DNA from: a virus
Lineage: Duplodnaviria > Caudoviricetes
Reading direction: 5' to 3' (one strand)
Virus record (IMG/VR): IMGVR_UViG_2706795742_000001
Span: 1 to 64,000 of that record
Length of the DNA stretch: 64,000 bases
Part shown: piece after piece, positions 1 to 64,000 of the stretch
Numbering within the stretch: the stretch's first letter is position 1
Layout: every line of letters begins with the position of its first letter
Program-made: the position numbers and the translations under genes
Notes under the pieces: model-generated
The model's database searches: none
What the model was told of the DNA's origin: nothing
What the model saw: only the letters and a program-made list of their open reading frames with translations

Positions 1-284
1 TATTTACCGGGCGTGTGCATATTAAATGTAAAATCGGTGGCGGCCAGCAAACGATTATTTTCGCACCTGCCTGTTTATCAAAACCAGTCAAACAGAAGAT
101 ATTCGGGTTGTTCACGGTTTTGTTTTATCCATAACAGAAGTTGCTACAGCTTAGCTGCACCACTATAAAGTCCGGCGGTGAATACCGGCCTGGTGAAAAC
201 CTAATATCGCTTGCGTATTCGGGACGTGTTCGGCAAAATCACAATCCCTACGTTAAGCAAGGCTGACGAATCCCGCCAGACTGG

Positions 285-322
285 CAATGCCCCATGACGA
301 TCCTGTCCGTCATGGGGCATTG
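285..322. terminator. Perfect 15-bp inverted repeat (CAATGCCCCATGACG / CGTCATGGGGCATTG, 8-nt loop)
   Basis: Arms 285-299 and 308-322 read directly; no U-tract, so terminator role is inferred. Confidence 0.55.
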
Positions 323-380
323 TCGTATCCAGAACAGCTAATATGGCACATATTGAACAAGGGACTGGCACTGTGCTAGC

Positions 381-2021
381 GTGGTCCACATGATTAAATT
401 TCCGGGGTGTGACGGATACACCACCTTTATACGATCTGCCGTGCTTAAAAATCCGGGCCACAGGGTTGTATACAAAGAACTCGGCGTTCGTAATTTTTGG
501 TTCAAAACCCAGTCCGACGCAGAAAATTTCTGGCGAAAAGTAGACTGCCGCAAGGGAAAATACAAAGACGCAATTATGAAGGACGGGCTGTACGGCGACT
601 GGGACGAGATAATCGACCTTCGAGGAATCGGAGACGTTTCATATGAGTCGAAGCTGCTAGTTGACACTGTACCTATTATCAGAAGCCATAGCAGAAATTC
701 TCGTGCTGCAATTTGGGGTCTGAACGGCGGCACCGAAGAGGACTTGATCGAGAAATGCATTCTATATGACACGGTCATTATCTATGTTAATGTGCCTCTA
801 AAGCTATTTGGCAGAGCGTATTATACGCAGTTTGCTAAGAAGTTCCGCTGGATTATCTCGGCTCGTGAGCGCTTTCCGAATAAAAGATTCCTGTCTGCGG
901 GAACGTACATCTTCGACCTGCAATATTGCATGGGAATGGATGGTTGCACTAGTAACTTTATTCCCAGTGCTGGAAAGTATTTGACAATTCATCGCCCGAA
1001 TGGCGCAACCAGCGTTATTCAGGTAAATGGTGGAGAGCCATATAGGGTCATGCCCAGCGAGTTTATGAAGGACTGGGAATATCTTCTGGACCAATATCCA
1101 GGCAAGCTGTGGGCATTCTATTACTATAAAATGCTCCTGATGACGCCGGACTATATTAAGTGGTTCTATTCACCAGAGCGCATGAAGCCGCTTCAAAATG
1201 CTTCTGTTACCGATTTCAGTTACGCAGACTGGTTCTTTCGGAATTTTCTAGAGAATCCGCGAATCCTGGAATACGGATTGCGGACCGAAGATCACATCTT
1301 CAAAAACACGAAGCGCAACCTCGACACCAACCAGGTAGCCGGACTGGTAACCAAGAAGTTCGTTTACAATGACGCATTATTTTGCGACGGTTGCAGTGTA
1401 AATTATGCCTGTCGCCTATACAGAGAAGGGGGTGCTTGCAGAGTGCCTAGTTCTGATGGAAAGAAGTTTGCCGACAAATTTGCGAGCGGAAATGCCCAGG
1501 ATATTCTTGACGGAATGGGAACGCTGCTGCAAAAGCGTGCTCATCTTGTAGAGAAGCGCATGGATAAGCACGAAGCGGACGAAACTGAGCCCTCAAAAGA
1601 GGATTTGTCTATGATGAACGGGCTATTTAAGGACGCCGCCACGTTGGCTAAGCTCCGCGACCCGAGTTTGACTAAGCCGAATGTCGTGGTGGGAATCAAT
1701 AACCAGCAGGCTCTGCCGCGAGCAATTACTGATCGTGATTACGCAAATGCTATGCGAGAAATCGAAGCAACTGGCATTAGTCGTGAGAATATCACCAATG
1801 AAATGATCGAACAGTATATTCGTCAGCAAGACTTGGTGTTTGAATCTCAGCCGCAGTTGACCCAGGTTGTTCAGCCGCAGACGCAGCCGCAGCAAAAGCC
1901 TGAGCCGAGTGTTCCGCTTCCGCCGGAAACACTAGAAGAAATCGACAGTATAGAGCCAATTGAGGGCCAGGTAGTCGAAAATGAATACTCGCCTGTTTCC
2001 GATGTTGAGGAAGTGTTCTAA
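381..2021 (+). CDS. Unknown 546-aa protein before terminase; possible small-terminase-like C-terminus (CxxC-x5-C-x8-C, helical and Q/P/E-rich tail)
   Basis: Long ORF whose TAA abuts the terminase ATG; motif CDGCSVNYACRLYREGGAC; start uncertain. Confidence 0.75.
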   Translation: MVHMIKFPGCDGYTTFIRSAVLKNPGHRVVYKELGVRNFWFKTQSDAENFWRKVDCRKGKYKDAIMKDGLYGDWDEIIDLRGIGDVSYESKLLVDTVPIIRSHSRNSRAAIWGLNGGTEEDLIEKCILYDTVIIYVNVPLKLFGRAYYTQFAKKFRWIISARERFPNKRFLSAGTYIFDLQYCMGMDGCTSNFIPSAGKYLTIHRPNGATSVIQVNGGEPYRVMPSEFMKDWEYLLDQYPGKLWAFYYYKMLLMTPDYIKWFYSPERMKPLQNASVTDFSYADWFFRNFLENPRILEYGLRTEDHIFKNTKRNLDTNQVAGLVTKKFVYNDALFCDGCSVNYACRLYREGGACRVPSSDGKKFADKFASGNAQDILDGMGTLLQKRAHLVEKRMDKHEADETEPSKEDLSMMNGLFKDAATLAKLRDPSLTKPNVVVGINNQQALPRAITDRDYANAMREIEATGISRENITNEMIEQYIRQQDLVFESQPQLTQVVQPQTQPQQKPEPSVPLPPETLEEIDSIEPIEGQVVENEYSPVSDVEEVF

Positions 2022-5000
2022 ATGGCACAGCAGTTTAATCCGCAGACAGTCAAGAAAGCCGCAGTGGCTAATTCAACTGGCCGTAAGCGTGGACCCAAAA
2101 CTGCGCCCACGCTGCCGGTGAATAATAACTGGGGAGGAATGACCAGCCTGGCCCAGCGAATTGAATGGCTCAAGAATAATCCGGCATTTGACGAGGTTCC
2201 CGCCACGATGGAGGAATTTCTAGGTCCGCGCTATCTTGACATTGACCCTACGCAGAATTCTGGACTGCAAAAAGGTGTCGGAATTCGCCCAGGCGTCAAG
2301 AAGGCGCTCATTGATATTTTCGGAAAGGGGGTTGATCCAAACTCAATCTCGCTAATCAAGCGCGGCATGTTCACTGGCGGCATTGGCGTCGGGAAACAAT
2401 TCGACCTGGACGAGTTAATTCTTACCCCGCACGGATGGAAAAAGAATCAGGACCTAAAGGTCGGGGATCAGGTTATTGGCAAGGACGGCAAGGGCACTAA
2501 TGTCGTTGCTATTTTTGACAATGATTCAGTTGACAGATTCCGTGTTCATTTTAAGGACGGGACCTGGATCAATGCTGGCGGTGACCATAAGTGGGAAGTT
2601 CAGGAAAAGAAGCACGCAAGGGATAAGTCTACTCAAAAGCTAAAGCGCATTTCAGTAAAGCGAGTCATGGATACCCGTGAACTTGCTGGAAAAAACCTGC
2701 GCAACGGTCACGACTCATGGAAATATTCAATTCCATTGGTTGATCCTGTGGAATTTAGCTTGCCGTTTGAGGAATTGGTAGACGCATATACTCTTGGTTG
2801 GTACATCTCAAACGGTTACAGTGCAAGCGGCTCCCCAAAGATTGGGTTCCATGAAGATGATCTTGACTATTTGAAAAGGTCGCTGATCGTTTCTGGTTGC
2901 TACAATTACACAGATCAGCAGTCCACAAAGAGGGGTGGAAATCTGGTTTATTGTGCAAACAGTAATCATAAGCGCAAATTCAGTAATCCATTTGCACACG
3001 CACTGAATGTGCTGGGCCTTTTTGGCGTTCATTCTCTGGAAAAGTTCATTCCAGAGTCATATAAATTTGCGCCAGTAAATGTTCGCCTGGAACTTTTGCG
3101 TGGCCTTATGGACTCTGACGGTTGCGCAAATGTCGGCAATCGCAGTCAGTTTTCCACCGGATCGCGTATGTTGGCAAATGACGTTGCCGACCTAGTTCGT
3201 GGCCTTGGTGGATATTGCACCGTGACCAGTTTTGAGCGATTTAACACTGAATATATTGTCCATGTGAATATGGGCGATGTGTGCCCGTTCAAAATGCCAC
3301 GCAAGGCTGATAAGTGGAAGCCGAGAACTAATCAGAAGCCGAATCGCGCAATCGTTAAGATTGAAAGGATCGAAGACGGTCCCGGTCGCTGCATTATGGT
3401 TGACAATCCCGATCATCTTTATGTGGCAAAGGATTACATTGTCAGTCATAATTCAACCCTAGCCAGTATCGCGTTGACCTATATGGTGCATTGGGTTAGC
3501 TGCCTTCACGATCCGCAGGGCTATTTTGGCCTGCTGCCCGGTTCGCGTATCGCATTTATGATGATGAGTACGCGAGCCAGCCATGCTCAGGAAGTGTTGT
3601 TTGGTGACATTAAGGCGCGCATTAATTCGTGTGAGTGGTTCAAAAAGAACTGTCCGCATGACGAAAAGCTCACCAAGCAGCTTAGATTTCCCAAGGACAT
3701 TTGGATTATTCCCGGCACCAGTCAGGAAACATCAGTCGAAGGTTATAACGTCCTGTGCGGCATTATTGACGAGGGCGACAGCCATAAGGTAACTCAGGAG
3801 AAAGACTATGCCGAAGAGGCTTGGAATACTATTCACGGTCGTATTGCTAGCCGTTTTACTGACCCGGTTATTCAGGATCACCGTGGATTGCTCCTTGCAA
3901 TCGGGCAGATGAAAAAGGCCAACGGGTTCATGGCTAAGAAAAAGCATGACCTGTTGACCGATGGAAAGCCAAATCAGCTCGTCGTGGAAATGACCATCTG
4001 GGATTCACTTGGATGGGACAGATTCATGAAGGGTAATCAGCGCGATAGCTTTTTCTTCGACATTGTTCGCAAAAAGCAGGCAACATCTGCACAGGCTTAC
4101 GGTGCTGGAAAGAACATCATTGAGATTCCGAATGCCTATTTCAAGGACTTCGACAATGACCCCATCAGGGCACTAAAAGACCATGCTGGCATTCCGCCTG
4201 CCGTTGAAGATCCATTCATAACGCTGATTGACCGAGTTGATGAAGCTCAGGATAAATGGGCCGAGCGATTCAAGGATAAGTATAAGTACACCGTGGATAG
4301 CTCATGCACCATGCCTCAATTTCATCCGGACTTCGAGGCTGATTCAATTCTCAAGCGAGCTGTTCATGTTGACATTGCATTTGCGCCCGGCGGCGACGCA
4401 ATGGGAATGGCAATGGGGCATATTCCTGAGCTAGTTGAAATCGACGGCGAGCTTAAGCCTAGAATTGTCTTTGATTTCTTGCTCAGGATGAAACCCAGCG
4501 GCGGCGACGCACTGCAACTTGCGGATTTCAGGAAAATCCTGTATCACTTGCGGGATGATCTTAAATTTAAGATCGGCGTCGTGACATTTGACGGCTTCAA
4601 CTCGATGGATTCGATTCAGATTCTTCGTAAAAAGCACTTCAATGTCGGCGAAATGTCGGTGGACCGAACGAAAGCGCCATACGAGGAATTGCGCGAAGCA
4701 ATTTACGAACGTCGCATTGAGTTTCCCAAGTACATGACATATCTCACCAGAGCAGACACCGATAAGGTAAATATTGCTCGTCTAGAGCTTTCCGAGCTGC
4801 AAGACACCGGGAGAAAGATCGACCACCCGCCGAAGGGTAGCAAAGATATTGCCGACGCAATGGCTGGCGTGGTGTATGACCTTATGAGCAATGTGTCTTT
4901 CCGAAGGGGCTCAAAGCGGGATATTACAGAGCAGCGTATTGCCGAAGATGAAATGGAGTACAATTCCAAGGTTCTTGGTGACAGTTTTTCGCTCAGTCAG

Positions 5001-5141
5001 GACGAGTTCGCCGAGCTTTCGGATTTACTTTCTGCGGAACCAGGAAATCCCAGGAACCCGATTTCAGCCGGGCGACCAGGATACGGTCTGCCGCCGATTG
5101 AAAAAGATCCATTCGGACTCGCTGGCCTGAACATGCCCTGA
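2022..5141 (+). CDS. terL: Terminase large subunit containing an intein
   Basis: Walker A GGIGVGK|STLAS split by intein; Walker B-like GIIDEGD; RNase H-like nuclease motifs HVDIAF, FDGFNS, SKDIADAMAG. Confidence 0.93.
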   Translation: MAQQFNPQTVKKAAVANSTGRKRGPKTAPTLPVNNNWGGMTSLAQRIEWLKNNPAFDEVPATMEEFLGPRYLDIDPTQNSGLQKGVGIRPGVKKALIDIFGKGVDPNSISLIKRGMFTGGIGVGKQFDLDELILTPHGWKKNQDLKVGDQVIGKDGKGTNVVAIFDNDSVDRFRVHFKDGTWINAGGDHKWEVQEKKHARDKSTQKLKRISVKRVMDTRELAGKNLRNGHDSWKYSIPLVDPVEFSLPFEELVDAYTLGWYISNGYSASGSPKIGFHEDDLDYLKRSLIVSGCYNYTDQQSTKRGGNLVYCANSNHKRKFSNPFAHALNVLGLFGVHSLEKFIPESYKFAPVNVRLELLRGLMDSDGCANVGNRSQFSTGSRMLANDVADLVRGLGGYCTVTSFERFNTEYIVHVNMGDVCPFKMPRKADKWKPRTNQKPNRAIVKIERIEDGPGRCIMVDNPDHLYVAKDYIVSHNSTLASIALTYMVHWVSCLHDPQGYFGLLPGSRIAFMMMSTRASHAQEVLFGDIKARINSCEWFKKNCPHDEKLTKQLRFPKDIWIIPGTSQETSVEGYNVLCGIIDEGDSHKVTQEKDYAEEAWNTIHGRIASRFTDPVIQDHRGLLLAIGQMKKANGFMAKKKHDLLTDGKPNQLVVEMTIWDSLGWDRFMKGNQRDSFFFDIVRKKQATSAQAYGAGKNIIEIPNAYFKDFDNDPIRALKDHAGIPPAVEDPFITLIDRVDEAQDKWAERFKDKYKYTVDSSCTMPQFHPDFEADSILKRAVHVDIAFAPGGDAMGMAMGHIPELVEIDGELKPRIVFDFLLRMKPSGGDALQLADFRKILYHLRDDLKFKIGVVTFDGFNSMDSIQILRKKHFNVGEMSVDRTKAPYEELREAIYERRIEFPKYMTYLTRADTDKVNIARLELSELQDTGRKIDHPPKGSKDIADAMAGVVYDLMSNVSFRRGSKRDITEQRIAEDEMEYNSKVLGDSFSLSQDEFAELSDLLSAEPGNPRNPISAGRPGYGLPPIEKDPFGLAGLNMP
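2397..3452 (+). mobile_element. 352-aa class 3-type intein with LAGLIDADG-like endonuclease domain
   Basis: Starts QFDLDELILTPHGW; block B AGGDHKW; block E LRGLMDSDG; block F GRCIMV; ends IVSHN before Ser+1. Confidence 0.88.
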
Positions 5142-5164
5142 CGGCCAGACCTAGCCGGACCAGC

Positions 5165-5208
5165 ACCGCCCTGTGTAGCATTTAGCTGCACAGGGCGGTT
5201 TGCTTTTT
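5165..5208 (+). terminator. Intrinsic terminator between terminase and portal
   Basis: ACCGCCCTGTG-TAGC/GCTG-CACAGGGCGGT stem followed by TTGCTTTTT. Confidence 0.7.
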
Positions 5209-5275
5209 GTAGGTGCTGACTATTGCTACTACATTTCGCTAATAGAGTGCTGTCCCGAACACAAGGAGAAATGTA

Positions 5276-7147
5276 ATGACCGGACTCGTTGACGCACGAG
5301 GAAATCCGATTAACTCGAATGATTTTGCCAAGCCTAAAAGTAACCGAATGGACGATCCGGTAATCGGCGAAATTGGCACAGGGTGGAATGCCGAGTCTAA
5401 GCGGCATGGTTATACTGTTCCGTTCGGGAATCAGCTTGCATTTAATGTCAATAAGCTCACCATGAGCGATTATCGACTTATGCGCGATCATTACCAGGTC
5501 AATTCCAGCCTCAGTATTCTGACTTTTATGATTCACCAGATGGATTGGCGAATTTCTGGTGACAAGAAAAAGATCGAAGATCATGTGGACGAGAACATGC
5601 GCGCAATTTGGGCGCAGCTTGTTCGTGCGTTGAGTCAAGCTTTCTGGTCCGGCTATGCGCCGTGCGCGACCCAGTGGGAAAATGACGAGTCTTCTGGGAA
5701 GGTTCTGCTTACCAAGATTAAGGACTTGCCGCCGGAAGAGTGTGAAGTTCACTGGAAAAAGGTTGACGAGGCAAACGTCGCTTCCAAGCTAAAGGGCAGT
5801 GACGGACCGCGCGGTGCGTTGCCTATTGACCACCCGCAGGAAGGAACCTTGCGACAGATTCGTGCAAAGATGGGCGAAGATCGTGGCAAGGTTAAGATTT
5901 TCGACGGGATCACGCAGCTTGGCTACGGTAATATTCCGGTTGGAAACTCGTTCTGGTACCCCATGCTTATGGAGTATGGTGACTACTACGGCAAGAAGCT
6001 GCTTAATACCGCTTACCAGCCGTGGTTTTTCTCCCTGCTTATTCACATGTACTCGAATCGCTACTTCGAGCGATTTGGTGAGCCGGTTCCGGTTGCTCGC
6101 GCGCCATACGACGAGGAAATCGACGTCAACGGCAAGCCCGTTAAGGGCCATAAGCTCATGCAGGGTCTTGCGCGTCAGTTCCGCAATGGCAGCGCAATTG
6201 TGCTTCCCAATAACCGTGTTATGAACGGCACGCAAGACTCCGATATGTTTGAATATGATCTGGAATTCCTGGAATCCCAGATGAGAGGCGCAGATTTCGA
6301 TCGGTACTTGCAGCGATTGGACGAGGAAATTGCGCTGTCGCTGTTCACGCCCATTTTGCTGAATCGTACCGGCTCTGGCGGTTCGTTTAACCTTGGCGTG
6401 ACGCATATGCAGTTGTTCCAGTGGCAGGTTAATGCCGTTGTGAGCGATCTGGTGAGCTACATTAATAAGTACATCATTCGCCCGATGGTTCGGCTCAATT
6501 TCGGCGAGAAGGCACCAGTTCCTAAAATGGTTTTTCGCCCCGTTGGCCGCACCGACCCGGAAACCCTGCGCGCCGTCGTGCTCGAAGTCGTGCGCGCGGG
6601 CCGCGCCGCGCCGGACCTGACCGAGCTTGGCGACGCATTGGGCCTCTCGCTGAGCGAGATTGAGACCTTGACCGAACCGCCCGCCGAGCCGTCTGAGCCG
6701 CCTACGGACCAGCCAGACGGCGGTACGGGGACGCGCCGACCCGGCGACCCGCTCAACGGCGACACCAAGACGCCGGACCGGCGCAGCGGTCGCCCGGAGC
6801 GCTCGCGCGCGCCGAAGGGCACGGAAAAGCGCGGCAAGCTGGCAGCGGGAATGGCAGAGCGAATTTCGCAGCAGTTTGCAGCGGGGAACAAGAATCCTGA
6901 TATTGGATACTGGTCGAAGTGGCGCACTGTCCTTATGGAAGAATTCTCTCTTGAATGGGAGAGTGATATTATCTCGGACAGCTACAACATTCTTGTCCGC
7001 GATATTCATACTATGTATGAGAACCTTGCGGAAATTGATACTCCCGTCCTGGGTGATGTTCGCAAGGCATTTGAAAATATGATTACGACTAGCCTAGTAA
7101 GGGTTGAAAATGGCCTCAATGGACAAGAAGCCGCGAACTCGGAATGA
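5276..7147 (+). CDS. Portal protein (Mu gp29/DUF935-like) with Pro-rich linker and C-terminal extension
   Basis: Position after terminase; AGGAG RBS; motifs YFERFGEPVP and LDEEIALSLF..GSFNLGVTH. Confidence 0.85.
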   Translation: MTGLVDARGNPINSNDFAKPKSNRMDDPVIGEIGTGWNAESKRHGYTVPFGNQLAFNVNKLTMSDYRLMRDHYQVNSSLSILTFMIHQMDWRISGDKKKIEDHVDENMRAIWAQLVRALSQAFWSGYAPCATQWENDESSGKVLLTKIKDLPPEECEVHWKKVDEANVASKLKGSDGPRGALPIDHPQEGTLRQIRAKMGEDRGKVKIFDGITQLGYGNIPVGNSFWYPMLMEYGDYYGKKLLNTAYQPWFFSLLIHMYSNRYFERFGEPVPVARAPYDEEIDVNGKPVKGHKLMQGLARQFRNGSAIVLPNNRVMNGTQDSDMFEYDLEFLESQMRGADFDRYLQRLDEEIALSLFTPILLNRTGSGGSFNLGVTHMQLFQWQVNAVVSDLVSYINKYIIRPMVRLNFGEKAPVPKMVFRPVGRTDPETLRAVVLEVVRAGRAAPDLTELGDALGLSLSEIETLTEPPAEPSEPPTDQPDGGTGTRRPGDPLNGDTKTPDRRSGRPERSRAPKGTEKRGKLAAGMAERISQQFAAGNKNPDIGYWSKWRTVLMEEFSLEWESDIISDSYNILVRDIHTMYENLAEIDTPVLGDVRKAFENMITTSLVRVENGLNGQEAANSE

Positions 7148-7421
7148 ATTGCGGTGCCAGTGTAGATACCGGCCCCTCCTGGGAATATATGGACTAGACC
7201 ATATGGGGGCAGGTTACCTGCATATTATGGTTTACAAAAAGGGACGGCTTTACGGTGAAGTCGTACACAAAAAGGGCACCGTAGAAATACGGTGCCGGGA
7301 GTGCTATCGTTGGACCAAGATTTCGCTGAGTCCGAAGCGGGACAGCCCGACGCCGATTCTCCCGATCCAGAACGGGGCACCGGAACCAGCCGAGGCCGCA
7401 GGCCGGTCAAAGCTCGACTAG
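7104..7421 (+). CDS. Small zinc-ribbon protein, Mu Com-like
   Basis: ELRCQC..LL and GTVEIRCREC motifs; start uncertain (7104/7110/7119). Confidence 0.55.
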   Translation: MKMASMDKKPRTRNELRCQCRYRPLLGIYGLDHMGAGYLHIMVYKKGRLYGEVVHKKGTVEIRCRECYRWTKISLSPKRDSPTPILPIQNGAPEPAEAAGRSKLD

Positions 7422-7451
7422 CCGGACAGACAATCAGTAAGGTGGTTAACC

Positions 7452-8618
7452 ATGACGACGCAGACATTGCCCAAGAAGCATGACCATTTGGTCGTGTTCG
7501 CTGGCGAGGGCATTAATGGCGGCGTACAGCCGCAGCTAAGCGTCTTTGAACGGGACGGCAAGAAGGTCCTTGGAATTAAAGACGTTCCTGTTTTCCGTTC
7601 CGGCAATTTCCGTGACAGCATGGGATTCCCCCATGAATATGACGGAGAAGCAATGCGCTTGATGGTCAGTAATTTTGACCATTTGCGTGCTCAGAAGATT
7701 TTTTCTGACGTTCCTGTCCGTAACGGTCACCCGAGTCCTTTTCGGTCTCGAATGCAGGAACTCGTTGGTTATGTCGTTGGTCTCCGAACCGAGGATCGCA
7801 CTGCTCCGCACGATGGAAATGTTTACACATATCTTCTTGCGGAATTTGAAATCCTCGATGAGTCGGCACAGGAAAAGATCGAATCTGGACTGTGGCGAAA
7901 TCGCTCTAGCGAGATTGGCGTTTATCACGATAACCGCGAGATTGAGTATGCTCCCGCTTTTCTGGGCGTGGCATACGTTGACATTCCAGCCGTCGAAGGC
8001 TTGAATGGGTTCTCGAAGGACGAGAACGACGACGTTCACTTCATTATGGAGGATAACATGAGTGGCGCTATTACCCCGCCGCTTCCGAAGGGTAACGAGC
8101 CTTTCTCGTTTACTCTCGGCAAGCAGAACGGTATTACTGACGGTGCTGCCGTCCAGGAATACATTAACCAGATCGAGAATGAGAACGAGAAGTTTACCAA
8201 GCAGGTCACCGATCTGACTACGGAAAACACCGCTCTCAAGGAATTCCAGACCAAGGTCATTACTGCCGAGCGCGAGGATTTCGTTAGCTCGCTTATTGAC
8301 GACGGCAAGGTTCTCGCTAGCAAGAAGGATTCTCTCATTGCTCTTGCGAAGGGGCTTAATGAGGATCAGTTCGAGGCTTGGAAGGATTCTTTCGAGGATA
8401 CTCCGGCCAAGGAAATTCTTGGTAGCTACGGCAACCAGGAGTCGAATAAGCCGGCTTCCGGTTCCGAGCCGAGCGCCGAGGAAATTGCCGAGTCCGAGTT
8501 CGAGGCGAATAAGCGTGTCGTTTCTGCTCTTGCAAATTCGGGCATGAGCCTTGATAAGGTCAAGGCGACGGCTGCATATAAGTCTGTCGTTGCACACGAT
8601 TCGACTTTTACTCTGTAA
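7452..8618 (+). CDS. Capsid maturation protease / scaffold (Mu gpI-like)
   Basis: VPVFRSG, NGHP, RNRSSEIG, LGVAYVDIPAVEGL; helical acidic C-terminal half. Confidence 0.8.
   Translation: MTTQTLPKKHDHLVVFAGEGINGGVQPQLSVFERDGKKVLGIKDVPVFRSGNFRDSMGFPHEYDGEAMRLMVSNFDHLRAQKIFSDVPVRNGHPSPFRSRMQELVGYVVGLRTEDRTAPHDGNVYTYLLAEFEILDESAQEKIESGLWRNRSSEIGVYHDNREIEYAPAFLGVAYVDIPAVEGLNGFSKDENDDVHFIMEDNMSGAITPPLPKGNEPFSFTLGKQNGITDGAAVQEYINQIENENEKFTKQVTDLTTENTALKEFQTKVITAEREDFVSSLIDDGKVLASKKDSLIALAKGLNEDQFEAWKDSFEDTPAKEILGSYGNQESNKPASGSEPSAEEIAESEFEANKRVVSALANSGMSLDKVKATAAYKSVVAHDSTFTL
8058..8618 (+). CDS. Nested in-frame scaffolding protein from an internal start
   Basis: GGAGG at 8048-8052, ATG 8058 in the frame of 7452; parallels Mu gpI/gpZ. 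Confidence 0.6.
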   Translation: MSGAITPPLPKGNEPFSFTLGKQNGITDGAAVQEYINQIENENEKFTKQVTDLTTENTALKEFQTKVITAEREDFVSSLIDDGKVLASKKDSLIALAKGLNEDQFEAWKDSFEDTPAKEILGSYGNQESNKPASGSEPSAEEIAESEFEANKRVVSALANSGMSLDKVKATAAYKSVVAHDSTFTL

Positions 8619-8632
8619 GGGAGAAATAGAAA

Positions 8633-9097
8633 ATGGCTAGCTTCGATAAGCCCGACCAGGTAGTTTCTACCCCGGTTGGCCGTAAGCAGTATCTTCGTAG
8701 CTCGGTCGGTGCAAAGTTTGAAAGCTACACCGCAGCCGCAGGTGCGTTTGATCTTGAGAATTACACCAATGGCGTCGGTGGTACCGAGCAGCTTAAGGTG
8801 TTGCAGTCCGGTGAGGTAATCGCAAAGATTACTTCCGGTCCGGACGCCGGTAAGGTTGGCCCTTTCCGGGCTGGTGCTACCGACGGTAGGCAGACTGCCG
8901 CTAATATCGTTGGTATTGCTGAGTCGTATGTCCCAGCAATGCTTAATGAGCGCGACGTGGATATTTCGGTTTGCTATGAGGCAACCGCCGTTCAGGCGTG
9001 GTGCACCGAGCGAAATTCCAGCGGTGCTCGAATTCCGCTCACCGATACCGTGGCAAACGCTCTGCGTAATAAGTCCACTCAGATCACCTTTAAGTAA
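8633..9097 (+). CDS. Head decoration protein
   Basis: 154 aa between scaffold and capsid; GEVIAKITSG..GKVGPF..GATDGRQ pattern; strong RBS. Confidence 0.7.
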   Translation: MASFDKPDQVVSTPVGRKQYLRSSVGAKFESYTAAAGAFDLENYTNGVGGTEQLKVLQSGEVIAKITSGPDAGKVGPFRAGATDGRQTAANIVGIAESYVPAMLNERDVDISVCYEATAVQAWCTERNSSGARIPLTDTVANALRNKSTQITFK

Positions 9098-9109
9098 GGA
9101 GCCTAGAAA

Positions 9110-10300
9110 ATGGCTAGTATGGAAATGGGCCTGGCTCCCAATGCCGCAGCTGATTTTTCGTCCGGCGTAGTTCCTCTTAAGGAGCTTATGGCGCGGCGAG
9201 TTCATCTGGGCATTGTCCGTGAGCTTACTCCCCCGGAGGGCAATATCGGCCTGAACTTCGTTCCCTTTATGGACGTTGAGGCCGATGACGTAATCATGGA
9301 TTACCTGCGTGGCACCGGATCGGGTCTCGCGCCCGCCGTTTCGCCCGACGCTGAGGCTGAGCTTTTTCAGGACAGCGATGACGTGACCGGCCAGATTAAG
9401 GCGTCGATCATGGATTGGCGTCTTAAGAGCCGGTATTCGGCTACTGATATTCATCAGTATTTCGAGGCGAAGCAGGTTTTGGAGGACGCCGCAAAGAACG
9501 GCACCACCATTCCGACCACTACGCTCGGTTCTCTGACTAAGAAGATCGACAATAAGGTCGCCCGTGACACCGTTCGTCGTAAGCAGGCTCTCGATAATCG
9601 TATCGAGTGGCTGATTATGAAGGGTCTTGTTGACGCGCGCATTCAGTACGACGACGGCAAGATTAAGTTCGACGTTGATTTCAAGCGTCCGGCTGGCAAC
9701 GTAAAGGTTGACGGCGTTGGTGGCGTTGATCTGGATTACTCGTCGGATACCCACGATCCGATTAACCAGATTATTGCTCAGAAGCAGGCCGCTTTTGACG
9801 ACCACGGCGTTGATCTTTCGCGTATGCTGGTTTCGCGTAAGTTCGCTAACTCGCTTTTCAAGTCGAGCAAGTTCATGCCGCGAACTGGTTTTGCGCCGAG
9901 TGCTGGTGTCGATCCCAAGTATGTTCTTGAGGGTTGGGGTCCGAAGGCTGCCATTGATATTATCCAGCGCGAGTGCGACGTTGAGCTGATTATCAATGAC
10001 AATGTCTTCCGTCAGCGCAATCCGCTTACCGGCGTTATTCAGAACGTCCGGTACCAGCCGGAAAATGAGGTTCTGTTCCTTCCGAACGAGGCTCAGATTG
10101 CCGCGTACGATGACACCGAGCTTGGTTTTGGTAAGATTCTTACCTCGCCGCACCCGATGAATGATTTCAATCCGGGTTGGTACGCTTGGGAGACTGAAAC
10201 CACCGATCCGTGGGTGCGTTTCGTCGGTACCGGCATTAAGGCGTTCCCTGTGCTTCCGCATATGGAGCTGACCTACAAGTGGACCGTTGATCTGGGTTAA
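9110..10300 (+). CDS. Major capsid protein
   Basis: 396 aa, AAGGAG RBS, biased codon usage, position; lambda E/Mu T-like ending (DP..RFV...KAFPVL). Confidence 0.88.
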   Translation: MASMEMGLAPNAAADFSSGVVPLKELMARRVHLGIVRELTPPEGNIGLNFVPFMDVEADDVIMDYLRGTGSGLAPAVSPDAEAELFQDSDDVTGQIKASIMDWRLKSRYSATDIHQYFEAKQVLEDAAKNGTTIPTTTLGSLTKKIDNKVARDTVRRKQALDNRIEWLIMKGLVDARIQYDDGKIKFDVDFKRPAGNVKVDGVGGVDLDYSSDTHDPINQIIAQKQAAFDDHGVDLSRMLVSRKFANSLFKSSKFMPRTGFAPSAGVDPKYVLEGWGPKAAIDIIQRECDVELIINDNVFRQRNPLTGVIQNVRYQPENEVLFLPNEAQIAAYDDTELGFGKILTSPHPMNDFNPGWYAWETETTDPWVRFVGTGIKAFPVLPHMELTYKWTVDLG

Positions 10301-10332
10301 TCCCGGATTAAACCAGAAGGAAGTGAAATATC

Positions 10333-10611
10333 ATGGCCGTTAAGCCTGATGGTTCCGTTACTAAGCCTTCCGGTCCGGTTGTCCCCGGCGGATCGGCAAA
10401 GCCTGCCGTTTCGCCGGGGAATACCAAGCCGAGTGAGGTTGGTAAGTCCAATAGCCCGCTTCTGCCGGGCACTCCCGAATTCCTTATCAAGGACGCCGTT
10501 GGTCCTGACGAGGTTTTCAATAAGGATGGATACCTCGGTGTCGATCCTGTTTACCAGAATGGCGCTACTGCAAACGAGCGTCCCATTCCTCCCGAAGAGC
10601 CGGAGCCATAG
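10333..10611 (+). CDS. Hypothetical Pro-rich virion-associated protein
   Basis: 92 aa, RBS, follows capsid gene. Confidence 0.65.
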   Translation: MAVKPDGSVTKPSGPVVPGGSAKPAVSPGNTKPSEVGKSNSPLLPGTPEFLIKDAVGPDEVFNKDGYLGVDPVYQNGATANERPIPPEEPEP

Positions 10612-10726
10612 CCCGAGCCGTAGGGATAAAACTTAATTATGGCAAGGCCACCAGTCAGGTAAAAGTAGATGGTCGCGTGACTGTAAAAATGATATTTCTA
10701 CTGTCTTGTCATAGTTAATAATTCGA

Positions 10727-11278
10727 GTGGAAAGGGGCGGGCGAATGGCGCCGACCAGATATTGCGAGCCGAACGACATAGTTACACTTCTTGGGCAGCT
10801 TGGTGAAGACGTACCGCGTTATATCGGAGACTCTGTCGAAGATTACGGAAAATATATCGAAAGTGCCGCCGAAGAAATCGACATGGTTGTCGGTCGCAAA
10901 TATGTGCTCCCCCTTTCCCTCGAAGAGGGTACCGCTGATTATCTTCTGCTGAAAAAGCTGAACCGCTTTATCGCAAGTGGTCGCATTCTCATGGGTTCTA
11001 GCGCCGCAAATGAGAAGAACGGTATCCATAAATACGCTAGCTATCTTCTTGCCGAGGCAAATGCAGCACTTAATGCAATTGCTGGCGGCTACCTTGAACT
11101 AAATCAGCCAGAGAATCCTGCGAATAAGCAGGACTATGATTCTGGCCCAGCGATTTTTCTGTCTGACAAGGACAGTTTTGTGCGGAACTTCTACGGCTTC
11201 GGCGGCGCAGAATATGCGCCCGGAATGGCCGTCGATCCGCCTATTAATACGCCAGCTCCGCCGGAGGTTATTCCGTGA
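10727..11278 (+). CDS. Head-to-tail adaptor (Mu gp36-like); likely start 10745
   Basis: YCEPNDI, IESAAEEIDMVVGRKYVLPL, EANAALNAIAGG pattern. Confidence 0.7.
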   Translation: MERGGRMAPTRYCEPNDIVTLLGQLGEDVPRYIGDSVEDYGKYIESAAEEIDMVVGRKYVLPLSLEEGTADYLLLKKLNRFIASGRILMGSSAANEKNGIHKYASYLLAEANAALNAIAGGYLELNQPENPANKQDYDSGPAIFLSDKDSFVRNFYGFGGAEYAPGMAVDPPINTPAPPEVIP

Positions 11279-11763
11279 CTGCTGCTGGTGTGAAAATTAC
11301 AAAGAATAATGTCGATGACGTTATTCTTAAGCTGAACGCTCGACTGAGCGAAGGTTTCCTTTACGGTATGCTTGCAACTTCGCACGCATACCTTAAAGGT
11401 CGCTCTGTCAATATGTTCAAGACAGAAACCGGACCAGACGGCTCTAAATGGGCACCGCTGGCGGAATCAACAGTAAGTTGGCGCGAGTCACTGGGTTATG
11501 GTGGCGAGCACCCGATTAACCGCAGAAGCGGTTTTATGGAGGCCAGCGTTACCCGCGCGAAGCCCGATATTTTCGGCACATCGGATCACATGGAAATGTA
11601 TTTTCCGAGCGCCACCGCCCCACAAGGGCAACTAGCCATTGAATACGCGCAAGCCGCAGGGCAGTTAAAGGGTCCGGCCCGTCCTTTTGTGGGAATGACA
11701 CAAAAGGACGTGGCCTGGATTCTTACCCTCATGGAAACGTCTATTTTTAGGAAGCTAAAGTGA
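11275..11763 (+). CDS. Neck/tail completion protein (Mu gpG-like)
   Basis: F..ETGPDG.KWAPLAEST and C-terminal PARPFVG motifs. Confidence 0.75.
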   Translation: MTAAGVKITKNNVDDVILKLNARLSEGFLYGMLATSHAYLKGRSVNMFKTETGPDGSKWAPLAESTVSWRESLGYGGEHPINRRSGFMEASVTRAKPDIFGTSDHMEMYFPSATAPQGQLAIEYAQAAGQLKGPARPFVGMTQKDVAWILTLMETSIFRKLK

Positions 11764-12263
11764 TTGATCCCGATACGCTTTGCTTCCCGAATAATGTGGT
11801 TGATTTCCTAGGAACTGCGCTAATGGGAATTGACGCCGACACCAGGGTTCGCAAGCGTCCAATTAAGGACACTGACGAATCTCAGAGTATTAGCGTTTTT
11901 CCCGTTGACTGGAATCCCGTTCCAAATTCAATGGAAATGGTTGGCCGTCGGCACGAGCCAACCTTGCAGCGATATTCAATCATGGTTCAGGGATTCATCG
12001 CTGATATGGACGAAGAACGCGGTATCCGCAAGCATTCGCTTCTGTCGGCGCAGATTCGCAGTACGCTTTACCGGAGCCATGCCGTCGCTGTAGCCTTGCC
12101 TCAGTTGGTTGTGAGCTTTTCGGGGTCGTCGGGAGCGACCACCGAGCGCGTCTCCAGGTGGGGAGTAGTCGGACAGCAATATCTGAACAATCAACTTCCC
12201 AACAATGGAAAATTCCTGTTTCTATCAACTACAGAAGTATTTGTAGAAACCGAGTTTGAGTAG
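11760..12263 (+). CDS. Tail terminator (putative)
   Basis: 167 aa, 4-bp overlap, position before major tail. Confidence 0.55.
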   Translation: MIDPDTLCFPNNVVDFLGTALMGIDADTRVRKRPIKDTDESQSISVFPVDWNPVPNSMEMVGRRHEPTLQRYSIMVQGFIADMDEERGIRKHSLLSAQIRSTLYRSHAVAVALPQLVVSFSGSSGATTERVSRWGVVGQQYLNNQLPNNGKFLFLSTTEVFVETEFE

Positions 12264-12278
12264 GAAAGGAACGAGCAA

Positions 12279-12584
12279 ATGGCTCTGACTGACGATCAGG
12301 TTGACGAGCTTAAGGCCCGCAACGCTAAGAATCGAGAGACGATCGAGGACCTTAAGCGACAGTACGCTGAGGCCGAGGCCGCAACGAATAACGATATTCG
12401 TGCTGCTGCACTTGATAAGGAAGCTGCCGCGCAGGAAGCCGAGATTGCTCGACTCCAAGCTGCTGTTTCCAGCATTAATGGCGGCGCTGACGTTCCGACT
12501 CAGCGACCGGAGAATAATCAGTTCTCGCCCACCAACTTTAGCTCGCCCGCTCATAACGTCGCTGGCGACGCTGACGAGAACTAA
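12279..12584 (+). CDS. Hypothetical coiled-coil protein
   Basis: 101 aa, RBS, helical composition. Confidence 0.65.
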   Translation: MALTDDQVDELKARNAKNRETIEDLKRQYAEAEAATNNDIRAAALDKEAAAQEAEIARLQAAVSSINGGADVPTQRPENNQFSPTNFSSPAHNVAGDADEN

Positions 12585-12595
12585 GGAGTAATAAA

Positions 12596-13621
12596 ATGGG
12601 TTACGGTTCGCAGAGCGGTCAGGTAATTCTTGGCCTCCAGTCTGCACCTGGTGTCGCTAATCCCAACCTCGCCACTAAGGGCACTTCGGTTAAGCTGACT
12701 TCCGGCTCGCTTGCCGGTAATCGTGAGCTGCTTATTCCGGACCCGGAAATTGGCGGCAGTCGTGCGGCGTCGGACGCAAATCTCGGTCCGGTTAGCTTCT
12801 CGGGCGACTATGAAATGTACGTCCGATTCCGGTCGGTCGCGCTTTTCCTGTATGGCGCTCTCGGTACCAAGGCCAGCGCTGCTCATAGCACCGCGCCCGC
12901 CGATACCGCGTTTGTCCATACCATTACCGCGACTTCGGCTTCGCAGCTTCCGTTCTTCACCGTTTACGAGGAAATCTCGAACGATCTTGAGCGGTATCTC
13001 TACACCGACGCCGTTGTCAATACCTTCCATATGGAGGCTGACGCTGGCGGTTACCTGACGGCAACTGCTGGTATGATCGCGCGTCTTATGACCGCGAATG
13101 CCACCAATATCGACGGTACCACTCTGGTTGATAATACCAGCATGGTTGTCGGTACCAATATCACCGTTAAGTATGACGGTGTTCAGGTTCCGGCTAAGTC
13201 TTTTGCTTTGGATATTGCGAACAACGTCGAGGATGATGATTTCCGACTGGGTTCGTTCTTCCTCGGTGATATGACTGCAAAGTCGCTGGAAGTCACCGGC
13301 TCCATGACTCTGCGCCATGATTCCAACGCAAAAATGCGCCAGGCGCTTTTTGGTTCGGCTTCTGCAACGCAGATCGGTGGTCTTACCACCAAGGAAGACC
13401 TGGAAATCAACATGGAGTCTTATGTTGATATTCCGGGTGCAACCGGCGTTAAGTTTGGCATTAAGGTCACTTGCCCTTACACCATTCTGAATCCGTTTGC
13501 ATTCGAGCCGAGTGGTGACGACGTTCTGGAAAATGACGTCGAACTGACGATGGTTCAGAATGACCCGTCGCAGAGCATTATCACCGTCGAGGTTACCAAT
13601 GACCTGGAAGAGATTGAGTAA
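12596..13621 (+). CDS. Major tail tube protein
   Basis: 341 aa, AAGGAG RBS, beta-rich, precedes chaperones and tape measure. Confidence 0.85.
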   Translation: MGYGSQSGQVILGLQSAPGVANPNLATKGTSVKLTSGSLAGNRELLIPDPEIGGSRAASDANLGPVSFSGDYEMYVRFRSVALFLYGALGTKASAAHSTAPADTAFVHTITATSASQLPFFTVYEEISNDLERYLYTDAVVNTFHMEADAGGYLTATAGMIARLMTANATNIDGTTLVDNTSMVVGTNITVKYDGVQVPAKSFALDIANNVEDDDFRLGSFFLGDMTAKSLEVTGSMTLRHDSNAKMRQALFGSASATQIGGLTTKEDLEINMESYVDIPGATGVKFGIKVTCPYTILNPFAFEPSGDDVLENDVELTMVQNDPSQSIITVEVTNDLEEIE

Positions 13622-13675
13622 TCTTTTCCAATAAGTCTCTCGTTTACTCGTCACATGGGTGGCCGAGAGCAGTCA

Positions 13676-13722
13676 GTCTGGGGATACCGAATTAAACTCT
13701 TCTTAATTCGGTATCCCCAGAC
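13676..13722. terminator. Perfect 20-bp inverted repeat after major tail gene
   Basis: GTCTGGGGATACCGAATTAA / TTAATTCGGTATCCCCAGAC, 7-nt loop. Confidence 0.65.
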
Positions 13723-13767
13723 CTGTCAGAATAATAAAAACTCATCAAGCCTAGAAAGGGCAATAAG

Positions 13768-14373
13768 ATGACTCTGGACAACACCATCCAGGACCCCACT
13801 TCTTTTGACTACGGCAAGTCGCAGGAAGAGCTGGCCGCAGACCGTAATGCTGAGGCACAGGGAATCCCGACCGTTAAGCATGTTTTCCAGGATTACTGGG
13901 GCAAGGACGTTACCGAGAAGTTCGTCTTCCCCGGCCAGGAAGATTTGCCGGTTGATTTTCAGCAGTACATCGAGTTTAAGCCGATGAACGAGGGCGCTCG
14001 CGCCCGTTTCCAGAAGAAGACCAACCGTGGCGTCGTTATTGAGTCTCGCACTCAGAACGCGCGAATGGGTATGGACCCCGCAGGTGACCGTAAGGCGCTT
14101 TTTGAGGAGTCCATCGTTGACTGGCGTATGGCTCAGAATGGTGAGCTTGTTCAGTTCTCCATGCACCGTTTCCTGTCGTGGTACGACAAGGCCGATCCCT
14201 ACCTTATTGACGAGCTTGAGCGCGCAATCCGTAAGGAAAATAAGTGGATGATGAACGAGCTTTCGTCTGAGGGCATCCGCGAGGAAATCAACAACCTTGA
14301 GGATCAGTACCGAGAGGCGGTTAAGCGCGAAGAGGCCGAAGCAAATTTCGGCGACAAGCCCAGCAATTCGTAG
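13768..14373 (+). CDS. Tail assembly chaperone (short form)
   Basis: Between tail tube and tape measure; slippery heptamer near its end. Confidence 0.85.
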   Translation: MTLDNTIQDPTSFDYGKSQEELAADRNAEAQGIPTVKHVFQDYWGKDVTEKFVFPGQEDLPVDFQQYIEFKPMNEGARARFQKKTNRGVVIESRTQNARMGMDPAGDRKALFEESIVDWRMAQNGELVQFSMHRFLSWYDKADPYLIDELERAIRKENKWMMNELSSEGIREEINNLEDQYREAVKREEAEANFGDKPSNS

Positions 14374-14633
14374 AGGGTAAGCCGGTAACTGATCCACATA
14401 ATGCAATTCGCATGTTTATGATGTGCGAGGCAATGAAGTGGAATCATTTACCTATGGCTGGTGGAATTTACAACCAGGACCCAGAATTGATGGACAAGTT
14501 CTTCCATCTGTTTTCGGTTCGCTCTGAACACCAGGCAAAAGAAGCCAAAAAGCAAGAGCGAGAAGCGAAAGCAAAAAAGAACAGAGCAGGTGGCGCACGG
14601 TCGTCCCGTCCGGCTACGAGAAAGCGCAGGTAA
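13768..14633 (+). CDS. Tail assembly chaperone, -1 frameshifted long form
   Basis: In-frame A AAT TTC at 14343-14349; -1 frame open (RRQAQQFVEG...MFMMCEAMKW) to 14633. Confidence 0.8.
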
Positions 14634-14739
14634 CGCGCTGAAACGTAGCGGCGGGGCGACCGTCGTCGTATGATGGTTAATTGTTACGGGAATTATGGGC
14701 ACAGTGGAGGCCCACAACCTTCAAGGATATTGAGTCCAT

Positions 14740-17700
14740 ATGACTCCCGCAGAGCTTAGAATTCTTGTCAGCGTTCGTGCAGCAGACGCCAAGAAAATGC
14801 TTGGTCAGCTTACTGCTGCAATGAATGCGATTAAGGCAAAAACTGCCGAGGCTAGCGCTAGTATTCGTGGATTTAACGGAACTCTCGCAAGCTCCAACGG
14901 CACAATTTCAAATACCTCCAAGAACGCTGCCGACCTGGCGGCGAATTTGTCGCGCGTGGGTAAGTCCGCGTCGGGGGTAACCAAGGTTTCCGCTTCGGCC
15001 AAGAGTGCGAATGCAGCACTGGCCGGACTGGAAAAGAACTCCATGAAGGCCGCGCAGAATCTCGCGGCAATTGATAAGGCTGCAACTCGCGCCGCCGCCG
15101 GTATTTCCCGGATTTCCAAGTCTGCACCCGAGATTAAGGCTCTTGGTGCAGCATTTAAGGGTACGGCTGCCGACATTGCAGCCTTTAATGCTGCCCTAAA
15201 TAAGGCCGCAACCGCAGGAACGCGCGCAGAAAAGACCGTAGGTGCCGCAGGTGCCGCAGCAAAAGCCTCTGGTACTGCTGCCGCCGGGGCCGCAAAAGGC
15301 TGGGAAAGTATGGCGGCGGCTCAGGCCGCTTCCGCTACCAGTGCGCGCGCCGCCGCTACTGCAAATAAGGCTGCCGCTGCCGCCACTTCCACTAATGCCG
15401 CTTCCACCGCTGCCGCTTCCGCTGCACAGCTTACTTTGGCTGAGCGCGTTGCGAAGTCTAGCGAGGAAATGCGTAAGGCCGGCTCGCGCGCACAGTGGGC
15501 GGGTCGTCAGATTTCGCTCATGTTCACCGCGCCCACCGCGCTTCTTATTGGTGCTGGCACTAAGTGGATTCTTGATCTTCAAAAGCAGCAGACTCAGCTT
15601 GCCAAGGTTTATGGTGATACGCATGATTCCGCAGCGGAACTGGAAAAGCAGCTCAATAGCTTGCAGGGGCAGTTCCGTGAAATGTCTGACGCATATGGTT
15701 TCTCTCAGGAAGAAATCACCGGAATTGGTGCCGCATGGGCACAGGCCGGAAAGAGCGGACAGGCACTAGCTGAATATACTCGGCTTTCCACCGAGGCAAT
15801 GATTATCGGTGATATTACGGCCAAGCAGGCCCAGGAGTCTATGGTTGGCCTTAATTTGCAGTGGGGACTTGCGGCAAAGCAGTCTAAAATCACTGCAACC
15901 GAAATGATGAGTATGCAGGACGCAATTGCTGCAATTAACACTGCGTCCAATCAAACTCAGGTTTCGTACGCCGACCTTCTGACTGTTATGTCTCAGGCCG
16001 GTTCTGTTGCCAAGAATGCTGGCGTTTCCTTCAAGGAAACTCTGGCTATGGCTACTTCTATTACTCGCATTACCGGCTCGGCAAATAAGGCCGGTAACGC
16101 GCTTAAGTCGATCTTCACTAATGCCATGTTCCCGACTCGCGGGCGTGGTACCGATTTCCTTAAGCAGCTCGGTGTTGATCTTGAAAATACCGAGGATCGA
16201 GCGCTTACCGCTTCTCAGCGTATTGAGCGCGTTGCTCTGAATATGGCACGCCTGGATGAGCAGGGGCGTATTACCGCCGCCGCAGGCATCTTTACCAAGT
16301 GGCAGGTTAACGCATTCGCTCAGCTTGGCAACGATATTGACAAGGCGCGCGTTCAGCTCAATCTTTGGACCCGTGAAATTACCGGCACCGAGGTTGCTGG
16401 TAAGAATCTGTACGAAAGCCTCTCCCGGCTGGACAGTATTAAGCCTGGCTCCAACGCGGAAAAGGCAATGCGTGCTCTTAAAATTGAGATTGACGACGCT
16501 GGTTACAAAACCATGAACGTCAATGCGAAGTTCATTCGCTTTGCGGATTCGCTTCGTGGACTTAATGACGAGCAGCGTCGTAGCAGAATCGGTGATATTT
16601 TCGGAGAGACTCGCGTTTCTCAGATTGACGAGCTTGTAAAGAAGACCAACGAAAACACCGAGGCTCTTGGTAACTATAACCGAGAGCTTGCAACGCTTGG
16701 CGATAAGCGCAAGAACTTCGATAGCTACAAGAAGGAACTTAATACGTTCCTTGAGTCGAACCCGCAAAAGTTTAAGATTGCGGGCCAGATGATTAAGAAC
16801 AGTATTATGGACGTTGTTATTGTCCTGCTGCCTTACATCATCGCCACCGCTCAGGCTATTGCGCAAATGGCTCGCGCGTTCTCGGAAATGAATCCGACCT
16901 TGCAGAAGGTTGTCATTGGATTCATGATTTTCCTGGCCCTTGTCGGTCCTCTGGCTATTCTTATTTCTAGCTTCAAGGTTCTGTTCGGCGTTATCGGCGG
17001 CGGAATGGCTAAGCTGCTGGGATTCTTTATTGTCACCAGCAAGGGGGCTGACGGCGCAAGCAAGTCGTATTTCCGGTTCTCTGCTGCCGGTAAGAAGGCT
17101 GCCGCAGAAAACCGCGCAAGCATGACTAGCATGACCGGAATTATCCGTAGTGGATTTGCTAGCATTATTCGTAGTGCTTTCAATTCCGCTGCCAGTTATG
17201 TTCGTGCCGCATTCCGTGGAGCCAAGGGTTCTACTCAGGCATATGCTCAGGGTGCAACTGCCACCGCTCGCGCCGTTTGGGTTAGCTCTGTTCAGGTTGT
17301 CAATAACGAAGCTGCCACCGGCGCACGTCGCGCTCAGATCGCGCTTAATACTGGTCGCACTCTTCTTCAAATTGAAAATAACACCGGAATGCTGCGACGC
17401 AATGCAGCAGGTGCAGTTAACTTCGCAATCGTTGAGGGCGAGGTTATTTCTGGTGCTCAGCGCACGGCCAATCAGTCTAAAACCGGCAAACAAATGCTTG
17501 CGCTTGAATCTGCTGACGGTCGGGCGCGACGACTCGCCAATCAGCGCGTAAACTTCGAGATTGTTTCGACCGAGCAGGTTGCTAATGCAAAGCGCGTAGC
17601 AAACCAGACTCGCAATAACGGTCAAATGCTCGCGCTGGAATCGGCTTCTGGTCGTCAGCGCCGAATGGCTCAGACTGCATATGCCGCTGGCGTGCTCCGC

Positions 17701-20700
17701 GAGGACAGCGTTACCGCTGCACGGCGTCTCGCTATCATCAATGCGAATAACCCGCGTCTTGCTGCCGCTCAGGCCGCAGGAATGCAGGCTCAGGCGCGCG
17801 CCGTCGCTGCCGGTGGCGCAAGCGTGGTTGCCGCTCAGGCCGCAGTCTCGCGGAAACAGGCTCTCGTTGCCACCACGGGCGGCGTTACTGCCGGTGCCGG
17901 TGCTGCCAATGGCGCTAAAAAGGGATTCAAGGGCAAGGCTGGCGGTCTTTTGACCACCATGCTCTCTGTTTTCTCGTTCCTGCCTATTGGGTGGATGAAG
18001 GCAATTGGTCGCGGATTCTCTGCAATTCCGAAGGCTATTTCCAGCGGCGTTAAGTCAATTGGTCCGAAGATTGGTGGACTTTTCTCCAAGCTCGGCATTA
18101 ACTCTGGCAAGACTTTCGGCCAGGGTGTTATGCGAGTCCTCGGAGGAAAGGGAGGCTGGATCGGCGCTGCAATTGGCGCGATTGTCGCGGGTGTTGCATT
18201 TGCCTGGGACGATATTGTCAAGAGCTTCAATCGAATCTTCAAGAGCGACAATAACATTCCGATCTTTGCTCGTCCGTTTGTTTTCTCGGCTGAGCTAATT
18301 ATCAATGTTATCAAGAAACTGCCCGACGTTGTCGTGGCAGTATTCAAGGCTGTCGTAAGCACGATCGTTGCCGCCGGTAAGGCCGTCTACAAGGCATTCA
18401 GCTACCTTAACCCGTTCCAGCGTCACTCGCCGTCGCTGGTTGAAAATGTCACTAATGGCATGGCTGTTGTTACCAGCGTTTTCGCTGATAGCTCCAAGCA
18501 AATTCAGGGAGATATTCACGACGCATACCGCGCAATCCTCAAGTTTGGCACCGCCACAGCCGGACTGAGTGGCAAGGCTGCCGGAATCAAGCGTGACGAG
18601 GATTTGGGTGAGCTGAATAAGGCTGATCCTTCCGGCGCTGCCGCTAATGCATATAAGGGCATGGAGGCGCAGACCAAGAAGCTCGAAGCAAATAGCGTTA
18701 AGCTGAATGCTGCAATGGTTCGTCAGCAGAAAATTGTTGACGGCCTTAAGCAGAAGCTCGACGCCGCCGATAAGGCAATTGCCAAGGTCCAGCGAAGCAT
18801 GGATCAGGCGCAAAAGGTTGCCGACGCATTTGGCAAGGCGCTTGAATTTGCGCAGAGCCGACTTGATTTCTACGCGAATGCTCCGATTAAGGGTATGCGC
18901 GCAATGTCTGACGCCATTTTTGAGAATGAAATGGCTCAGAAGCGCTTGCAGCTTCAAATGATGCAGCTCGAAGAGGCTGGCGGTAGTATCGACGATATTA
19001 CCGACAAGTACGCGCGTCTACAGGGCCAGATTGAAACCCTGTCGGGCGAGCGCGCCGAGTTGCAGCAAAAGGGTGCCGGTAGCGACATTCTTGCCACTTA
19101 TGACAAGATGATTGCCGACCTGAAAAAGCAGCAGGGAGAAGCGCTTACTGGTCCGGCTGCCGAGGTCGAGGCGCTTAATAAGTCGCTGGATGAACTTAAG
19201 CGCAAGGGCGAAATGCTTGATTTGCAGAACTCTCTGCAATTTGACCCGCTTACTCGTCAGATTCAGCAGCTTGTCAGCAATGAGCAGGAGCTTGATTTCG
19301 GCACGATTGTTGCCGGTGTCCAGACGTATAAGGCTCAGGTTGACGGCCTTACTGTTGCGCACCAGACTGCAAATGACGTTGTCGCGGCTCACGCTAGCGT
19401 TCTTTCGGTTATGAGCGACCAGCGTGAGGCGCTGGCTGCAACTTATGACGCCGAGCAGGAAAAGCTCGACGGAATTAAGACCACCTATGACCAGAATCGC
19501 GCTGCAATTGACGCGCTCGAATCTGCCATGAACGAACTGGTTTCCAATGCTTCTACTGTCAATCAGTATATGGATGAGCAGAAGCGGAAGATGGAGGAAG
19601 CCGCTGAAAAGCTCAAGAATGCTAAGGACGGCGTAGACGACCTTAAGAACAGCCTTGGCGAACTTGGTGACCTTGATATTGATCCGGACTCTCTTGTTCC
19701 GGAAGATATTGGTCCTAAGCTCGAAGAGAAGTTCGGAGATATGTTCAAGGGACTTGGCGACAAGTTCAAGAACTTCTTTAAGGAGCTTGGTCCGAAGATT
19801 CTCGGATGGGTTACCGGACTTGGCAAGTGGCTTCTCGACGGTCTTAAGAAGCTGCCTGGCGAAATCGCTAAGGGTCTGTCGTTTATCCTCGGTTACCTGA
19901 TCGGTGCTCTTGCTAAAATTGCTAGCAAGATTGGCGAGGGTTTCGAGAAGGGCCTTGTTTGGATTTTCACAGAAATGCCCGGCAAGATTTGGGAATGGAT
20001 CACCAATATTGATTGGTCCCAAGTCTGGCAGGCAATTTCCGACGTGTTCATGGGAATCTTTACCAATAAGGATGATTTCTGGGGCAAGATCGGAAGCTGG
20101 ATTATTGATGGTCTTCTTGGTGGTATCTGGAACGCAATCCAGAATATCGGCCAGTGGATCATGGATAATATCATCACGCCGTTTATGAACGGCATTAAGG
20201 AAGGTTGGGGCATTGCCTCACCCTCTACTGTCATGGCCGAAATCGGCATGTGGCTTATTGAGGGGTTCCTTGGTGGTCTTGTCAACAACTTCTTTAAGCT
20301 GGTCACCTGGTTCACCGAACTGCCCGGAAAGCTCATTGCTGCAATGGGCGATCTTGGAAAGTGGATCGGCGATAAGTTTTCGCAGGCTCTCGCTTGGATC
20401 AGGGATAAGCTGCCCGAGTGGGCGCAGGGCGTGTTCGATTTCTTTAAGAACTTGCCTAGCAATATCATCGAGAAGCTGGGCGACCTTAAGAAGTGGATTG
20501 GTGATAAGTTCCACGAGGCGCTTGACTGGCTTCGCGATAAGCTGCCCAGTTGGGCTGATCCCATTCTCAATTTCTTTGAGAATCTGCCGAACCTTATTGG
20601 CAAGGCGCTGGACACCATTAAGGAGAAGGCAAAGACTCCGATTAACTTTGTTATTGGTACTGTTTACAACAACGGCATTCGTCGTATTTGGAACAACACC

Positions 20701-23700
20701 GCTGGCAAGGTTGGTCTGCCTGAAATGGCAGAGGTCCAGCAACTCGCAAAGGGCGGTAACGTCGCAGGCCGCGTAGTCGGACCGGGAACTGGCACTAGCG
20801 ATTCCATTTTCACTAGCGCTGCACCCGGCACGGAAATCTTTACGGCGCGTGAGGTTGCAAATGCCGGTGGATTCTCCGGTTTGGAGCGACTTCTTTCTCA
20901 GCGAGGCGTGCGCGGATTTGCCGCACCTTCTGGCACTGGCGCTCCCGTTGCATTGAGTAATGGCGAATTTGCCGCGACTCCTGCAATGGTTGCGCAGCTT
21001 GGCGGAACGAATGCTGTTAAGGCTATTCGCGCCCAGCTTGCCGGTGGCGGAATTCCTCAGCATGGTCTTGGTGATATGGTTAGCGCAGTTACTTCGCTGC
21101 CAGGAAAGGCCGTGGATAAGGTTGTCGATACCGGGCGCAGTGTTGCCGGTGAAGGCGTTGACGCTCTTATGTCCGCGCTTGAAAAGACTATTCCTGATGT
21201 TCTTACGCCTCCCGGTGGAGATATTGGCAAGCTGCCAAAGGGATTCTTTAATGCTGTTCGCGTAAAGGTCGTGGACACCATTAAGGGTCACGCGGGCGGC
21301 GGCACGGTCGCGCGCTTTGCCGGTGGCGGCACGACGTCGAGCGCGTCGCCCGCTGCCGGTGGCGCGGCGACCGGCGCGAGCGCCGGGGCCGCTGGTGCTG
21401 GCTCAGGCGGCGTCGATCTGGGAACTGGTACCGGACTCGCACAGGCTGTAGCGGGGAGCACCGACGCGGCGGCGCAAATCTGGGAAGCCTACTACCAGGA
21501 AATTGAAACCGCTCAGGTTGCCAGCAATACCGTTATGCAGACTCAGCAGCTTATGGCCGACACCGTTATGTTGGCTCAGCAGGCTGCAAGCATTACCGGC
21601 ATGACTGTTAATGCTGACACTTATCGGGCAACGGAAGGAACGAATAGTCTTCTATTCCAGCAGACTCAGGCCACCAATGACCTTGCTCATAAGGCTGTTC
21701 TCAACTCTCAGTTGAGCACCTTTACTAGCGCGCAGGGCAGTACCTGGGGAAGTTTCCGTAGTAATCTGGACAAGATCACTACGGATATGCAGGCAGACGT
21801 TACGACCAATTTCAACGAACTCGGTGCTAATATCGAGGAAGTTGTTATGCGTCAGATTACGCCTACAATTGAAACCTTTGACCCGTTGCTCAATACTGCA
21901 ATCGGCTGGTTCGGTTCCGCCTCTGATGATATTGGTCAGATGTGGGCGCAGACTTTGCCGAAGGTTCAGGACCCGACTCGCAGCATTATTAACGACGTTT
22001 ACAATAACGGCGTTCGTGTTGCGTGGAGCAAGGTTCATACTTGGCTCGATTTGCCAGAACTTGAGCAGTTCACCGCAGGTTTTGCCGAGGGTGGTGCTCC
22101 CGGCTTCGGCGGCAATATGGTTCCGCTTAGCTCTCTGAGCAACCCGAATAACCCGCGTTCGATTAAGAATGGCGGACCGCTTAAGGCCGCCTCGGGTTCT
22201 CGGGACTCCACTCTTTTTGCTGGTATGCGTGGCGAATACGTAATGAGCAAAAAGATGGTCGAGGGAGCCGGTGGTATCGGTAATCTTGAGGCGTGGCGAA
22301 AGGCAGTCAATACTGGCGTTCGGCCCGTTGAAACTGGTGGCACGATTAATTTCGACGCTGTTCCAGGTTTCGCTGCCGGTGGTTTGGTTGCCCGTCCTGA
22401 GAACCAGGAAGTTCCTGGTGTTATTCAGCAGGTTCCTGAAATCCTTAAGCCGTACTACAACCGTGTTTATGATTACGGCGGTGGCGGCGAAGGCGGTCGT
22501 GGTTATGACTGCTCGGGCTGGACTGGTGCTGTTCACCAAATCCTGAATGGCGCAAGCCATGTTGGGCGTATTTGGTCCACTGAGGTTAATTTCAGTAGCT
22601 TTGGATATAAGCGCGGTAACGATGGTTACTGGTCGATGGGTGTCCATAACGGCGGCGGCGGAATGAATTCGCACACCGCCGGTACACTTGCGGGCGTTAA
22701 CTACGAATCGGGCGGCGCTCATAATACGTCAACCTGGGGCGGTCCGGCTGCCGGTACGATTAACTCGCAGTTTGAGAACCAGTATTACCTGCCGAGCCTT
22801 GGCGGAAAGTTCATTGGAACGCCGGGCGGAAATGGTATGTCCGTGGCAATTACTCCCATGTTGCTTGAAATGTGGGATAAGCACATGGACACCATTAAGC
22901 CGGGAATTGAGGGGCTTGGGCTTGGCGGAACCATTGGAAAGAATCCAATGGCCGCGTTCGACAAGTTTAATCTCCTTCGTGGAGTTGTTGAAAAGAAGGG
23001 TGAAGAAAAGGACGCAGCAGCAGCTGTTGCAGCGGCGGCTAATTACGGTCAGGGTGCGCCTGGTTCGTACGGCGGTGGCGTGGAAAGGTGGCGTTCCGTT
23101 GTTCAGGAAGCGCTGCAAATGGTGGGCCAGCCCAAGTCTTACGACGAAATTACTCTTCGTAGGATGAACCAGGAATCCGGTGGCGATCCGCAGGCTATTA
23201 ACCTGTGGGATAGCAATGCTGCCGCAGGAACTCCCTCCAAGGGCCTTATGCAGGTTATTGATCCCACGTTCCAGGCAAATCGTCATCCGGCGCTGCCTAA
23301 TAACATCTGGGACCCAATGGCTAATATCGTGGCGTCCATGCGTTATACGCTTGGTCGTTATGGTTCGCTGCCCGCTGGATACAACCGTGCTGGTGGATAT
23401 GACAAGGGCGGATGGTTGGAGCCTGGCATTACTCAGGCAATTAACTTGACCGGAAAGCGTGAGGCAGTTCTCACGAATACGGACTGGAAGGCTGTTTACA
23501 AGGCTGCAATGAAGCCCGCTGTTGACGCCAAGATGATTGCCGAGGGCTATATAGCGGCGATGGAGAAAGTCTACGGAGTCAATATCAGCAAGAAGGTTGG
23601 TGACGTTCAGGCTCAGGCGGTGGAATGGGCGCTGGAAGGTCAGAATGCCACCTGGAATCCTCAGATTATCCAGGCGGCGGAAGATACTTCTAATGCGGTC

Positions 23701-24558
23701 CAGAGCACCACTCAGGCGGTAAATGGCACTACTGGGGCTGTTTACAAGTCCACGGACACGCTTAAGGGAATGCTTAAGCAGAGCGAGGAACAAACTGCTC
23801 AGTTGAAGGCTCTTACCGAGCTTATGACTGCGCTGAGTTCCAGTTCTGCTGGCGGCATTTCGGTGGACGAGAACGGCAATGTAAAGGCCAGCTTCGGCGC
23901 ATTCGCCCCGGCGATGACCGCACTAGCCGGACTGATTACCATGCTGCCCGACGCGGAACCGACTTATGTTTCGTGGGCTGGAACCAACGCCGAGGTTTCC
24001 GATGAAATGCGTCGAGAGAAGTTGCTCAACGACATTTCCAATTCGAGCAAGGGGCTGTACTACGCATTTAAGACCATAGCACCGCCGGTTCTTAAGCACA
24101 CTGCGATTATCGGTACCGCGCTTGAAAGCCTCATGGCTCAGGATTCCGCTGCATGGAGTTCTGCACTTGCTGCCATTGCTCAGAATAACCCTGCCGGTTA
24201 TTTTGTTGCTGTGATTCTGGTGCTTAAGTCCATTCTGGTTATGCTGCCGCTGATTATTAATGCGATCCTGGACATTGGTCCCGCGATCATTCAGAGCCTC
24301 ATTGCCTACTTCACTAAGTTTGAACCTGACGCAGTTTATGCGTATGGTTCTTACGAGGCGGCAAACGACGCTGTGATTAAGAATCAGACTGCAATCCGTA
24401 ACGGTGCAACTGGTCCGAATTTTGAGACCACCACCGTTCAGCAGGAGCAGCAGAGCTATAACTTCAACTTCTACGGAGACGTTGTGGTTCCGAATGTTAC
24501 TAATGAGTCCGGTGTTGACAAGTTTGTCAATAACCTTCTTGGACTGGCAGGAGCTTAG
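14740..24558 (+). CDS. Tape measure protein (3272 aa) with NlpC/P60-like and lytic transglycosylase domains
   Basis: Ala-rich helical repeats; GYDCSG..H at ~22.5-22.7 kb; QESGG..A.N.WD....GLMQ at ~23.15-23.35 kb. Confidence 0.95.
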   Translation: MTPAELRILVSVRAADAKKMLGQLTAAMNAIKAKTAEASASIRGFNGTLASSNGTISNTSKNAADLAANLSRVGKSASGVTKVSASAKSANAALAGLEKNSMKAAQNLAAIDKAATRAAAGISRISKSAPEIKALGAAFKGTAADIAAFNAALNKAATAGTRAEKTVGAAGAAAKASGTAAAGAAKGWESMAAAQAASATSARAAATANKAAAAATSTNAASTAAASAAQLTLAERVAKSSEEMRKAGSRAQWAGRQISLMFTAPTALLIGAGTKWILDLQKQQTQLAKVYGDTHDSAAELEKQLNSLQGQFREMSDAYGFSQEEITGIGAAWAQAGKSGQALAEYTRLSTEAMIIGDITAKQAQESMVGLNLQWGLAAKQSKITATEMMSMQDAIAAINTASNQTQVSYADLLTVMSQAGSVAKNAGVSFKETLAMATSITRITGSANKAGNALKSIFTNAMFPTRGRGTDFLKQLGVDLENTEDRALTASQRIERVALNMARLDEQGRITAAAGIFTKWQVNAFAQLGNDIDKARVQLNLWTREITGTEVAGKNLYESLSRLDSIKPGSNAEKAMRALKIEIDDAGYKTMNVNAKFIRFADSLRGLNDEQRRSRIGDIFGETRVSQIDELVKKTNENTEALGNYNRELATLGDKRKNFDSYKKELNTFLESNPQKFKIAGQMIKNSIMDVVIVLLPYIIATAQAIAQMARAFSEMNPTLQKVVIGFMIFLALVGPLAILISSFKVLFGVIGGGMAKLLGFFIVTSKGADGASKSYFRFSAAGKKAAAENRASMTSMTGIIRSGFASIIRSAFNSAASYVRAAFRGAKGSTQAYAQGATATARAVWVSSVQVVNNEAATGARRAQIALNTGRTLLQIENNTGMLRRNAAGAVNFAIVEGEVISGAQRTANQSKTGKQMLALESADGRARRLANQRVNFEIVSTEQVANAKRVANQTRNNGQMLALESASGRQRRMAQTAYAAGVLREDSVTAARRLAIINANNPRLAAAQAAGMQAQARAVAAGGASVVAAQAAVSRKQALVATTGGVTAGAGAANGAKKGFKGKAGGLLTTMLSVFSFLPIGWMKAIGRGFSAIPKAISSGVKSIGPKIGGLFSKLGINSGKTFGQGVMRVLGGKGGWIGAAIGAIVAGVAFAWDDIVKSFNRIFKSDNNIPIFARPFVFSAELIINVIKKLPDVVVAVFKAVVSTIVAAGKAVYKAFSYLNPFQRHSPSLVENVTNGMAVVTSVFADSSKQIQGDIHDAYRAILKFGTATAGLSGKAAGIKRDEDLGELNKADPSGAAANAYKGMEAQTKKLEANSVKLNAAMVRQQKIVDGLKQKLDAADKAIAKVQRSMDQAQKVADAFGKALEFAQSRLDFYANAPIKGMRAMSDAIFENEMAQKRLQLQMMQLEEAGGSIDDITDKYARLQGQIETLSGERAELQQKGAGSDILATYDKMIADLKKQQGEALTGPAAEVEALNKSLDELKRKGEMLDLQNSLQFDPLTRQIQQLVSNEQELDFGTIVAGVQTYKAQVDGLTVAHQTANDVVAAHASVLSVMSDQREALAATYDAEQEKLDGIKTTYDQNRAAIDALESAMNELVSNASTVNQYMDEQKRKMEEAAEKLKNAKDGVDDLKNSLGELGDLDIDPDSLVPEDIGPKLEEKFGDMFKGLGDKFKNFFKELGPKILGWVTGLGKWLLDGLKKLPGEIAKGLSFILGYLIGALAKIASKIGEGFEKGLVWIFTEMPGKIWEWITNIDWSQVWQAISDVFMGIFTNKDDFWGKIGSWIIDGLLGGIWNAIQNIGQWIMDNIITPFMNGIKEGWGIASPSTVMAEIGMWLIEGFLGGLVNNFFKLVTWFTELPGKLIAAMGDLGKWIGDKFSQALAWIRDKLPEWAQGVFDFFKNLPSNIIEKLGDLKKWIGDKFHEALDWLRDKLPSWADPILNFFENLPNLIGKALDTIKEKAKTPINFVIGTVYNNGIRRIWNNTAGKVGLPEMAEVQQLAKGGNVAGRVVGPGTGTSDSIFTSAAPGTEIFTAREVANAGGFSGLERLLSQRGVRGFAAPSGTGAPVALSNGEFAATPAMVAQLGGTNAVKAIRAQLAGGGIPQHGLGDMVSAVTSLPGKAVDKVVDTGRSVAGEGVDALMSALEKTIPDVLTPPGGDIGKLPKGFFNAVRVKVVDTIKGHAGGGTVARFAGGGTTSSASPAAGGAATGASAGAAGAGSGGVDLGTGTGLAQAVAGSTDAAAQIWEAYYQEIETAQVASNTVMQTQQLMADTVMLAQQAASITGMTVNADTYRATEGTNSLLFQQTQATNDLAHKAVLNSQLSTFTSAQGSTWGSFRSNLDKITTDMQADVTTNFNELGANIEEVVMRQITPTIETFDPLLNTAIGWFGSASDDIGQMWAQTLPKVQDPTRSIINDVYNNGVRVAWSKVHTWLDLPELEQFTAGFAEGGAPGFGGNMVPLSSLSNPNNPRSIKNGGPLKAASGSRDSTLFAGMRGEYVMSKKMVEGAGGIGNLEAWRKAVNTGVRPVETGGTINFDAVPGFAAGGLVARPENQEVPGVIQQVPEILKPYYNRVYDYGGGGEGGRGYDCSGWTGAVHQILNGASHVGRIWSTEVNFSSFGYKRGNDGYWSMGVHNGGGGMNSHTAGTLAGVNYESGGAHNTSTWGGPAAGTINSQFENQYYLPSLGGKFIGTPGGNGMSVAITPMLLEMWDKHMDTIKPGIEGLGLGGTIGKNPMAAFDKFNLLRGVVEKKGEEKDAAAAVAAAANYGQGAPGSYGGGVERWRSVVQEALQMVGQPKSYDEITLRRMNQESGGDPQAINLWDSNAAAGTPSKGLMQVIDPTFQANRHPALPNNIWDPMANIVASMRYTLGRYGSLPAGYNRAGGYDKGGWLEPGITQAINLTGKREAVLTNTDWKAVYKAAMKPAVDAKMIAEGYIAAMEKVYGVNISKKVGDVQAQAVEWALEGQNATWNPQIIQAAEDTSNAVQSTTQAVNGTTGAVYKSTDTLKGMLKQSEEQTAQLKALTELMTALSSSSAGGISVDENGNVKASFGAFAPAMTALAGLITMLPDAEPTYVSWAGTNAEVSDEMRREKLLNDISNSSKGLYYAFKTIAPPVLKHTAIIGTALESLMAQDSAAWSSALAAIAQNNPAGYFVAVILVLKSILVMLPLIINAILDIGPAIIQSLIAYFTKFEPDAVYAYGSYEAANDAVIKNQTAIRNGATGPNFETTTVQQEQQSYNFNFYGDVVVPNVTNESGVDKFVNNLLGLAGA

Positions 24559-24560
24559 AA

Positions 24561-27140
24561 ATGGGTAGATATAACTGGCGACCGAATGTTGCCGCCGCCA
24601 TTGACTACGGAAACGTAGACACTGACGGTTCAGGCACGGTCCTTGGTGATAATAATGACAGCACTCAGAAGAAGTATTTTTCTGACGCTGGCTCTATCCT
24701 GACATTCGTTTTGCCAGCCCCCAGCGTGATCCCACTCGGCCGCGAGATTATCGCGGTTCGAGTGGGACACCGGCAAAAGAATGACCTGCTGTTGTTCAAC
24801 GGCTGGCCGCGGACTTATTTGCGTTATGAGGGCCGAAAGCAAGCAAATACTGTAGCGTACAAGCAGGACGGATATTCCGGCTCTGCTCGTGAGGTTTTGG
24901 GTGCAGCGCTATATAATAAGAATCTACAGCCCTGGGGATGGACTGAGATTGAAAATATGGGCGCAGAGACCGGCGCTGCTGTTGGCGATATTGGCCCCAA
25001 TCGGAAAAATCGCTGGTGTGTTGTTACAGAGGTTTTCATTCAGCTAGTTTGGAATGATCCGGTTCCAATTCCGTCTCAGCCTCATCCTGCAAATAACCAG
25101 ACAATTGACACTAGCTCCGTTCAATTTAGTGCCGTTCATCCGGCACCGCAGGACGAACAGCCTGTGCAGACCGTTTTTCAGGTCTCGCGGGTTAATACGT
25201 TTGACGACGACGATGTTCGCACATTTATCGGCGGATTGAACGGTAGTGTTGATCCAAATTCGCGTAGCTACTATGTCAGTGATCCGCTTAGGGATAATGG
25301 CAGTTACACGAATCTCGGTCCCGGCACTTGGTACCTTCGTACCAAGGGCCGGGATTTCCGGGGTTATGAATCTGACTGGTCGGAAACCACGAGCTTTAAT
25401 ATCGTTCATGGTCCACTTCCTACGCCTTCATTGACCGACCCGACTAGCGGGAGCACAATTAATACGCCTTACCGTACGCGGAGGGCGCGTATTGACGTGC
25501 AACCGTCGGGCGGTCGGCGCGTGGGTGTTACTTGGCAATTCTCTACCGAGTCGGATTTCTCTGACAATATCGTTCAGTGGACGAATAGCGAAGGCGGAAC
25601 ATTTGTAGCCAGCGCCGGATTCCCGTTCGACATTTCCTATAATCCGCAGCCTAATCCCTCTATAACCAGCGGGGGTAAGGGTGGTTCTGTCGGCGTTCTC
25701 GATCCCTCGCAGTACCTCGCACAGGGGACGTGGTACGCGCGGGTGCGCTGCACCGACGTATGGGACCAGTCCGGGGCGTGGTCGGACCCGATCACGTTCG
25801 CCGTCGTCCATCCTCCGGTTCCGGTGAATTTGATCCCGAATGGCGGGGCGAGCTTCGACCAGGAAACCGCACCTGTTCGTTGGGGATTTACTGATCCGTG
25901 GGCAAATGACTATCAGACCAGTTATCGTATGCGTGTTTATGACGCGAGTAGCAATCTGATTCAGGACACCGGAAAAACGCTTAGCGGTGTGAACCGTGGA
26001 ATTATGAGCGTTAATAAGGTGACCCATCATCGACAAATGCTCACCGTGGCGGTCGATGTTTGGGACGCCGACGACGTTGGCTCCGCACCCGAAAATCAGC
26101 TTGTTGGTACTTGTCGGCTGAGCACTGCTCCTATTATTGTTGTCCTGTTCCCGGATGATATGGAGCAAATTGCTAGCGGTCAGCCCGTGTTTAGCTGGTC
26201 TTGCACTTATGCTGCACCTGGAATTACTCAGAAGAGTTTCCGTATTCGCGTCACAGATATGGCTACCGGAAAGCTAATGTATGATTCTGGTGAGGTATTC
26301 AGTGTTACCGAAGAGCATATGCCGACTCGACCAATTCTTAAGAATCTTGCCGGTTATCAGCTCAGTCTGACTGTCACTGATTCTGAGGATTTGTCGCGTA
26401 CAGTTCACCGTAATTTCTCAACGAATTTTGACCGTCCAGAAGTTGTGTTCGCTGACGTTGATTACTCTGTGTATCAGGAAAATGGCTACTGCGATATTTC
26501 GTGGCCGACCGGAAACCCTGATCCGTTCTTTAAGGAGTGGCGAGTTTACCGCAAGCGTTTTGGTGACACCGACGATGAATATGTGTTGGCCGGAACCGTA
26601 GAGGATATTAACACCCTTGCATTTAGGGACTGGCTTATCGCCGGCAATGACAAGTTCGTTTATTCGGTGGTCCAGGTTGCATATCGCTACGGCTCTCCCG
26701 TTGAATCTGAGCATAATCCGACGTTGCCGTTCTTCATTTTTTCGGACAGCTACTGGTTGATTATTCCGGACAATGACCAGCTTAATATCAAAGTCAACAA
26801 CGTCACTGGTGATCGGTTTACTGATAACCGTGAAATGGCTGATATTAACATTATCGGTGGCGGGCGTCGTAGAATCTATGGCACCCGTTACGGCAAGTCT
26901 GGCAACCTTTCTATCCAGGTTCGCCATAGTCAAAAGATGAGCGCCACAAAGTTCATTGAAAAGCTGTGGAATGTTTGTGACGAGAACATTGCAGTTTATA
27001 TGCGCGATCCATTTGGAAACGTGACGCTTATTGCAATTGGCGAGCCGAGCTTGGACAGAATGGCTGGCGTCGGCGAATCCGAATTCGGTGACGTTGACTT
27101 GCCATACATGGCTGTTGGTAGTATCGAAGACAGCATTTAA
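24561..27140 (+). CDS. Minor tail protein with Fn3/Ig-like repeats and Dit-like C-terminus
   Basis: Follows tape measure; repeated WY.R.R..D...SxWS motifs. Confidence 0.75.
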   Translation: MGRYNWRPNVAAAIDYGNVDTDGSGTVLGDNNDSTQKKYFSDAGSILTFVLPAPSVIPLGREIIAVRVGHRQKNDLLLFNGWPRTYLRYEGRKQANTVAYKQDGYSGSAREVLGAALYNKNLQPWGWTEIENMGAETGAAVGDIGPNRKNRWCVVTEVFIQLVWNDPVPIPSQPHPANNQTIDTSSVQFSAVHPAPQDEQPVQTVFQVSRVNTFDDDDVRTFIGGLNGSVDPNSRSYYVSDPLRDNGSYTNLGPGTWYLRTKGRDFRGYESDWSETTSFNIVHGPLPTPSLTDPTSGSTINTPYRTRRARIDVQPSGGRRVGVTWQFSTESDFSDNIVQWTNSEGGTFVASAGFPFDISYNPQPNPSITSGGKGGSVGVLDPSQYLAQGTWYARVRCTDVWDQSGAWSDPITFAVVHPPVPVNLIPNGGASFDQETAPVRWGFTDPWANDYQTSYRMRVYDASSNLIQDTGKTLSGVNRGIMSVNKVTHHRQMLTVAVDVWDADDVGSAPENQLVGTCRLSTAPIIVVLFPDDMEQIASGQPVFSWSCTYAAPGITQKSFRIRVTDMATGKLMYDSGEVFSVTEEHMPTRPILKNLAGYQLSLTVTDSEDLSRTVHRNFSTNFDRPEVVFADVDYSVYQENGYCDISWPTGNPDPFFKEWRVYRKRFGDTDDEYVLAGTVEDINTLAFRDWLIAGNDKFVYSVVQVAYRYGSPVESEHNPTLPFFIFSDSYWLIIPDNDQLNIKVNNVTGDRFTDNREMADINIIGGGRRRIYGTRYGKSGNLSIQVRHSQKMSATKFIEKLWNVCDENIAVYMRDPFGNVTLIAIGEPSLDRMAGVGESEFGDVDLPYMAVGSIEDSI

Positions 27141-27159
27141 GTAGAGAAAGAGAAGGGCA

Positions 27160-28893
27160 ATGCCGCACCCGCCTAACCGCCTTATTGAAGAGGCATTTCT
27201 CGCTCCGACGGTTGAGCTTATCCGTCGAATCGAGATTTACGAGCAGGATGGAAAAACACCTTGGGAGCCGGAGGCATGGAAGCATATTCTCGTTGGCGGG
27301 AGCGTGAACATTGATTACAGCAATGATTCTCGACGCTCGCTTGACGTGGAGCTTTTCAATTACAAGGACAAGCTGACACCGGGGCCAGAGAAGTTTTGGT
27401 ACGACAAGGTAATCAAGGCTTATGTTGGAATTGTTACTCACAAAGAAGACGAGGCGGTTTCGCCTAAGATTCTCATTGTTGAGGAAAATTCTGCAACGAA
27501 TCAGGCTCTCATTTTGAAGAACCTGCTTCATGCCGCAGGTTGCCAATTTGTTGACTACGATCCGCTAACCGAGAATATATCTGAGATTCAGGACTACGAC
27601 ATTATCGTGTCAATTTCTGGAACTCATAGCCTGAAACTCGAACTGATTACCTTGGCATATCAGACTGGCAAATCGGTTCTTAGTTTTGGTCTGGATAGCA
27701 CGTCGGCCCAGTTGCCAATGATTATTGGCTCAACTGGGCCGGTCCAGGCCGATCACGATATTCGTCATTTCGAGAATGATGAGCTTGACGATCCCATTAG
27801 CACTGGCTGGGATGAATGGAATATCATTGATCCGCGTCCGTATCGTCCCATTGTTTCAACTCCTGGAAAGGTTGTCGCTGTAGAGAATGCCAATACTTTT
27901 GGCTACGGTTCCATTATGATTCAGGGCCAGGAAACTGGTGTATGGATTCATACTCAAATGGCCGACTTCGACAAATTTGAAACTAATGACGATCGGGATG
28001 GGTTTATTTCTTATTTGGCTAGTGTTGTCTATCGCGCGGATACTTATGACGTTGAGGCAACATGGGAGACGCAAGTAGGCGAGTTTATACCGGAGAACAT
28101 TTCTGACTCTGGTGATGTAATCACCGAGTCCATTAATGTCACGGCCCTGGATTACTCAAAGCGTTGCAAGCAAAGTAAGTTCTCAAAAGCCACTATGTTC
28201 ACCGAGGATCAGCGTATTGTTGATGTGATTAGGATTCTTGCTGCAAATGCTGGAATCTTTAAGCACAAGCTGCCTGAAACTTTGCCGACCGTTCTGGGTA
28301 AAGATACAACCTGGGAGCGCGACGCCGAGCGGTGGGCGGTAATGAGCGACATTGCTACAGCGAATAATTATGACCTGTGGTTTGACGCGGAAGGCTTTCT
28401 CCGACTCACGCCCCAGTCGGACCCGCTTCTCACTCCGTCAACCTTGTCACTTAATACCGGACCTCGTGGAAATCTGGTGAGTAGAGGAAGAAAGACTTCT
28501 GACGCAAGTCTGTTTAATCATATTACCGTTGTTGGCGAGTCGAGCGATAAGAACCTGCCGCTGGTATTCGGTGAGGCAATTAACAATGATCCTGCGTCGC
28601 CCAGTTCGATTCAGAATATTGGTGATCGCGTCAAGAATATCAACAACAATCTGATTACCAGCACTCAACAGGCTCAGGAAATCGCTGATGTGATGTTGAG
28701 TATTGCCGCGCTTGAAGAGTTTGAACTGGACTTCACCAGCCTTTTGCTTCCGTGGATCGAGGCTGGTGAGGTTCTGGAAATGAAAGAATCCGACGCCGGG
28801 TGGGCACCCGCTCGGTATTTGATTACCAGTCTAAGCATTCCATTGGATTTGTCCCCGATGAGCGGAAACGGAAAGCGAGTTACTAAGCTATGA
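27160..28893 (+). CDS. Minor tail / baseplate hub protein with inserted alpha/beta domain
   Basis: Hub-like N- and C-terminal parts (WFDAEG.L.L.P, FNHITVVG) around a ~200-aa insertion. Confidence 0.7.
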   Translation: MPHPPNRLIEEAFLAPTVELIRRIEIYEQDGKTPWEPEAWKHILVGGSVNIDYSNDSRRSLDVELFNYKDKLTPGPEKFWYDKVIKAYVGIVTHKEDEAVSPKILIVEENSATNQALILKNLLHAAGCQFVDYDPLTENISEIQDYDIIVSISGTHSLKLELITLAYQTGKSVLSFGLDSTSAQLPMIIGSTGPVQADHDIRHFENDELDDPISTGWDEWNIIDPRPYRPIVSTPGKVVAVENANTFGYGSIMIQGQETGVWIHTQMADFDKFETNDDRDGFISYLASVVYRADTYDVEATWETQVGEFIPENISDSGDVITESINVTALDYSKRCKQSKFSKATMFTEDQRIVDVIRILAANAGIFKHKLPETLPTVLGKDTTWERDAERWAVMSDIATANNYDLWFDAEGFLRLTPQSDPLLTPSTLSLNTGPRGNLVSRGRKTSDASLFNHITVVGESSDKNLPLVFGEAINNDPASPSSIQNIGDRVKNINNNLITSTQQAQEIADVMLSIAALEEFELDFTSLLLPWIEAGEVLEMKESDAGWAPARYLITSLSIPLDLSPMSGNGKRVTKL

Positions 28894-30737
28894 GCGCACT
28901 TTCTGATCTTGCAACCGCACAGGGGATTGATCGGTACGTTGAGAAAAAGGTCAGCACTGAGCTTATTCGTCAGCGACCCGCTCCGCGATACGCAACTGTT
29001 GTCGGTATTGATACCGATAGCAAAATTGCAGAAGTTTCATTCGTTGGGGAAGACTCTGTAGTCAAGGTTCCATATACCAATATCGCGCCTAGTGAGATTG
29101 GTCAGGAGGTACGAATTGAGGGGATTCCTGGTGACAGGTATATTACCGCAATTCGTGGACTGTCTGCCGATGAGAATAAGATTCTCGATCTTGGTGAAAA
29201 TCTTGAACTGACAAAGAATGACATTGCCGCAGCGCTTCAAGGCGATTATGCTGGTGATGATCCAATTCTGGGTCAAATCAAGGATTGGGCAGAGGGGATT
29301 CTTGGCGGTGGAGTTGGTGAATTTATTGGTTCAATTTTCACTGGCGGCGGACTGTTTAATCTCGGTCAGCTTACCAACAAGCCGATTAACCTGATTAGCT
29401 ACACTGGTGAATTTGATCTTTCAAATACCGTCAAGACTGGCGAAGGTTGGTCTTGGGACGAAAATGAAGGTCACACAAATCCGGGCTCAGCTAAATTCAC
29501 CGCGTCAGAAGCAGTTGGCGGCGTTCTTACTCCGCCGCGACCTGCTCGTGTTGAGCCAGGCAAAACTTATCCGGTAGAGGCTTTCTTGAAGTGGCAAGAT
29601 ATTGTAGCCACTGGTGAGGCATTCTCTATTGATATTACCTGGTACCGTCGTGACAGAACTCAAATTAGCACCACGGTTGCCGCAAGCATTTCTGATCCGG
29701 CTAGCTCGGCTGATTGGTATAAGCTAACTGGCAATGTGATTGCACCGGAAGACGCATTTTGGGCCGCGGTATTCTTTCGGGTTGGCCCGTTAGTTACTGC
29801 TGGTTATGTCTGGTTTGACGACGTTGGTATTTTTGCCAATCAGGCCAGCTTGCCTCAGATTCTTATTGCTAACCTTCCGGAAGATTTGCAGAATCTTTTT
29901 GGCTGGCTAGAGGCTCTGGTTAACCAGCTACTAGGCGCTTTGAGTATTCCCGCACTTGGCACGCTGTTTGATAAAATAGCCGACTTGTCGGATGAGATTG
30001 AATCATGGTTCGGTAATACTGAATCACTTGCTGGCGATTTCTTTGACCTGGTTAATAATCTCATCAGTAACCCGGTTGCAGTTCTTGGTGCAATTCCGCA
30101 GACTCTGGTTACCGGGCTTCCCTCGGCGCTGACTGATTTTCTTTCGATGTTCGGCCAGTTCTCTGATATTTCTCAGGGAATTCCCACAATTCCAATTAAC
30201 AGCCTTGTTCAGGGCTTCAAGGATGGATGGGGAAACCGCGACTCTGAGATTGCTGATCTGCAAGATAAAACGCAGGCGCTCGAAGGCGTTAAGGGTTACC
30301 GGGCGACATATATGCCCATCGGCTCCGGAACTACCCCAGTTGGAAACTGGAAATGGCTAGGCTTCACCGCGACAGTAGGACCGTCTGTGGGTACTACTGT
30401 CACCTCAGAGGGAATGATCGTACTTCACTCGAAAGGTCTCTGGCGTGCTGATACGCAGGTCTACTTTTCCTGGGAAGCCGTGCTTGATGTTATCGAGGTT
30501 GAAATCGTTGTGTTTGACGAATTCGGCGTGGCATTTGGAAAGCGCTCCCTTAAGCTAAAGACTGGTACTGGTACTAATTCTCAATACACAGCGACTTGTA
30601 ATTATACATTTGTCGTGCCACGTCCAGGATTTGGTGTGCGAGTTCAAGCTAGAACTGACGCGCTTGGTCGAGAAATTCTTACCGGATTGCAGTACACTTC
30701 GTTTACTGTAAACAAGTGGTCTAGCGAAACGGAATGA
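28890..30737 (+). CDS. Minor tail protein with carbohydrate-binding-like module
   Basis: N-terminal OB-like spike segment; central CBM-like W-rich sandwich ending VWFDDV. Confidence 0.65.
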   Translation: MSALSDLATAQGIDRYVEKKVSTELIRQRPAPRYATVVGIDTDSKIAEVSFVGEDSVVKVPYTNIAPSEIGQEVRIEGIPGDRYITAIRGLSADENKILDLGENLELTKNDIAAALQGDYAGDDPILGQIKDWAEGILGGGVGEFIGSIFTGGGLFNLGQLTNKPINLISYTGEFDLSNTVKTGEGWSWDENEGHTNPGSAKFTASEAVGGVLTPPRPARVEPGKTYPVEAFLKWQDIVATGEAFSIDITWYRRDRTQISTTVAASISDPASSADWYKLTGNVIAPEDAFWAAVFFRVGPLVTAGYVWFDDVGIFANQASLPQILIANLPEDLQNLFGWLEALVNQLLGALSIPALGTLFDKIADLSDEIESWFGNTESLAGDFFDLVNNLISNPVAVLGAIPQTLVTGLPSALTDFLSMFGQFSDISQGIPTIPINSLVQGFKDGWGNRDSEIADLQDKTQALEGVKGYRATYMPIGSGTTPVGNWKWLGFTATVGPSVGTTVTSEGMIVLHSKGLWRADTQVYFSWEAVLDVIEVEIVVFDEFGVAFGKRSLKLKTGTGTNSQYTATCNYTFVVPRPGFGVRVQARTDALGREILTGLQYTSFTVNKWSSETE

Positions 30738-30740
30738 GTC

Positions 30741-31778
30741 ATGGCATTTTGGGACGAAGTATCTGAGGGGGAATGGGGTCCTAATCCCATATTTCCAAAG
30801 AGTCAGGGAACATGGATTCCTGCAAGTCTATTTACTATGGCTCAAAATCTGAATATCGACCCTGTAGTTACGCTGACAATGATTGCCAATATTGCAAATG
30901 ATCTAGATATTGAAGTGACTCCGCAAACGGATATTATTTCAATTCTAATGATCGGCGCAGAAAGGCAGGCAAGCCTTGTAGCTGATTCCAGCATTAATGT
31001 GATACTGGGGCTGCATGTTCATGCAGAATGGCTTATTGAGTCCGCTGTAGATATTTCCAGGCGCGACAATCTCACTGTGGAGCTTATGGCTAGTATTTCC
31101 GGAAATACTGATATCGCATTACTTCAAAAGCTCGCTGTAGAGCAGGGGCTATTGCAGATCACTGAGACTGGAATTAATTACGTCGGTCCGCAGACAATGG
31201 GAACCGAGACAAGCGTAAATGCTGTTACTGGAATGATTTCCATATCAGCACTGGCACCGAGCTTGGCGGCTACAATTGATCCGGTATCGGCATTTCAGTA
31301 TATTGGTTCATTGCAGCTTGCATTAAATGCTACAGCTGCAATGAACACGGAACTTGAAATGATTCCTGGTCAGCCGGTTTATGGAATCATTAAGACAAAT
31401 ACTACTACTGGTTCTGGAACTTCATATAACACGCTGACTGGAATGGTTGCGGATTCAAACTATCCGTTTACTCAGATTTCCGCTGGTGCTGCATTGGAAA
31501 TTCCGTCTGGTGTTTCACCTTATGTTGCATATGTCAGAGCAGAGGTTCCGCATACGGGCGGCACGGCACCGCGATATGGTCAGACTCGAATTATGAGAAA
31601 TGGATCAGAAGCGGCTACCGGATCGCAGCAAACAGCCAGCCCCGGAACGTCTAGTGCCGAATGGATTGGAACAGTTTCCGCAGGAGACTACTTCGTTATT
31701 CATTGGCGCGGAGAGGGAAACTTCTTCAATAGACCAGTTGCACAGCCTGGTGCATTTCTCAGAGTTCATCCGTACTAG
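30741..31778 (+). CDS. Minor tail protein
   Basis: 345 aa in tail cluster; beta-sandwich-like C-terminus. Confidence 0.6.
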   Translation: MAFWDEVSEGEWGPNPIFPKSQGTWIPASLFTMAQNLNIDPVVTLTMIANIANDLDIEVTPQTDIISILMIGAERQASLVADSSINVILGLHVHAEWLIESAVDISRRDNLTVELMASISGNTDIALLQKLAVEQGLLQITETGINYVGPQTMGTETSVNAVTGMISISALAPSLAATIDPVSAFQYIGSLQLALNATAAMNTELEMIPGQPVYGIIKTNTTTGSGTSYNTLTGMVADSNYPFTQISAGAALEIPSGVSPYVAYVRAEVPHTGGTAPRYGQTRIMRNGSEAATGSQQTASPGTSSAEWIGTVSAGDYFVIHWRGEGNFFNRPVAQPGAFLRVHPY

Positions 31779-31799
31779 ATTTAATCAAGGAGAAATAAA

Positions 31800-32183
31800 A
31801 TGCCTGTCGGTATTTCCAATTACCTGTCCAATAAGATTCTCGATCATGTGTGCCGCAATACCGCATACACCCCACCGGCCACCGTTTACGCGCGAATTCA
31901 TACCGGGCAACCGGGCGCGGCGGGCACGTCAAATGGCAGTTCGATTACTACACGAATTGCAACCACGTTCGCCGCCGCTGCTGCTGGTCAAATTGCCATG
32001 AGCAATACGCCTGAATTCACGCTTTCCGGTAATGAAACAATTACTCATGTTTCATTCTGGGACGCTGCTACAGGCGGTAACTTTCTCTGGTCCAGCCAGG
32101 CGACTACAGCCAAGAGCGGCGGAAATGGCGACATTATCCGAATCTCTACGAATACGCTGAGTCTCGGACCAATCGCTTCGTAG
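31800..32183 (+). CDS. Minor tail protein
   Basis: AAGGAG RBS; SNYL.NKILDH...YARIHTG.PG...FWDAATGGNFL pattern common in actinophage tail genes. Confidence 0.7.
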   Translation: MPVGISNYLSNKILDHVCRNTAYTPPATVYARIHTGQPGAAGTSNGSSITTRIATTFAAAAAGQIAMSNTPEFTLSGNETITHVSFWDAATGGNFLWSSQATTAKSGGNGDIIRISTNTLSLGPIAS

Positions 32184-32194
32184 AGCCGAATATA

Positions 32195-32233
32195 GACTTA
32201 GCACCCCTTTACCTCGTGAAGGGGTGCTAAGTC
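32195..32233. terminator. Perfect 15-bp inverted repeat between tail and lysis modules
   Basis: GACTTAGCACCCCTT / AAGGGGTGCTAAGTC. Confidence 0.65.
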
Positions 32234-32259
32234 GCATGAACTAACGATAGGATGAGCGC

Positions 32260-32961
32260 ATGAGCACCGTACTCGACTCGGGGAGCTTTGTGTCTCCCGC
32301 AGCAATTAAACAGGCTGGTCACGCTGGCAGTTTCGGTTATCTGAGCACTTCTCGGCCCGGCACCAATTTCTCTGGTAAGCCGATCAAGAAGTCTTGGGTT
32401 GACGAAATGAATAAACTCGGCCTGACTGTTATTTCGTGCTGGCAGTTTGGAAAGAATGCAACTGCTGATTGGCGCAAGGGATTCATGGGCGGTGTTGCCG
32501 ACGCAAATGCAGCTCTCACCAAGCATAAAGAATTGGGCGGCGATCCCTCCGCTCCTATTTTCTTTGCCATTGATGACGATGTGACGCTTGCCACCTTCAA
32601 TGGTCCAGTTTCCGAATATCTCAAGGGTGCGGCTAGTATTCTTGGTGTAGATCGTGTCGGCGTTTATGGCAGCATTCGCGTTGTCGAATGGGCGGTCGAA
32701 GACGAGCTTATCGGAAAGACTCACGACGGGTCAGGACGTTATTACGGCTGGCAGACTAAGGCGTGGTCTCAGGGAATTTCTAAGCACGCTTGCGTATATC
32801 AGCGGATCGTGGATACCGCGTCGAATCCCGGCCCAATCGTTGGCGGTAGCCGGGTCGATGTTAACGACGTGCTCACTGACGATTATGGGCAGTGGGGATA
32901 TTCTCGTGACGGAGTTGACTGGGACGCTGTAATGCACCAATTTATGGGAACTCTCGATTAA
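32260..32961 (+). CDS. Endolysin catalytic protein 1, DUF1906/GH25-like glycoside hydrolase
   Basis: GYLS.SRP..NF.GKPI, PIFFAIDDD, GVYGS, WQTKAWS, VDVNDVL..DYGQW. Confidence 0.85.
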   Translation: MSTVLDSGSFVSPAAIKQAGHAGSFGYLSTSRPGTNFSGKPIKKSWVDEMNKLGLTVISCWQFGKNATADWRKGFMGGVADANAALTKHKELGGDPSAPIFFAIDDDVTLATFNGPVSEYLKGAASILGVDRVGVYGSIRVVEWAVEDELIGKTHDGSGRYYGWQTKAWSQGISKHACVYQRIVDTASNPGPIVGGSRVDVNDVLTDDYGQWGYSRDGVDWDAVMHQFMGTLD

Positions 32962-32971
32962 GGAGAATGCT

Positions 32972-33337
32972 ATGAAATTCATGCAATTCGTACTGGACTC
33001 GGATGGTCCAGATAAAATTGCTGAAACCGAAAAGATCGTGCGAGATAATCTTCATGCCAGCCTTGCTGCTGACGATGATCCCAGTAATGACGATCATCCG
33101 ATTTCTGTTTCGTACAAGGCGGGGGTAGATTCTCTCGGCCGATCTGGAACTTATGTAATCGGTGAGGTTGAGGCAGAGCCTGCACCTTATCCAGAAGTTT
33201 CCCGTGAGGATTGGGAAATTCCGGGCGCGGAGAAAGATAAGGTCGTTGACTACCCGGCTGTCGCGGCTGGCACTGATTATGACAGTGTCGACGATCCCGA
33301 TTACTTGGAGCATATGCTCGGAAAGGTTGTAGGATAA
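32972..33337 (+). CDS. Hypothetical acidic protein in lysis cassette
   Basis: 121 aa, AAGGAG RBS, 1-bp overlap with the amidase. Confidence 0.7.
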   Translation: MKFMQFVLDSDGPDKIAETEKIVRDNLHASLAADDDPSNDDHPISVSYKAGVDSLGRSGTYVIGEVEAEPAPYPEVSREDWEIPGAEKDKVVDYPAVAAGTDYDSVDDPDYLEHMLGKVVG

Positions 33338-33993
33338 TGGCATTCGTCAATGGCCCTCAGATGATGAGGGATATTGCAACTATGTGCAATCAGCGCTATG
33401 GCATTAATATTGTCTATGCGCCCGGTTGGGAGACTCGTGGAAATGGTCAGTCGTGGCCCGCTGGTGGTCCTAAAGGTTTTATTGACCATCACACCGCTGG
33501 TGGCAATAACATTTACCTTGACCAGAACCTTATTTCCGGGATTCCAGGACTCTCTGGCCCTCTATGTAACTTCGCGGGGCTTTACGACGGAGACCTAGCA
33601 GTGGTTGCCGCATATCCGGCTAATCATGCTGGCGCTTCCGGTGGCTGGGATACCGCACCGCTTCCCAACACCAGCATGTTTAATCGTGAGGTTCTGGGTA
33701 TTGAAATGCAGTACCGAGGCACTGAGCCCATGAGTCCTGCGCAATATCGGACCATGTGTGCAGTTAACCGTTGCGCTGCAATTGTTCTTGGCTGGAAGAA
33801 CATGAACGTCATTAAGACGCACAATGGAACTTCCATTCAGGGCAAATGGGACCCCGGTTACGCGCCCGGTAAAACCTACGACATTAACAAGATTCGTAGT
33901 GACGCAACCGCTCTTGACCCTAATGGCTCAGCTTCGGAAGACCCGAAGATTTTCGACGCAATTATGACTCAGCTTATGGGAACGAGGGACTAA
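33337..33993 (+). CDS. Endolysin catalytic protein 2, N-acetylmuramoyl-L-alanine amidase
   Basis: HHTAG, ANHAG, GIEMQ, IKTH....KWDPG zinc-amidase motifs. Confidence 0.88.
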   Translation: MAFVNGPQMMRDIATMCNQRYGINIVYAPGWETRGNGQSWPAGGPKGFIDHHTAGGNNIYLDQNLISGIPGLSGPLCNFAGLYDGDLAVVAAYPANHAGASGGWDTAPLPNTSMFNREVLGIEMQYRGTEPMSPAQYRTMCAVNRCAAIVLGWKNMNVIKTHNGTSIQGKWDPGYAPGKTYDINKIRSDATALDPNGSASEDPKIFDAIMTQLMGTRD

Positions 33994-33995
33994 GG

Positions 33996-34262
33996 GTGTC
34001 AGAGACTGGTCAAAGAGCAATTATCCGGGCAACCGGAGACGTTGCTCAGCCGAAACTCGAAGTTGCTGTATTTGACTTCGACAACAATGAGTATGTAACA
34101 GAATGGGTTTCCCTGCCTGCTTTTAAGGCAGAGCTGACTATGGAGTCTGGCTGCATTACTACAGCTAGTGCTGAAATCTTCGTAGAGAAGCTGGAAAACC
34201 TCAGTGCGGTACTTGATACCGTTACTGTGATTACACCAGAAGAAAACACCGAAGGAGAATAA
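33996..34262 (+). CDS. Hypothetical protein in lysis cassette
   Basis: 88 aa, GTG start, tightly packed. Confidence 0.6.
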   Translation: MSETGQRAIIRATGDVAQPKLEVAVFDFDNNEYVTEWVSLPAFKAELTMESGCITTASAEIFVEKLENLSAVLDTVTVITPEENTEGE

Positions 34263-34266
34263 GATC

Positions 34267-34635
34267 ATGGCAACCGCCAGTGACGTACAGGGGCAGTTTA
34301 TGGGTACCAACAGCAAGAGCAAGGCTGGCAATTTCGGGTGGGTCGGTCTCGCGCCTCAGCCCGATAATGAGGACCGGCGAATCTCGCAGTTCCGCGTGAT
34401 TCATAAGTCGGCGGGCGGCGCGGACGTTGACCGGCAGAGCGTCGTTGAGGCGCTGGGCACCCTGGTATTTGAGCAGACGCTCCGAATCAAGGCTGTTACC
34501 AGCTACGACGAGGCCAAGGCGCGCGCCGTAGACGCAAAGCGCGGCGAAACCGTACTTGGACACGCGGCGATTGCAGCGGGGATGAGTATGGAAAACAACA
34601 AGCTGCTGCGTGAAATCGTCAGCAAGATTAAGTGA
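34267..34635 (+). CDS. Stand-alone lysin A C-terminal-like (putative cell-wall-binding) protein
   Basis: QFMG......GW..L...SVVEALG..V.E pattern resembles C-terminal domains of actinophage lysin A. Confidence 0.55.
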   Translation: MATASDVQGQFMGTNSKSKAGNFGWVGLAPQPDNEDRRISQFRVIHKSAGGADVDRQSVVEALGTLVFEQTLRIKAVTSYDEAKARAVDAKRGETVLGHAAIAAGMSMENNKLLREIVSKIK

Positions 34636-34645
34636 GGAAATGTTT

Positions 34646-35092
34646 ATGACCACGAATACACCCGACACTCGGGGTCCGGTTAACATCTTCAATATCCGGT
34701 CGTTCAATGACCTGATCGCAATGCTGTATGTCATTATCCCGTTCGCGCAGGCCGCGCTAGTCGGGTACGGTGTTGCCGACCAGAATCAGGCGCTGGTTAT
34801 TGCAGGTTTTGCTGGTGCCCTGTTGCAGCTTGTGCTCACTTTTGCTCGCACACAGGAGTTTGCACGAAAGGCAATTTACACTATCCTGCTGGGCGTGAAC
34901 GCCGTTCTGGTTATTTACCGGGTTATTGATCCGGAATTCCTTAACCAGTGGCTTCCGCTTATTAACATTCTCCTTATTGGCGCACCCGCCGCGGTCGCTG
35001 TTCAGAATGTTAATACCTCCGGTGATGAGATTTATTCTCGCGCCGGTGCCGGTAGCTACCGCTACGATCCTGACAAGGGAATCACCGGATAA
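34646..35092 (+). CDS. Holin (about 4 TM segments)
   Basis: Hydrophobic helices after the lysins; GAGG RBS fits ATG 34646. Confidence 0.75.
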   Translation: MTTNTPDTRGPVNIFNIRSFNDLIAMLYVIIPFAQAALVGYGVADQNQALVIAGFAGALLQLVLTFARTQEFARKAIYTILLGVNAVLVIYRVIDPEFLNQWLPLINILLIGAPAAVAVQNVNTSGDEIYSRAGAGSYRYDPDKGITG

Positions 35093-35631
35093 TGAGCACT
35101 ACAGAGTCGTCGTACGGCATTTTGTCCCTTTGCACTGGGGTTGGTGCATTGGACATTGGCGTACGGCGTTCTCTGCAAAAGCTACAAGTTGAATCTCACC
35201 TTGTAGCTTTTGCTGAGAACGATAAGGACTGCTGCCTGGTTCTTGAGCGCCATTACCCCGAAATTCCAAACATCGGAGACTTGACACAGTTCTCTGATTG
35301 GGAGAATTTTAGGGATAGCGTTAAGATCATCACAGCCGGTTTCCCCTGTCAGCCATTTAGTCTGGCTGGGGCCAGGAAGGGTATAAGTGATGAGCGGTAT
35401 CTTTGGCCGTTTATTGAACAGGCGATTCGCGCAATTCGACCGCAGTACATTTTCCTGGAAAATGTTGCGGGCTTCCGGTCGCAGGGGTTTAGCGAAGTCA
35501 CAGCCTCTCTGGCCTCCAACGGGTATGATTTACGGTGGCACAGCGTACGAGCTTCTGATATTGGCGCGCCCCACAAGCGAGATAGAGTTTTCATCGTTGC
35601 CCGACCTGCTGCCGACTCCGGTAGCGAGTGA
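35092..35631 (+). CDS. C5 cytosine DNA methyltransferase, N-terminal subunit (motifs I-VIII)
   Basis: SLCTGVG, AGFPCQPFS, FLENV, APHKRDRVF. Confidence 0.9.
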   Translation: MSTTESSYGILSLCTGVGALDIGVRRSLQKLQVESHLVAFAENDKDCCLVLERHYPEIPNIGDLTQFSDWENFRDSVKIITAGFPCQPFSLAGARKGISDERYLWPFIEQAIRAIRPQYIFLENVAGFRSQGFSEVTASLASNGYDLRWHSVRASDIGAPHKRDRVFIVARPAADSGSE

Positions 35632-35965
35632 CGGGCGCGGCTCGCGCGGGTGGACGCCTGGTGGCACCCTTAATATCTCAAATTTTCCATTCCATTTGCT
35701 TCGTAATTGGAATGAGTACCTACCGGCGATAGAACGCTGGGAATCGGTAACGGGCATGAAGGCTCCCCATCCTCAGTATGAGGATGGAAATGGACACCGC
35801 CAAACTTCCCCTGTATTCGTTGAATGGATCATGGGAATGCAGCAAGGTTATGTCACTGAAACTGACGGAATTTCTGAGCTGGCTAAAACCAGAATACTTG
35901 GGAACAGTGTCGTTTCATCCGCAGCTACCGAGGCATATGACCGTTGCCTTGAGGATTGGATTTGA
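35387..35965 (+). CDS. C5 methyltransferase C-terminal subunit (motifs IX-X), +1 overlapping frame
   Basis: LLPTPVASD, SPVFVEWIMG, RILGNSV; AGGAAGG RBS at 35374-35380. Confidence 0.8.
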   Translation: MMSGIFGRLLNRRFAQFDRSTFSWKMLRASGRRGLAKSQPLWPPTGMIYGGTAYELLILARPTSEIEFSSLPDLLPTPVASDGRGSRGWTPGGTLNISNFPFHLLRNWNEYLPAIERWESVTGMKAPHPQYEDGNGHRQTSPVFVEWIMGMQQGYVTETDGISELAKTRILGNSVVSSAATEAYDRCLEDWI

Positions 35966-36453
35966 AGATGAAATCTGTTCTACAGCGGATCAGATTCTTT
36001 CATAAGAGAGGGGACTGGACTCCGCTGATTCCGTATCCATTTCGAGCAATCATCATGCTTGCCTGGTGCATTCTGCCAATTATTTACGGAGTTGATTATC
36101 TGCACGAAACTCCAGCCAGAGCTAATCGGCTCTCCTCTGTTGAGGATTTGATTCCTCTTTATGCGTGGGGAATGCTTATGATGGTAAATGGCGTCGCCGT
36201 AACGGCCTGTATGTTAATGCGCTGGCGACTCCGCGCCGTCATATCCCTGCACATTTTAGGCGCGCTGTGGGCGACGCTTGGCGTTGGCCTACTTTTGGAC
36301 TCTATCGAATTTTGGGGCGGTGATGGATTCAGGAGTTCTGCGCTTTTCTTTACCGTAGCAATTAATTATTGGGGGGCGGCTGCGGGGTACTACGCGCAAA
36401 AGTCATGGGTGTACCAGCCCATGCTTTTTATTAAACAGGAAGAAGGCGAGTAA
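35956..36453 (+). CDS. Membrane protein (about 4 TM), probable lysis accessory
   Basis: Hydrophobic segments; lysis cassette context. Confidence 0.65.
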   Translation: MDLKMKSVLQRIRFFHKRGDWTPLIPYPFRAIIMLAWCILPIIYGVDYLHETPARANRLSSVEDLIPLYAWGMLMMVNGVAVTACMLMRWRLRAVISLHILGALWATLGVGLLLDSIEFWGGDGFRSSALFFTVAINYWGAAAGYYAQKSWVYQPMLFIKQEEGE

Positions 36454-36455
36454 GA

Positions 36456-36854
36456 ATGGTGCCATTCCCTGCCCTAGACAATCAGTGGCTAATGGTCGGT
36501 TTCTTTTTTCTCGTACTACTTCTTCCTTATTTACTCGGGGAGAAGACGGCTAAAATGCCTATCATTGGATGGGCTGCCAGGAAATTTCAAGCGGCCCTTA
36601 GAAAGAATCAGACAACCAGAGGAACTCCGCTGACGGTGGACGATCTTCACAATTTCGTGGGAGAGGCTGTAGACGAACGAGTCGGAAAGATCAAAGAGGA
36701 AGTCGAGGTTCTGGCTGATTATATTGCTTATGACGCAACCTGGCACCGACGATTTGATATTCAGGCTGGCGAAAAAGGGTGGGTACCCGATCCGCCAAAG
36801 CACATGACTCTCACAGAATGGCTGGACCGGGAGGGGCGCTCTCTGCCTATGTAA
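36456..36854 (+). CDS. Membrane protein (1 N-terminal TM), probable lysis accessory
   Basis: LMVGFFFLVLLLPYLL segment followed by a soluble domain. Confidence 0.65.
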   Translation: MVPFPALDNQWLMVGFFFLVLLLPYLLGEKTAKMPIIGWAARKFQAALRKNQTTRGTPLTVDDLHNFVGEAVDERVGKIKEEVEVLADYIAYDATWHRRFDIQAGEKGWVPDPPKHMTLTEWLDREGRSLPM

Positions 36855-36896
36855 ACTGCATGTTTTTATTACCATCAGCTACTCAGGAGAGAGTAA

Positions 36897-37226
36897 ATGA
36901 CCTCAGCACTTGCAACAACGACCACAATTAAGAATCTTCCACTAGATGATTCCGTGGGGTTTGTTTACAGTATTCCTTGTACCACCGATGATCCTGAAAT
37001 CGTTTTCATGGCAGTTTATTCTATGCCAGATTTTAGAGGTCACACCAAGAGAACTATTTGGAATTCGAGATATAATTCCAACAACGATACTTATGAATGG
37101 TATATCCAAGATGTTCGTGAATCCGAGGTAGTACACGGGTCCAACTACCGGATATATCGTCAGCCCGATCCATTGCATGAAAAGTCTCGCGTTATGGAGC
37201 AAGCAGGAAGGTTCATTTTCACATGA
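36897..37226 (+). CDS. Hypothetical protein
   Basis: 109 aa, AGGAG RBS, 4-bp overlap with next gene. Confidence 0.65.
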   Translation: MTSALATTTTIKNLPLDDSVGFVYSIPCTTDDPEIVFMAVYSMPDFRGHTKRTIWNSRYNSNNDTYEWYIQDVRESEVVHGSNYRIYRQPDPLHEKSRVMEQAGRFIFT

Positions 37227-38008
37227 GTAAGACGCTCGTGGTCCTATGTCGAGGCATTGCCGATCCTATGGATACCGGAATGCTTCACAATTTGGATCGG
37301 TATTTGCCTCCGGACGAGTTTGAGATTATGGACCTGCCCTGGAAGGCAGAATACGGTCCTGCGCCTAATTTGTTTGGTGATCCGTTCGAGAAGAACCTTT
37401 CTGACGGCATTTCCCTTTTGAAGCGGCTATGCCTGTATGACCGGGCAGACACAGGGATTGTGGTCGTCGGCTACAGCGGCGGCGCTCAGCTCGCGGGCGA
37501 CGTGCTGCGCGACCTCGCGGCGTATAAGGCACGCGGGGCCGGTGCCGCGAACGTGCTGGGCGGCGCTCTGCTCAGCGATCCGAGCCAACCTAAAGGGATT
37601 CCCGGCGCGGGGGATAAGTTCGGCATACGGACAAGCAGGACGGTCGGAAACGCTATCCCTGTGCGGTGGTACTTCGACACCAAGGACGTTATTTGCTGCT
37701 GCACGCCGCCGCCCGACTCTCTGCTGCGGGTTTTTGCCGACGCGAGCGCGGAGTTCTCGCTAGCCGGACCAGCTGCCTGGTCCGGGAGTATTCCGCGACT
37801 GCTGGTGCGAAAATGGCAGACCTACCTGGTTCCGTGGAATAATCCGCTTAAGCTGCGAGACCAGATCAATACCGCCATTTATGAGGCAGAGGGTTACCTG
37901 TATCGTGGTGACCATACGGCATATCCCGTGCGGTATGATCCTAGCGACGGACTGCCTTACTTCGAGTCAATGGCTAATTGGATCAAGGAACTGGCTAAAA
38001 CTAAATAG
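37223..38008 (+). CDS. Lysin B-like cutinase-family serine hydrolase
   Basis: GYSGGA nucleophile elbow, LLSDP..P, DVICC, GDHTAY. Confidence 0.8.
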   Translation: MSKTLVVLCRGIADPMDTGMLHNLDRYLPPDEFEIMDLPWKAEYGPAPNLFGDPFEKNLSDGISLLKRLCLYDRADTGIVVVGYSGGAQLAGDVLRDLAAYKARGAGAANVLGGALLSDPSQPKGIPGAGDKFGIRTSRTVGNAIPVRWYFDTKDVICCCTPPPDSLLRVFADASAEFSLAGPAAWSGSIPRLLVRKWQTYLVPWNNPLKLRDQINTAIYEAEGYLYRGDHTAYPVRYDPSDGLPYFESMANWIKELAKTK

Positions 38009-38019
38009 GCCAAGATAGC

Positions 38020-38062
38020 ACAATGCCCCCGTAGGATTATCTGAATCCTACGGGGGCATTGT
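38020..38062. terminator. Bidirectional terminator at the convergent arm junction
   Basis: Perfect 19-bp IR ACAATGCCCCCGTAGGATT / AATCCTACGGGGGCATTGT. Confidence 0.8.
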
Positions 38063-38110
38063 CTTAGCTCAGTGATATTAGTGCTCAGGGGCACCAAAGG
38101 GGGAAGTTAA

Positions 38111-38464
38111 TCACTGAGTGTCTTGCCGAATACCATTGTTTTTAAGGTACTCAACAAGTTCTTTGGTGGCGACGCCGTATTCGTCTCTTCCGCGAAGGAA
38201 TGAGAATCTTACTACGATACCGTGAATTTCCACCATTTGTCTGAGAATCACATCTGGAACTGTCAGTGTGATTTTTCCGGTCACCGAGAACTTTTCAAGC
38301 TCATCAAGATCAACGGTGAGAGTGATTGGCTTTCCGTCGAGGTCCGCTGCCATTTGCTGTTTGGCAAGATCGAAAGACCACACCCGAATGGTGTTATTTT
38401 CGGCGGACTCCTGCTCTTGCTTTCTTTTCCAGATTTCAGCCTCGTGTTCTGGGGAAACATTCAT
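38111..38464 (-). CDS. Hypothetical protein
   Basis: 117 aa, AAGGAG RBS. Confidence 0.7.
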   Translation of the reverse strand: MNVSPEHEAEIWKRKQEQESAENNTIRVWSFDLAKQQMAADLDGKPITLTVDLDELEKFSVTGKITLTVPDVILRQMVEIHGIVVRFSFLRGRDEYGVATKELVEYLKNNGIRQDTQ

Positions 38465-38467
38465 TTC

Positions 38468-38623
38468 TCACTCCTTACATGTAAATTCGCCGTTTTCATG
38501 GAACCACATAACCTTTAGGCGCTGCTCCTTGCTGGAACCCGGAACCTTTGAGTCAATGATCCTGGGAACTAGCTTGGTGTCACAAATATCACAGATTCGT
38601 GACTTCTTATCCTTGTAGCTCAT
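38468..38623 (-). CDS. Small CxxC protein (51 aa, not in ORF track)
   Basis: Hand translation MSYKDKKSRICDICDTK...WFHENGEFTCKE; AAGGA RBS; fills gap. Confidence 0.6.
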   Translation of the reverse strand: MSYKDKKSRICDICDTKLVPRIIDSKVPGSSKEQRLKVMWFHENGEFTCKE

Positions 38624-38632
38624 TTATGATCC

Positions 38633-38917
38633 TTAGTCCGGGAAATCATCTACAGGAAGTTTTTCTTGCACTGGCCCCGAACTTTCCTCGTACTGCGGAT
38701 GAGGAATGACCTGAATGGAACAAATATCATCCAGGCTAAAGTAGGACATAACCGGGAAAGAATTAACAAGAATGATGGTAACCGATCCATCCAGCGGGTG
38801 ACGGCTGCGCTGAACGTCACCACAGGCGACTACCTGCTCGGTACCATTCTTGTAGAGAATTTTCACAAGGAATTCGTGCTCCTTGCTCCATTCTGCCTTT
38901 GAATTGAAATCTGCCAT
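38633..38917 (-). CDS. Hypothetical protein (94 aa)
   Basis: Start reassigned to MADFNSK to avoid overlap with the MazG-like gene. Confidence 0.6.
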   Translation of the reverse strand: MADFNSKAEWSKEHEFLVKILYKNGTEQVVACGDVQRSRHPLDGSVTIILVNSFPVMSYFSLDDICSIQVIPHPQYEESSGPVQEKLPVDDFPD

Positions 38918-38918
38918 T

Positions 38919-39425
38919 TCAGAACTTTCGTCCGTGCTTATAGGGACGGGTGGCATTAAAGCGGTTCTTGTAATAAATCGCCAGCAACAGCGCAGTAATT
39001 CGCTCATCGTCGTCGCCAGCCCAATCGCCGATACGAATAAAGGCGTCTGCAAACTCTGCTGCCTCGCCTTCGGCCTTAAGCGGCTTTCCATTCTCGTCAA
39101 ATGGCTCGGTAGACTTGGTTCCGTCCTCGCGCTTGAACCACAAAAGCGGCTCACCGGATCGGTTGCTTTCCAGTGCCTCCGAAATCTCAGAATGAATCAG
39201 TGCGATGATTTCACCGAATCCGCGACCGGAATCATGGAACCCCTTAGACTCAGACATTTTCCAGCTTGCATGAGAAAGCACAGAAATCGCCTGAGCAATT
39301 GCAGCACCGCCGTCAAAAGTAAGCTCGCCGGTCTCGGGATTGAAATAGTCAGGGGAAGTACCCTCGCGCTGGGAAGCACTGAAAAGGTTCAGGGCAGTGT
39401 GGACGGCGTTAGTGGTGTCGGTCAT
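38919..39425 (-). CDS. MazG-like nucleotide pyrophosphohydrolase
   Basis: IALIHSEISEALE, EFADAFIRI.D, YKNRFNATRPYKHG. Confidence 0.8.
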   Translation of the reverse strand: MTDTTNAVHTALNLFSASQREGTSPDYFNPETGELTFDGGAAIAQAISVLSHASWKMSESKGFHDSGRGFGEIIALIHSEISEALESNRSGEPLLWFKREDGTKSTEPFDENGKPLKAEGEAAEFADAFIRIGDWAGDDDERITALLLAIYYKNRFNATRPYKHGRKF

Positions 39426-39850
39426 TTGTATTTCTTCTTTCGTGGAGTTCCGGGACATTCGCCCCAATTAAAGATTCTTTCCGGGGCCGCGGGTAGTTCG
39501 TGATAATATCTACCGCAACCTAGCCTGCACTTTGAATTTTCTCGTTCCTCTTGCTTCCTCTTCTCCCTTAGTTTTGCCGATTCTGAACGATTAGGACGGG
39601 GACCAATGAGGCTGTAATTGTAGTGATTGTGACAAAGCCCCTTGGCTTTAATAGGCTTATTACAGCCCTTCTTAGTGCATTCTTTTGGCCGCTCTACAAG
39701 CTCAGTAAATCCAAGTCTCTTGAATCTCTGATAATGCTTAGAGCACATATCCATAGACCATACCGAGTCTGAGCAACCATCTACACTGCACTCTCTACTT
39801 AGCCTGTTCGCCACTTCGAGATTGCTCCGCCAATTCGTGCGCCTCTTCAA
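39422..39850 (-). CDS. Tandem C-x4-C-x9-C-x2-H zinc-finger protein
   Basis: CSVDGC...MCSKHY and CTKKGC...LCHNHY repeats. Confidence 0.65.
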   Translation of the reverse strand: MKRRTNWRSNLEVANRLSRECSVDGCSDSVWSMDMCSKHYQRFKRLGFTELVERPKECTKKGCNKPIKAKGLCHNHYNYSLIGPRPNRSESAKLREKRKQEERENSKCRLGCGRYYHELPAAPERIFNWGECPGTPRKKKYK

Positions 39851-40218
39851 AAATCTTGGCCCGCATATAGACCAAAGCGTCCCCTAGTTCGTCAATGGTG
39901 TCGCGGATATTATCTCGACCATTGAAGGGCTGTAGAATCGTTCCGTATTTACGGAGTCCGAATTCCGCGCTTGGCAATTTCACTCGCTGGATTAATGCCC
40001 AGAGACTCGCAAAGTGCAACGAATGCCTCGGTAACCTTGAAGTAATTCATGGTTACGGACTTTTCCCGCGTTCCGTAGTTAACGAATCTCATGCCATTAA
40101 GGTCACGGCAAACCAAATCATGCGAACTGGGGTGTTCGTTAATGATCGGGTCCGGCTGCGGCGATAGCCCGCACTGCGTAGCCAGGAGGTCGCTAGCCGG
40201 GTCGGTAATGTCACTCAT
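39795..40218 (-). pseudogene. Frameshifted all-alpha NTP-pyrophosphatase-like gene (or sequencing error)
   Basis: N-half QPDPIINEHPSSHDLV in one frame, C-half FGLRKYGTILQPFNGRD..D..DE..D in another; junction at CGCG 39966-39969. Confidence 0.6.
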
Positions 40219-40393
40219 CTACTTTTGAACCCTTCTTGAATGCCTTCGAGCTAGAAATGGACATAATAATAAATCCGCCAATCAGCGCAATGGCCGCCTC
40301 TGTTGGATAATCTTTTGTTAGAAACAGGGATAGAAGAACAAGCGCGGGGCCGACGATACATGCGAAAATTCTATAGAACCAGACTTCAATCAT
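40211..40393 (-). CDS. Small membrane protein (2 TM)
   Basis: 60 aa, hydrophobic, overlaps neighbours. Confidence 0.6.
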   Translation of the reverse strand: MIEVWFYRIFACIVGPALVLLSLFLTKDYPTEAAIALIGGFIIMSISSSKAFKKGSKVDE

Positions 40394-40752
40394 ACTTTGG
40401 CCGCCTTCTTATTTACTCGCTTCCAGGCGCGCTTAAACTGACGCGCTTTTCTGTTATCCCTGTATGATCTTTCGTATTTGTTTGCCCAGCGATAATTCTC
40501 ATCGACCATAAATACTTCGTGGCAAGATTCACACATCCAAAATGTACCGGGACTGAAAGCGGCTTTGTATGTCCAGCCTGTTTCTACAGTGGGCGGCTGG
40601 CATTTGCATGGAATTTTCTTTGATACTGTGCCGATCACTATTCCGGAAGAATTTACCGTAGCGCGACCCTTATGCCTGTCCTTGCGAACGGCCTTTTTAT
40701 CAGGCTGGTTCATTTGAATCACTTGGCATGGGATTAGAGTAAATCTCTCCAC
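40390..40752 (-). CDS. Hypothetical protein (CxC, CxxC)
   Basis: 120 aa in operon. Confidence 0.55.
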   Translation of the reverse strand: MERFTLIPCQVIQMNQPDKKAVRKDRHKGRATVNSSGIVIGTVSKKIPCKCQPPTVETGWTYKAAFSPGTFWMCESCHEVFMVDENYRWANKYERSYRDNRKARQFKRAWKRVNKKAAKV

Positions 40753-40771
40753 TCTTCGGGTCCTTGAAAAA

Positions 40772-41527
40772 CTATAACGGCCCCAGGTCGTAGGAATTTA
40801 CCCTCTGACAAAACTGCTCGTCCCACTCTTCACGAACCTCTGGTGCGAATACCTCTGGCACCACGCACATAAGCTCGCGGTAGATAGCACCGGCAACTTC
40901 CTGCATTTCAGCGTCGGCTGCCTCGTGGTCACGCTTGGAAACAAACTCCATCCATGAGCGAAGATTTCCACTCACGACAATTCGAGTTTCCAGGCTTCCC
41001 GGCATTACGGAACGTGCGGCCTCGCGCGCCTTCTTGCCGGTAATCCCTTTCTCTTCCAGCTTCTTGAGAATTGCTTCATATGCGTCTTCTGCGCGACAAT
41101 AAACGTCGTCAATGGTGCTAACGATCCAAGGATCATCACGGACCATCGGCGGAACAATATATCCGAGACCATTCTTAAGCGGATCGACATATCGACCAGA
41201 AAGCTCACTGAAAGAAAAATGTCGGTGGCGGACAAGCTCGTGAGTAAAGTTGCGAGAAATGCCGGTCAGGTAAAAACTGCACTGAACATGCTCAAGAACA
41301 GAGAAATGCTTCTGCTCGATAATGTTCTTGATATAGTCTTCCTGCTTTCGAGTTGCGTCGTTTGGCTTATTAAAGCTCTGGTAACAGCCGCGACCGGCAA
41401 ACTCGATAATATTTGTCGACTTATGTGTGCGCTCAACCTCCATGCCATTCTGACTAAATACGTCAGGACTAAACGGCAGGGAAATGCTCATAAGCGAAAC
41501 TTCGCTAGTAACTGGACGTGTAGGCAT
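40772..41527 (-). CDS. thyX: Flavin-dependent thymidylate synthase
   Basis: HFSVLEH, THELVRHRHFSFSELSGRY, AREAARSVMP, NLRSW..F...R. Confidence 0.95.
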   Translation of the reverse strand: MPTRPVTSEVSLMSISLPFSPDVFSQNGMEVERTHKSTNIIEFAGRGCYQSFNKPNDATRKQEDYIKNIIEQKHFSVLEHVQCSFYLTGISRNFTHELVRHRHFSFSELSGRYVDPLKNGLGYIVPPMVRDDPWIVSTIDDVYCRAEDAYEAILKKLEEKGITGKKAREAARSVMPGSLETRIVVSGNLRSWMEFVSKRDHEAADAEMQEVAGAIYRELMCVVPEVFAPEVREEWDEQFCQRVNSYDLGPL

Positions 41528-41532
41528 AATTA

Positions 41533-42741
41533 TTACTGGCCCTTCTGCTTAAACTTGAGCTTTGGAGAATATTCCTTGGTGAGCAAATCCTGAATCTGCT
41601 GCTTTTGGTTGTCGTCCAATTCCTGACCCTTGAGAAGCTTATCAAGATCGGTGATATTGAACTTTCCAATTCGTGCGGCAATTCTCGGTCCGACTATCTG
41701 TGCGACGGCTGCGGGGTTTTTCAGCTTACGCCGACCCTGAGCGAGAACTTCGACCGAATGCTCATATCCAAGTTCATCCTTCGCGGAAAGGCTGGTAATA
41801 TCTTCCTCTCGCGCGTAGTTCGTAATTACTTTCTCGCAGTGATCGAGCAATCCGGTAAGACCTTCGATCTGTCCCTTTAATTGCGCGTGGAGAAGTAGAG
41901 CCTGTTCGGGATCGAGAACGGCCAGCACGCCGCCAGCGTCCACGTTCCGGCGCAGAGCGGGGCACGACGCCGCGATAGGGCAGAACCGGCACCCGACGCC
42001 GAGCCGGTAAGGCGCGTCCTCGCGGTCGGTGCTCAGGATAAGCTCAACGGTGCTCTGTAGCATTTGCCAGGTTTCAATGCATTCCTCGCGGGTGATAAAA
42101 ACTCCCACGGTTTCATTAAAACGCAGCAAGTCTGCCATAACCCAAACGCCTGCGGGCTGCAATTCTTTGTACTGAATCATTGCGCACAGAGCGTAAAGCC
42201 TGAACTGCAATTTATTCTGCACTTCGTCGTAGGTCCAGCGCTGGGATACTGACTTGTAATCAACACAGCGCAATTCGACTTCACCGTCTTCATTTATGAT
42301 CTTGTCCATGCGGTCAAAGATATAAGTGAAAAGAATGTCGTCTACTTCGGTGGGAATTCGTAGCTTCTGCTCGGTGCTGAGAACTTCCACGCCAGTAAAA
42401 TCGGTGCGATCATGCCAGTCTCTGACCAGCTTTCGAGCGTCAATGAAATCTTCGTCAGACATATCTGTCTTGTGGAAGATTTCAACAAATGCCTCGTAAA
42501 CAAGGTCGAGTAGGTAGTCTACATCGTCCCATTTATGAGTTTTCTTGAAGAACACTGCCTGAACAAAAAGTTCTAGTGCCTGGTGAGCGACGGTTCCAAC
42601 ATTTCCCCGCGTTGAGCCCTGTGGCTGTGGAATATAATCCACATACTGAGCCGCCCATTTCTGGGGGCACTGATCCCAAACGGCTAGCGCGCTAGCAGAA
42701 ACGGTGCCAGATTTTGGCCTCACTTCATTTCCCCTCTCCAA
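41533..42741 (-). CDS. RecB/Cas4-like PD-(D/E)XK exonuclease; likely start GTG 42723
   Basis: SAS....W..CP, GTVAH.ALE, FDRMD, VDYKS, QFRLYAL, CRFCP....C. Confidence 0.85.
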   Translation of the reverse strand: MERGNEVRPKSGTVSASALAVWDQCPQKWAAQYVDYIPQPQGSTRGNVGTVAHQALELFVQAVFFKKTHKWDDVDYLLDLVYEAFVEIFHKTDMSDEDFIDARKLVRDWHDRTDFTGVEVLSTEQKLRIPTEVDDILFTYIFDRMDKIINEDGEVELRCVDYKSVSQRWTYDEVQNKLQFRLYALCAMIQYKELQPAGVWVMADLLRFNETVGVFITREECIETWQMLQSTVELILSTDREDAPYRLGVGCRFCPIAASCPALRRNVDAGGVLAVLDPEQALLLHAQLKGQIEGLTGLLDHCEKVITNYAREEDITSLSAKDELGYEHSVEVLAQGRRKLKNPAAVAQIVGPRIAARIGKFNITDLDKLLKGQELDDNQKQQIQDLLTKEYSPKLKFKQKGQ

Positions 42742-42754
42742 ACCAATTGAACAC

Positions 42755-42916
42755 CTAGTCTTCCAGTCTTTCCAGCGCAGACACTGAACCGTCTAGCACA
42801 CTCTGGAATTTCTTGATAGCGGCCTCCATGGTTGCCGCCTCAAAATCCAGAGACTTTGAAACGGTGCTGTCTTTATACGAGATATGAACACTGATATTAG
42901 CGTCACTGAATGGCAT
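42755..42916 (-). CDS. Small hypothetical protein (53 aa, not in ORF track)
   Basis: MPFSDANISVHISYKD...LERLED; TAATG coupling to upstream gene. Confidence 0.55.
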   Translation of the reverse strand: MPFSDANISVHISYKDSTVSKSLDFEAATMEAAIKKFQSVLDGSVSALERLED

Positions 42917-43158
42917 TACTGTCCCCTATAATTAACGCCAGGGATTTTGCCACCGTCAAAATCATCATCCTCGACAAGCTGCAAATGATCTGCAATCTTC
43001 TCTCTGAGCTTTTCTAGTGTCTTGGCGCGCAGTTCGATTTCAAACTTTCCGCCACGTTCGTCAAAAATCTTGACTATCGCCTTGTAGTGCTTTACCTCTT
43101 CCTGGGCTGCCTTCATCTTGATCTTGTCCTCGTCTCTGTTGTAATTCGGGTAGCTCAT
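42916..43158 (-). CDS. Hypothetical protein
   Basis: 80 aa, AGGAG RBS. Confidence 0.7.
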   Translation of the reverse strand: MSYPNYNRDEDKIKMKAAQEEVKHYKAIVKIFDERGGKFEIELRAKTLEKLREKIADHLQLVEDDDFDGGKIPGVNYRGQ

Positions 43159-43168
43159 TGCTTTTCTC

Positions 43169-43387
43169 CTAGCTAATTCTCGTCTCCCCGGCCCAAATGC
43201 CGTGCTTGCTGTCTGTGATTTTTCTGTAATCCCTACACTGATTTATTACCGGACAGGAACCGCATATTTCTTTGGCGATCTTCCGCAAGTCGCCCCGACC
43301 GCGACCGGGAAAAAACACGTCATCCTCGTCGGCGGTAGCCGGACCCATACCTGAGCACGCGGCTTCGGATTTCCATTCTTCATCCAT
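43169..43387 (-). CDS. whiB: WhiB-family Fe-S transcription factor; possibly the C-terminal part of a frameshifted 43701-43169 gene
   Basis: W...AAC, FFP, AKEICGSCPV...C, HGIWAG. Confidence 0.9.
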   Translation of the reverse strand: MDEEWKSEAACSGMGPATADEDDVFFPGRGRGDLRKIAKEICGSCPVINQCRDYRKITDSKHGIWAGETRIS

Positions 43388-43452
43388 TTGGAAGAATTTG
43401 GGAGAATCACCGTCTGGTAATTCGGAGCCTTCGCCGCAAATGCAAGGACTAT

Positions 43453-43701
43453 TTACTTTTCCGACAGGGAAGGCGTCAGGGGTGACAGTGACGGTTTCCC
43501 AGTGATAGAGTCCGAATGGTCCGTAATGCTTTCGCCTGACTGTGATGGGGTCTTTTCGACAGGAGAGTCGTTTGCAGACGCCGGTACAGACGAGTCTTTT
43601 GGGTCAGCGTCTTCTCCATACTTCGGAGAGAAGTCCATAAAACCAGTGTCGTTCTCTTCGTTGTCGTCAGTGAAAATTAGCGGATTGACGGCTTCACTCA
43701 T
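43453..43701 (-). CDS. Acidic N-terminal ORF linked to whiB by a -1 slippery site
   Basis: 82 aa; C CCA AAA at 43603-43597; post-slip zero frame is S/P-rich. Confidence 0.5.
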   Translation of the reverse strand: MSEAVNPLIFTDDNEENDTGFMDFSPKYGEDADPKDSSVPASANDSPVEKTPSQSGESITDHSDSITGKPSLSPLTPSLSEK

Positions 43702-43713
43702 TATCTAAAATCC

Positions 43714-44268
43714 TTACCACTCGTTATTGATCTTGGTTACTGGGTTTTGAATCCGCAACATCATGTTGCGGTACTTTTCTTCGGTTTCTGTTCTAACGTC
43801 AGGTGGTATGGCGGCAAAGAAATTATTGGTGCCAATCCCCCCGTCAATAATTTCTAGTTCACCGCGAACAACCAGAACCATTCGGGGGACAGTGGCAATG
43901 CTCTGCTCAACCTGAATGGTTCTAATTGCGATATTGTCAACGTCATCGTGAAAACAGGTTCCAGTCAGTGCGTCTTCAATGAGCTTCTGCATATTAGTAC
44001 CGTCAACCTTGTTCTTGGTTCTGGTACGATTCGCTTTGTCTTTGTATTGCTCGCGCTTTCGCCAGGTATAAATATCCAGTGAATATCCAGGCTCCATCAT
44101 AAATGCGCCCTGAGATTCAAGACTTTCCTTGACACCGAGCTTAAATGCCACGCCACCTTCATCCTGACCGAATTTCACAAAGACCTTGTTACCCTTACGA
44201 ATTCCTGACGCCGGTGGAACCTTCCACGGCTGAGGATTAAGCGGTACAGCGAAAATCTGAGTAATCAT
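43714..44268 (-). CDS. rusA: RusA-like Holliday junction resolvase
   Basis: P.PQPW, VDGTNMQKLIEDALTG..FHDD. Confidence 0.8.
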   Translation of the reverse strand: MITQIFAVPLNPQPWKVPPASGIRKGNKVFVKFGQDEGGVAFKLGVKESLESQGAFMMEPGYSLDIYTWRKREQYKDKANRTRTKNKVDGTNMQKLIEDALTGTCFHDDVDNIAIRTIQVEQSIATVPRMVLVVRGELEIIDGGIGTNNFFAAIPPDVRTETEEKYRNMMLRIQNPVTKINNEW

Positions 44269-44519
44269 ATTGCACCAATCACTGTAATCAAAATTCCAAT
44301 AAGACCGAGAACTACTGCCATTACCAGAACCAGAATCCCGAAAGAAACAAGCAGGGCAAAGCAGAGTCCAATGAACTGACCGAGCTTATATGCGCCTGGG
44401 TGCTTTTCCTCGTCAGTTAGCTCTTTTACTGGTCCGGCTGCGGTGGGCGGTATCGGCTCGGTGGGGGTGTCGTCGAGCAAGAATGGATTTCCATTATCCG
44501 GATTCCACTGGTTCATCAT
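44265..44519 (-). CDS. Small membrane protein
   Basis: Long C-terminal hydrophobic segment. Confidence 0.65.
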   Translation of the reverse strand: MMNQWNPDNGNPFLLDDTPTEPIPPTAAGPVKELTDEEKHPGAYKLGQFIGLCFALLVSFGILVLVMAVVLGLIGILITVIGAI

Positions 44520-44542
44520 TCACCTTCTTTTCACAAATCTAT

Positions 44543-44695
44543 TCATCGCCCAGTTCGCTTTCTCTTTGCCCGCCTCTTGGCTTTATCCTTTGCCTTCTTG
44601 GCGGCTTGAAGCTCTTGCCTTTTTCCGGTGAGGCCGGAAGCAATTGCAAGATACTTAGCCATTTCTGAGCTGTGCCTCATATCCTGATTCTTCAT
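44543..44695 (-). CDS. Small basic protein (50 aa, not in ORF track)
   Basis: MKNQDMRHSSEM...AKKAKDKAKRRAKRKRTGR; TAATG coupling. Confidence 0.5.
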   Translation of the reverse strand: MKNQDMRHSSEMAKYLAIASGLTGKRQELQAAKKAKDKAKRRAKRKRTGR

Positions 44696-45000
44696 TATTC
44701 CTTCTCGGCATTTGGTGCATACAGCACGGTAAACGGCGGAAACACCGGATAAATAGAGAACTTGCCGCTATTCAGGATCGAAAAGCATGTTCCATTGCTG
44801 TCTCGAATAAACGCACCCTTTGGCAGTTCTTCGAGGTCATCAACATCATTGATAACTCGCGCCTGGTCTATCTCATTAAGCATGTGCTCGGAATAGCTCT
44901 TTGGACCCATAGAAAGCGGATCAAAGCTCCATCCGCATTCACAAGAAAAGTGATCTATCGGCGGGTGATTGTAAACAACCATGCTGGTAATTCCGGACAT
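44695..45000 (-). CDS. Hypothetical protein (H..CxC..EH)
   Basis: 101 aa, AAGGAG RBS. Confidence 0.65.
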   Translation of the reverse strand: MSGITSMVVYNHPPIDHFSCECGWSFDPLSMGPKSYSEHMLNEIDQARVINDVDDLEELPKGAFIRDSNGTCFSILNSGKFSIYPVFPPFTVLYAPNAEKE

Positions 45001-45001
45001 T

Positions 45002-46138
45002 TTATGCTCCTTCGATTTCTACCTGCGGTGCAATCCACGCTTCATATCCCGCGCCGCCCTGGATATATGTAAACAGCTTCTGCTTTTCAAGTCCCTGCTC
45101 AAAATACAGAGTCGCATGACTTCCAATTGAATTAGTCACAGCGTCTCGTGCATATGCACCGTTAAGACTTAGCAGAGTGGGAATATCTGGACCGCCGGTT
45201 GCTCCGATAATATCAGATACCTTTTCCTCCGTCTCGGAAATAATGGTGAATAGAAGAGAATCCTTGGCGGCAAGCATTTTAACTCGCGCCTTCTGATTCT
45301 TGCGAATGATCGTAAAAATACGGTCACACACTTCCTTGTATTCATCCACATTTACCGTGATAGAACCATTGTATGCATTCGCATTCGGCAGCTTAAGCAA
45401 TCCGCATTTATTCTCCGCAAACCTGGATACCTCAACCTGCGTGTATTCATCTGGTGTAATGCCCAATCCCTTTTCGGTTTTAGTGAGCAATACGTCACCC
45501 GCATGGTGAATTACGCCAGTGAGATTCTTTACAGGAATGGTCACTGGTCCGTCTGCCAGTGCGGGGATCACGATTGGCACGCTCGCGCAGACGTAGCGAT
45601 TAGTCGCCATTGCGTAGTTACCGTCCAGATATACGCCGCTAAGTTCCGGTGTCGCTTCATCGTCCTTGCTCGCGGCCCACGCTACGGCCTCTATTTTGCT
45701 CGCCAGCCCGTTAATAGCGATGGAACCATCCTCACTAAAGGGGTTCCATTCTGGGAACGCAGAATTGAGAATGAGCGGCACTGAGCCGGTCGTCTCTCCG
45801 CGCCGCTTTTGCTGAGTCATGGCAAGCTGACCGGGAATCTTCGTATCGGTCAGGGTGACCACGGCACCGCGCGACTTCGGCAATGAATCGAGGAATTTAG
45901 AGGCCACCGGAGCGACCCGCCAATAGCCGGACCCGATTACCTGCAACCCGGAGATTCGGCGTCGAAAGAATACATTGAGGTCGGTACTCGAAACAAACAC
46001 GTCGTTAGTATTCTCATCGAATTCAATCAGAATGCCAGCGGTGAAAACCTCGCCACTTCCAAACCCGCTAGGCGCAACTCGTGCAGCCTTAACCATTGCG
46101 TCTGCGATGGTTGCCGTTTCCACTGAAATCTCTGGCAT
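45002..46138 (-). CDS. dnaN: DNA polymerase III beta-type sliding clamp
   Basis: 378 aa; STDLNVF, FPEW, P.LSGVYL, ATNRY..A, LNGAY..DAV. Confidence 0.8.
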   Translation of the reverse strand: MPEISVETATIADAMVKAARVAPSGFGSGEVFTAGILIEFDENTNDVFVSSTDLNVFFRRRISGLQVIGSGYWRVAPVASKFLDSLPKSRGAVVTLTDTKIPGQLAMTQQKRRGETTGSVPLILNSAFPEWNPFSEDGSIAINGLASKIEAVAWAASKDDEATPELSGVYLDGNYAMATNRYVCASVPIVIPALADGPVTIPVKNLTGVIHHAGDVLLTKTEKGLGITPDEYTQVEVSRFAENKCGLLKLPNANAYNGSITVNVDEYKEVCDRIFTIIRKNQKARVKMLAAKDSLLFTIISETEEKVSDIIGATGGPDIPTLLSLNGAYARDAVTNSIGSHATLYFEQGLEKQKLFTYIQGGAGYEAWIAPQVEIEGA

Positions 46139-46223
46139 ATCTAATTACTCCAATTCAACTCTTCGTACGATTTTCAGGCCAGCTTCGTTAATCGTGTCAA
46201 TGGCGATCTTTGCCGCAATTTCC

Positions 46224-46814
46224 TCACTCGATAAACAGGTTCTCTGCATAGAAAGCAAGTTCATTTCGAGTAGCATTGCAATCTGCCAGAGAGCGGTGCG
46301 CAGGACTGAAATCCTTATTCCGCTCGGCATATTCTGCGATAAGCTCGGGTCGCCAAACCTTGCAGAATTCCTTCATGGAGCTAACGTCCATATTCCGATA
46401 ATGGAATTGCTTATCAAGCTCGGGCATTTGCTTCGCAATGAACTTGCGGTCAAACAGAATGCTAGAGCCACACATGGGAAGCATAATATGGTTCTCGCCG
46501 AGGCCGTGATCCTTCATAAAGGAAACTGCCTGAACTTCAATGTCCCGGTGATCCAGAATATTGCCATTGGCATGGAGCAAGCCGATTTCGTTGGTGAGAT
46601 TATTCTCCTGGTGCATATTCCAGACGTACTTGTCATCTTGATTCTTTAGCCATTCAAGATGATCCATAACCAGCGGACTCACAATACAGCGAGACCATTC
46701 TGCAATCAGTTCAAGTCGGGCAGTGTAAATCTGGATTGCAATTTCCAGCATGATATTAGTATCGGGATCGAGTCCAGTTGTCTCGGTGTCCACGATTACA
46801 AACTTGGGCTGCAT
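46224..46814 (-). CDS. orn: Oligoribonuclease-like DEDDh exonuclease
   Basis: VDTETTGLDP, CGSSILFDRKFI...MPEL...FHYRNMDVSS.KE, HRSLADC. Confidence 0.85.
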   Translation of the reverse strand: MQPKFVIVDTETTGLDPDTNIMLEIAIQIYTARLELIAEWSRCIVSPLVMDHLEWLKNQDDKYVWNMHQENNLTNEIGLLHANGNILDHRDIEVQAVSFMKDHGLGENHIMLPMCGSSILFDRKFIAKQMPELDKQFHYRNMDVSSMKEFCKVWRPELIAEYAERNKDFSPAHRSLADCNATRNELAFYAENLFIE

Positions 46815-46816
46815 GA

Positions 46817-47074
46817 TTAATCCTCTTCTCCGGTTTCTTCTGTATTTCCATACATCTTAATTGCCAGGTCAATAATGTCAGTCTTGGGGATTCGCCAATC
46901 TCGGCCAATTTTCATTGATCCAGGAAGACTGCCATTCTTTAGCCATTCACCGACGGTAGTTCGGCTAACTCGAAAAAATTCCATGACCTCGGAAGCGGTC
47001 AGCATATCTGGAAGATTTTCTACAAGCCGCTCAGCCCGCTTCCGCTTTTCCGCGGTACTGTGCTGCATGGTCAT
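46817..47074 (-). CDS. Excisionase/MerR-like HTH DNA-binding protein
   Basis: MLTASEVMEFFRVSRTTV..WL..G.LP..KIGRDWRIP. Confidence 0.85.
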   Translation of the reverse strand: MTMQHSTAEKRKRAERLVENLPDMLTASEVMEFFRVSRTTVGEWLKNGSLPGSMKIGRDWRIPKTDIIDLAIKMYGNTEETGEED

Positions 47075-48612
47075 TTCTTATTCCTCTTTTCTTTTTCCTC
47101 CAACATAGCTTGGGTAATTGCCTTCTTGAGCAGTGGATCAGTTTCAACGATTGAATCTGCAATCTTCTGTTTGACTTCTAGAATTTCGTTAACACGATCT
47201 TCCACTGAGTCCTTGACTAGATAATCAAGAACCTGAACTGGCTGAGACTTATCAGCTCCAATTCGGTGAAGCCGGTCAATTGCCTGCTGGTTGAGTGGAG
47301 GATTAAACAGCTTGTCTAGCCGCTGGCAATACCGCGCCGCGGTCATATTCAATCCGGTACCAGCGACCGAGTAGATACAAACAATAACACCCGGCTCTTC
47401 GTGGTCAGCCCATTCATTAACCACCTTAACTCGATCTTCTGCGGGAACGTCACCATTAAGGACGAACACCGGGAATGTAGCCATTTTATTGTGAATGGGA
47501 GCAAATTTACCACTGCCCATTGGCCTATTTGAGCCCTTGTTAAATGCTGCCGTGAGTCGATTAACAAACGCTTCCTGAACACCGCGATACTGAGTGAATA
47601 CCACCACTCGCTCGCCCTGTTTTACCAGGTCCACTGCGTCAAATAGTGCAGCGTCGAGCTTGTCGGAATAGTCTTCCTTATTTTCCAGGACAGTAGCGGT
47701 TGTTCCGCAAATCTGCTTAAGTCGCAAGAATTTCGTGAGCACATTGTCGATTTCATCCGGCTCATCGTTTTCGGACCGGGTGATCTGCAAATCCTCTAGA
47801 ACCTGGTCATACAGCTTCTGCTGTTTGGTATGCAGTCCGACTAGGCGCGGCGTGATCTGGACTTCCGGCAAATCAAGAACGTCTTTCTTGAGACGTCGGA
47901 TCATAATTTGAGCGAGCTTGGCATTCAAGTCTTGCTCATTTTTGACTGCCACGATTTCGCGGTTTTCATACCCGCCATAAACAGCGTAGGTATTCAGGAA
48001 TCCGTAGTAGCTTCCAAATGCCGCAGGATCGACCATGCTTGCCAGCGACCAAATATCATTCACATGATTCAGGATCGGAGAGCCGGTCAGAAAGAATCGG
48101 CGTGTGCAGGTTTCCGCAAGCGCTCGTGCCGCTTTTGTTCGCTGCGCCGAGGGATTCTTCAACATATGAGCTTCGTCAAACAGCACAATGTCGAACTGCA
48201 TACTAATAAGCTGTTCCAGGTGCGGCTTAACCTGCTCGTAGTTCATAATCAAAACTCTCGGCACGTCAAGCTGAGAGAATTGATCCAAATGCTTCTGTCG
48301 AGCGGGCGCGGGCTTATTCGGAAGAACGCTGTAAATCACGTCTCCCATGAACTTGTCGATTTCGTTTGCCCAGTTGAGTTTGAGCGTAGTCGGACAGATA
48401 ACAATCATCGAGTTGCATCGGCCCATAAAAAGGTCGATACCGAATACGGTAAGGGACTGAATTGACTTTCCAAGTCCCATTTCGTCGGCGAGAATAAAAC
48501 TCTGCATAGTTGCAGCCCGCCGAATTCCCTCGACCTGGTGCTCGTAATACTTAATATCGTCCTTAATGTAAGGCTCTAGGCTCTTACGATTAGCGAGTCC
48601 AGGTGCGGTCAT
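47071..48612 (-). CDS. SNF2-family DNA helicase
   Basis: LADEMGLGKS, FDEAHMLKN, LTGSPILN, GTGLNMTAA, QAIDRLHRIG. Confidence 0.93.
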   Translation of the reverse strand: MTAPGLANRKSLEPYIKDDIKYYEHQVEGIRRAATMQSFILADEMGLGKSIQSLTVFGIDLFMGRCNSMIVICPTTLKLNWANEIDKFMGDVIYSVLPNKPAPARQKHLDQFSQLDVPRVLIMNYEQVKPHLEQLISMQFDIVLFDEAHMLKNPSAQRTKAARALAETCTRRFFLTGSPILNHVNDIWSLASMVDPAAFGSYYGFLNTYAVYGGYENREIVAVKNEQDLNAKLAQIMIRRLKKDVLDLPEVQITPRLVGLHTKQQKLYDQVLEDLQITRSENDEPDEIDNVLTKFLRLKQICGTTATVLENKEDYSDKLDAALFDAVDLVKQGERVVVFTQYRGVQEAFVNRLTAAFNKGSNRPMGSGKFAPIHNKMATFPVFVLNGDVPAEDRVKVVNEWADHEEPGVIVCIYSVAGTGLNMTAARYCQRLDKLFNPPLNQQAIDRLHRIGADKSQPVQVLDYLVKDSVEDRVNEILEVKQKIADSIVETDPLLKKAITQAMLEEKEKRNKK

Positions 48613-48630
48613 ATTAACCGTGCTCCTTTC

Positions 48631-49002
48631 TTATTCAAATCCGAGCAGAAACTTAATCAGATAATCAGGATCGACATTCATTCCTGCGTCGTGCATTCTC
48701 TGTTCAAGTCGACCCTGATACTTGCTCGCCATGAAGGTAATTGTCTTCTTGTCGTTTGCATATGGGTTCAGCATACACAACATCAAGAAAAGGTTTGCCA
48801 TATCCCTTGGTGGCAATTCCTGCAACCAGTTATCAATCACACTGTTTAGTGCTTGATTTCGCATGTTCTCAAGCTCTTGCTTGTTGTGATTAATGCGAGC
48901 GGCCTCGTTCATCTTATTGAAGAACTCCGGGTCGCTGGGATCAATGAAAAACTGGTAATTGGGATCGTTCGGGTCACTCGGCATATTATTACCGTCGGTC
49001 AT
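48631..49002 (-). CDS. Hypothetical protein
   Basis: 123 aa in operon. Confidence 0.65.
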   Translation of the reverse strand: MTDGNNMPSDPNDPNYQFFIDPSDPEFFNKMNEAARINHNKQELENMRNQALNSVIDNWLQELPPRDMANLFLMLCMLNPYANDKKTITFMASKYQGRLEQRMHDAGMNVDPDYLIKFLLGFE

Positions 49003-49222
49003 ATTCGTGAACCTCCACTACTCGATAAACCTTGCAAGGATTGGTTGGCTGTGCAATTCCGGCGCAGGCCGAAACAATCAAGCTATTTTCCTCTTGGACC
49101 GCGGCCTTAGCTCGGCTAATATCTACATAAGCGAGTCCTCCGATAACATCAATATCAGGCTCATGCCCAGTATCAGTATCAAGTCCGGTGACATAAGCTG
49201 CAATATAAAATTCTTCTGGCAT
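48989..49222 (-). CDS. Hypothetical protein
   Basis: 77 aa in operon. Confidence 0.6.
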   Translation of the reverse strand: MPEEFYIAAYVTGLDTDTGHEPDIDVIGGLAYVDISRAKAAVQEENSLIVSACAGIAQPTNPCKVYRVVEVHEYDRR

Positions 49223-49223
49223 T

Positions 49224-49679
49224 TTAGATCAGGTCCTCATGCTTGGGGCAGTAGATGACAATTGCGGCACCGAGAAAGGTGCTTGCAGTTTCCGTGGTAA
49301 AAAGCGGTCCGTCTACGAGCACGCCCATAACCTCTTCAAGCGACGCATTTCGATCAAGTGCGCTACAGGCGTCCCGTGCGAGCGAAATGTAGTCAGTCCA
49401 GGTAACGCCTGGCTCTGTAGTAATTCCACCGTCTTCGAGAACGCTTCGGAATACCTGAGCCTTTTGGTCCGCATTCAGCATTCCGTACTGGTCGCGGACT
49501 TTCTTGGTCGTGGTGGCCGTGGTGGTTTCGACCGGCAAGACGTTGGTCTCGGGGGTTTCAGTAACCGTAACCTGACTGCTAGCGGTAGAACTATTTTCCA
49601 GAGCACTGCAAGCTGTGCCGGAGAAGATAACTGCTGCGGCAGAAATCACCGCTAGCGAAATTCGTGCTGTCTTACGCAT
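49224..49679 (-). CDS. DUF732-like lipoprotein
   Basis: Signal peptide MRKTARISLAV...SGTAC; C-terminal ARDAC..L...FLGAAIVIYCP. Confidence 0.75.
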   Translation of the reverse strand: MRKTARISLAVISAAAVIFSGTACSALENSSTASSQVTVTETPETNVLPVETTTATTTKKVRDQYGMLNADQKAQVFRSVLEDGGITTEPGVTWTDYISLARDACSALDRNASLEEVMGVLVDGPLFTTETASTFLGAAIVIYCPKHEDLI

Positions 49680-49751
49680 TTTCTTGATCCTGTCTTGAGG
49701 AATTACTGAATTACTGTGAGCTAGTGCTGTTTTGAGAAAAAAATATAAGGG

Positions 49752-49849
49752 CAATTTAATAAAGGTCGCTCGAATAATGATCCATTCTACTGCCAATGCC
49801 CAGCAAGGATTATTCGAGCCGTTACCGCATGGCGACCTTTATTAAATTG
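49752..49849. terminator. Nested long hairpin (18-bp and 10-bp perfect stems) followed by T8 on the minus strand
   Basis: CAATTTAATAAAGGTCGC/GCGACCTTTATTAAATTG and CTCGAATAAT/ATTATTCGAG. Confidence 0.6.
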
Positions 49850-49853
49850 ATCC

Positions 49854-50001
49854 AAGTAATGCGTGGGTTAGAACTGCACTCCTGGAATGCACCAGGATCG
49901 TGTACCAGCCTTTAAGATACAGCTCTCATTACCGGGAATTTGCGCCCTCGCACCGGGGAGAATGCTAATGCGTAAATCTGGGACGACCCACATTATTACT
50001 T
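49854..50001 (-). ncRNA. Candidate structured RNA motif, copy 1
   Basis: Shares TGGGTCGTCC, CCGGTAATG, TAAAGGC, AACCCAC and stem layout with copy 2. Confidence 0.5.
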
Positions 50002-50665
50002 AGAACGGCAGTCCGCTACTTGCCGGTGCCGCATTATCTGCGGCGGGCGGCGCGGGCGGGCTTGCCGGTGCGCTGGCTCCCGGCGACGGCGGCGCGGGGG
50101 GCGCATTACCGGCGGGCGGGGTCGGCGGTGCGGAAGCGGGCGGCGGCGTCGGTGCAGCGGAAGACTGCCCCATTGCCGAAATACCCGAATCATCCGACTT
50201 GGCGGAATTCGTCTGACCGGAACGAACCTGCTCAGCGGTAGGAATATCGCGCTTACGTCGAGTGTCGTCAAACAGATTGGGCTGAGCGTCAACCCACTGC
50301 TGCGCGACGGCAATTTCCTCGTCAGTAAGTGCCTCCACCGTGATATACGAATTCGTCTTCGTCTTGTTTTCCTTCATGCGAAGACGAATCGGCAGGGTCT
50401 CTCCGACGTGACCATTCAGGTTGTCCCAAATGATCTCATTCATCCACATCACATGGATAAACACTTCCTGAGTAGTCAGGTCGAGAATATCCAGGTAAAG
50501 CGCCTTACCGTCACCAGCGGGAGAATACTGCGTTCGCATGTTCTCGCGCTTGTCAACGATATTCACCAGCAGAGGGTGGGCCGCTTCTGCGACATTTGCC
50601 GCCTTAAGACGATCACCCTCGATTTGCGAAGTCGGCTCAAAGTTGCCGAGCTTTCCCATTCCCAT
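50000..50665 (-). CDS. Putative single-stranded DNA-binding protein
   Basis: GGAG RBS; Pro/Ala-rich disordered tail ending SSGLPF. Confidence 0.6.
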   Translation of the reverse strand: MGMGKLGNFEPTSQIEGDRLKAANVAEAAHPLLVNIVDKRENMRTQYSPAGDGKALYLDILDLTTQEVFIHVMWMNEIIWDNLNGHVGETLPIRLRMKENKTKTNSYITVEALTDEEIAVAQQWVDAQPNLFDDTRRKRDIPTAEQVRSGQTNSAKSDDSGISAMGQSSAAPTPPPASAPPTPPAGNAPPAPPSPGASAPASPPAPPAADNAAPASSGLPF

Positions 50666-50718
50666 TTTGTTTTCTCCTTGTTTCGATTTTCGTTGCCCTG
50701 TTGCAGCGGTTGGGGAAC

Positions 50719-50752
50719 CGCTACCGCGTGGCACTGCTAACGCTACCGCGTG
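50719..50752. repeat. 12-bp direct repeat CGCTACCGCGTG x2 with 22-bp period, plus 7-bp hairpin at 50705-50722
   Basis: Copies at 50719-50730 and 50741-50752, upstream of the SSB-like gene. Confidence 0.7.
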
Positions 50753-50820
50753 CTGCCTACGTTCGCAAGCGGGACTTGCCAGAACTTACGCGGGTTATCG
50801 GCGGTGCTGTGTGAGTGTAT

Positions 50821-51144
50821 TTATACGGAAGTCTTCGAGATTACATCGTTTTTAATTAACCTGACGACCACCTCCCTGATTTGCAACAGAATACGCAGTT
50901 GTGAGTTAAGTGAGCGCATTGACTCGAAATATCCAGTCTCTAGACTGTTGAGTCTTTCCAGATCAGAAACTGTTTCATATTTCTTGTCCATGTTTTCTCT
51001 TGCGTAATTCATGGTATTTACCACCGCAGCAATTTCGGTGTCAAGCACGTCAAGAAGAATGTACAATCTCCGAGTCTCACGCCAGCTTGCAATCTTTTTG
51101 AGGAATTTCACTCTAGACTCCGCCACTGGGTTTAAGTGCAACAA
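50821..51144 (-). CDS. Hypothetical helical protein
   Basis: 107 aa; start uncertain. Confidence 0.55.
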   Translation of the reverse strand: MLHLNPVAESRVKFLKKIASWRETRRLYILLDVLDTEIAAVVNTMNYARENMDKKYETVSDLERLNSLETGYFESMRSLNSQLRILLQIREVVVRLIKNDVISKTSV

Positions 51145-52012
51145 ATCCGGAAGACTTGCTGCCTGACATATTTGGAATGTTCTTCTCGTCCTTGAACTCG
51201 CTAGAAATTTTACGGGACCAATAGGTCATGTAAATCTTTCGACGGTCAAGATCGCCGTTGAATTTCGCATTCCTAGAGGAAGAAAACTCTGGCCTGGAAA
51301 ATCTGGTATCGTTTTTCTGAACCATTCCCAACTTAATAGCCATAGGCCGGTAAAACAGCACTCGCTGCTTGGCATTATGTGAAAAGAACTTCTTGAACGA
51401 GGTAATGCCACTTTGGGTTAAATCCAAAATAGCTGGCACTTCATCCATGTTGTAGTCTTTTTCAACATAGTCAAGCGGAATGATAGGAATATACCAGTGA
51501 GGCTGACACAAAGGTCCGTGCTTTCCGTCCTGAGACCACTTAGTAAATGGACAGGTTTCGCACAGTGCTTTACTTTTGTCGTTCTCTAGGTATTTTCCAA
51601 GACCAACGTCAAACTGGGTATGAGGAAAGTCATTCAGAGGATGACCAATGTCACCGTCCAAAGAAATGCACTGCTTGCCTTTCATGGCAATTTTACCGCA
51701 GTCGGCAGCAAACGCAGAGTCGTTAAACTTGGGCCACATTTGTCGAGTCCGAATTACCGTGAGTCCATAGACGTGAAGCTCTCGCATGGCAGTTTTTCCG
51801 GCGACTTTCAGGAATTGCGATTCCGGTCCCGACGACGAAACAAAACGACCGTGCTTATGGTCAATGTAAATCCGTTCGTACCCATAGAGGGACCGGCCAT
51901 AATTTCCGCTAGTCTTCGGCTTGAATGCTGCGTTGAATTGGGGGAAAGTTTGGCTCGACAATTGGGATGTATTCACCATCAGTTCCTCCAAATCTTCCGA
52001 ACTTCTTTTCAT
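51113..52012 (-). CDS. Hypothetical Cys-containing protein (C.S.DG...CxxCP...W..G...C)
   Basis: 299 aa in replication/recombination region. Confidence 0.65.
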   Translation of the reverse strand: MKRSSEDLEELMVNTSQLSSQTFPQFNAAFKPKTSGNYGRSLYGYERIYIDHKHGRFVSSSGPESQFLKVAGKTAMRELHVYGLTVIRTRQMWPKFNDSAFAADCGKIAMKGKQCISLDGDIGHPLNDFPHTQFDVGLGKYLENDKSKALCETCPFTKWSQDGKHGPLCQPHWYIPIIPLDYVEKDYNMDEVPAILDLTQSGITSFKKFFSHNAKQRVLFYRPMAIKLGMVQKNDTRFSRPEFSSSRNAKFNGDLDRRKIYMTYWSRKISSEFKDEKNIPNMSGSKSSGFVALKPSGGV

Positions 52013-52433
52013 TGACTCTTTTCCTCTTCTCTCGCCTGTAAAGCTCTGGCAATCCCATAGAGAATGCTCCCGGCAAAAAGTGAGAGAATCGCTTTGGCTT
52101 TATCTCACTCTTGGCAAATCCAATTCGCTCCCATCTATCTAAAATTCCCCATACCGCACCAGAACTACACGACTTACTATCAATTCTAGTTACTTGCTTG
52201 GCAATATTCTCCGCCGTAGGAGTCCAGTCCTTCATATGGTTTACAAACCAGTCCTTAACCACATGCTCGACAATAAGTTCGAGTTCACCGCGAGCGCGCC
52301 TATCAGAACCAGTATCTTGCAATTCTGGAATCTCTGGAACAAACAAACCATTCCAAGGCTCAGCAAGCGTCGGCATGTTGTTCTTATCGTACTTGTATTG
52401 TGGATCGGGCTTTCTAGCCATTTTTCTCACCAT
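51909..52433 (-). CDS. Hypothetical protein, possible winged helix
   Basis: PTAENIAK...SSGAVWGILDRWERIGF pattern. Confidence 0.55.
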   Translation of the reverse strand: MVRKMARKPDPQYKYDKNNMPTLAEPWNGLFVPEIPELQDTGSDRRARGELELIVEHVVKDWFVNHMKDWTPTAENIAKQVTRIDSKSCSSGAVWGILDRWERIGFAKSEIKPKRFSHFLPGAFSMGLPELYRREKRKRVNEKKFGRFGGTDGEYIPIVEPNFPPIQRSIQAED

Positions 52434-52740
52434 TCCAAAATACTAGACGACGGATATAGTTCATGGTTTCTGGATCGTTCTTGCTTTCGAGTGCTTCAAG
52501 AACTGAGTTCACATGCATATCGCATAAACCCATATACAGTGGCGCGCTAAATGCCCTGTTCTGATTCAGGTAAACGAACTTCTTCGGATTCTTGCAGTAC
52601 AGCCCCTTTATTGTCTTATGGTCGCATTTTCCGTGAACAATAATCGACTTGTTCACAGCCATAATCTGAGGATGACTAGCAATCACTTGGCTATGATTTC
52701 TAAACTTTAGACCTTTGATAGCCCTAGCAAATACTCTCAC
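52414..52740 (-). CDS. Hypothetical protein
   Basis: 108 aa, 4-bp overlap. Confidence 0.6.
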   Translation of the reverse strand: MRVFARAIKGLKFRNHSQVIASHPQIMAVNKSIIVHGKCDHKTIKGLYCKNPKKFVYLNQNRAFSAPLYMGLCDMHVNSVLEALESKNDPETMNYIRRLVFWNGEKNG

Positions 52741-53021
52741 TTTAGCTCCTTGCCGAATAGTTGATAACTGAAATCTGGACCGAATTCAACTCGTCCGAGA
52801 TAAATTTCTGCAATGTAAATCCTGTCACCGGGGTTCAGCTTAAGCCTCTTGTGCTTAACTTCCTCTAGCTGATTCTGAAATGCCTGTTCACAGAATTCTT
52901 CGTCTCCGAACGCAAGAATCTTTGATTCGCCAGTGATTACATTCTCTGCAATTACTCGGTGAGTATTCCGTCCGATTCTGTTTATTCCCTGTTCTGCAAG
53001 TTTTGGTGCAACCTTCGGCAT
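52737..53021 (-). CDS. Hypothetical protein
   Basis: 94 aa, abuts upstream stop. Confidence 0.6.
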   Translation of the reverse strand: MPKVAPKLAEQGINRIGRNTHRVIAENVITGESKILAFGDEEFCEQAFQNQLEEVKHKRLKLNPGDRIYIAEIYLGRVEFGPDFSYQLFGKELK

Positions 53022-53318
53022 TTAATTCACCACCGGAATTACCTGAGTGACTGTATTGGTTATCTCGTCCGGCTGTCGCGGGCATGGCGGCATACCGAAT
53101 GTGTAATACGGTTTACCGGCCAGCTTTGCGGTGAACTTCATAAGTTCCTCCATGCGCTCCTGGAACTTGGACTTGATATTCTTCGCCAGTCCACAGCGAA
53201 CGCAAGCAAGAATTCCGTGGTCAGTGTCGAGCAGAATTGCTGTAGTGAAATCACAGCAATTACGGCAGTAGCTGTGGCCCACTTTTGCCGAATGAATTTC
53301 GTTCCAGTGCTTAGCCAT
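53022..53318 (-). CDS. Zinc-ribbon protein (CxxC...CxxC)
   Basis: YCRNCC...ACVRCG; start reassigned to MAKHWNE. Confidence 0.6.
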   Translation of the reverse strand: MAKHWNEIHSAKVGHSYCRNCCDFTTAILLDTDHGILACVRCGLAKNIKSKFQERMEELMKFTAKLAGKPYYTFGMPPCPRQPDEITNTVTQVIPVVN

Positions 53319-53652
53319 TAATTTCCTGCTCTTCCTGAATGATGTTCTCTGGATTGTCTTCGAGTCTGCCCGACCACAAGTGATGATCCATATTCTTCTT
53401 TGCCCTACTGAGAACTCGGTCATTAAGGTCTAGCTCTCGCTCTAGGTGTCGTGAGCACCAATAGAATTGCTTGCCGCTTTCAGTGACATACCGAAATGCT
53501 GATCGGTTTCCACACTGGTCAATTCCACCGGCATTTGTCCTGTACTCGCATTGCGGAAGTCTCGGACCCCTAACCTTGCTTACCCACGGATGGGAGCTTA
53601 GGTATTCGTCCCTTGACGAGATATTCAGGCTCTTGTTGAATTTGTCAGCCAT
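53311..53652 (-). CDS. Hypothetical protein with C..C..CxxH motif
   Basis: 113 aa, abuts recombinase stop. Confidence 0.6.
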   Translation of the reverse strand: MADKFNKSLNISSRDEYLSSHPWVSKVRGPRLPQCEYRTNAGGIDQCGNRSAFRYVTESGKQFYWCSRHLERELDLNDRVLSRAKKNMDHHLWSGRLEDNPENIIQEEQEING

Positions 53653-54450
53653 TTAGAAATTCACCGCCTCGTGCGCCGCAGCGGTATTAACGCCAATGTA
53701 TTCCTGAGTCTGACTCGGAGAAGCATGGCCGAGGGTTCGCTGAACCAAGATAATATCCTTGGTCTTTTCGTAAAGCTCGGTGGCGAATGTTGCGCGCAGA
53801 TCGTGCGAGGCAATGTTTTTGCCGTCGGGATGGTACACGTTGCAAAGATTGAATTGTCCGGTAATCAGATTCCGGGCCTGACGATCGGAAATATGAACGA
53901 ACTTGGCTCGATCATTCGTCGGCATGTTTTCGATAAGCACGGCGGCAAGCTCTGCACTCACCGGGATATTGCGCGTCTTTCCGCCCTTGCCGGTGATAAC
54001 AAGCTCATTTGTGCGCCGGTCCCAATCGCACGGCGCGACGCTCAGGGACTCGCTCACCCGCGTACCGGCCAGCGCGCCGAGCGCGATCAGTACCCGCGTG
54101 CGCGGGTCCGCAGTGCCCGCCAGAACGCCGCGTACCGTGCGAATTCCTCCCGGTACGGGGTGAGGTCGGGGAGCGCCGACGCGCGGCAGACGGTAGCCGT
54201 CCAGCGCCGTCGCGGCGTCGTGGTCGGCGCGGTAGCCGGACCAGCTTTTGAGAGCGGCGGCACGGGATTTCATTACCGACGGGCTTGCGCCAGACTTCTT
54301 GGAATCCATGATGTATTCCAGCGGGTCGGTGAAATTGGAATTCAGGAACGCGCGAATATTCCGCGAGTAAACCTTAATCGTATTCGTGCTCTTTCCCTGC
54401 CGTGCAAGATGATTCTCGAACTGATCCAGAATGGCTACCGTGTTCTGCAT
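53653..54450 (-). CDS. Tyrosine recombinase (XerC/D-like, no arm-binding domain)
   Basis: AGTRVSE, GKGGKTR, HDLRATFAT, LGHAS...TQEY catalytic set; 265 aa. Confidence 0.92.
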   Translation of the reverse strand: MQNTVAILDQFENHLARQGKSTNTIKVYSRNIRAFLNSNFTDPLEYIMDSKKSGASPSVMKSRAAALKSWSGYRADHDAATALDGYRLPRVGAPRPHPVPGGIRTVRGVLAGTADPRTRVLIALGALAGTRVSESLSVAPCDWDRRTNELVITGKGGKTRNIPVSAELAAVLIENMPTNDRAKFVHISDRQARNLITGQFNLCNVYHPDGKNIASHDLRATFATELYEKTKDIILVQRTLGHASPSQTQEYIGVNTAAAHEAVNF

Positions 54451-54462
54451 TTCTTTTCCTGT

Positions 54463-54479
54463 CTGTGAGTTAGTGCTGT
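54463..54479 (-). promoter_or_regulatory. 17-bp leader motif CTGTGAGYTAGTGCTGT (second copy at 49714-49730)
   Basis: 16/17 identical copies, each just upstream of a minus-strand RBS. Confidence 0.55.
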
Positions 54480-54480
54480 A

Positions 54481-54578
54481 CTTAAGGTGGGTTGGGATTA
54501 TGCTCTAGCCATTCCTGACTAGCGTTCACTCTGCCTTTACGCTCATCCCCATTACCGGCAGGACGACCCATTCTTAAG
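54481..54578 (-). ncRNA. Candidate structured RNA motif, copy 2
   Basis: P1 closed by CTTAAG..GGG/CCC..CTTAAG, CUGCC/GGCAG and CUAGUC/GGCUAG stems; conserved blocks shared with copy 1. Confidence 0.5.
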
Positions 54579-54586
54579 ATTTTGTT

Positions 54587-54967
54587 TTACTTCTCGAACT
54601 CCACCCGAACGGGTGTATGGTCATCGGGAATATCGTCCGGGTTTTCGTCCCCCATGACCAGGATTACCGGCTTATCCTCCGGTAGCGCGTCCATCATCGA
54701 ACGGATACCTTCTGCCTTTTTCTCGTCCGTGAAGTTCTGTGGACCGATTTCCCAGTCTTCCTTTTCTCGGTCCATCATTTCGCTCATGATTTCCATGAAC
54801 TCCGGTGTGCTCTTTTCCTTGAGAGCATTTGCCATGCTCTCTTGGCCGAATTCGTGAGTCCAGATTGGACGCTCCATGATTTCCTCCGCGTACCTGTGGA
54901 ATACGTCGAAGTCACAGAGCATGTATCCGGTAAACGCGGAAAGTACCGCGCCTTCGCGTCGTTTCAC
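54587..54967 (-). CDS. Hypothetical protein
   Basis: 126 aa, GTGA overlap. Confidence 0.7.
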   Translation of the reverse strand: MKRREGAVLSAFTGYMLCDFDVFHRYAEEIMERPIWTHEFGQESMANALKEKSTPEFMEIMSEMMDREKEDWEIGPQNFTDEKKAEGIRSMMDALPEDKPVILVMGDENPDDIPDDHTPVRVEFEK

Positions 54968-55293
54968 TTTTCGTTCTCCTGTCGGTATTTTGCGAGTTCC
55001 CGGCGATCCTTTTCCATTCGCCTGGAAATGTCCCGCATGTGAGTAAGCCGTTCGTTTTCTCGGGGCGTGAGTTCTCCCAGCTCGTTGTACTGAACCAAAT
55101 CCTTGTCGCCGATGTAGAACATGCCGGGATTTTCGGCGTCATCCAAGTGATCGAGGTAATCGTTCAATGCGGCGTGCAGGAACTTTCGATCTTCACGGGA
55201 AACCTTGTGATTCTTGAGGTTCACGCAAATGTCGCTGTGAGCCTGCTCGTACTGGATTTCCGCGCAAACGTGAGTGTTCTTGTCGTCGCTCAT
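54964..55293 (-). CDS. Hypothetical protein
   Basis: 109 aa, RBS. Confidence 0.7.
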   Translation of the reverse strand: MSDDKNTHVCAEIQYEQAHSDICVNLKNHKVSREDRKFLHAALNDYLDHLDDAENPGMFYIGDKDLVQYNELGELTPRENERLTHMRDISRRMEKDRRELAKYRQENEK

Positions 55294-55422
55294 TGATAAA
55301 TCCCTGTCTCTTGATTTTGCTCAGTCTTGCCTGTCTGGCCGTCCTCCATGCCAGTCCCTAAAGGCTAGCATGATTCCCCTTTAACTCGCAACAGTCCCCG
55401 CGAACTCGCGCGTTCGTGCAGG

Positions 55423-56289
55423 TCAGCGCCCGTTCCAGCCAAGCTCCACGGCGTCGGCGGGGCCGAGCGCCGCGTGAGCGAGCACGTCCGGCGTCAGGCC
55501 GTGGGAGAGGTAGGCAGAGGCTAGGCGACGTAAAAGGGAATTCTCGTCAGTGTTATTTGCACCGGGATTAAACGTGTCTTCCATATCCAGAGTAGAATCA
55601 GTGATGGTCTTTTTAATTTCACCAAAATCAATCTTCTCTGACTTGAACCAGTTAATCCAGCACAACCTAATCTGATTAAGGGTCATGGGATATTGCACGG
55701 TACTTGCTGCAATTTCATGGACTGCATTCAGATTGTCTGTGTACGAATACTGAACAGTGTCAAAACTGCCGTGCTCAGTGACATTAATGTTAATTGGCAC
55801 AAAGATTCCAATGGTAGGAAATACGGGCAACATGAAATGGCCTTCTATTGTCATTTTTGCAAACTCCCGAGAGTTCATAAGCACGGGCCAGATTTTATTG
55901 TCCCATACCACATTTTCGTTGGGGCTACAAGGAAGTAAGTCCGGCCTATTCCTGATCCAATCGGAAAATTGGAACATTCCAAAGTCTCCGGTAACGGGAC
56001 ACAACTTATCGGTGTCACTTACGTCATCGTGATCTGTTGAAAGAATTACATTGCACAAGCCAACCGGGCCGTAGCGTACATGAATATAGAAGTCCTCCTT
56101 GATTATTCTCATGTTTGATTCTTCTAGCTCAGACTCGAAATTGCATGAGAAAAAACTACCGGGCATAAAAGTCGGCGAAGCACCAGGATAAACATGGTCC
56201 ACGATCACGTCCGGAAAAACCGGAGACAGGTCACCCTGCTCCACTCCTGAAAATAGAACCTCTTCCACTTCGTTGATTATATCGTCCAT
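55423..56289 (-). CDS. Hypothetical protein
   Basis: 288 aa, GGAG RBS. Confidence 0.7.
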   Translation of the reverse strand: MDDIINEVEEVLFSGVEQGDLSPVFPDVIVDHVYPGASPTFMPGSFFSCNFESELEESNMRIIKEDFYIHVRYGPVGLCNVILSTDHDDVSDTDKLCPVTGDFGMFQFSDWIRNRPDLLPCSPNENVVWDNKIWPVLMNSREFAKMTIEGHFMLPVFPTIGIFVPININVTEHGSFDTVQYSYTDNLNAVHEIAASTVQYPMTLNQIRLCWINWFKSEKIDFGEIKKTITDSTLDMEDTFNPGANNTDENSLLRRLASAYLSHGLTPDVLAHAALGPADAVELGWNGR

Positions 56290-56291
56290 TT

Positions 56292-56675
56292 TTACTCCGT
56301 TTCTATCATATCTAGCAACTTGAACATATCAATGACGCGAGCCAGTCTTCCCGCGTCATTATCTAATGGCGGCTCCTTTGGAATACCCACCAAAAAATGG
56401 GCTGGTTTTACTTGAACAGGCTTGTCATTATTGTCTTCCTGCTCAGAACCCCCAAATTCCGCACTATTTACTTGAACAGGCTCAGACTTACTGGTCTCAG
56501 TGACAAAAGACCTGTCACCGAAACGGGACTGGCCTTTCGCCGGCGCGGGAGCGTCTGTTTTCTTTTTGCGTGAAGACTTCGGCGTGCCTGGTTTCCTTTT
56601 CTCTGATACAGACTCTTCCAGTGCTCCGCCGAAAAGATCACTCACAGTACGCTCCGTGACATGAATTGCACTCAT
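56292..56675 (-). CDS. Hypothetical protein
   Basis: 127 aa, low-complexity. Confidence 0.6.
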   Translation of the reverse strand: MSAIHVTERTVSDLFGGALEESVSEKRKPGTPKSSRKKKTDAPAPAKGQSRFGDRSFVTETSKSEPVQVNSAEFGGSEQEDNNDKPVQVKPAHFLVGIPKEPPLDNDAGRLARVIDMFKLLDMIETE

Positions 56676-56808
56676 ATCCCGACCACTTAATCATAATAAA
56701 CTCATGCGCACAATCGGGATCACCGCCCCAAATTGGAGTAGTTCGAGGATTCTTGCGACGCTCTACTATATATCCCGGAATCTTTGGTTCTGGGATAGAA
56801 CTAGCCAT
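56638..56808 (-). CDS. Small Cys/His protein (56 aa, not in ORF track)
   Basis: ...WGGDPDCAHEFIMIKWSGYECNSCHGAYCE by hand translation. Confidence 0.6.
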   Translation of the reverse strand: MASSIPEPKIPGYIVERRKNPRTTPIWGGDPDCAHEFIMIKWSGYECNSCHGAYCE

Positions 56809-57511
56809 TTGCAAGAACCTCCCGAGCCTCCTCCTCGGTCACGCCGAAAGTGCTAACGATCTGCTTAATGTCGAATCCACCGGAATGCGCAGCACGAATA
56901 GCGATTGCCGTTCCCTCGTTAACACCAGATGAGACAGGAGCGCTCTTTTTCGAGGGCGCGAGGGTCGAAGTTTTCGGTGCCACAGGGTTTTTCGGCTGGG
57001 CAGTATTCTTCTGGGTTACTGGTCGGCCAGGGACAGTTCCTGTGGCGGCAATATGCAATGCCTCCCCGCTGACCTGCCCCATAAAACCCGGCGTGTCCGG
57101 TGCCGCCTCTCCGAGCTTTTTTGCCTGGTATCGCTTGACGCCGAGCGCGACAACCTGATCCGAATTCTCGAAAAATGGTGCGCAAGCAATCTTAATTGCC
57201 TCTGCCAGCCCACGACCAATTGCGGTCTTTTCGGTTCGCTGCAACTTGTCGTCAAGCCATTCAATTCGAGTCTGGTCAACCAGGTCGCCCTCTTCGTTAT
57301 TGCTTGCACCCTGCCAGGTCATGGCCAGCTCGATATACTTATCGAGTTCAAGCCACATCTGCTGAATAATGGTCGGCGCGCTCATATTTCGTCTCCTGTC
57401 GTGGAAAAAGTCTATGTGATCTTTGAACATACTGCATTGATAACTGGGACTGGTGTCCCAGTCTGCACGCCATTTGCAGACTGGGCACTCAATCTGAACC
57501 GGAACGGCCAT
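56801..57511 (-). CDS. Protein with N-terminal C2H2-like finger and C-terminal HTH-like segment
   Basis: CPVC...HIDFFH; DIKQIVSTFGVTEEEAREVL; TAATG coupling; internal RBS/ATG at 57385. Confidence 0.65.
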   Translation of the reverse strand: MAVPVQIECPVCKWRADWDTSPSYQCSMFKDHIDFFHDRRRNMSAPTIIQQMWLELDKYIELAMTWQGASNNEEGDLVDQTRIEWLDDKLQRTEKTAIGRGLAEAIKIACAPFFENSDQVVALGVKRYQAKKLGEAAPDTPGFMGQVSGEALHIAATGTVPGRPVTQKNTAQPKNPVAPKTSTLAPSKKSAPVSSGVNEGTAIAIRAAHSGGFDIKQIVSTFGVTEEEAREVLANG

Positions 57512-57753
57512 TATCGTTCCAGAACATTTCTCTGATCCAACACCGCCAGGCATTCGTCATCTACATGAATGCCGTACTCGATAATTGGATCATTGTCGAG
57601 AATGTACCGTCTCGCCGAGAGAATATCGTCAAACTCCGGCGACTTTGAATTGGGTTCAACCAATTCCTCGTTGCTTGCGAATCCCTGAGAAATGGCGAAT
57701 TTCTCAGGATTGTTCGGGTGCTTACTGATCCTGTAGTAATTGTCAGCACTCAC
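57511..57753 (-). CDS. Hypothetical protein
   Basis: 80 aa, GGGAG RBS. Confidence 0.7.
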   Translation of the reverse strand: MSADNYYRISKHPNNPEKFAISQGFASNEELVEPNSKSPEFDDILSARRYILDNDPIIEYGIHVDDECLAVLDQRNVLER

Positions 57754-57917
57754 TGCTTTCTCCCTACTTTCCTCGGTCCGACTACGGCGTTCGCTAGCCG
57801 GACTGCTCTCATTTTCTCCGGTCCAATTCCCATTGGATCATACGAAAAACAACCAGGCTCCCCACACACGCATGACTCGAAATTACGGTGATCGTGCTCG
57901 GTTCGCTTTTTTCTCAT
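57750..57917 (-). CDS. Small hypothetical protein (55 aa, not in ORF track)
   Basis: MRKKRTEHDHRNFESCVCGEPGC...; ATGA and GTGA overlaps at both ends. Confidence 0.65.
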   Translation of the reverse strand: MRKKRTEHDHRNFESCVCGEPGCFSYDPMGIGPEKMRAVRLANAVVGPRKVGRKQ

Positions 57918-58153
57918 AGGGTGTACCTGTTCCTGTGCTTTTCAATGACGCGGTGCGCCAAACACTGACCGATGTATTGGAGCGTGTAATTCGGATATGC
58001 GTCCGGGTCATTTACTTTTTCCTGAAACATGGTAGCCAATTGGTGCGGCTCAAGAAGTCCGTACTTTCCCCAGATTTCAAATCTCTGGACTGTTTTTACT
58101 GACTCTTCTGGCTTGTTTTCTTGCTCAGGCATTTGCAATCTCCAATTCCGCAT
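57914..58153 (-). CDS. Hypothetical protein
   Basis: 79 aa in operon. Confidence 0.6.
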   Translation of the reverse strand: MRNWRLQMPEQENKPEESVKTVQRFEIWGKYGLLEPHQLATMFQEKVNDPDAYPNYTLQYIGQCLAHRVIEKHRNRYTL

Positions 58154-58542
58154 GGTCCGTCATGATTTTTTCCAACTGCTATTACTTGAATCCCTGCCAC
58201 GGCTGCTCGCTTAAGGCAATCCATAGTGCCCTTACTATTTGGCATAATGAAAGCCAGGCAAATATCGGCACCATAATCAACCATTTGCTGATTACGTTTC
58301 GGGCCAGCGGACTTTCCGTGCTTGCCCCAGTCTGCCGGGAATTCGGTTACCGTCATATCGAAGTAACCAGAACAGAATCGCGCGGCCATTTCATCGGCAC
58401 CGGGAGCGCCGCCATGAATAAGTTCGCATTCTTTGCTGTACCACTCGAAATCACTCAGAACGTCACAAATCAAGTCCTGAACCATTTGATAGTCATCCCA
58501 ATAACGCGATCCGGTTACTAGAATCTTGTGCTTTAGTGCCAT
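58096..58542 (-). CDS. SLOG/DprA-like (YspA/DUF2493-type) protein
   Basis: VTGSR, IHGGAPGAD, ADW..HGKSAGP.RNQQMV, SKGT. Confidence 0.8.
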   Translation of the reverse strand: MALKHKILVTGSRYWDDYQMVQDLICDVLSDFEWYSKECELIHGGAPGADEMAARFCSGYFDMTVTEFPADWGKHGKSAGPKRNQQMVDYGADICLAFIMPNSKGTMDCLKRAAVAGIQVIAVGKNHDGPCGIGDCKCLSKKTSQKSQ

Positions 58543-58544
58543 GA

Positions 58545-58760
58545 TTATTTCTTTCTTTTGTCAACCACTAGGCTTGGAATTCCCAGCGCCGCCAATCCGT
58601 CTCGTGTTGCTTTTCTTGTTGCTCGCTCTAGTGCAACTTCGGGAACCAAATGATTTGCGCGGATAGCCTCTCCGTACTTATCCATCCATTCCTTCTCCGA
58701 AACTTCGACCTCCATGCACACCGTTACGCGCATGGTGCCCTTTTTCTTGTCGTAAGTCAT
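58545..58760 (-). CDS. Hypothetical protein
   Basis: 71 aa, RBS. Confidence 0.6.
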   Translation of the reverse strand: MTYDKKKGTMRVTVCMEVEVSEKEWMDKYGEAIRANHLVPEVALERATRKATRDGLAALGIPSLVVDKRKK

Positions 58761-58765
58761 TTTCC

Positions 58766-59218
58766 CTACTTGACGTATCGCTCGAAGATTTCTTCCACGT
58801 TAGGATTGTCAGAAACAAGCTCCTTGCAGAAATTGACAAGGTTTTCGACACCCATGTTCTCATGGAATAGGGTGCCGCTAATGATTTCCTTCGCCCATTC
58901 CTCGTCAGTGAACGTCTTGGTGACCACACTCATCATTTTAGAGCGCGTGGTGAGGTATTCTCGCGCAGAGATAACATTGATCGCACCTTCCAGCACATCC
59001 ATGAGAATCATATCTGCGACAGCCGCAAACGAGAACAGGATTACCTGAGCGCCGTTCTCGTAGAACGGTCGGCAGGACATATCCAGCATTTCTTCTACGG
59101 TGACCATATGCTCTTCGCCATTCGGCAAAATGATCTGAATAATCGGCTTCTCAGTGTCGCTAGGAAGAATGCGCAAGTCGTCGGTGCTTTCGGTATTTTC
59201 AGTGCTGTTATCGGTCAT
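58766..59218 (-). CDS. Hypothetical acidic protein
   Basis: Start reassigned to MTDNSTE. Confidence 0.65.
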   Translation of the reverse strand: MTDNSTENTESTDDLRILPSDTEKPIIQIILPNGEEHMVTVEEMLDMSCRPFYENGAQVILFSFAAVADMILMDVLEGAINVISAREYLTTRSKMMSVVTKTFTDEEWAKEIISGTLFHENMGVENLVNFCKELVSDNPNVEEIFERYVK

Positions 59219-59219
59219 T

Positions 59220-59972
59220 TTACTTACCATCTTTCTTGGTTGAGTTGGTGCCACTGGAAACTACAGAGTCGAGTACATTTGAATTTGCATTCATAACCTT
59301 TGCGAACTCATTGAGCATAATCATGTAAAGCGCAGGATCATGGAGCTGCTTTTCTCCCCAGCATTCCTGATAATGCTCAACACAGGAACTGTATAGGTCC
59401 TTGATTTCGGCAAACTCGGTGAGATTATCCTCGTCAATAGTGGGCCAAATGTCATGCCATGCGGCGTCATGTTGCTGAATTCCGCCACCCGCCACCCATG
59501 CGTCTGCTCGAATGAACTCGATTTCGATTCCAGCATTGAAGCACATTTCCGTATAGTGCTGAGAAAGCAAATTAAGAACATCTACATTCTTCTCGACTAC
59601 CGTAATCCGCTCCGTAGCAGGCGCTAGCCGGACCAGGCCATGAATAACCATTCCCAGTCCCAAGCCAGTAACAATTACTGACTTGTACTCACTGGAAATG
59701 CACTTACGAATAAACCACAGGTGATCCATTCGCTCAGAAAAAGTGTCACTCACACAAAGCGAGTCATACATATACAGCGCAGTATATTCTCCCGGTGGAG
59801 TATATGCACGCGGCCCGTTACTGCCAGACATTGAGCGAATTACTTCATCCTGTGTGACCTGAATCTTCTTGACGGAGATATTCTTTCGCTCACCTACGGG
59901 AACATTCACCTTCATGGTGGAAAGCTGTTCGGCAACTTCATTGATTAACATTTCTGCCTTTGTGAGTTTCAC
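59220..59972 (-). CDS. Class I SAM-dependent methyltransferase (spermidine-synthase-like fold)
   Basis: VIVTGLGLGM, ITVVEKN.DV, IRADAW, DAAWHDIW. Confidence 0.78.
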   Translation of the reverse strand: MKLTKAEMLINEVAEQLSTMKVNVPVGERKNISVKKIQVTQDEVIRSMSGSNGPRAYTPPGEYTALYMYDSLCVSDTFSERMDHLWFIRKCISSEYKSVIVTGLGLGMVIHGLVRLAPATERITVVEKNVDVLNLLSQHYTEMCFNAGIEIEFIRADAWVAGGGIQQHDAAWHDIWPTIDEDNLTEFAEIKDLYSSCVEHYQECWGEKQLHDPALYMIMLNEFAKVMNANSNVLDSVVSSGTNSTKKDGK

Positions 59973-60580
59973 TTGGCACGCTCCTTCGGCATTTTGTCAG
60001 CGAATACATTGCAGCGATCCAAAAGCTGCTCGGGTTCCATGTAGTCTCGATACGAACCATCATTCATGGCAAACAGAATTGCATTTCGCAACTGTGCCTT
60101 ACTCCATTTCGTGTGACCTTTGAATGCATTATGCTTTGAAAGTGAACTGTCCTTGATTTCTTTCAGCATTTTCTTGTGAGTCATCCGGTCAATCGTTCCA
60201 CTGTGATTTGCTGCCCACAGATCATTGATTGCCTTATTCAGCCAGCGCGGCACGGTCTCACCAGAGTAATAAGTGCGCACTTCCTCGAAACCATTCGAGC
60301 GAGTATTGAATCCTGCAATATAGTTGCGCTTGTAAACTACAGCCTTATGGAAGAATGATCCAAAGGTATAGATTTTGATATGATCCGGAACGAACTTTTT
60401 GGCATGAATCCATACCGTCTTACCGCCGATTTCTCCGCATACCGACCTGGTATCTGGCAGCACCGGCGCAGCATTATGAACAATGCCATGAGTTACGGCG
60501 TAAATCTTTGTCTCAGAGTACGGATAAAGTTCTGCGTGAGCCTGAGTTTTCTTGCTTGTCTTGCTTGTCTTGCCTGTCAT
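59969..60580 (-). CDS. Hypothetical basic protein
   Basis: 203 aa, AGGA RBS. Confidence 0.7.
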   Translation of the reverse strand: MTGKTSKTSKKTQAHAELYPYSETKIYAVTHGIVHNAAPVLPDTRSVCGEIGGKTVWIHAKKFVPDHIKIYTFGSFFHKAVVYKRNYIAGFNTRSNGFEEVRTYYSGETVPRWLNKAINDLWAANHSGTIDRMTHKKMLKEIKDSSLSKHNAFKGHTKWSKAQLRNAILFAMNDGSYRDYMEPEQLLDRCNVFADKMPKERAK

Positions 60581-60628
60581 TTTTTGTTTCCTGCCTGAAA
60601 AAACTCTGTGCTGTGTTTGTTAAACATT

Positions 60629-60705
60629 TCCCCCAAATATTCGGGGTAAATACTTGAGAAAAAATCCCCCAAATATTCCCCCAAATACTTGAAGCTAATA
60701 CTTGA
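60629..60705. repeat. Interleaved direct repeats TCCCCCAAATA x3 and AATACTTGA x3
   Basis: Copies at 60629, 60665, 60677 and at 60649, 60684, 60697. Confidence 0.8.
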
Positions 60706-60716
60706 AGCCTATCCGG

Positions 60717-60908
60717 CTAGCGCGGCTGCTCTGCGATGATTTCCTTTCCGCCGTCGCGGTACCACTTGACGAATTTGACGGCCTCTTCGTAGAAACCGCT
60801 CGCGGGATTGAGGTCCCGCGTTCCCTTAATGAGAATTTCGCTCAGCGGAACCGTCTTTGAAATAAGGTTCGCTTCTTCGGTTGTTACTGTGATCTTTTCG
60901 GTTGCCAC
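60717..60908 (-). CDS. Small hypothetical protein
   Basis: 63 aa, GTG start. Confidence 0.55.
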   Translation of the reverse strand: MATEKITVTTEEANLISKTVPLSEILIKGTRDLNPASGFYEEAVKFVKWYRDGGKEIIAEQPR

Positions 60909-61024
60909 GGTGAAATCTTTCTATGCGTTGATTAACGGGGTCTGGCATATAGCCGGCGAGCTAGGCTGTGATATTCGTGAACCTGGAAAATTCCCCCTAA
61001 GTCTCTGTTATTGCTTTCTGTCTC

Positions 61025-61242
61025 TGCTGAGCGTGTCCCTACGCGGCCCGCTGAGCGCTCCCCTGTACGTTGCCGGTACTCGGTGACCAGCGACCGGAAA
61101 ACGTCGCCTAGCGGGCCGCTCAGCGGGTAATCCTGAGCGCGTCGGCGCGGGCCGCTGAGCGGGTCGCCGGGTGACCAGCGCCGACGCTCAGCGGGTACCG
61201 GCCACCGGCGCGCGCTGAGCCGGTACGTCGGCACGCTGAGCG
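61025..61242. repeat. GC-rich array of palindromic CGCT(G/C)AGCG
   Basis: Perfect copies at 61049, 61117, 61153, 61185, 61234; near-copies at 61025, 61105, 61132, 61213. Confidence 0.8.
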
Positions 61243-61402
61243 GGTAACGCGCTGCCCAGCGTGCCGACGTACCGGCGCATTACGTCACTGTGACGAATGG
61301 AATCTGACCGGCTGAAAGTGCAGACGTACCGACTTATTAAACTCGGCGCGTTCTCTAGCTCGGTATATTTTTGTCGACACGGCAGTTTCGTAAATCCGCC
61401 CG

Positions 61403-61439
61403 ATATGCTCGGTTCGGTTAAGAACCGAGCCAAGCATAT
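61403..61439. terminator. Hairpin downstream of the vWA gene
   Basis: GCTCGGTTC/GAACCGAGC 9-bp stem with ATAT/ATAT outer pairing. Confidence 0.5.
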
Positions 61440-61466
61440 TCGCCGGGCCGGTGTGAATTGCACTCA

Positions 61467-64000
61467 TCACAAAATCCTCTTTTCAATCTCAGAAAGCAGG
61501 AACTTCATATCGGCACTGTCTTTCATAAGCACAGTGTCGAAGCCGAATTTCTTCGGTGAGTCAGTCATCATGCCGACGCACAGAACCGAAATTCCAAGAC
61601 GCTTGCAATTCTCGATTTCTCGAAGAATAAGCGCCTCTTCTTCGTCGGTATTCTGCTCCGGGATTTTACCGTCGGTGAAGTATATAATCATCTTCTTATT
61701 GGCGCGCGAACGCTCCAACTTCTTCCGGTAGAATTCCAGATTGTGACCGTCAAGACTTCCGCCGGAATCTCGCAAATCCTTGAGCATTTGCTGAGCCTTG
61801 TCGTCCCACGGCTTATTGAGCGCCTTGCACTCAATCATCTGCTGCAAATATCCGTCATCATGCTGATCGTAGTTGAACGTATGAGCATACATTCCGAAAT
61901 TCACGCCAGTCTTATGGAAAAGGCTGGCAATGTAGAATCCGGCGGACTTAATATCAGAAAGCAGAGTCTTTCCATAGTTGCTCTGAGACATTGAGCTAGT
62001 GCTACCGGAAACGTCCAAACCGACGATAATGTCGAAATCGACACCCTCTGCAATATGGCGCTTCTGGAACAGGCGATCGTCACCATATGCAAACCGGGAA
62101 AGCGAACGGCTAGAAACACGGCCCGTCTTAAGGTTACGCTCGTATCGGTCCTTTTTGCTGTCGCCGAATACGCGCTTAGCCTTAAGCAGAGCGCCAGCCA
62201 TGACGCTAGTCACGTTATCCTCGTTGATTGCATGACGAGGATTGTCACGGTCGAAAATGTAACTAGAACCGTAACCGGACTGATCGGAATAAGTCTTGAC
62301 TCCGTTCACGTCAACGGAAATGGAATCGAAATCCTCAGACTGTCGGGCGATCCGGTCCATATCCTTCGGGTCAATAGCGTCCATATCGAATTCCTGATCG
62401 GAATTCTCGTCATGGTTACTGTCGTCCTTTTCGGCGTGAGCGTGACCGAGCGCCTGCTGTAGAGCCTTTTCCAGGTCCTCACGAGAAACCTCGACGGTTT
62501 CGGAATCATCGTCGGAATCTTGCTCAGAATTAACAGCGTCCTGACCGGCATTCTTTGAGTTTTCGTTTCCAGCGTTCATTCCGGAATTGTCACCCTGAGA
62601 AGCCGACTCGGCATTATCCTGCTCAGAATCAGAGTCAGAGTCAGAATCTTCTTCACCGTGATTTCCGTCGCCAGATTCGGAAATATCTCCCGTGCCATGC
62701 TCTGCTGAGTTATCAGCATTATCGGAATCGTCGGCGTCGGAATCGTCGGCGTCGGAATCCTGGTCAGAGTCTCCGGAATCGGTGTCGCCGGAATCCTGCT
62801 CAGAATCCCCCAAATCCTGCTCAGAATTACTCGACTCTGAATCTCCGGAATCACCGTCATCCTGAGAATCCTGGTCAGAGTCACCGGAATTGCCGTCCTG
62901 TGCGGAATCACTCTCATCCTGAGAATCCTGGTCAGAGTCAGAGCTATCGGCGTTATCGGCGCTCTCATCCTGAGAATCCTGCTCAGAATCTACGGAATCG
63001 GTGTCGCCGGAATCCTGCTCAGCGCTTTCACCGGATTCTGAGCTATCAGCCTGGTCTGCCTGGTCAGAATTATCTGCCTGGTCTGCCTGAGAATCCTGCT
63101 TTTCGTCAGAATCATCGGTAGTTTCAGGCTTCGGCGGCGTGTAATCGTCATGTGGGAAGAATTCACCCTGAGACATTTCACAGATAACAGCGGAAAGAAT
63201 CACGGCGCGCATAGCGGTTTCTTCCAGCGATTCGGGAACGTAAAGCATTCCCATTTCGTCCAGTGCGTTAACGATTTCGACGGCGCGGCGATTAAGGCGA
63301 CCATCAATTTCGTGTCCCTGAGTCTTGAAAAGAATGCCCACCTGAATCTGAGCGGCAACCGGCATATTCTTCCAAAGAACTTTGGTTCCGTCGGTCAAGC
63401 TAATTCCGTCATTCAGAACATTCTCGCCCTGGAAATAACGCTGCTCAGTGAGCCCCGGTCGGGCGACGCTGGCAATGTAATCAATGCGCGTATCTTCCAC
63501 AACCAAAACCATAGGAACGGCTGCTTTGTAAACAGCTTCCACGAATTCCTGAGCACCGGCATAGCTGTAGCTGTTATTTCGCATGGCACCCAAAAACCGA
63601 ATGCTCAGGCCGGAAATGAAATCGTCTGAGACACCGGCGGCCTTAAGCTCGGACTCGAACTTATTCTTGGTGTCAGTGAGCGACTTAAAGGCGAGCTTGT
63701 CAAAGCTGCCATTAACGCAGTGAGAGATTTCATGGTAAAGACCAGAGTAAATCTCTTCCCACTTTTCGCAAGCCTCACAAATCATGAGGCCGGTTTTCTC
63801 ATCACGAATTTCGCAAATCGTGTAATCGTGCTGAGTATTACGAGCCAGGCTAACCGGCGGGCGAACATAAATCTTTTTGCCGTCCGTCGCGGTATTCTTG
63901 CCAGCGACAACCTGGAAATTCGGACGCTTGACACCGGCTGCTTTTGCGGCTGCATTCGCAAACCGGGTCAGGTCAGTGGAAATCCGGCGGAATTCCTTTA
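61467..64000 (-). CDS. CobT-like zincin + acidic linker + von Willebrand A protein (5' end outside window)
   Basis: Frame open to 64000 (..TATDGKKIYV.P..); HEISH; D/S/Q repeats; MIDAS DVSGS and FTDG. Confidence 0.85.
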   Translation of the reverse strand, partial: KEFRRISTDLTRFANAAAKAAGVKRPNFQVVAGKNTATDGKKIYVRPPVSLARNTQHDYTICEIRDEKTGLMICEACEKWEEIYSGLYHEISHCVNGSFDKLAFKSLTDTKNKFESELKAAGVSDDFISGLSIRFLGAMRNNSYSYAGAQEFVEAVYKAAVPMVLVVEDTRIDYIASVARPGLTEQRYFQGENVLNDGISLTDGTKVLWKNMPVAAQIQVGILFKTQGHEIDGRLNRRAVEIVNALDEMGMLYVPESLEETAMRAVILSAVICEMSQGEFFPHDDYTPPKPETTDDSDEKQDSQADQADNSDQADQADSSESGESAEQDSGDTDSVDSEQDSQDESADNADSSDSDQDSQDESDSAQDGNSGDSDQDSQDDGDSGDSESSNSEQDLGDSEQDSGDTDSGDSDQDSDADDSDADDSDNADNSAEHGTGDISESGDGNHGEEDSDSDSDSEQDNAESASQGDNSGMNAGNENSKNAGQDAVNSEQDSDDDSETVEVSREDLEKALQQALGHAHAEKDDSNHDENSDQEFDMDAIDPKDMDRIARQSEDFDSISVDVNGVKTYSDQSGYGSSYIFDRDNPRHAINEDNVTSVMAGALLKAKRVFGDSKKDRYERNLKTGRVSSRSLSRFAYGDDRLFQKRHIAEGVDFDIIVGLDVSGSTSSMSQSNYGKTLLSDIKSAGFYIASLFHKTGVNFGMYAHTFNYDQHDDGYLQQMIECKALNKPWDDKAQQMLKDLRDSGGSLDGHNLEFYRKKLERSRANKKMIIYFTDGKIPEQNTDEEEALILREIENCKRLGISVLCVGMMTDSPKKFGFDTVLMKDSADMKFLLSEIEKRIL
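62520..63130 (-). repeat. Degenerate tandem repeats encoding DSEQDS/DSDQDS acidic linker
   Basis: Recurrent GAATCCTG(C/G)TCAGA units on + strand. Confidence 0.8.

Follow-up and report, generated by a model that had tools for sequence, protein, structure and literature searches.

Why does this phage DNA carry, on its minus strand and beside the stop codons of two genes, two look-alike stretches whose stems differ in sequence and still pair? An earlier note on the window (the whole stretch of 64,000 nt analysed here) had described the two as copies of an unrecognised structured RNA motif, and both are present where it had placed them, with the shared blocks in the order that it gave. Copy 1 overlaps the TAA stop of the ORF at 50000-50734, and the first nucleotide of copy 2 lies 8 nt past the stop of the ORF at 54587-54967. 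The shared 10-mer TGGGTCGTCC occurs exactly twice in the window (49981-49990 and 54561-54570), which alone is within chance; the composite CCGGTAATG-N(5-20)-TAAAGGC has 2 exact occurrences in the window versus 0 in 100 shuffles. Model R2, whose sole training sequences are those of the Gordonia phages Orchid and Gibbles, matches both, with E values of 8e-8 for copy 1 (39.0 bits) and 1.5e-7 for copy 2 (37.9 bits), and, since it was built without the window copies, gives independent support to both. Homologs and covariation were also found in other actinophages by covariance-model search, as the earlier note had proposed. Both look-alike stretches are genuine copies of one compactly folded small RNA, el.1. 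This is the rarer form, and the window holds two of it plus one copy of a widespread form, el.2. The only sequencing runs found to hold the stretch are wastewater contigs, probably of DNA.

Coordinates of the elements and neighbouring motifs in the window.
Feature	Position	Pairs with	Strand	Remark
el.1 copy 1	49854..50001		-	148 nt
copy 1 P1 outer	49995-50001	49854-49860	-	
copy 1 P1 inner	49986-49991	49863-49868	-	
copy 1 helix A	49978-49981 + 49935-49936	49905-49910	-	pseudoknot
copy 1 insertion	49937..49977		-	41 nt, lineage-specific, inside helix A
copy 1 mini-hairpin CG-GUAA-UG	within 49927-49934		-	
copy 1 helix B	49920-49926	49870-49876	-	
copy 1 helix C	49916-49918	49897-49899	-	short
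copy 1 hairpin D	49892-49896	49881-49885	-	
el.2	49753..49848		-	just downstream of el.1 copy 1
el.2 P1	49833-49848	49753-49768	-	
el.2 pseudoknot	49827-49830 (AUGC)	49796-49799 (GCAU)	-	
el.2 CG-GUAA-CG	49820-49827		-	
el.2 P2	49809-49819	49768-49778	-	
el.2 P3	49801-49805	49788-49792	-	
17-nt motif ACAGCACTAGCTCACAG	49714..49730		-	between el.2 and DUF732 lipoprotein gene start
el.1 copy 2	54481..54578		-	98 nt
copy 2 P1 outer	54573-54578	54481-54486	-	
copy 2 P1 inner	54566-54570	54488-54492	-	
copy 2 helix A	54557-54561	54531-54535	-	
copy 2 CG-GUAA-UG	54550-54557		-	
copy 2 helix B	54545-54549	54494-54498	-	
copy 2 helix C	54540-54542	54522-54524	-	
copy 2 hairpin D	54517-54522	54505-54510	-	
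17-nt motif copy 2 ACAGCACTAACTCACAG	54463..54479		-	directly after el.1 copy 2, ahead of integrase start codon

The three stems drawn in the earlier note all exist, with sequences that differ between the copies and pairing that is kept, and its insertion of about 40 nt in copy 1 was found as well. The fold as a whole was incomplete, however: it lacked helix B and the GUAA mini-hairpin, el.2 next to copy 1 had been overlooked, and what had been taken for an ordinary stem, P2, is a long-range pseudoknot pairing (helix A) into a hairpin loop. The insertion carries a possible second 5′ strand of P1 at 49945-49952 (UGCGAGGG), pairable with the 3′-end CCCACGCA, and the R2 alignment of copy 1 ran through this alternative strand. 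The el.1 alignment has 88% of its cells paired and 20 pairs changed on both sides, in 8 distinct rows from about 4 independent lineages that were fitted to the model helices P1, B, C and D, with A added by hand for the count, which biases the figures towards structure. None of 500 shuffles matched the observed percentage paired or the covariation score, and slid controls gave 30-45% paired. Pairing is complete (100%) in helices B and D, all of whose pairs covary; a G·U pair in helix B of copy 1 is A-U in GordDuk1 and GordTnk2, and the GordDuk1 counterpart of hairpin D of copy 2 is 27 nt longer. Since the folding-energy z-scores of the two copies are unremarkable (-1.8 and -1.2), the case for el.1 structure is based on covariation.

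Support for el.2 comes from model R1, trained on the el.2 of other phages and not on that of the window, which it matches with an E of 2e-9. The score of 39.9 bits, versus 7.9 bits on the reverse strand, and the many G·U pairs establish that the RNA strand is the gene-sense strand. In a plain MAFFT alignment (n = 11), 94.5% of the cells are paired and 15 pairs are double-changed, with 0 of 500 shuffles as good and slid controls at 29-44%; at n = 20 the figures are 92.6% and 18 pairs, and covariation reaches 9 of the 10 pairs in P2 and 4 of the 5 in P3. About 30 unpaired nucleotides are conserved, GUCG is invariant at the P1 junction, and the tetraloop is GUAA throughout, the sole exception, GUGA in Bxz1-type phages, keeping the GNRA rule.

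How do the two forms relate to each other? Both open at the 5′ end with a closing P1, after which a short joiner leads into the 5′ strand of pseudoknot helix A and then into a CG-GURA-YG mini-hairpin. Next come a long helix, called B in el.1 and P2 in el.2, which abuts P1 on the 3′ strand, and a short hairpin; the loop of this hairpin, UA(A)GG..., is the source of the 3′ strand of helix A. The inner part of P1 is invariant, as GGUC/GACC in el.2 and GGGU/ACCC in el.1, whereas the 3′-most part differs, being a linker in el.2 and the variable hairpin D in el.1. The mini-hairpin resembles a GNRA tetraloop and probably makes a GNRA contact. Every feature of this proposed family is found in all three elements of the window. 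Over the whole window, the el.2 model placed el.1 copy 2 at rank 3 (11.1 bits), and the best match of the el.1 model after the true members was el.2 (12.6 bits), a cross-detection that alone is below statistical significance (E about 1). In Orchid, as in the window, the two forms are tandem neighbours. From the same order of elements, the weak reciprocal matches and the tandem placement, we infer that el.1 and el.2 are related.

Do they belong to a known class? As the earlier note had suspected, no Rfam 15 family matches (4227 models): the window gave 0 matches at gathering scores, positions 49000-55500 gave 0 at E≤10, and nothing fell on the elements in the homolog loci L007, L002, L017 and L061 (E≤10) or L060 (E≤1). 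Literature searches by topic and by sequence string found no paper on these elements. el.1 and el.2 are a previously uncatalogued RNA family of actinobacteriophages. Like twister type P1 (RF03160), they are small and P1-closed, and an internal-loop strand pairs with an inner hairpin loop to form a pseudoknot; unlike in twister, this strand is on the 5′ side where P1 meets P2, and the fold includes a GURA mini-hairpin. Twister was rejected for want of an Rfam match, for its different conserved letters and for a pseudoknot strand on the opposite side of that junction, as judged by eye; twisters, too, are found in phage and metagenome settings without conserved neighbour genes. HDV-like ribozymes, which have a nested double pseudoknot, a 5′ end that pairs internally and a 3′ end in P2, gave no Rfam match either, and their topology was rejected because here the 5′ and 3′ ends pair together as P1, with covariation in support.

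Resemblances to non-catalytic RNAs are of a similar, general kind. YrlA (RF02553) is likewise roughly tRNA-sized, closed by a 5′/3′ stem and known from actinobacteria and their phages, but el.1 and el.2 have no tRNA-like T-arm module, and as a Y RNA they were rejected because the RF02553 model gave no match on the element, its only weak matches being true tRNAs, and because TROVE was found neither in this phage nor in 4 of the 5 el.2 phages searched, Bxz1 being the one that encodes it. With tRNA and tmRNA, el.2 shares a similar length and a terminal closing stem, and in Bxz1-type phages it adjoins a tmRNA and a tRNA-Gln; yet it has neither T-loop nor anticodon arm, ARAGORN, run on the window and on the Bxz1 element, finds neither RNA, and the Rfam tRNA and tmRNA models end at the borders of el.2 in the Bxz1-type locus. 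The T4 tRNA cluster encodes two stable RNAs, C and D (species 1 and 2), that are not tRNAs and are released by tRNA processing. Bxz1-type el.2 is, going by their description, comparable as a small non-tRNA inside a phage tRNA array, although there is no kinship in sequence or structure and protein-coding genes surround most el.1 and el.2 copies. The family recalls the ZTP, preQ1-II/III and c-di-GMP-II aptamers in its size, its pseudoknot and the strong conservation of its junction nucleotides; it differs from them in having no Rfam match, no consistent downstream gene and settings unfit for a leader role.

Where else does the family occur? blastn with el.2 retrieved 54 Gordonia phage records, and a higher-GC el.2 member as query retrieved 195 Mycobacterium and 59 Gordonia phage records (about 250). 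R1 scored 76-100 bits at 18 of 20 el.2 loci, Zany (46.1) and this window (39.9) being divergent, and the loops keep 75-90% identity across unrelated phage genera. Strong copies number one per genome in all five phages searched. The elements always lie on the sense strand in intergenic gaps, in most Gordonia phages 2-13 nt past a stop codon and 19-46 nt ahead of the next start, and the flanking proteins are unrelated, except for the gene upstream of el.1. Strong, long terminator hairpins that fold independently follow el.2 in at least 4 cases (Jumbo, GMA3 and two metagenome contigs), and in the prophage prophi79-1 el.2 lies at the end of a convergent transcription unit, with no gene downstream on that strand. 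The annotated Pleione locus has a tmRNA at 263-697 and a tRNA-Gln at 790-865 with el.2 between them; judged by position, the arrangement is the same in Spud and in Bxz1, whose tmRNA was called by ARAGORN and Rfam, el.2 starting 3 nt past the tmRNA end in this setting.

These settings bear directly on function. The earlier note had supposed that the motif controls the adjacent recombinase and lipoprotein genes, a role at odds with the unrelated flanks of el.2, the terminators, the convergent end and the tmRNA/tRNA-Gln setting; the same four observations favour a discrete RNA over a leader switch, and the elements are probably free-standing RNAs rather than switches for neighbouring genes. We propose that the RNA would be co-transcribed with its neighbours and freed as a discrete, stable molecule some 90-150 nt long. 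RNase Z and RNase P, acting on the flanking tmRNA and tRNA-Gln, would free el.2 in Bxz1-type phages, and in other phages the ends would be set by other RNases or by a terminator. A protein of the host or of the phage could bind to a surface formed by the roughly 30 conserved unpaired nucleotides and the invariant P1 core, and the freed RNA may serve as a scaffold, as a cofactor or as a decoy, its field of action being probably RNA metabolism or translation. The most likely function is that of a trans-acting protein-binding RNA, with a new ribozyme as the main rival; the complete reading, an uncatalogued small RNA that is processed free and acts on a protein, is tentative, its chances falling a little short of even. 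The spacing between stop and start in most Gordonia phages would suit a cis role in the mRNA equally well, and the support for el.1 comes from about four independent lineages in a model-fitted alignment. Nor do candidate partners recur: among five el.2 phages searched RtcB was not found and a TROVE/Ro gene only in Bxz1, 30 kb from el.2, and TROVE was not found in this phage, Orchid, Woes, Apricot or prophi79-1. That the family is specifically a catalytic or translation-targeting actinophage RNA, either a new ribozyme class or a tRNA-sized decoy or cofactor, is possible but rather unlikely; a decoy or cofactor engaging a host RNA-processing or ribosome-associated factor would explain the placement between tmRNA and tRNA in Bxz1-type phages.

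Could the RNA instead cleave itself? A new class of small self-cleaving ribozyme would form its active site from a conserved core made up of the pseudoknot, the GNRA contact and, at the P1 junction, the invariant GUCG, and its cleavage would part the upstream RNA (an mRNA, or the Bxz1 tmRNA) from the RNA that follows. Size and complexity are those of small ribozymes (about 90 nt, a pseudoknot, some 30 conserved unpaired nucleotides), no gene is consistently associated with it, each phage genome has one or a few copies, and the element starts 2-13 nt past the upstream stop or 3 nt past the tmRNA end; all settings observed are compatible with a ribozyme. Known small ribozymes in phages cluster, as do the two related units that this window and Orchid each carry in tandem. 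We nevertheless regard a ribozyme as unlikely, as neither Rfam nor inspection by eye yields a known consensus or topology that fits, no position can be pointed to as the cleavage site, and the flanking ends in Bxz1 are explicable by ordinary tRNA processing. Less probable again is a cis-acting mRNA element whose stable fold blocks exoribonucleases or directs endonucleolytic processing and so sets the stability of neighbouring mRNA. Its position would be apt, on the sense strand of intergenic gaps, right past a stop and followed after 19-46 nt by a start or else by a terminator; but a simple barrier has no need of some 30 invariant loop nucleotides at 75-90% identity across genera, a single copy per genome would be odd for a general mRNA device, and between tmRNA and tRNA there is no mRNA to protect.

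A riboswitch aptamer, which would sense a small molecule and control the gene that follows (the integrase or the DUF732 lipoprotein, for instance), we consider quite improbable in spite of aptamer-like conservation, the pseudoknot, a ribosome-binding site 10-25 nt past P1 in several phages, some short alternative pairings that inspection by eye suggests for Woes and Chidiebere, and the alternative P1 strand in copy 1. The downstream genes are unrelated, with no recurrent function, prophi79-1 has no downstream gene on the strand, the Bxz1-type element sits inside a tRNA array, and the terminators that follow are independent folding units, no antiterminator competing with them in the minimum-energy structure. 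As for el.1, the 17-nt motif has 2 matches in the window versus 0.18 expected; it may be part of a duplicated intergenic unit, and its presence after both window units hints that el.1 could be part of a larger leader. Inverted repeats flanking the units and the integrase gene adjoining copy 2 would suit a DNA-level repeat (a miniature mobile element, a recombination site or a protein-binding palindrome), which is nonetheless very hard to credit: stems covary while loops stay constant, the pseudoknot pairing is kept, the G·U pairs are A·C mismatches on the opposite strand, target-site duplications and conserved terminal repeats are absent, and the Bxz1-type element lies within a transcribed tRNA array.

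Well-supported new classes of structured RNA are rare, and this one combines strong covariation with a pseudoknot and a probable GNRA contact. The model can be used by annotators for intergenic gaps of actinophage genomes that appear empty, and it counsels caution on over-long CDS calls such as Apricot gp57. The family is present in about 250 sequenced phage records, including the long-studied Bxz1 group, in which el.2 occupies a stretch of about 90 nt that the annotation of the tRNA array leaves empty. Tractable systems exist in M. smegmatis with Bxz1 and in Gordonia terrae with SEA-PHAGES isolates, and their study may yield either a new ribozyme or a new way in which phages manipulate the RNA metabolism of their hosts.

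The window carries three members of a new and well-supported family of structured RNAs of actinophages: the two copies of the motif described in the earlier note, here called element 1, and one copy of a sister element, element 2, which adjoins element 1 downstream both in the window (copy 1) and in the Gordonia phage Orchid. All three lie on the minus strand, the orientation of all the genes around them. Both stretches of element 1 read as the earlier note had given them; TGGGTCGTCC has two sites in the window, namely these two copies, and for the composite CCGGTAATG-N(5-20)-TAAAGGC the window has two matches and 100 shuffles have none. A 265-aa tyrosine recombinase follows 30 nt after the 3′ end of copy 2. 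Because the folding-energy z-scores of the copies are unexceptional (-1.8 and -1.2), thermodynamics by itself is no proof of structure.

Sensitive blastn located element 1 also in phage GMA2 and in Gordonia phages of the Orchid group, every time in unannotated gaps. The window itself, from a virus record of 75 kb, is 95-97% identical to GordTnk2 and GordDuk1, Gordonia phages (Gordtnkvirus) from wastewater, and a hairpin in copy 2 of GordDuk1 is 27 nt longer. R2, a covariance model whose only source sequences were Orchid and Gibbles, gave 39.0 bits for copy 1, 37.9 for copy 2, 36.2 for GMA2 and 21.4 for copy 2 of GordDuk1. IMG/VR pattern scans for element 1 returned Orchid only, besides chance coding matches. 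A look for expression turned up no listed RNA dataset with the stretch, and the wastewater 'RNA-Seq' runs that carry it (as contigs, probably of DNA) contained GordTnk2/GordDuk1-type variants only.

Comparison across these lineages (window, Orchid group and GMA2) upholds the three stems that had been proposed and adds a fourth, helix B, in which the bases directly after CCGGUAAUG pair with those directly before AACCC (Table). Once helix B is placed, the pairing CCAG..CC/GGCUGG of the former P2 stands, not as a nested stem but as a pseudoknot, helix A, whose 3′ strand is located in the loop of the short hairpin C. MAFFT was unable to align the copies across the copy 1 insertion, so a model-guided alignment was used. 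It is fitted to the model and covers only about four independent lineages, and within it 88% of the cells are paired and 20 pairs have changed on both sides, slid controls giving 30-45%. Helix B and hairpin D are paired in all its sequences, with covariation at every pair, and GordDuk1 and GordTnk2 have A-U in place of one G.U pair in helix B. Within the copy 1 insertion, UGCGAGGG can pair with CCCACGCA, displacing the true 5′ strand of the closing stem P1, and a C-to-U change of GordTnk2 keeps a wobble pair; the alternative strand may have been left by a partial duplication or may serve in another conformer.

Location of the elements and of associated features, with helix B of element 1 (5′ strand/3′ strand)
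Feature	Location	Strand	Helix B	Remark
Element 1, copy 1	window 50001-49854	minus	AGAGCUG/CAGUUCU	overlaps stop codon of 244-aa ORF
Element 1, copy 2	window 54578-54481	minus	GGGAU/AUCCC	starts 8 nt past stop of DUF7736 ORF
Element 1, Orchid			GGAAUG/CAUUCC	
Element 1, GMA2			AAGUUACU/AGUAACUU	
Gene upstream of element 1, window	50000-50734	minus		
Gene upstream of element 1, Orchid	L002:713-1483			
Gene upstream of element 1, GMA2	L017:445-1050			
Alternative P1 strand, copy 1	window 49945-49952	minus		partner at 49861-49868
17-nt motif	window 49714-49730; 54463-54479	minus		
Element 2, window	49848-49753	minus		
Element 2, Bxz1	L060:4998-5089			tmRNA/tRNA-Gln gap
Element 2, Pleione	L066:698-789			tmRNA/tRNA-Gln gap
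Element 2, Spud	L067			tmRNA/tRNA-Gln gap
Element 2, Apricot	L016:1193-1288			inside gp57 CDS (719-1429 of locus)
Element 2, Zany	L063:1497-1587			
Hairpin 3′ of element 2, Jumbo	L005:1300-1375			
Hairpin 3′ of element 2, GMA3	L028, ~6350-6445	minus		
Hairpins 3′ of element 2, metagenome contigs	L053; L054			
VWA gene locus, GMA6	L059:2980-6135			Orf61-62
GC-rich palindrome	window 61222-61273	plus		

The core of element 2 recurs at 75-90% identity across many unrelated Gordonia phage genera, its carriers including Jumbo, Woes-like and Chidiebere-like phages, Stormageddon, DumpTruck/Zany, GMA6, GMA3, GTE7 and Apricot. With 11 distinct copies in a plain MAFFT alignment, there is support for P1, for two further helices (P2 and P3) and for a pseudoknot between CUCGC and the GCGAG of the P3 loop: 94.5% of the cells are paired and 15 pairs are doubly changed, none of 500 shuffles did as well, and slid controls gave 29-44%. 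The rather divergent copy of the window scores 39.9 bits (E 2e-9) with R1, the covariance model of element 2, and 7.9 bits on the opposite strand; whole-genome searches of five phages with R1 gave one strong copy each. Extra weak matches in Jumbo (33.1 kb) and Orchid (32.0 kb) look like chance, as does a weak match in the window (13.6 bits, E 0.15) at a GC-rich palindrome with GGGUAACG in a repeat island, which is probably unrelated.

A first IMG/VR pattern for element 2 hit six loci, for the most part in the same isolates, and a looser pattern of the 5′ block gave 27, of which 16 were chance matches in coding sequence. One scan each of genome_contigs and metagenomes added 4 copies (from metagenomes and one MAG contig), a further locus from these scans, L052, being a false match. 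Blastn with one of these copies as query then placed element 2 in an M. abscessus prophage as well as in 195 Mycobacterium phage records, essentially of the Bxz1 group. The query, L050, comes from an unpublished Pseudonocardiaceae MAG (G001) and also supplies one row of the element 2 alignment; the phage matches are all public records, and the conclusions are independent of it. Among 20 sequences, 92.6% of the cells are paired with 18 doubly changed pairs, and P3 of the Bxz1-type copies shows two complete compensatory swaps. A search of 151 Mycobacteriales genomes, with strict filters and few candidates scored, matched only G001 itself. In Apricot a perfect copy (93.5 bits) lies inside gp57, annotated as 'DNA repair protein', the 3′ part of which is probably an over-extended call, and the copy of Zany, in which little of the P2 3′ strand is present (46 bits vs about 95 in its relative DumpTruck), is possibly decaying.

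Elements 1 and 2 share one order of parts. P1, whose invariant inner core lies beside GUCG, comes first; after it stand the pseudoknot's 5′ strand, then CG-GURA-YG and then a long helix. The order continues with a small hairpin whose loop begins UA(A)GG and gives the 3′ strand of the pseudoknot, and ends with a linker (element 2) or hairpin D (element 1) and mutually abutting return strands. Copy 2 is the third-ranked R1 match in the whole window (11.1 bits), aligned exactly in this order, and the best R2 match beyond true members is element 2 (12.6 bits). Since neither of these reciprocal matches is significant by itself, we rate the kinship of the two elements as likely, not proven. Bxz1-type phages have the tetraloop GUGA and all other members GUAA, both of which obey the GNRA rule, and we infer that the tetraloop docks on the invariant G-C pairs of P1.

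Rfam gave no match of any kind for the elements at gathering or permissive thresholds. With ARAGORN the window yielded neither tRNA nor tmRNA, and neither element gave a tRNA/tmRNA call or a YrlA match. A relation to Y-RNA and Ro was rejected: instead of Ro, the gene upstream of element 2 in GMA6 (Orf62) encodes a CobT-like VWA protein, paired with an AAA+ ATPase. The annotations of Orf61-62 read 'porphyrin biosynthesis' and 'von Willebrand factor protein'; the pair consists of a MoxR/CobS-like AAA+ ATPase and a VWA protein. The element starts 12 nt past the VWA gene. Ro/TROVE was found in Bxz1 only (130.3-131.3 kb) among the phages searched, none of which showed co-occurrence of RtcB with the element. 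That the conserved loops are of Loop-E or SRL-like type was weighed by eye and dropped as unsupported. The topology differs from that of HDV-like and of twister ribozymes. Literature searches by topic or sequence string, which covered few subscription journals, returned no earlier description, though one may exist.

Most copies start 2-13 nt past a stop codon and end 19-46 nt ahead of the next start. The flanking proteins are unrelated among copies, except for the gene upstream of element 1, which is homologous in the window, Orchid and GMA2 (39% identity between window and Orchid). It encodes a protein of unknown function, phrog_14234, with an SSB-like end (...LPF, ...MPF or ...APF; compare the acidic C-terminal tail of SSB proteins). 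Behind at least four copies of element 2 come long hairpins of terminator type whose folding does not involve the element; Jumbo, GMA3 and two metagenome contigs have very long perfect hairpins (12-18 bp) directly 3′ of it, probable terminators that mostly lack a clear U-tract. In prophi79-1, a convergent transcription unit ends with element 2. The element occupies, on the tRNA strand of Bxz1, Pleione and Spud, an unannotated gap of about 90 nt between tmRNA and tRNA-Gln, starting 3 nt past the tmRNA, with P1 ending a few nucleotides ahead of the tRNA; ordinary tRNA processing would release it there as an RNA of about 90 nt.

The terminators, the convergent unit and the tmRNA/tRNA-Gln setting give no support to the proposal of the earlier note that the RNA controls the adjacent genes. 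Together with release by tRNA processing they argue against a leader switch, and we rate a riboswitch as very improbable. The reading that we adopt tentatively, at a little under even confidence, is a discrete and stable RNA that would work by itself. Its main rival, a new self-cleaving ribozyme, we regard as unlikely, and an element governing stability or processing in cis is more doubtful still.

A 17-nt motif, ACAGCACTA(A/G)CTCACAG, has its only two sites in the window 3′ of both RNA units, ahead of the ribosome-binding sites that serve the integrase and the DUF732 lipoprotein, and is a candidate promoter or processing site, or else a possible piece of a duplicated leader. This motif and the alternative P1 strand of copy 1 may point to a local role in cis gained by element 1.
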